From: a virus
Strand: one strand, 5' to 3'
UHGV virus genome: UHGV-0068637
DNA: 18,257 bases
Shown: one piece after another, positions 1 through 18,257 of the stretch
How positions within the stretch are numbered: position 1 is the stretch's first letter
Layout of the letters: the number at the start of each line of letters is the position of its first letter
Translations under genes and position numbers: made by a program
Notes under the pieces: model-generated
The model's database searches: none
What the model was told of the DNA's origin: nothing
The model's input: only the letters and a program-made list of their open reading frames with translations

Positions 1-37
1 CTCGTTTCGCGCGGCGATGTTCTTCGCACATCACCTC

Positions 38-3000
38 TTATTCTTCGCTTCCGGTCAACTGACTGATAAGCGCTTCAAGTTTTGCTATCCGCTCATCCAT
101 TGCAGTAACGTCAGCTTTCAGGCTTGCGTTAACCTCATTCATTGCGGCAACGTTAGCTTTTAAGTTTGCGTTCTCCTCTTCCATTACAGCAACGCTGGCT
201 TTCAGGCTTGCGTTCTCCTCTTCCAGTTCGGTGACGCGATCATCCGTTTCGCGTGCCACCTGGACAAGTAAACCAGTAACCGCCGCATAGTCAACGCTGA
301 GGCACTTCATTTCCTCGCGTAAGATGTTGCCGTCAGTTGTTGGCCCTTGTAGCTCCTTGCCGTAAAGAGTGGTAAACGCTATCGCTTCAGGCAGCGCGTC
401 CATTACTTCCTGTGCAATAACACCAGCGTAAGGAAGGCCGTCATCTTTAAACGTGTAGGTATACCCGTTCATCTTACGGATGGATCCGGTGGCGTCACCT
501 ATGACCTTAATGTTGTCTTTAAGGCTCTGGTCAGAAGTTTGATACAGCGTCTTACATGTAAGATCGCCGTTAAAGTCAAATTTTCTGTTACCTGCTGCAT
601 CTTCCTGAGCATAGAACATGTATTGTTTGCTGTTACCAACCTCAAAAACGCTTTCCCTTCCGCTTTCACCCCATACCCTTACACTCCACGACTGCGCCGA
701 GGTGTCAGAGTTCCTTAAAAGAAGGCGCGGGCCGCTATCGCTGTTTTTAAGGATAACGTCGCCTTTTGCGGTTACGTCACTGACTGTGGTTAGCGTATTA
801 ACAGACACATCCTGATTTCTTCCTGAAACAACAATCTGACTCCATGCCGTCCAATTACCGTTCTCACAATAGCGAACGTATATTTGCTTCGTGTCTGTGC
901 CGACAAGTGTTTGTATGTTTGTGTAGTCTGTATCACTAATCTTGCGAATGGATTCTACACGCAACAAGAAGTTACCGCCTACACCGCTAGGCTTGTTGGC
1001 AATAGTGTTACCACCGCCTGCACTTGCGCATTGATAGTATTTAACAGAACCTTTATCAGATGCCTTAATAACAACGTTGTTAAGATCAATCTCCTGGTTT
1101 TCAATAGGTTGCGGATAGATAGGCCCGTACATACCTGCACTGAATGTGGCAAGGGCGGAAAACGTCGTTTGACCACCTACCGTCACACCGCTATCAAGCA
1201 CTGCTTGCGTGATAACTTTGCTGTTTGTTTTGTGATCGGGATTGTTACCAAAATACAGATCACCGCTGCCATCAATACCGAGGTATTTTTGAACAACGCT
1301 ATCAACCTTGAAGCCAATGGATAGGTTTTCAGAATACCCTGTACGCGTTAAAAGTAACGGTGTATGCTGTTTACCGCTGATTTTTAACGTGTTCTCCGTA
1401 GTTTCCGTGTTGTCGTTGGTGAACTCAGCTGTACGAGATGTTACTTTATATAGGATCTTTGCGCTGTTCGCCTGGATGCTTCCATCATGACGAACAACAA
1501 AATCACCTGTAGCCGTGCCGTTAGTGGTATTTGCCCGAATGCGGACTTCGCCACCCTCTTCGGAATTGGTAGGCGCCCAGATAACACCGCGTTCAGACTG
1601 GTCCTCATTCTGGAACCATAAATGGGCGGTTCCACTTTTTGAACGCAGATAGATCGACGGTGTTCCTTTAAGGATCGTCAGGTCGCCAGTCATGGTGTCA
1701 CCACCTTTTTTAACCTGAGCATCGTTGGTTACGTTGCCAAGTCCAACGTCAGCTTTAGACGGCTTGTATTTGGTTCCGTATAGAGTGTTGATCTGGAAAG
1801 TACCATCTTCAAGCGATCTGTCGTTACCAGAGAAAATCCTGACATTACCTGTGCCGTAGTCGATATTGATCGCAGACCACGTATCGCCGCACCGCGAGAA
1901 TACACCAGAACCGTGGCTGTGAAATGTGGCTGTGCTACCTTTTGGCTTACCGGATCTCCAGAAACACCCACCTTGCGCTTTCAGAGCTTTCAGTAAATCC
2001 TGATCGGTCATGTAACCCGTTGTGTCAGACCACGTTATCCCAGAACCACCAACACCGTAATTGCCTTTAAGCAGGGCATCTTGAAGGCCCAAATCTGCCT
2101 TAGTCGGCTTGTTTTCCTGGTCGTAAATCCTTATTGCAGGGCTTTCGATATATCCCTCTGGGGCGGTTTGTTGTTCGACATAGCCTTCTGGAATGTACAG
2201 TTCAGTCATGCCAGTCTGTGCCAGCACAGCAACCCTTGCGTCCTTAATGAATGCCCGCTGATAGCCCCAGACTTCAAAATATCCATCGCCCGGAACAATG
2301 CCGTAACGCATTTTGTTTTGTGCGTCCAGCCCTGCAGATCCGAGGCGGCGAACACCCAAAAACTTAGTTATGTTTGCACTGGTTATTCCGCCTGCAGTGG
2401 TGTAATTGCGAGCGGAGATCTCGATAAAGTCAATATTGCCGTAAGTCTTGCCGTAGTTACATGCGTTAGTAATCATTAGCGTCAGGTGGCAGTCACTAGC
2501 GCCCGGATCGGTCATTTTTGCGATCTTCACATAACGGGCATAATCAAAGGTATTGATAGGCCATTTACATTGAACCAATGCGTTGTTAGACCTTACTATC
2601 TGATTCAGATATTCTTGCGCCCTGTTCTCTGATGTTTTGGCTTTGGTTTCGCTTGTTTTTGCTGCCGTTTCGCTTGCCTTAGCGTTGGTTTCTGATGTTT
2701 TCGCGGCGGTGGCGGAGTTTGCTGCCGCTGTTTTTGATGCTGCTGCCGCGTTTTTGTCTGATTCTGTTTTTTGAGCGTTGGCAGTTGATTTCGCCGTTTC
2801 TGCGCGAATGTTGGTAAGAAGTTGTTCCATTTGACCATCACCGCCGAACTCATTCCACCACTCTACGGCGGAGGCGATTTCTGTTTCTTTGCTCTGGTAG
2901 TAACGCAGGGTTTCAGCTACGTCCTGAGCAAGCCCATCAACTGAGATCGAATCAGATAGCAGGATGCTAAATTTTGTCCCAGCAGGGATTGCGGGGTTAG

Positions 3001-3184
3001 CTGCTGGCGTCACTGACAGTTCAGTGCCGCTTTTAATTTCCGTGATGGTAAAGATCTGCACAGGATTGCCAACAGCAATGAGCGTGCAACCTACACGAAT
3101 AAGGGAAAGCGGCGCGGAGAAGTTTGTGCCCGTGCCTTTAACAGTGTTGCCATTGATGGCAATTGTTCCAGTTGTGTAAATCAT
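38..3184 (-). CDS. Side tail fibre protein with C-terminal intramolecular chaperone (peptidase S74-like) domain
   Basis: 1048-aa ORF, ATG at 3182-3184 with GGAG upstream. The Ala/Lys/Thr-rich 'AAKTSETNAKASETAAKTSETKAKTSE' region resembles lambda Stf / T4 fibre collar repeats. The C-terminal ~150 aa carries the 'TSDQSLKDNIKVI...GYTYTFKDD...GVIAQEV...LPEA...SVDY' signature typical of self-cleaving chaperone domains (endosialidase / T5 pb1 type), followed by a heptad coiled coil (ENASLKASVAVMEEENANLKANV). Confidence 0.8.
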   Translation of the reverse strand: MIYTTGTIAINGNTVKGTGTNFSAPLSLIRVGCTLIAVGNPVQIFTITEIKSGTELSVTPAANPAIPAGTKFSILLSDSISVDGLAQDVAETLRYYQSKETEIASAVEWWNEFGGDGQMEQLLTNIRAETAKSTANAQKTESDKNAAAASKTAAANSATAAKTSETNAKASETAAKTSETKAKTSENRAQEYLNQIVRSNNALVQCKWPINTFDYARYVKIAKMTDPGASDCHLTLMITNACNYGKTYGNIDFIEISARNYTTAGGITSANITKFLGVRRLGSAGLDAQNKMRYGIVPGDGYFEVWGYQRAFIKDARVAVLAQTGMTELYIPEGYVEQQTAPEGYIESPAIRIYDQENKPTKADLGLQDALLKGNYGVGGSGITWSDTTGYMTDQDLLKALKAQGGCFWRSGKPKGSTATFHSHGSGVFSRCGDTWSAINIDYGTGNVRIFSGNDRSLEDGTFQINTLYGTKYKPSKADVGLGNVTNDAQVKKGGDTMTGDLTILKGTPSIYLRSKSGTAHLWFQNEDQSERGVIWAPTNSEEGGEVRIRANTTNGTATGDFVVRHDGSIQANSAKILYKVTSRTAEFTNDNTETTENTLKISGKQHTPLLLTRTGYSENLSIGFKVDSVVQKYLGIDGSGDLYFGNNPDHKTNSKVITQAVLDSGVTVGGQTTFSALATFSAGMYGPIYPQPIENQEIDLNNVVIKASDKGSVKYYQCASAGGGNTIANKPSGVGGNFLLRVESIRKISDTDYTNIQTLVGTDTKQIYVRYCENGNWTAWSQIVVSGRNQDVSVNTLTTVSDVTAKGDVILKNSDSGPRLLLRNSDTSAQSWSVRVWGESGRESVFEVGNSKQYMFYAQEDAAGNRKFDFNGDLTCKTLYQTSDQSLKDNIKVIGDATGSIRKMNGYTYTFKDDGLPYAGVIAQEVMDALPEAIAFTTLYGKELQGPTTDGNILREEMKCLSVDYAAVTGLLVQVARETDDRVTELEEENASLKASVAVMEEENANLKANVAAMNEVNASLKADVTAMDERIAKLEALISQLTGSEE

Positions 3185-3361
3185 CGCAATGACTCCATTA
3201 TGTTAATTAACGGAATAATTCTACCATTTTGTGATCTGTGTTGCATTTTCTGCTTACACAAAATGTATTTGTTGATCTGTGTCAATATACGAAATGTGGT
3301 TTTGTCGGATATTTAAGCCACCGGGTGAACCGGATTAACCAACAAGAATGAGGGTTCAAAA
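3185..3361. promoter_or_regulatory. Divergent intergenic control region between tail fibre (-) and lipoprotein (+) genes
   Basis: 177-bp non-coding gap. Contains a 9-bp inverted repeat CATTTTGTG (3225-3233) / CACAAAATG (3257-3265), a 10-bp direct repeat TGATCTGTGT (3232-3241 and 3273-3282), and a GAGGG Shine-Dalgarno 7 nt before the ATG at 3362. No exact -35/-10 pair could be fixed by eye. Confidence 0.4.
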
Positions 3362-3610
3362 ATGAAAAACGTGTTCAAAGTGGTTTTGTTCGCCACGGCT
3401 GTTGCTCTTACTGGTTGCGCTGTTGACAAGGAGGCTGCATTGCATAACCTGCCGAATAGCGGAGTGATTCCACAAGATGTCGTCTATGATGGCAGCGGTC
3501 ATCTTGTCTATGACACTGAAAAACTGCCGTATACTGGTCAATGGTGTCATGAACTTGATCACAATATGCGCCGCATCGGTAGCCCTTCTAACTGTGTAGC
3601 TAACTACTAA
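3362..3610 (+). CDS. Small secreted lipoprotein, Cor-like superinfection-exclusion candidate
   Basis: 82-aa ORF with a signal peptide and lipobox (MKNVFKVVLFATAVALTG|C), a good RBS, and an intrinsic terminator immediately downstream. It is opposite-strand to, and sandwiched between, the J-like gene and the tail fibre, the position where cor-type lipoprotein morons sit in phi80/N15/T1-like phages. The function is inferred from context only. Confidence 0.65.
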   Translation: MKNVFKVVLFATAVALTGCAVDKEAALHNLPNSGVIPQDVVYDGSGHLVYDTEKLPYTGQWCHELDHNMRRIGSPSNCVANY

Positions 3611-3613
3611 AAG

Positions 3614-3644
3614 AAAACCCCGCGCGAAGCGGGGTTGTTTTTTA
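3614..3644. terminator. Bidirectional rho-independent terminator (lipoprotein gene / J gene convergent)
   Basis: Hairpin CCCCGC-GCGAA-GCGGGG followed by TTGTTTTTT on the plus strand, with an A-run on the other side giving a T-tract on the minus strand. Lies between the convergent stops at 3610 (+) and 3642 (-). Confidence 0.75.
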
Positions 3645-6600
3645 TATCCATGTTCCTGAACTTCTTGTTATAAGTATTAAACCTGGTTTTCTTATTGCTG
3701 CATTAGATGTATTGGTAAAGTTTTCCGTCACCTCTACTGTAATTGTTGGGTATGTGAGGCCAGATACACAGTGCACCGCGACAGTTGACATTGCTGGGGT
3801 TGATGCTGGCCTTTCTATATTAATTGTTTTTTGGTGTCCGCTTATATTTATAGTTACATTGATGCGAGAAGATTCACTATATGTATAGTATGACAAATCA
3901 TACGGAATCATAACGTAAACTGTTTTTGATAAACTTGATGAACTTGAATCAAGATAAGTTTTCGAAACGCGCCTGCTGCCATTTCCCCTCATTGACGGAA
4001 ATACATCCTCGTTTATCACTGACATACTTGCTACGTCACCAACAAAACTTGTAGCTTCAACTGCTCCAGTAAATTTACCGCCAGTTGCGTAAACAGTACC
4101 GTTAAACACACCAGCATAAGCGTATACCGTACCCCTTACGGTTACCTGGTTAAATACTGCGTCACCGGCTTTATCTATCGCCCATCCTGTACCGTTTTCC
4201 CAGCTGTAATTAACTGACTGTATTCGATCAGCTATTTTGGCGGAGTTGATAGTTCCGTCCTTAATAAACGCTTCTCTTACATACATTGCGCCATTGGTGA
4301 CATAGAAAGGCGTTATATATGTGCCGTTTGCTTCCGTCATCAACACGAAGCGGTCAACAAGGAAGATACACTGCGACTGGAAGTTAGTACCATCACCAGT
4401 GAGGCCAAGCGACATACCTGTCGCGTACGTCTTGCCGTAGTTGTCGGTTGCCAGCTTGATAGAGTACGACGCATCAACATTGCCTTTGAAGTCGGTCAAT
4501 GCTTTGGATGTCGTTTCTATTGCCGTTTTATTCCCGTTAACGGTCACTGTTAGCTGATCGATTTTCGTTGATAACGCCTCGTCAGCCGTAGCCATCGCCT
4601 GCGACCATTCAGTGATACTTGCGTCTACCAGTTCGAAGGACGCTGAGATCTGGCTGAATTTTTCAGCGTTTGATTCCTCATGCGTAGCTAGTGCCGTTGA
4701 TACCTCAGATACTTTCGAGTTGATTTCACCGGTAAGCGATGCGCTAAGGCCGCTTATTGCGTCTGCGCGTGCTTTTGTTTCGTCGGCGATAGCCTTGTCC
4801 ATCCTGGTAATGTTGCTCGTTACCTTGCTGTCAAGCGTTGAGATTGATGCATTCACACCGCTGATTGCTTCGCCGCGTGCACTGGTTTCGTCCGCAATGG
4901 CTTTATCGAGGCGGTTAATGCTTGCTTCCGTTTTCTTATCAAGATCTGTGATAGATGCGTTCACACCACTAATGGCTTCCGCTGTTGCCTTTTTCTCTTC
5001 CGCCATAACCTTGTCAATGCGGTCGATTTTCGCATTGGCTTCCCTGATCCCTTTCTTGTATTTGGCTGAAAGGGCAACATGCGTGTTGGTCTGAGCGATT
5101 GAGTTATTGATAAGTGCAATCGAGGTATTCTGCATACTTGCTTTGGTCTGGTTGATTTCATCGCTGTTTTTCTCAACGTTGTTTTCAACCGCACCAAGTT
5201 CGGCGCTGATACCGGATATTGCCTGCGCACGGGCGCTTGACTCGTCGGCAATGGCCTGATCCAGGCGCTTGACGCTGGCGTTTGTGTTGTTCTCAAGCGT
5301 TGTTAAGTCTGCTTTGACCTCTGTTATTGCGTCACTTCTTGCCTTCGTTTCGTCTGATATTGCTTTATCAAGGCGGGAAACGCTGGCGTCTGTTTTCTTG
5401 TCAAGGGTGTCGATCGATGCCTTCACGCCACTGATGGCCTGTGCGCGTGCGCTGGCCTCGTCAGCGATTGCCTGGTCGAGTCTGTTCACCTCTGATTCAG
5501 TGTTGCCTTCAAGCGTGCTGATGCTTGCATTAACGCTGCTGATAGCGTCAGTGCGTGCCTTCGTTTCGTCTGCAATCGCTTTATCAAGGCGATTAACGTT
5601 ACTTGTTACCTTGCCGTCAAGTGTGGAGATTGATGCCTTCACACCATTGATGGCTTCGGTTCTCGCGCTCGTTTCGTCGGCAATAGCCTTATCAAGGCGG
5701 CTTATGCTTGAATCGGTTTTCTTATCAAGTGCTGATACTGAGGCGTTCACCCCATTGATAGCTTCTGAGCGTGCGCTTGTTTCGTCTGCAATAGCTTGAT
5801 CCAGACGTTTAACGCTGGCGTCTGTTTTCTTGTCAAGTGCTGAAATGCTTGCGTTAACGTCGCTGACAGCCTGGGTTCGTGCGCTCGATTCATCGGCGAT
5901 TGCCTGGTCCAGACGTTTAACGCTGGCGTCAGTTTTCTTGTCAAGATTGTCTATTGAGGCGTTCACACCGTTAATAGCTTCGGCGCGTGCGCTGGCCTCG
6001 TCAGCCACTGCACGTTCCACGCTAGAAATCTGACCTTTAAGGTTGGAATCCATCGTGTTCATTTCTGCCGTGATGGTTTCCAGTGATTCCGCTGTCGCTT
6101 TTTTCTCTTCAGCGATAACGTTGTCAATACGGTCAATTTCCGCTTTCGTTTCCGTCCTGCCTTTCTTATACTGGGCGGTAAGGGTTACGCGCGTGTTTGT
6201 CTGTGCAAGCGAGTTGTTGATAAGCGCCAATGAAGCGTTTTGCAGGCTTGCTTTTGCCTGTGCCAGTTCGCTGTCAACTTTTTCGCTTGACACTTCTAAT
6301 AAGTCGATTCTGGACTCATGCTGACCAATATCATCGGCGTTCTCTTTAACTTTTTTGTAGAGATCTTCCGTTTCTTTTTTAAGCGTATCGGTGTCAGCTT
6401 TTATTGTTCCTGTTTCCGTGATCAGATTGTCAGTGTCAGTCCTTAAATCTTCAGTTATGTTGTTCAGGTTGTCGGTTTCGGTCCTTAAATCTTCAGTTAC
6501 GCTGGTAAGGTTGTCAGTTGTAGTTTTGAGGCTGTCAGTAGCAGTTTTCAGTTCTTCCGTGACACCATCAATGACATCGGCGCGGTCGCCAAGATCTTTG

Positions 6601-9083
6601 ATGTCACTAATCATATCTTTGAACTGCTCAGACTCCATGACGTCCTTCATCACGTAGTCGCTGATTTCGTCGAAGTTTTCAGTCGGTTTACCTGATGCCT
6701 CAACGAAGTCTGACACACCAAAGGCATTGCGCGTGCGCACATAGACGTAATAGGTGCGGCCCGTGTTCATGCCGCCAAACGTCCACTGATAACCACGTCC
6801 GGTGTATTGTGCCTTAGTGGTCACTGATGCCGGATCTGTGATTTGATTTTCACCAGCGAAATAGAACTCATAACTAGTGTCAGTGGTGAGCGTTGTTCTG
6901 CTAATCGGGTAAACTGTGGCCTGAAATACACCAGGAACCCAGTTGACACCTATCGGGGCCGCTGGCGCACCAATAACCAGGTCCACAATGCTTTCCGCAC
7001 CCTTCATGCCCGTGTCGTTTCTGCCACGGATGCCTAACGAATAGGTTCCCGCATCAATGCCATAAAAATCATGGCTGTAATTAGTGGTTTCGTAGTATTT
7101 AACCACCGCTCCCGCTGTATTGTATACGCGGATCTCAAAGGTAAGACGATGAGTTGTTGTCATCGTTTCCCATGTTGCGCGACATTGAACCGTTTCGGAT
7201 CCAACGTTCATCACTTTCAGGTTTTCAATGTTAGGCACGCGGAAGTGATTGAGCGTGTCGTTGTTGACTTCAAAGACTGCACCTTCATCAACTACAGCCT
7301 GTTTGTGAGGATCGTGCTGTGCCGCCTCTATGGTGTACACGCTGTTGTTTTCAGTTTCCGCAACGCTGACGATTCGACATAACACGGGTTTAGCTGCGTC
7401 TGTTGACACGGCGAACACAGTACCGTTACGAATCCATGCAGGGGCGGATGCAAGGGTAATTTGGTTCACGTTAACACCAGTGATCTGATGTTTTTTAAAC
7501 TTGCCATCACTGTCAAGCAGGCTGATGGTATCACCAGGGGCGATATATTCAGAGTCAACATTATCTACAGTGATAACCCTGCCACTGTTTGCCACGATGC
7601 GACCGCCCAAACGAGCGCCTGCGCGGTTATTGTCGAGTATCTCGATAATATCACCAGGGGTGAAGTGAATCGCGTCACGGGCCATTTTAAACGTGAATTT
7701 TGAGGGTTCGCGTTTTGCTGTTTCTATCAGCCATTTGCCAGCGCGGTAAGCCTGCCCGCGTGACGTGCAACCAAAAGCCTCCAACGTGGTTTCGTTGTAA
7801 CCATCGCGGGCGATCAGTTCATCATCTGCTACGTATTCTTTTGATTGTTCCCAACCGTTTTCCGGGTCAGTCCATGACACAATCACAGCGTTGTAAGATT
7901 CCGCGCGGGCGATACTTGAACGAGTAAATGCGCCATCAACGACGTTTGCATTCGTGATGGTGGCAATTGGATCTTGCGGTGCATCAATCATCACCGTAAG
8001 GCGCTGCCCGTCCCATAACGCGATACCACGGAACATGCCTGCAATGTTGTCCAGCAAGTCGCGGGCGCTCATTTGCTCAGTGATGTAAGCGTTAAGCGTC
8101 ATGCGTGGTTCAAGGCCGCCGTAACCGTCGTTTACCAACTGGTCGCAGTATTGAGAAAGCACATATAATGCGCCATCATCAACGTCAATGTAACCGGCGT
8201 GGCGGGTAAGCCCGAAGCGTTCATTTTTCACCAGATACCGGAAAAGCCATGCAGGGTTGTTGGTGTATGCCTTTTTGAAGCCACCAAGCCATAAACCTGA
8301 GTATGTGCGTGTTTCCGGGTCGTAGTTATCAGGCACGTCAACAATCAGGCCGCGCATGTGATAGGTGCGTGTCGGCGTGTCGGTATACTGATCGTGGTCA
8401 ATTACCGCGCCTGCTACAGCGGTGTGAGGATAAGACAAGTTATCGTCTATTATCTCGCTGTAACTGCTCCACCTGGTGTCATTGCGAAGTAGATCGCTTT
8501 TACTGTCTGGCGTTACGCGACGAACGCGAATATCAAACGGTTTTTCATCCGGCGCTTGGATGATGTGCGCTTCCATATACTCGCCGCTTTGTTTACCAGG
8601 GCCAATGGTAATATCTTTGACTAGTGACCACGTTGTTGACGATGATGGCTTAACATCAACCATCAACACAACAGATGTATTGTATTGATTGCCCTTGTCA
8701 TCTGACTGAACCAGAGAATCAACGCCAAGATTCAGCCTTACGCGGTTAACGTTTGGATCTGAAACGGTCCTGATTATTGGCGTATCGTGAGTCACTTTTG
8801 CGTTAACAATAACGGTTGATTCAATGGCGTTGAAGCCGTTGATTGGTGACTGGTCAGCCGTACCATTACGCCACGCCACGCTAACGCCAGGGACCGATGT
8901 GCCGCCGTTGGCGTCAGTGATTGGGCTGTCATTAAGCATTACGCTGTTTAATGGCGCTTTCTGGTTTACAGGGCCGTAGATTGGGCCTTCGCTGAGAATG
9001 TCCAAAACACGATAAAACTGTTTATGAAACAGGTTATCGTTTAATAATGTTGGTGTTTTGGCTTTGCCGCCGCCGCTACTCAT
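3642..9083 (-). CDS. J: Host specificity / central tail fibre protein (lambda J family) with large coiled-coil repeat insertion
   Basis: 1813-aa ORF with AGGAGA RBS. The N-terminal ~800 aa is collinear with lambda J ('ILSEGPIYGPV', 'NPAWLFRYLV...RFGL', 'LSQYCDQLV.DG.GG.EPRMT.NAY', 'EAFGCTSRGQAYRAGKWLI'), followed by FN3-like segments. The C-terminal ~300 aa is a J-like receptor-binding region. About 650 aa of repeat-rich alpha-helical sequence sits in between. Confidence 0.9.
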   Translation of the reverse strand: MSSGGGKAKTPTLLNDNLFHKQFYRVLDILSEGPIYGPVNQKAPLNSVMLNDSPITDANGGTSVPGVSVAWRNGTADQSPINGFNAIESTVIVNAKVTHDTPIIRTVSDPNVNRVRLNLGVDSLVQSDDKGNQYNTSVVLMVDVKPSSSTTWSLVKDITIGPGKQSGEYMEAHIIQAPDEKPFDIRVRRVTPDSKSDLLRNDTRWSSYSEIIDDNLSYPHTAVAGAVIDHDQYTDTPTRTYHMRGLIVDVPDNYDPETRTYSGLWLGGFKKAYTNNPAWLFRYLVKNERFGLTRHAGYIDVDDGALYVLSQYCDQLVNDGYGGLEPRMTLNAYITEQMSARDLLDNIAGMFRGIALWDGQRLTVMIDAPQDPIATITNANVVDGAFTRSSIARAESYNAVIVSWTDPENGWEQSKEYVADDELIARDGYNETTLEAFGCTSRGQAYRAGKWLIETAKREPSKFTFKMARDAIHFTPGDIIEILDNNRAGARLGGRIVANSGRVITVDNVDSEYIAPGDTISLLDSDGKFKKHQITGVNVNQITLASAPAWIRNGTVFAVSTDAAKPVLCRIVSVAETENNSVYTIEAAQHDPHKQAVVDEGAVFEVNNDTLNHFRVPNIENLKVMNVGSETVQCRATWETMTTTHRLTFEIRVYNTAGAVVKYYETTNYSHDFYGIDAGTYSLGIRGRNDTGMKGAESIVDLVIGAPAAPIGVNWVPGVFQATVYPISRTTLTTDTSYEFYFAGENQITDPASVTTKAQYTGRGYQWTFGGMNTGRTYYVYVRTRNAFGVSDFVEASGKPTENFDEISDYVMKDVMESEQFKDMISDIKDLGDRADVIDGVTEELKTATDSLKTTTDNLTSVTEDLRTETDNLNNITEDLRTDTDNLITETGTIKADTDTLKKETEDLYKKVKENADDIGQHESRIDLLEVSSEKVDSELAQAKASLQNASLALINNSLAQTNTRVTLTAQYKKGRTETKAEIDRIDNVIAEEKKATAESLETITAEMNTMDSNLKGQISSVERAVADEASARAEAINGVNASIDNLDKKTDASVKRLDQAIADESSARTQAVSDVNASISALDKKTDASVKRLDQAIADETSARSEAINGVNASVSALDKKTDSSISRLDKAIADETSARTEAINGVKASISTLDGKVTSNVNRLDKAIADETKARTDAISSVNASISTLEGNTESEVNRLDQAIADEASARAQAISGVKASIDTLDKKTDASVSRLDKAISDETKARSDAITEVKADLTTLENNTNASVKRLDQAIADESSARAQAISGISAELGAVENNVEKNSDEINQTKASMQNTSIALINNSIAQTNTHVALSAKYKKGIREANAKIDRIDKVMAEEKKATAEAISGVNASITDLDKKTEASINRLDKAIADETSARGEAISGVNASISTLDSKVTSNITRMDKAIADETKARADAISGLSASLTGEINSKVSEVSTALATHEESNAEKFSQISASFELVDASITEWSQAMATADEALSTKIDQLTVTVNGNKTAIETTSKALTDFKGNVDASYSIKLATDNYGKTYATGMSLGLTGDGTNFQSQCIFLVDRFVLMTEANGTYITPFYVTNGAMYVREAFIKDGTINSAKIADRIQSVNYSWENGTGWAIDKAGDAVFNQVTVRGTVYAYAGVFNGTVYATGGKFTGAVEATSFVGDVASMSVINEDVFPSMRGNGSRRVSKTYLDSSSSSLSKTVYVMIPYDLSYYTYSESSRINVTINISGHQKTINIERPASTPAMSTVAVHCVSGLTYPTITVEVTENFTNTSNAAIRKPGLILITRSSGTWI
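4730..6040 (-). repeat. In-frame 108-bp tandem repeat array (about 10 copies, 36-aa unit) inside the J-like gene
   Basis: The motif 'tcaag...gcgcgtgcgctggcctcgtcagc' recurs with exact 540-bp (5 x 108) spacing, e.g. 5401 vs 5941 and 5451 vs 5991. The protein unit is 'DKKTDASVKRLDQAIADESSARTQAVSDVNASISAL' and variants. The array is split into two blocks (about 2.5 and about 7.5 copies) by a duplicated ~250-bp spacer segment. Confidence 0.85.
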
Positions 9084-9096
9084 GGTTTTTCTCCTG

Positions 9097-9627
9097 TTAA
9101 CTTACAACGTCAAGGGCGTCTCTGTTGTTGCTTGTGTCTATGCCTAACGACCCGACATTTGAACCTATTTTCATTTCACCCAACAGGATTGGCACTGGTC
9201 TACCCTGTCCTACTTTGTTCTCAATGCTGGTGTATGTGTTGTTAGATATGGTGTTATCTTGTGCGCTTTCTGCTGATGTTTTTATCTTCATGTTGCGTGA
9301 CATAAAGATCGAGAAAGCAACGCTAACAACAGAAACACCGATTAAAATCCAGCCTACAACGCCAATCCCAGCAATACCACCTTCCACCACTGGCGCAACA
9401 ATCACTGTAGTTCCGTCAGGGTATTTACTATTAACCGCTGCCGGGGCCGTCTTTTCGTCATAATCTTTTCCGGCAATTCGTAAGCGCAAAGGTGTATTTA
9501 AAAAAGCCTTCTTGAACTCCTGATCCTGCGCGGTCAATATGCTAAGTCCTTGCGCTGGCGTATCAACGTTTAAACACACCTTGCCGTAATATCTTCGAAG
9601 ATTGCCCGTAAATCTAAATTTGAGCAT
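9097..9627 (-). CDS. I: Tail assembly protein I-like
   Basis: 176-aa ORF overlapping the 3' end of the K-like gene, as in lambda. The C-terminal 'ISNNTYTSIENKVGQGRPVPILLGEMKIGSNV' matches the lambda I 'NTYFSSLDNMVAQGNVLPVLYGEMRVGSRV' region, and there is a hydrophobic central segment. Confidence 0.8.
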   Translation of the reverse strand: MLKFRFTGNLRRYYGKVCLNVDTPAQGLSILTAQDQEFKKAFLNTPLRLRIAGKDYDEKTAPAAVNSKYPDGTTVIVAPVVEGGIAGIGVVGWILIGVSVVSVAFSIFMSRNMKIKTSAESAQDNTISNNTYTSIENKVGQGRPVPILLGEMKIGSNVGSLGIDTSNNRDALDVVS

Positions 9628-10301
9628 TTGTCAGATCTCCATATTGAATTAGTCTGTCGAACATACGCGGGCCGCATTTGCTCGCGGCGGCTTAACAGTC
9701 CGGCATTGTCATGATGCAAAACAGTGTTGTCACCAAGGTAAATCATCGCGTGGCATGGATCTGCACCCTTAAACGGCTGACGAATAATCACATCACCAGG
9801 CTGAATACTTTGCGCGTCAACCATGAAAAACCCGTTCAATGGCAGGTTTTTTATGTACAGGTTTTCCCCACGCAGCCACCACCCATCGTGGCGCTCAAAG
9901 TCCGGCAGATCCACGCCGCAAAGGTGATAGGCGTCACGAAAAAGCGAGTAACAATCCGTTTTCCCGTGCTCAAATTTACGGCCCAACAGGTGCGCAACCG
10001 GGCGGAATTTTCTTACCATGCCACCGGAACACAAATACCACGGCAGGCCGGAAATAACCTGTTGCTGCCGATCCCGTGCTGACAATACCAACGAATCGTC
10101 AGTATGGGAGTGAAAAACGGCTGTTATAACGCCTAATTCGTCAGCTTTGATATAATCGTCAGGCGAGATTTTAAAGCTGTTGTGAGGCGTTTCAGACACG
10201 TTTAAACACGGGTAAAAATAATCGTTATCTATCACCAGCCCGCATACTTCCTCGTCAGGGTGGGCCGCTGCATAGCGAATCATTTTATCTTCAAGCGCCA
10301 T
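9570..10301 (-). CDS. K: Tail assembly protein K-like (MPN/JAB + NlpC/P60 domains)
   Basis: 'HPDEEVCGLV...HSH' (JAMM-like) followed by 'GKTDCYSLFRDAYH...QPGDVI...HAMIYLGDNTVLHH' (NlpC/P60-like), collinear with lambda K. Start chosen at the ATG at 10299-10301 (AAGGTGGG RBS) rather than the TTG at 10307 used by the ORF track. Confidence 0.85.
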   Translation of the reverse strand: MALEDKMIRYAAAHPDEEVCGLVIDNDYFYPCLNVSETPHNSFKISPDDYIKADELGVITAVFHSHTDDSLVLSARDRQQQVISGLPWYLCSGGMVRKFRPVAHLLGRKFEHGKTDCYSLFRDAYHLCGVDLPDFERHDGWWLRGENLYIKNLPLNGFFMVDAQSIQPGDVIIRQPFKGADPCHAMIYLGDNTVLHHDNAGLLSRREQMRPAYVRQTNSIWRSDKCSNLDLRAIFEDITARCV

Positions 10302-10303
10302 AA

Positions 10304-11008
10304 TCAACCCACCTTGCTGGATCCTGGGAAACAGGAAATTGGTAACGGATTAGGACGCGGAAAACGCAAACGGCAACCGCTCAGGCGGTGGCTGCATTTA
10401 TCCAGCTTCGGATCACTGGTTGGCTTGTCTTTGTCAGTAGCTACGGGGCCGCCACTGTATCTGCAACCGTCACCGCGATATTGCCACTGGCAAACGTCAG
10501 CGAGGATTGTGCGCCCAGGTATAACCGCTTTATCTGCATCAATTGGCGTTGACAGTTCATATTGCACCTGGTCCGCTGTTTCTTCGCTCATCGCTTCAAC
10601 GACGTAAAAAGATACAGCCTCAATAGATGGATCTGCATCCGGGTTGCCATTGGGGAAGTTGACGGCGTCCAGGTATTTTACTTCCACCTGGCGGCGTGTA
10701 ACCTTCATTCCTCGCAGATCGTTGAAATCGTTATTCATCCCAGTGATTAGGCCGCCAATGTTGGCTACGACCATTTGGGGGCGTGAGTAAACGCCTTCGT
10801 TTTTCATTTCGAAGCCAGTAGCCTCGATTGGGTAGCTGTTGTAAGCCAATCCCTTCCAGATAACCGGGCCGTAATAGCCATTCGCGCCGGAATGGAAGCG
10901 GATAACCTCGCCACCCAGGGGCGTCAGGTCCAGTTCAAATAAGTCAATGACCGCGCCGACTCCGGCATCCACGGAATCAATAATCATTTCTGTAGGTATG
11001 CTGCGCAT
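10304..11008 (-). CDS. L: Minor tail protein L-like
   Basis: 234-aa ORF with AAGGTGA RBS. 'VIDLFELDLTPLGGEV..F', 'GLAYNSYPIEATGFEMKNEG', 'KYLDAVNFPNGNP', 'ILADVCQWQYRGDGCRYSGGPVATD...DKCSHRLSGCRLRF' are collinear with lambda L including the Cys cluster. Confidence 0.85.
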   Translation of the reverse strand: MRSIPTEMIIDSVDAGVGAVIDLFELDLTPLGGEVIRFHSGANGYYGPVIWKGLAYNSYPIEATGFEMKNEGVYSRPQMVVANIGGLITGMNNDFNDLRGMKVTRRQVEVKYLDAVNFPNGNPDADPSIEAVSFYVVEAMSEETADQVQYELSTPIDADKAVIPGRTILADVCQWQYRGDGCRYSGGPVATDKDKPTSDPKLDKCSHRLSGCRLRFPRPNPLPISCFPGSSKVG

Positions 11009-11061
11009 TTTATCACCTTGTCATTTTGTGATCGCCATCACGCTAAATCATACCAAAACGG

Positions 11062-11093
11062 TTGATCGCGTTTTTTACAATATGTATATTGTA
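11062..11093 (+). promoter_or_regulatory. Candidate sigma70 promoter with palindromic operator for cassette A
   Basis: TTGATC (11062-11067), 17-bp spacer, TATATT (11085-11090). The perfect inverted repeat TACAATAT-gt-ATATTGTA (11076-11093) overlaps the -10. Confidence 0.4.
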
Positions 11094-11136
11094 CTCAAAA
11101 GGAAGCATGGTTAACAAAATGGCGCGGAGGTGTGAC

Positions 11137-11292
11137 ATGGCTGATAAGGTGTGGAGGTTGACGGTGTTCCTTAGTGATGGCAGGGAAATGACTGTGGCCC
11201 TGTATAAAGATGAAGGCGAGGCACTTACTGACGCGCTATTACTCGCTGAAGACGAACGCGTTTTGGGGTACAGGATCGAACCTGTCAAATGA
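11137..11292 (+). CDS. Hypothetical small acidic protein (cassette A, ORF1)
   Basis: 51-aa ORF, GGAGG 6 nt upstream of the ATG. First gene after the candidate promoter. No recognisable family. Confidence 0.5.
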   Translation: MADKVWRLTVFLSDGREMTVALYKDEGEALTDALLLAEDERVLGYRIEPVK

Positions 11293-11307
11293 GGGTTATA
11301 ACAAAAA

Positions 11308-11661
11308 ATGGAAAAATACAGATTAGACGTGTGGACTGATAAATACGAATGGGAACGCATGGGGCTATTTGATACATATGAATCAGCGTGTGATGAAGGT
11401 AGTGAATTACTGCGCTGTTGGTCTAATGCTCGTTATTATTATGTTGTTCCAGTACAAGTACCGGATAAGGTGGAAGAGATGAACCCGAAAGATATTAACT
11501 TTAACGTCAATGTTGAATTTGCAGACTCTATGGATCAGGCTTGCCCTGGTGAAATACACGCAAAAGGTTTTCCGGCTGACGATCCAGAAGCAAAACGAGA
11601 ATACGAAAAAGCGGCAAAAGACTTCTGCATAGATAACCTGGGCTGTTTTAATGGCAAATAA
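11308..11661 (+). CDS. Hypothetical acidic Cys-containing protein (cassette A, ORF2)
   Basis: 117-aa ORF with protein-like composition, whereas the antisense frames are Phe/Cys/Ile-rich junk. Lies in an AT-rich region. RBS is weak. Confidence 0.55.
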   Translation: MEKYRLDVWTDKYEWERMGLFDTYESACDEGSELLRCWSNARYYYVVPVQVPDKVEEMNPKDINFNVNVEFADSMDQACPGEIHAKGFPADDPEAKREYEKAAKDFCIDNLGCFNGK

Positions 11662-11676
11662 ATAGTAGGCCAATAT

Positions 11677-11916
11677 ATGAAAATGATTGGTATTATAAAA
11701 CTCGTTGTTACATCTAACAAAAGGGAGGATTTTAATATAAAAGATAGATACCCATTATTCAAAACATCTTCTGGCAATTATTTTACTGTTGACAACTGTT
11801 TAAACTTTGTTCCGCTGACTGTGCTTGATATTTCTGGAGCAAGGGTGAAAGGGTACGGAACTGCTTGCGGTGATGATTTTGTGCCTGATATGCTATTTTT
11901 TGAAACGTGGGAATAA
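11677..11916 (+). CDS. Hypothetical protein (cassette A, ORF3)
   Basis: 79-aa ORF, weak RBS, start could be 11677 or 11683. No recognisable family. Confidence 0.45.
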   Translation: MKMIGIIKLVVTSNKREDFNIKDRYPLFKTSSGNYFTVDNCLNFVPLTVLDISGARVKGYGTACGDDFVPDMLFFETWE

Positions 11917-11921
11917 AAATC

Positions 11922-12188
11922 ATGGGGCGGCGCAATCACGGTGATTATGTGTACACGTTGAAACAGGCCGCCCGCCTCATCGGTTATCATGAGCACGAAT
12001 TTATTAATTTGCTGATTGAGCGCGGGATACTTTACCAGGTCTGTTTAACGCTGTACCCGAAAGCTAAATACCTACAGGAAAAGTTATTCATCATCATGAC
12101 GGATGAAAACCAGGTCAATCACTCATTCGTCACTGATAAAGGTGTCAACTATCTGCGCGATAACTTACAGGGCGGCAATTATGGATAA
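11922..12188 (+). CDS. Putative small helix-turn-helix DNA-binding protein (cassette A, ORF4)
   Basis: About 89 aa from the ATG at 11922 (the ORF track uses GTG at 11907). The N-terminal 'YTLKQAARLIGYHEHEFINLLIERGIL' has the pattern of an HTH recognition unit (excisionase / AlpA / MerR-like). Confidence 0.5.
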   Translation: MGRRNHGDYVYTLKQAARLIGYHEHEFINLLIERGILYQVCLTLYPKAKYLQEKLFIIMTDENQVNHSFVTDKGVNYLRDNLQGGNYG

Positions 12189-12252
12189 GGTTATCGAAAA
12201 TGTTTTGGTAGTGGCTGGCGCAATTGCCATCGTTTATGCCTTTATGAACTAA
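12181..12252 (+). CDS. Possible 23-aa hydrophobic peptide (cassette A, ORF5)
   Basis: MDKVIENVLVVAGAIAIVYAFMN. Overlaps the stop of ORF4. Very short and hand-called, so it may not be translated. Confidence 0.3.
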   Translation: MDKVIENVLVVAGAIAIVYAFMN

Positions 12253-12263
12253 TGGGGTGAATC

Positions 12264-12401
12264 ATGAAAATCGAAGTTTTAGCACTGATTGTAATGGGCT
12301 TGATTGTCTTCGGTGTTCACGCTGCTGGTTGGGACTGGGCGGCAATAGCAAACAACATGGCGCACGCTCACCCAATGAGTTTGCTGTATATTCACTACTA
12401 A
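12264..12401 (+). CDS. Small single-pass membrane peptide (cassette A, ORF6)
   Basis: 45-aa ORF, GGGGTGA RBS 4 nt upstream. The N-terminus 'IEVLALIVMGLIVFGV' is hydrophobic. A terminator follows directly. Confidence 0.45.
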   Translation: MKIEVLALIVMGLIVFGVHAAGWDWAAIANNMAHAHPMSLLYIHY

Positions 12402-12403
12402 CA

Positions 12404-12440
12404 AGAAAAACCCCGCGCGAAGCGGGGTTGTTATTATACG
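12404..12440. terminator. Bidirectional rho-independent terminator (near-identical copy of the 3614-3644 hairpin)
   Basis: CCCCGCGCGAAGCGGGGTTGTT is identical to 3618-3639. There are A/T runs on both sides, between the convergent stops at 12401 (+) and 12434 (-). Confidence 0.7.
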
Positions 12441-12631
12441 CCATCAACCAAAAATAAAACCTCCTTGCCTTCCCTGGATCTGCATCCCACATACCCGTCA
12501 CCAACATCATGAAGATACCAGGTATCGCCATTGTCAGCCTTTACAGTAAGGTCGTTGATCTCATAGTCGTCAAACAATGTAAAAGCGTCAGTTTTGTCAA
12601 CTACACAAGTCCCGTACATAACAACCTCCAT
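12434..12631 (-). CDS. Hypothetical 65-aa protein translationally coupled to M
   Basis: Its ATG (12629-12631) overlaps the TAA of the M-like gene (TAATG arrangement). Same strand as the tail genes, followed by a terminator. No recognisable family. Confidence 0.45.
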   Translation of the reverse strand: MEVVMYGTCVVDKTDAFTLFDDYEINDLTVKADNGDTWYLHDVGDGYVGCRSREGKEVLFLVDGV

Positions 12632-12984
12632 TAGCCAACAACTTGTTCAAACGTTGCGTTTAGCGTGTACACAGGCCCGTCCTTAGTCATACTCCAGCTA
12701 CGGCAAACAAAAAGCCTTTGCACGCCATCCATAGACGGCGACCAGTAAAAAGCCTCGACAGCGCCGCGCGCCCTCAAGAATGCTTCTGCCTGGATCGCCA
12801 CGTTTCCACCATCACCGCATCCTGCGCTACTGCCTTTAAAAACCAGGGTGTATTTATCAAGTAATGTGTTAATCCCTTTCGCCTGGCGCTGTTCATATCC
12901 ATCACCAAGTTTAATGACTGACACATTTGGTTCCCTGGTCACGCTGTAGCTTCTTTGTGGCGTCCATTTGAAAACTTCAGGCAT
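12631..12984 (-). CDS. M: Minor tail protein M-like
   Basis: 117-aa ORF with GGGGGA RBS. 'KLGDGYEQRQAKGIN', 'FYWSPSMDG', and the C-terminal 'TLNATFEQVVG' match lambda M ('RFGDGYSQRAPAGLN', 'FLWTPPYE', 'EFSAEFEQVVN'). Confidence 0.85.
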   Translation of the reverse strand: MPEVFKWTPQRSYSVTREPNVSVIKLGDGYEQRQAKGINTLLDKYTLVFKGSSAGCGDGGNVAIQAEAFLRARGAVEAFYWSPSMDGVQRLFVCRSWSMTKDGPVYTLNATFEQVVG

Positions 12985-13073
12985 GATTCCCCCTATAAGT
13001 TACATATTGCATACATCTTTACGCGCTTCTACGCGAAAAATTAGAACTTCGTCACAAGAATTATACCCAGTTT

Positions 13074-13112
13074 ACAAAATGGCTTCACACAGGACGTAAC
13101 AAGATGTATATA
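13074..13112 (+). promoter_or_regulatory. Candidate promoter for cassette B carrying the conserved ACAAAATGGCTTCAC motif
   Basis: ACAAAATGGCTTCAC at 13074-13088 is identical to 16293-16307. -35-like TTCACA (13084-13089), 17-bp spacer, -10-like TATATA (13107-13112). Confidence 0.35.
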
Positions 13113-13154
13113 GGAAGCAAGAAGAGAAAGCAGTACCAACAAAGGAGGGGCATC

Positions 13155-13310
13155 ATGAAACGCTATGTAGTGGTAATGCTGAACAACGCATTCGAACAGG
13201 TGGAAGTAGCGATCGTTAAAGGCTTCGATGACGCATTCAAATACGGTCAATTCATGATGAATGCAAAAGAAGATGAATACCGTGATTTCTTCCTGAAAGT
13301 GGTCAGCTAA
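13155..13310 (+). CDS. Hypothetical small protein (cassette B, ORF1)
   Basis: 51-aa ORF with a very strong RBS (AAAGGAGGGG) 4 nt before the ATG. No recognisable family. Confidence 0.55.
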   Translation: MKRYVVVMLNNAFEQVEVAIVKGFDDAFKYGQFMMNAKEDEYRDFFLKVVS

Positions 13311-13328
13311 TGGATTGTGGGGTGGGTT

Positions 13329-13583
13329 ATGAAATTGGTGGCGATTGGTAAAAACCTGAAAGCACAGAAAAACGCACAGGACCGGATCATCAAAAAGGGC
13401 AAGGCCTTATTAAACGCTTTCCTGAAAAAAGAGGCCAACCCCAAAAAATTACGCGATGGCTACGGTTATAAATTTGACATCAACCCCGATTGGCGGTTAT
13501 TCAGCGAAGATCTAAAGATGTGGTTAATTATTGACCATCTGGAATACAACCGCCACTGTGGAGTAAAAGGGGCGCATAAATGA
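13329..13583 (+). CDS. Hypothetical lysine-rich basic protein (cassette B, ORF2)
   Basis: 84 aa from the ATG at 13329 (the ORF track uses GTG at 13317). GGGGTGGG upstream. The N-terminal half is highly basic. Confidence 0.5.
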   Translation: MKLVAIGKNLKAQKNAQDRIIKKGKALLNAFLKKEANPKKLRDGYGYKFDINPDWRLFSEDLKMWLIIDHLEYNRHCGVKGAHK

Positions 13584-13591
13584 GGTGAAAT

Positions 13592-13684
13592 ATGGATGAC
13601 GATAAATTCACCTGGCGGGAGATCTGGAGCATCTGGCAGGTGATGTTTGCTCGCAGCTATATAGCAAGAAACGGAAGATTGTGA
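13592..13684 (+). CDS. Possible 30-aa peptide (cassette B, ORF3)
   Basis: MDDDKFTWREIWSIWQVMFARSYIARNGRL. GAGGTGA RBS that overlaps the ORF2 stop. Short and hand-called. Confidence 0.35.
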   Translation: MDDDKFTWREIWSIWQVMFARSYIARNGRL

Positions 13685-13702
13685 TTTGCGGAGGAAAATA
13701 AA

Positions 13703-13879
13703 ATGAAAAACCCGGCAAATAAAAGCAACGTAAAACGTATGGCGTGGGTGCTAAAATATATGGATAGTAAAGGGGATACATATACATGCCCATTTTTCAG
13801 GTATACTGACGCGGTATTTGCCAGAAGTGTACACGGAGGGAAAATTGAAAGAGGGTATACAAGTTTTGAGAATAACTAA
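13703..13879 (+). CDS. Hypothetical 58-aa protein (cassette B, ORF4)
   Basis: GGAGG RBS 8 nt upstream. Followed directly by a terminator. Confidence 0.5.
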   Translation: MKNPANKSNVKRMAWVLKYMDSKGDTYTCPFFRYTDAVFARSVHGGKIERGYTSFENN

Positions 13880-13884
13880 AAGAT

Positions 13885-13918
13885 AACCCCGGCATTGTAC
13901 CGGGGTTTTGTTTATTTG
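13885..13918. terminator. Bidirectional rho-independent terminator (cassette B / H gene convergent)
   Basis: Hairpin AACCCCGG-CATTGTA-CCGGGGTT followed by TTTTGTTTATTT. On the minus strand a T-rich tract follows the stem. Directly abuts the H stop at 13912-13914. Confidence 0.75.
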
Positions 13919-16251
13919 CGGCGAGGTTGCAACATTCCGCCAGGTCGTTGCGATTCCCTTGCCATCATTTTCATTGCTACGCGTTCCATTGTCTGTTCAA
14001 GCCTGCGACCGTCTTCGTCGCTAAATCCGTTTGTGGTCTGTACGGTGATGTTAACAGGCATATTGATGCCGCCACCATTGAAGAGATCGCGGCCAGGAAT
14101 AACCCTGCCATTTTCCCCAGGAATCATATACTGACGCCCGTTGCTCGTCTGGAATAACTCAGGAATCCCGTGTTCCCCTACGCGATACAGACTTCCACCA
14201 TTAACAGAACCACCATTATAACGTCCGCCGCCAAAAATTGACGTTGCCAGCGACATGATCGCAGAAAGTGCCGCAGCACCAGCCGCCGCCCAGCTACCAC
14301 CAGTTGACGCAGCCGTTGCCGCAGCCGCCGGGGCCGCCGCCGCAGCAATCTGACCTTGCGCCGCCACCGCGCCAGCCGTTGTACTTGCCTGGGTAGCCTT
14401 GCTTTGCGTTTCCATCATCAACTGATCTGCTATCCAGTTGGCGGCAATTTCTGATAGTTTGTTGCCAACGGTGTTAAGTATGCTACTTCCCAGGTTAGCA
14501 AAAACCTCGCTTAGTGATTGAGTACCGTTCAACAGGCCGGTAAGCGCATTACCCATGCCACCTTTTAGGCCACTGACACAAGCGCCGATCAGGCCGTTTG
14601 TGTCGCTCTGTGCCTGCCATTGTTCCCATTTCAGATCTCGGATCTGTTGCTCGTATTCCAATTGCGCCTGTCTCTGTTGCGCCTCTGTAGCGCCCAGGTC
14701 CAATAGCATTTGTTTTCTTACAGCCCATTCATTTTGCGCCTGCTTGATTGGGTCAATTTCTCCCTTAAGCTGGTCCATCGGGCTAACTATGTGGTCCCAT
14801 TTGTCGCGTAGCTCATCAACAGGGATCTGAGCTAATTCGTCTTTCAGTTCCTTGCCTATTCCTTTTTGCGCGGCCTTGTACTCAAGGAGGGTTATTTTGC
14901 CCTGGGCGAATGCAGCATCAATGGCCTTGCCGTTCTCCAGCGCTTTACGCATGGCGGCGGCGTCCTTGTTGTACTGGTCGGACACTTTTATACCTTCATC
15001 ACCAAGCCGATCAGCTTCGGATTTCTTTTGTTTTTTAGGTTTTTTCGGCTTACCAACTGGCTGATCGAATCCTGTGATCTTGCCATCGTCAGCCTCACCC
15101 TGTTTCTCCATGAACTCATCATATGCGGCGGTTGCGTTTTTAATGTCGTTTGCAAACGTCATTACTTTGCCAACGGTAGGGCCAAATTTCTTCTCGTTGT
15201 TGCTGTTTAGCTCTTCTTTGCGTTTGTCTACGATCTCCTTCATCCATTTGTAGCCATCCATTAGCGCCTTGATTGGCGTCACCATCCTGATGATTTCTTC
15301 CGCCACCTCGCCAGCTTTAACAGCAACATCGTCAAATATGTCGATGAACTCGCTACCAGCGGTTTTCAGTGTATTGAAACAGGTTGCGGCGAATTTTGCG
15401 CCTTTACCCAATCCCTCAACGCCACCAGTGATTAAGTCTATTGCTGTAACAACGCCGTCAGATATGCCGAAAAGATTATCAAGCTCTTCGACAACGCCCA
15501 TCATCTCAACTTTAAGCTCGTTGAAGGCTATGCCTGTTGTGCGCGGCAATTGTGCGAACTTCTCGTTTGTTTCCTGCGTGGAGGCCTGGATCGCGTTGAG
15601 CATCCTTTCAGCCGTGATCTTACCGTCCAGCATTTCAGCGCGGAACTGACCCATAGATAACCCCATTTGGCGGGCCATTTCCTGTACGATTGTTGGGGTA
15701 TTGTCGCGTATTGAGTTAAATTCTTCCGCCTGCAACACGCCAGCATCAATAGCCTGGCGGAACTGGCGCATGGAGTTAGATAACTGTTCCGCAGACACGC
15801 CGCCCAGACTACCAAGTTTTTGTAGCGTGCTAACCAGGTTGAGCACCTGGCCTTCCGTAGCGGATGTATTTTTTAGCGATATAGCAAGCCCTTGCCACAG
15901 GTCGCCAGTATCCTTGAGGCTTTGGCCTGTTTCTTTTGATATATCTTTCAGTCTGTTGAAAACACGTTCCGTGGCCTCCGCTTCACCTGTGAGCAGTTTG
16001 ATTTTTACGCGAAGCATTTTTGCTTGCTCCGCCATGTCAATAAACTGGCGCACAGCCTCCGCAGCAAGTAATAGATGGATAACCCTGGACAGTGCTTTGA
16101 TTGAAGTCTTAAGCGTGTTTACCTGGCGGTCAGCGCGTTTTGCGCCACGCTCGATGCTGTCAAATGCCTGGTCTGCCTGTCGTTGAGCAACGAGAAGTTG
16201 ACCAGTTTTTGCATCAACTTCGTAATAGATTGTACCTAAACTGGTTGCCAT
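13912..16251 (-). CDS. H: Tail length tape-measure protein (H-like)
   Basis: 779-aa ORF with GAGGT RBS. The N-terminal two-thirds is alpha-helical and rich in charged residues. There is a Gly/Ala-rich hydrophobic stretch near the C-terminus (AAQGQIAAAAAPAAAATAAS...SIFGGG) and a terminal 'GGSLYRVGEHGIPELF' region like lambda H. It sits directly upstream of M. Confidence 0.85.
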   Translation of the reverse strand: MATSLGTIYYEVDAKTGQLLVAQRQADQAFDSIERGAKRADRQVNTLKTSIKALSRVIHLLLAAEAVRQFIDMAEQAKMLRVKIKLLTGEAEATERVFNRLKDISKETGQSLKDTGDLWQGLAISLKNTSATEGQVLNLVSTLQKLGSLGGVSAEQLSNSMRQFRQAIDAGVLQAEEFNSIRDNTPTIVQEMARQMGLSMGQFRAEMLDGKITAERMLNAIQASTQETNEKFAQLPRTTGIAFNELKVEMMGVVEELDNLFGISDGVVTAIDLITGGVEGLGKGAKFAATCFNTLKTAGSEFIDIFDDVAVKAGEVAEEIIRMVTPIKALMDGYKWMKEIVDKRKEELNSNNEKKFGPTVGKVMTFANDIKNATAAYDEFMEKQGEADDGKITGFDQPVGKPKKPKKQKKSEADRLGDEGIKVSDQYNKDAAAMRKALENGKAIDAAFAQGKITLLEYKAAQKGIGKELKDELAQIPVDELRDKWDHIVSPMDQLKGEIDPIKQAQNEWAVRKQMLLDLGATEAQQRQAQLEYEQQIRDLKWEQWQAQSDTNGLIGACVSGLKGGMGNALTGLLNGTQSLSEVFANLGSSILNTVGNKLSEIAANWIADQLMMETQSKATQASTTAGAVAAQGQIAAAAAPAAAATAASTGGSWAAAGAAALSAIMSLATSIFGGGRYNGGSVNGGSLYRVGEHGIPELFQTSNGRQYMIPGENGRVIPGRDLFNGGGINMPVNITVQTTNGFSDEDGRRLEQTMERVAMKMMARESQRPGGMLQPRRK

Positions 16252-16289
16252 GATTTAACCTCATGAAAGTGTGATCTAGATCTCTATTC

Positions 16290-16331
16290 TATACAAAATG
16301 GCTTCACTTCAACGTATACATTTTGTATAAA
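16290..16331 (+). promoter_or_regulatory. Candidate promoter/operator for cassette C with conserved motif and 11-bp inverted repeat
   Basis: TATACAAAATG (16290-16300) and CATTTTGTATA (16319-16329) form an inverted repeat. ACAAAATGGCTTCAC at 16293-16307. -35-like TTCACT (16303-16308), 17-bp spacer, -10-like TATAAA (16326-16331). The palindrome GATCTAGATC lies just upstream (16273-16282). Confidence 0.35.
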
Positions 16332-16407
16332 GAAGTCAAAGGAAAGGGATTGAGCGAATGGATTCAGAAGGCCGGATGAACCGGAGGAAGCAAAAGAGGA
16401 TAAGAAA

Positions 16408-16494
16408 ATGAAAAACTACTACCGACCCAACGAGCATGAGCGTTATGCCGACTTCATCGAAGAAATGCTGAAAGCACTTAAAAACAAGAAATAA
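16408..16494 (+). CDS. Possible 28-aa peptide (cassette C, ORF1)
   Basis: MKNYYRPNEHERYADFIEEMLKALKNKK. AGAGGA RBS. A 17-aa upstream mini-ORF (16358-16411) overlaps its start. Confidence 0.35.
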   Translation: MKNYYRPNEHERYADFIEEMLKALKNKK

Positions 16495-16507
16495 ACGGGT
16501 TGGGTAA

Positions 16508-16615
16508 ATGGACACAATCAAAACGTTTATAGATGTATATATTACAGCATGGTTAGCATTTAATGTGATGGCTGTGCTAGTGCTGGCAATGACAACCGAA
16601 GATAAACGTAATTAA
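16508..16615 (+). CDS. Possible 35-aa membrane peptide (cassette C, ORF2)
   Basis: MDTIKTFIDVYITAWLAFNVMAVLVLAMTTEDKRN, with one hydrophobic helix. Its stop overlaps the next ATG (TAATG). Confidence 0.35.
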   Translation: MDTIKTFIDVYITAWLAFNVMAVLVLAMTTEDKRN

Positions 16616-16929
16616 TGGGGGTTATCATGGAACTGGTAATTGCATTCATCGGCTTTATCGCAACTATGGTTGTAGCTCAGAAAAAACATCTGAATATGCT
16701 ATTGGCATTCTTTGGTGCGCTGATTTTCTGGCCTGGGGTATTGATTTACGCACTGTGCGTTAACAAAAAGATGTTTAAACACTACGTCGATGCATTGACT
16801 TTCGTTAACATGGAGTACCCAAACGCAACTGACGTACAGAAAGCACAGGTTGCAACTTACCTTTACGATAACGTGTACGATATTCACGACCTGGATGAGG
16901 CAAGATGCAGATTTGCAGCATACAAATAA
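16615..16929 (+). CDS. Hypothetical small inner-membrane protein (cassette C, ORF3)
   Basis: About 100-104 aa; alternative ATG at 16627 preceded by GGGGG. Two predicted TM helices (LVIAFIGFIATMVVA, LLAFFGALIFWPGVLIYALCV) then a soluble tail. A terminator follows directly. Confidence 0.55.
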   Translation: MGVIMELVIAFIGFIATMVVAQKKHLNMLLAFFGALIFWPGVLIYALCVNKKMFKHYVDALTFVNMEYPNATDVQKAQVATYLYDNVYDIHDLDEARCRFAAYK

Positions 16930-16934
16930 AAATA

Positions 16935-16960
16935 AAGGCCCGGTTAATTCCGGGCTTTTT
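16935..16960. terminator. Bidirectional rho-independent terminator (cassette C / chaperone gene convergent)
   Basis: Hairpin GGCCCGG-TTAATT-CCGGGCC... followed by TTTTT on the plus strand and by TTTATTTTTATTT on the minus strand. The stop codon of the minus-strand gene lies in the loop. Confidence 0.7.
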
Positions 16961-17624
16961 CTTGCTCGCGTTTTTTCATCAATTCCAGCACCCTTTTAGC
17001 GGCCTCCATTTGCTCATCATAATCACGTTTATTTATATGAACGTTTGGCTTACGTTTCTCGTTTCTTTCGTCTGGTGGCGTTTTAGCGCGTACAGCGGCC
17101 CTGTATCCGGTCATTGTCATGCCCCATGCTTCAGATTCAGACAATCCCAGGTGAGCAACGGCAGAATAAACATACTCAAGGATGTCGAATGTCTGCTTAT
17201 AGTCGCCTTCCTGCTCCTCTCCAGCGTCTTCATCTGGTCCGTCACCAATTAAGCCGTGATACATGCAGTGTTGCGCCAGCGTGATAACGTCGCTGGTGGG
17301 CATCAACCCAGGTTTCAGTCTCAACTTACCCGAAGGAGTAAAGCTGCATTCGCCCAATAACTGGCCTATTTCGCATTCTGAGCAACATTTCAGGACGTGG
17401 ATGGACGTTTGCACTAACTCACCATAACAACGCGCCATAATGCGATTGCGGAGGTCTGGATCCGTTGGCAAACGCTGTGGATATTTACCACCGTGCACAG
17501 TTGCGAAGTATTCGACCAATTCCCTGTCACTGCCGATCTTAGCCATTGCAGCAAAGCAGGGATTGAACACATACCGCCTGCCATCAACCACAGCCGCAAA
17601 TTGTCCTGTTCGAACATGAATCAT
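16944..17624 (-). CDS. Putative tail assembly chaperone (position of lambda G/T), Cys-containing
   Basis: 227 aa from the ATG at 17622-17624 with AAGGTGA RBS (the ORF track extends to a TTG at 17663 through a terminator hairpin). It lies between the putative tube protein and the tape measure. The acidic C-terminal half (DGPDEDAGEEQEGDY) fits a chaperone, but no G/GT frameshift was identified. Function is assigned by position only. Confidence 0.4.
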   Translation of the reverse strand: MIHVRTGQFAAVVDGRRYVFNPCFAAMAKIGSDRELVEYFATVHGGKYPQRLPTDPDLRNRIMARCYGELVQTSIHVLKCCSECEIGQLLGECSFTPSGKLRLKPGLMPTSDVITLAQHCMYHGLIGDGPDEDAGEEQEGDYKQTFDILEYVYSAVAHLGLSESEAWGMTMTGYRAAVRAKTPPDERNEKRKPNVHINKRDYDEQMEAAKRVLELMKKREQEKARN

Positions 17625-17633
17625 AGCTGTCAC

Positions 17634-17661
17634 CTTAAAAATAAAGGGGCCATGTGGCCCC
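17634..17661 (-). terminator. Rho-independent terminator downstream of the putative major tail protein gene
   Basis: Perfect hairpin GGGGCC-ATGT-GGCCCC (17646-17661 on the plus strand) followed on the minus strand by TTTATTTTTAAGG. Sits between the stop at 17679 and the next minus-strand start at 17624. Confidence 0.65.
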
Positions 17662-17678
17662 AATGTCAGTGTTTGTTG

Positions 17679-18155
17679 TTACGCCGCCGGAACGTCAGCT
17701 ACTGTAACCTTGCCAGCGCTTTCGCATTCAATGGACCAGGTGGACACATCGTCATGCGGATCTTCTTCTTTAAAGGAAGTGCAAAGAAACGGGCCTTCAG
17801 TCACATCAAGCGGAGAAACAATTTTTAACCATACGATTGGCTGAGAACCAGTTACCTCACCCGGGTTAATAACGTGGCGTTTCAACTCTTTCTGATTGTG
17901 AAGCGCTTCTGTGCGGGATACGCCGTCACCTGAGAAGGAAACGGACTTGTAAGTTACCAGTGATTCTTTGGTGTAGTCTGCTGATTTGTCAGCGGTGGCG
18001 TCTGCGGTTTCCCATTCTACGGAAAGAGATTTACCACGCATCATGCCTAACGCTTTATATGCTTCGTCATTAGGTTTCGCATTAGGGCAAGCGATAGCGT
18101 AAAATACGGCAACGTCGCGGCCTAAGAACGAACCTTTATCACAAGTCTGAGACAT
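17679..18155 (-). CDS. Putative major tail (tube) protein
   Basis: 158-aa ORF with a strong RBS (AAGAGGT). It is immediately upstream of the chaperone and tape-measure genes and is followed by its own terminator, typical for a highly expressed tube subunit. The size fits small siphovirus tube proteins. Assignment is by context and composition, not a recognised motif. Confidence 0.5.
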   Translation of the reverse strand: MSQTCDKGSFLGRDVAVFYAIACPNAKPNDEAYKALGMMRGKSLSVEWETADATADKSADYTKESLVTYKSVSFSGDGVSRTEALHNQKELKRHVINPGEVTGSQPIVWLKIVSPLDVTEGPFLCTSFKEEDPHDDVSTWSIECESAGKVTVADVPAA

Positions 18156-18257
18156 GTTTAGTTACCTCTTATCTAGATATGATGGTTTGAAAAGCTACGG
18201 TAAAAATAAAGCGCCCTTCTCTTGTCTGCATTGCAGGAATAGCGCCAACTGGCTTCA

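Follow-up and report, generated by a model that had tools for sequence, protein, structure and literature searches.

The window, an 18,257-nt stretch of viral DNA (UHGV-0068637), carries a tail gene block in which the tube gene (17679-18155), a DUF6246 gene (16944-17624) and the tape measure gene (13912-16251) all lie on the minus strand. The upstream neighbour encodes the 158-aa tail tube (major tail) protein (Pfam Phage_tail_2, E 6e-9; phrog_853 'major tail protein', E 2e-47), whose counterparts in the mEp554 and mEp021 records are annotated as tail tube or major tail protein, and the downstream neighbour encodes a tape measure protein of 779 aa (Pfam TMP_3, E 2e-49; phrog_1538, E 8e-138). 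A consensus scan placed a terminator-like hairpin, GGGGCCACATGGCCCC followed by TTTATTTTT, in the gap between the tube gene and the DUF6246 gene (17646-17661, minus strand), and the matching site is a terminator in the annotations of mEp021, mEp554 and mEp044. The stop codon of the DUF6246 gene lies in the loop of a two-way terminator-like hairpin, GCCCGG-AATTAA-CCGGGC (16938-16955), with T-runs on both strands. The minus-strand site of this hairpin came from the consensus scan; for the plus strand the scan reported the neighbouring hairpin at 16951-16968, and 16938-16955, with TTTTTCTT after it, was read from the sequence as a candidate terminator. At the matching site, the mEp021 record annotates a plus-strand terminator, and the mEp554 and mEp044 records annotate a minus-strand one.

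Between the DUF6246 gene and the tape measure gene stands a plus-strand moron cassette of low GC content with three small ORFs (16408-16929), recognized by its substitution phases, GC content and skew. This agrees with the original prediction, which had placed a plus-strand cassette in the interval: ORF 16615-16929, encoding a 104-aa protein with two hydrophobic segments, shows substitution phases of 8/6/16, the GC content of the cassette is 0.37-0.42 versus about 0.50 in the flanks, and its GC skew is inverted. Gene content of the cassette is not the same among close relatives. The DUF6246 gene resembles the tail genes in GC content and strand. The accompanying claim that the interval holds a single minus-strand ORF needs rewording, since two further ORFs can be drawn mechanically (16336-16521 and 16699-16887), but 16944-17624 is the only one with coding evidence. 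For ORF 16699-16887, 17 nucleotide changes produce 15 amino acid changes, a non-coding pattern, and for ORF 16336-16521 the changes (16 nt, 7 aa) are too few to judge coding.

In the minus-strand ORF list, the gene appears as a mechanical ORF of 239 aa with a TTG start (16944-17663); the end coordinate 17663 falls within the terminator hairpin after the tube gene. Judged from sequence, the true start is the ATG at 17624, because it is preceded, with a 6-nt spacer, by a Shine-Dalgarno-like AAGGTG (17631-17636, minus strand) and because the close homologues are all 225-227 aa long and begin with MIHVRTGQ. The gene had been described as one continuous 227-aa frame; it is indeed a single uninterrupted ORF, but its product comprises 226 aa, the 227th codon being the TAA stop at 16944-16946. 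Its coding status is not in doubt, given a match to Pfam DUF6246 (PF19759) at 195.9 bits (cut-off 27; E 7e-58) and substitution phases versus mEp554 of 8/8/39 at codon positions 1/2/3. The Pfam match takes in residues 20-203 (model positions 1-184 of 185), and phrog_791 (PHROG 791) is matched over the full length (E 3e-66).

At E<=1e-3 the DUF6246 relatives number 372 cluster representatives, and nearly all of the top 150 measure 190-240 aa and match over their full length. A relative occurs in 328 phage records, and in the 60 of these that were listed, including ES18 and the Jersey-like Salmonella phages, it is annotated as 'hypothetical', 'DUF6246' or 'putative tail protein'. Our literature search (DUF6246, PF09550, rcc01693) found no functional study of a DUF6246 protein, the name appearing in a single paper and there only in passing. 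The mEp021 protein (mEp021_62; 98.7% identical) does not bear the label 'virion structural protein' in the mEp021 record, which suggests that this protein might be absent from virions. With or without inserted morons, the conserved gene that separates tube from tape measure is a DUF6246 gene at each of the 13 phage loci inspected, namely the window, mEp021, mEp554, mEp044, mEp515, MagusPhagus, ES18, JBD44, INT55, SCNJ1-C, pYD38-A, Mannheimia phage 535AP2 and an ENA contig (L010). In 4 of the 12 other phages its stop codon overlaps the tape measure ATG, leaving no space there for a second gene. A fusion of DUF6246 to the tape measure protein by a -1 slip at such overlaps was considered and is inapplicable to the window, where the two genes lie 690 nt apart. 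A seemingly split DUF6246 gene was seen on a long-read contig with many broken genes, including that of the tape measure, and was set aside as an assembly artefact.

The predicted structure (AF2, pLDDT 93, pTM 0.81) begins with an N-terminal alpha/beta domain, residues 1-128 (17241-17624; pLDDT 94-98), which has the position and size of a G module. It is followed by an acidic linker (residues 129-146; 17187-17240), where pLDDT drops to 69 and a shallow-MSA model is disordered, and whose length varies from 9 to 28 residues across the family. Next come the T-type domain, residues 147-207 (VYSAVAHLGLSESEAWGMTMTGYRAAVRAKTPP ... YDEQM; 17004-17186), supported by the profile comparisons described below, and a basic, Lys/Arg-rich C-terminal helix, residues 208-226 (16947-17003), which the model draws as a helix over residues 199-225. 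Going by this model, the two parts of the protein may pack as one globule and not as independent modules. The original prediction had stressed a CC-x-x-C-containing segment. The string is present (KCCSECEIGQLLGEC, residues 79-93, nt 17346-17390), but the emphasis was misplaced: among 150 family representatives C81 alone is conserved (142/150), with C80 retained in 26, C93 in 3 and C84 in 1, and close E. coli relatives read KACADS or KSCAES in the same segment. By this comparison the CCxxC string is lineage-specific, and a zinc finger or other CCxxC metal motif was ruled out because only C81 of its cysteines is conserved in the family.

The hhalign comparison of the N-terminal domain with the G domain of TAC_11-type chaperones was not significant, although positions 2-25 of Pfam TAC_11 match residues 7-30 in 7 of the 150 members (best E 2.3e-4). 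For the window protein itself, the match to Phage_TAC_11 (PF11836, GTA-gp10) amounts to 12.8 bits (E 0.13; positions 2-25 of 96), below the threshold of 27.8. No structural neighbour of the window protein model was found in the PDB, and sequence searches of the PDB, with the single protein and with a 150-sequence profile, yielded only chance-level matches to designed helical proteins. When the N and C halves were scanned separately against PHROGs, only families of unknown function were returned.

With hhalign, the DUF6246 profile was compared with virtual GT fusions of TAC_11-type relatives, and residues 114-207 aligned to GT positions 91-191 (probability 91.8%, E 7.2e-7), a stretch running from the last G helix through the slip site and over the entire T domain. 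The KKK slip site of the fusions falls opposite the acidic linker. Against the T domain alone, the C-terminal part reached a probability of 94.7% (E 5.6e-8) and a score of 41.4, versus 9.3 +/- 2.2 (maximum 15.4) for 60 column permutations, and reversed profiles gave E values of 0.3-0.5. The only recurrent secondary Pfam match is TAC_6, seen in 30 of 150 family members at E<=1 (best E 2.1e-5), and all nine matches that were mapped fall on residues ~150-185. Reconstructed T peptides behave similarly, in that 3 of 7 match TAC_6 (best E 3.3e-5, above the Pfam cut-off). The most recurrent NCBIfam match, a weak one, is TIGR02216 ('rcc01693 family'). No Phage_TAC_6 (PF09550) match is listed for the window protein, which stays below the threshold of 23.4 bits, and a search of a 5.8-billion-protein set with the C-domain alignment, seeking TAC_6 proteins, returned only short DUF6246 fragments. 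From these profile alignments, residues ~114-207 are homologous to the G end and the whole T domain of GTA-gp10-type chaperones, and the relation between DUF6246 and TAC_6 is one of superfamily level and not of Pfam membership.

No in-register X_XXY_YYZ heptamer occurs anywhere in the window gene; it contains two XXXYYYZ strings, both out of register. The original prediction of no obvious G/GT frameshift was thus upheld by the heptamer search. In-register slippery heptamers are likewise missing from 6 of 11 other DUF6246 genes examined, and the remaining five carry slippery sites at unrelated positions. As a positive control, the scan was applied to TAC_11 comparator loci, relatives of Rhodobacter phage RcapNL gp16, and it found in-register A_AAA_AAA, A_AAA_AAG or G_GGA_AAG at codons 102-119 in 34 of 35.

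Taken together, the DUF6246 protein is probably the tail assembly chaperone of a mEp021-like siphophage, acting as a single polypeptide made without recoding. The alternatives originally offered were a cryptic frameshift partner or a non-canonical arrangement; the alignments favour the latter, with the partner most likely built into the same frame. The mark of a canonical arrangement was to have been a match to G/GT profiles together with a slippery site and an extension in the -1 frame; of these we found a match, to the T domain, but neither a slip site nor a functional extension. In canonical relatives, T is reached only by a -1 ribosomal slip near the end of G. In the window protein, the N-terminal domain would take the place of the G module and be joined through the linker to the T-type domain and the basic helix; the junction is a plain in-frame linker, and each copy would be a 'GT'-type molecule, no short isoform being expected. 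We infer, by analogy with lambda gpG/gpGT, that the N-terminal part would bind the tape measure protein, that the T-type domain would recruit tube subunits, and that the chaperone would depart from the finished tail. Some observations run against this reading: lambda, unlike a GT-only system, needs both G and GT in a skewed ratio; the depositors of ES18 remarked on a possible +1 frameshift; the model suggests that the two parts may form one globule; and the window protein lies under both the TAC_6 and TAC_11 thresholds.

Three other explanations were weighed. That the gene belongs to a canonical G/GT pair, with a cryptic 3' frameshift (-1 on ATG_AAA_AAA at codons 216-218, or +1) adding an extension, seems to us very improbable. 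From codon 210 the -1 frame stays open until 81 codons beyond the stop, and from codon 217 the +1 frame does so until 46 codons beyond it. The window, mEp021, mEp554 and mEp044 all have an A6 run at codon 217, and the GenBank record of ES18 carries the note 'possible +1 frameshift at 3' end of gene'. The -1 extension, however, crosses the terminator hairpin, runs antisense to the plus-strand moron gene, and changes as non-coding DNA does (phases 9/4/4; 17 nt changes giving 15 aa changes). Despite the 98.7% identity of the mEp021 protein, the extension past its stop has 31 aa and is unrelated to the 81 of the window, and the others are short (9 aa in mEp515; 7 at -1 and 27 at +1 in ES18; 3 and 1 in the Mannheimia phage), with no resemblance to one another among the phages compared. 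The A6 run is absent from MagusPhagus and mEp515, and the T-type domain is already encoded in frame.

Less improbable, though still unlikely, is that the zero frame gives a long GT-like form and that a short G-only form arises by cleavage of the linker, by ribosome drop-off, or by a shift to a nearby stop, which would preserve a two-isoform scheme in spite of the missing classical slippery site. The linker, variable in length, is the part with the lowest model confidence, and a -1 shift after codons 128-142 would stop at 131-142 aa, which is the size of G; in addition, A_AAA_AAT occurs in register twice in the gene of Mannheimia phage 535AP2, at codons 129 and 150, and RcapNL gp16 retains an A7 run at its in-frame junction. 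By contrast, the linker of the window gene, like that of most family members, holds neither a slippery sequence nor a homopolymer, and the Mannheimia sites can be put down to a genome rich in AT and a linker rich in Lys. That the protein is no chaperone at all, but a minor virion component or an accessory, moron-type protein in phages whose tails assemble without a G/GT-type chaperone, we hold to be quite improbable. The family is a DUF with no structural neighbour found in the PDB, its N-terminal domain is not demonstrably G-like, and both gene junctions are moron insertion sites. Unlike the surrounding morons, however, the gene keeps its position and orientation in phages of hosts as distant as Escherichia, Pseudomonas, Vibrio and Mannheimia. 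It agrees with the tail genes in GC content and strand, and in several phages an ATGA overlap couples its translation to that of the tape measure gene. It also encodes a homologue of the T domains, a type of domain that is otherwise confined to tail chaperones.

If the DUF6246 protein is a chaperone with its T-type domain built in, we tentatively suggest that a large clade of siphophages has permanently exchanged the G/GT frameshift for an in-frame fusion of T to an N-terminal domain that matches no solved chaperone fold. The clade numbers at least 328 sequenced phages, with Escherichia, Salmonella, Klebsiella, Pseudomonas, Vibrio and Mannheimia among the hosts. Were only the long form made, the skewed G:GT ratio, thought to explain the conservation of the frameshift, would be dispensable, and DUF6246 would offer a natural 'GT-only' system for asking what that ratio does. 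A sharper alternative would have these phages still produce a short isoform, through some unrecognised mechanism acting at the disordered linker. The in-frame T-type domain also points to a probable function for DUF6246, to this day classed among the domains of unknown function, and the fusion would account for the fact that no frameshift can be found in DUF6246 genomes. The open -1 frame past the stop is a trap for gene callers and frameshift predictors. The minus-strand ORFs called within the moron cassette in one GenBank record are a trap of the same kind.

The G/GT frameshift is among the most conserved recoding events of tailed phages and serves as an annotation landmark; its conservation in G/GT-type tail chaperones was reportedly described by Xu, Hendrix and Duda in 2004 (a study cited in PMC4276943). 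In lambda, where the slip occurs on G_GGA_AAG, G and GT are both needed, in a skewed ratio with G in large excess. The window resembles lambda in its gene order (tube, chaperone, tape measure) and in that the long form of gpG/gpGT consists of an N-terminal module and a T module; it differs in that lambda has a slip site and two forms, whereas the window gene, devoid of a slip site, could give only the long one. Phage 9g was rejected as a canonical comparator, its G and T being TAC_4 and TAC_18 and not TAC_11 and TAC_6. Closer counterparts are the GTA-gp10-type G/GT genes (loci L014, L016 and L017-L051), the relatives of RcapNL gp16, which follow the order tube, G gene (~115-150 aa), -1-frame T ORF (~75 aa), tape measure, and in which ribosomes would slip by -1 on a conserved A_AAA_AAA or A_AAA_AAG near codon 113. 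Like DUF6246, they are flanked by a Phage_tail_2-type tube gene and the tape measure gene, with a comparable long-form length (about 190 aa versus 226 aa in the window), a similar N-terminal motif of ~25 residues, and a homologous C-terminal stretch of ~95 residues comprising the last helix, the junction and the T domain. They differ in that T lies in the -1 frame behind a slip site, two products being expected, while in the window T is in frame and no slip site is present; the rest of their N-terminal domain bears no detectable relation to DUF6246.

RcapNL gp16 itself (190 aa; Pfam TAC_11, E 1.2e-8), which was also the best non-family match in a Foldseek search of BFVD (E 0.01), carries the G and T parts in a single frame at the same genomic position. 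It is, however, one genome among frameshifting relatives, and since all these relatives frameshift and an A7 run is kept at the junction, its fusion could stem from a recent change of 1 or 2 nt or from a miscounted homopolymer. In DUF6246, by comparison, the whole family is fused, and an ordinary linker forms the junction. The absence of a frameshift has a precedent in RcZahn, which is said to have no clear frameshift signal (PMC8601537). For such single-chaperone phages the reports leave unstated what replaces T, whereas DUF6246 has a T-type domain in frame.

The window (18.3 kb) covers the tail genes of a temperate siphophage of E. coli belonging to the mEp021 / mEpimmI group, and nucleotides 13900-18257 share 86-92% identity with mEp554, mEp044, mEp010, mEp021, and MagusPhagus. 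The mEp021-group phages are described in PMC11893012, from whose text chaperone and frameshift are absent. On the minus strand, the gene order runs from the tail tube gene (17679-18155; Phage_tail_2, phrog 'major tail protein') through the DUF6246 gene (16944-17624) to the tape measure gene (13912-16251; TMP_3, phrog 'tail length tape measure protein'). The mechanical ORF at 16944-17663 comprises 239 aa from a TTG start, while translation actually begins with the ATG at 17624, which is preceded by AAGGTG with a 6-nt spacer; since close homologues are all 225-227 aa long and share the N-terminus MIHVRTGQ, the product is 226 aa. The original prediction, a single 227-aa ORF as the only minus-strand frame of the interval, thus stands except for its length and for the presence of further mechanical minus-strand ORFs. 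On its sequence the ORF is certainly coding; the protein matches Pfam DUF6246 (E 7e-58) and, over its full length, phrog_791, and substitutions relative to mEp554 fall 8/8/39 across the three codon positions.

An exhaustive profile search retrieved 372 cluster representatives at E<=1e-3, and of the best 150, nearly all measure 190-240 aa and match over their full length. By tblastn, the gene was found in 328 phage records, including ES18, SPN3UB, Jersey-like Salmonella phages, Pseudomonas phi297 and JBD44, Klebsiella and Vibrio siphophages, and Mannheimia 535AP2; the annotations in the 60 of these records listed read hypothetical, 'DUF6246' or 'putative tail protein'. Its position between tube and tape measure holds at every locus inspected, and some loci have morons inserted on either side (for example genes 18-20 of ES18 and, in Mannheimia phage 535AP2, a HicAB pair, both at junctions equivalent to that of the window). 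In one 866-kb long-read contig (ENA ERZ1332972 tig00000001), the DUF6246 and tape-measure genes appear broken into several short ORFs (3587-4231 and 6556-6831); we rejected a natural split G/T pair here, uncorrected indels being the most likely cause.

The AlphaFold2 model, built with a 150-sequence alignment, is confident (pLDDT 93, pTM 0.81) and displays an alpha/beta N-terminal part up to residue ~127, two dips in confidence (residues 131-140 and 191-200) with helices at 148-181 between them, and a long C-terminal helix at 199-225. The high pTM points to possible packing of the two parts against each other; in family members, the G127-F146 segment is 9-28 residues long. When each of the 150 family members was singly scanned against Pfam, the only recurrent families besides DUF6246 were Phage_TAC_6 (30/150; best E 2.1e-5) and Phage_TAC_11 'GTA-gp10' (7/150; best E 2.3e-4). 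All nine TAC_6 matches mapped fell on residues ~150-185 (profile positions 5-40), and the TAC_11 matches on residues 7-30 (profile positions 2-25); the most recurrent NCBIfam match, a weak one, was TIGR02216, 'rcc01693 family'. The Cys-rich segment emphasized in the original prediction, KCCSECEIGQLLGEC (residues 79-93), is no conserved motif, and a metal-binding role was rejected, as C81 alone among its cysteines is kept (142/150 representatives, against 26 for C80, 1 for C84, and 3 for C93); close E. coli relatives read KACADS or KSCAES. H158 and H123 are conserved in 132/150 and 118/150 representatives, respectively.

Aside from family members, the best Foldseek match among viral models was gp16 of Rhodobacter phage RcapNL (E 0.01), a 190-aa protein that is a genuine member of TAC_11 (E 1.2e-8) and whose gene is flanked by those for tube and tape measure; its closest relatives in a large protein set are 117-157 aa and cover only its first ~60%. 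Of 36 comparator loci taken from genomes and IMG/VR, 35 were analysed, serving both as positive control for the slip-site scan and as the definition of 'T' in this analysis. They have the textbook order of tube, a G gene of ~115-150 aa, a -1-frame ORF of ~75 aa, and tape measure, and 34/35 carry an in-register A_AAA_AAA, A_AAA_AAG or G_GGA_AAG at codons 102-119. The -1 ORF codes for a conserved T domain (…RYDARARIRNICGVMGRLPAEVRAMTPEETDLLIEGWNAAQ…APTDAEYEELVRRYG), and 3/7 of the -1-frame T peptides matched Pfam TAC_6, one above the gathering threshold.

We then aligned virtual GT fusions from 30 comparator loci and compared them with the DUF6246 profile using hhalign, which gave a probability of 91.8% (E 7.2e-7, 94 columns). 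In the alignment, residues 114-207 of the window protein are matched to GT positions 91-191, a span comprising the last G helix, the KKK slip site, and the whole T domain to its terminal 'P-T-x-E-E-Y-D-x-x-M', the KKK lying opposite the acidic linker DGPDEDAGEEQEG. The C-terminal part compared with T alone yielded a probability of 94.7% (E 5.6e-8); reversed-sequence controls gave E 0.3-0.5, and 60 column permutations scored 9.3 +/- 2.2 (maximum 15.4) versus 41.4 for the real alignment. The N-terminal part showed no significant match to G alone (E 0.056), and its ties to G-type chaperones are limited to position, size, and a ~25-residue motif. The DUF6246 architecture appears to be that of the long 'GT' product, an ordinary linker standing in place of the slippery site of related chaperone genes.

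No in-register X_XXY_YYZ heptamer occurs anywhere in the window gene, which bears out the original observation of no obvious frameshift. Across the 12 DUF6246 genes examined, slip sites are absent from 7 and occupy no conserved position in the others, so that a putative single-product chaperone is most likely. A cryptic extension, the other possibility raised originally, could lie solely in the frames open at the 3' end, where the -1 frame, open from codon 210, extends 81 codons past the stop, and the +1 frame, open from codon 217, extends 46; the depositors' record of the homologous ES18 gene 17 indeed notes a 'possible +1 frameshift at 3' end of gene'. However, the window stop codon sits in the loop of a terminator-like hairpin (16938-16955) with T-runs on both strands, and the -1 extension is antisense to a 104-aa plus-strand ORF with two hydrophobic segments (16615-16929), whose substitutions (8/6/16) are those of a coding sequence, while the same changes read in the -1 frame fall 9/4/4, with 15 of 17 altering an amino acid. 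The stretch also has a GC content of 0.37-0.42 versus ~0.50 and an inverted GC skew, in line with a plus-strand cassette having been inserted. Moreover, mEp021, with a 98.7% identical protein, carries another cassette, and its extension, 31 codons long, is unrelated; those of mEp515 (9 codons), ES18 (7 and 27), and the Mannheimia phage (3 and 1) resemble neither it nor one another. In JBD44, INT55, SCNJ1-C, and pYD38-A, the DUF6246 stop overlaps the tape-measure ATG, leaving therefore no room for a separate second ORF. By profile comparison, the frameshift partner is in the same frame and not cryptic; the match to the G/GT families that was to mark a canonical arrangement exists for the T domain, with neither slip site nor conserved -1 extension.

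In these four phages the overlap is ATGA (at 4588 in JBD44 and 3178 in each of the others), and over the final 5-21 codons of DUF6246 the -1 frame stays open into the tape-measure frame, in INT55 with an A6 run. A -1 slip there would join chaperone to tape measure; the overlap is probably just translational coupling.

The plus-strand cassette (16408-16929), between the chaperone and tape-measure genes, holds three small ORFs of 28, 35, and 104 aa and adjoins a promoter-less gap (16252-16407). Its content varies among close relatives, mEp021 and MagusPhagus having another ORF of ~137 aa and mEp515 different ORFs. The PHANOTATE-based mEp554 record (PP180005.1) calls minus-strand ORFs at 5447-5632 and 5723-5998 within it (window 16336-16521 and about 16700-16930); for the larger, the 9/4/4 pattern, with 15 amino acid changes from 17 nucleotide changes, indicates that the plus strand codes, in agreement with the mEp044 annotation. 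Together with a GC-rich hairpin and T-run on the minus strand (17646-17661), the hairpin at 16938-16955, which also faces the cassette, brackets the chaperone gene. Transcription of the tape-measure gene would have to pass both hairpins and the convergent cassette; PMC11893012 describes the mEpimmI phages as Nus-dependent.

As phages with a single annotated chaperone gene and no frameshift are already known (PMC10885494; PMC8601537), this absence is not new in itself. Our literature search found no functional assignment of DUF6246, a name that appears in passing in one paper. What is new is that a widespread family appears to carry, in frame, a T domain of the frameshift type.

RcapNL gp16 (NC_020489.1, 10354-10926) likewise has its TAC_11 G domain and T domain fused in frame, whereas 34 related loci encode T in the -1 frame, downstream of an in-register slip site that is in most cases an A7-A9 run. 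As sequenced, it is a second, independent in-frame G-T fusion; its junction, GGT_AAA_AAA_ACT, however, retains an A7 run, and the fusion is either a natural frameshift loss, which could be recent, or a homopolymer miscount. By analogy with lambda, we infer that the N-terminal part of DUF6246 would hold the tape measure protein while the T-type domain would recruit tube subunits. A short isoform might conceivably be made at the linker, whether by cleavage or by some unconventional event; if the long form alone is made, DUF6246 would differ from lambda, which needs a skewed G:GT ratio, in having no counterpart to that ratio.
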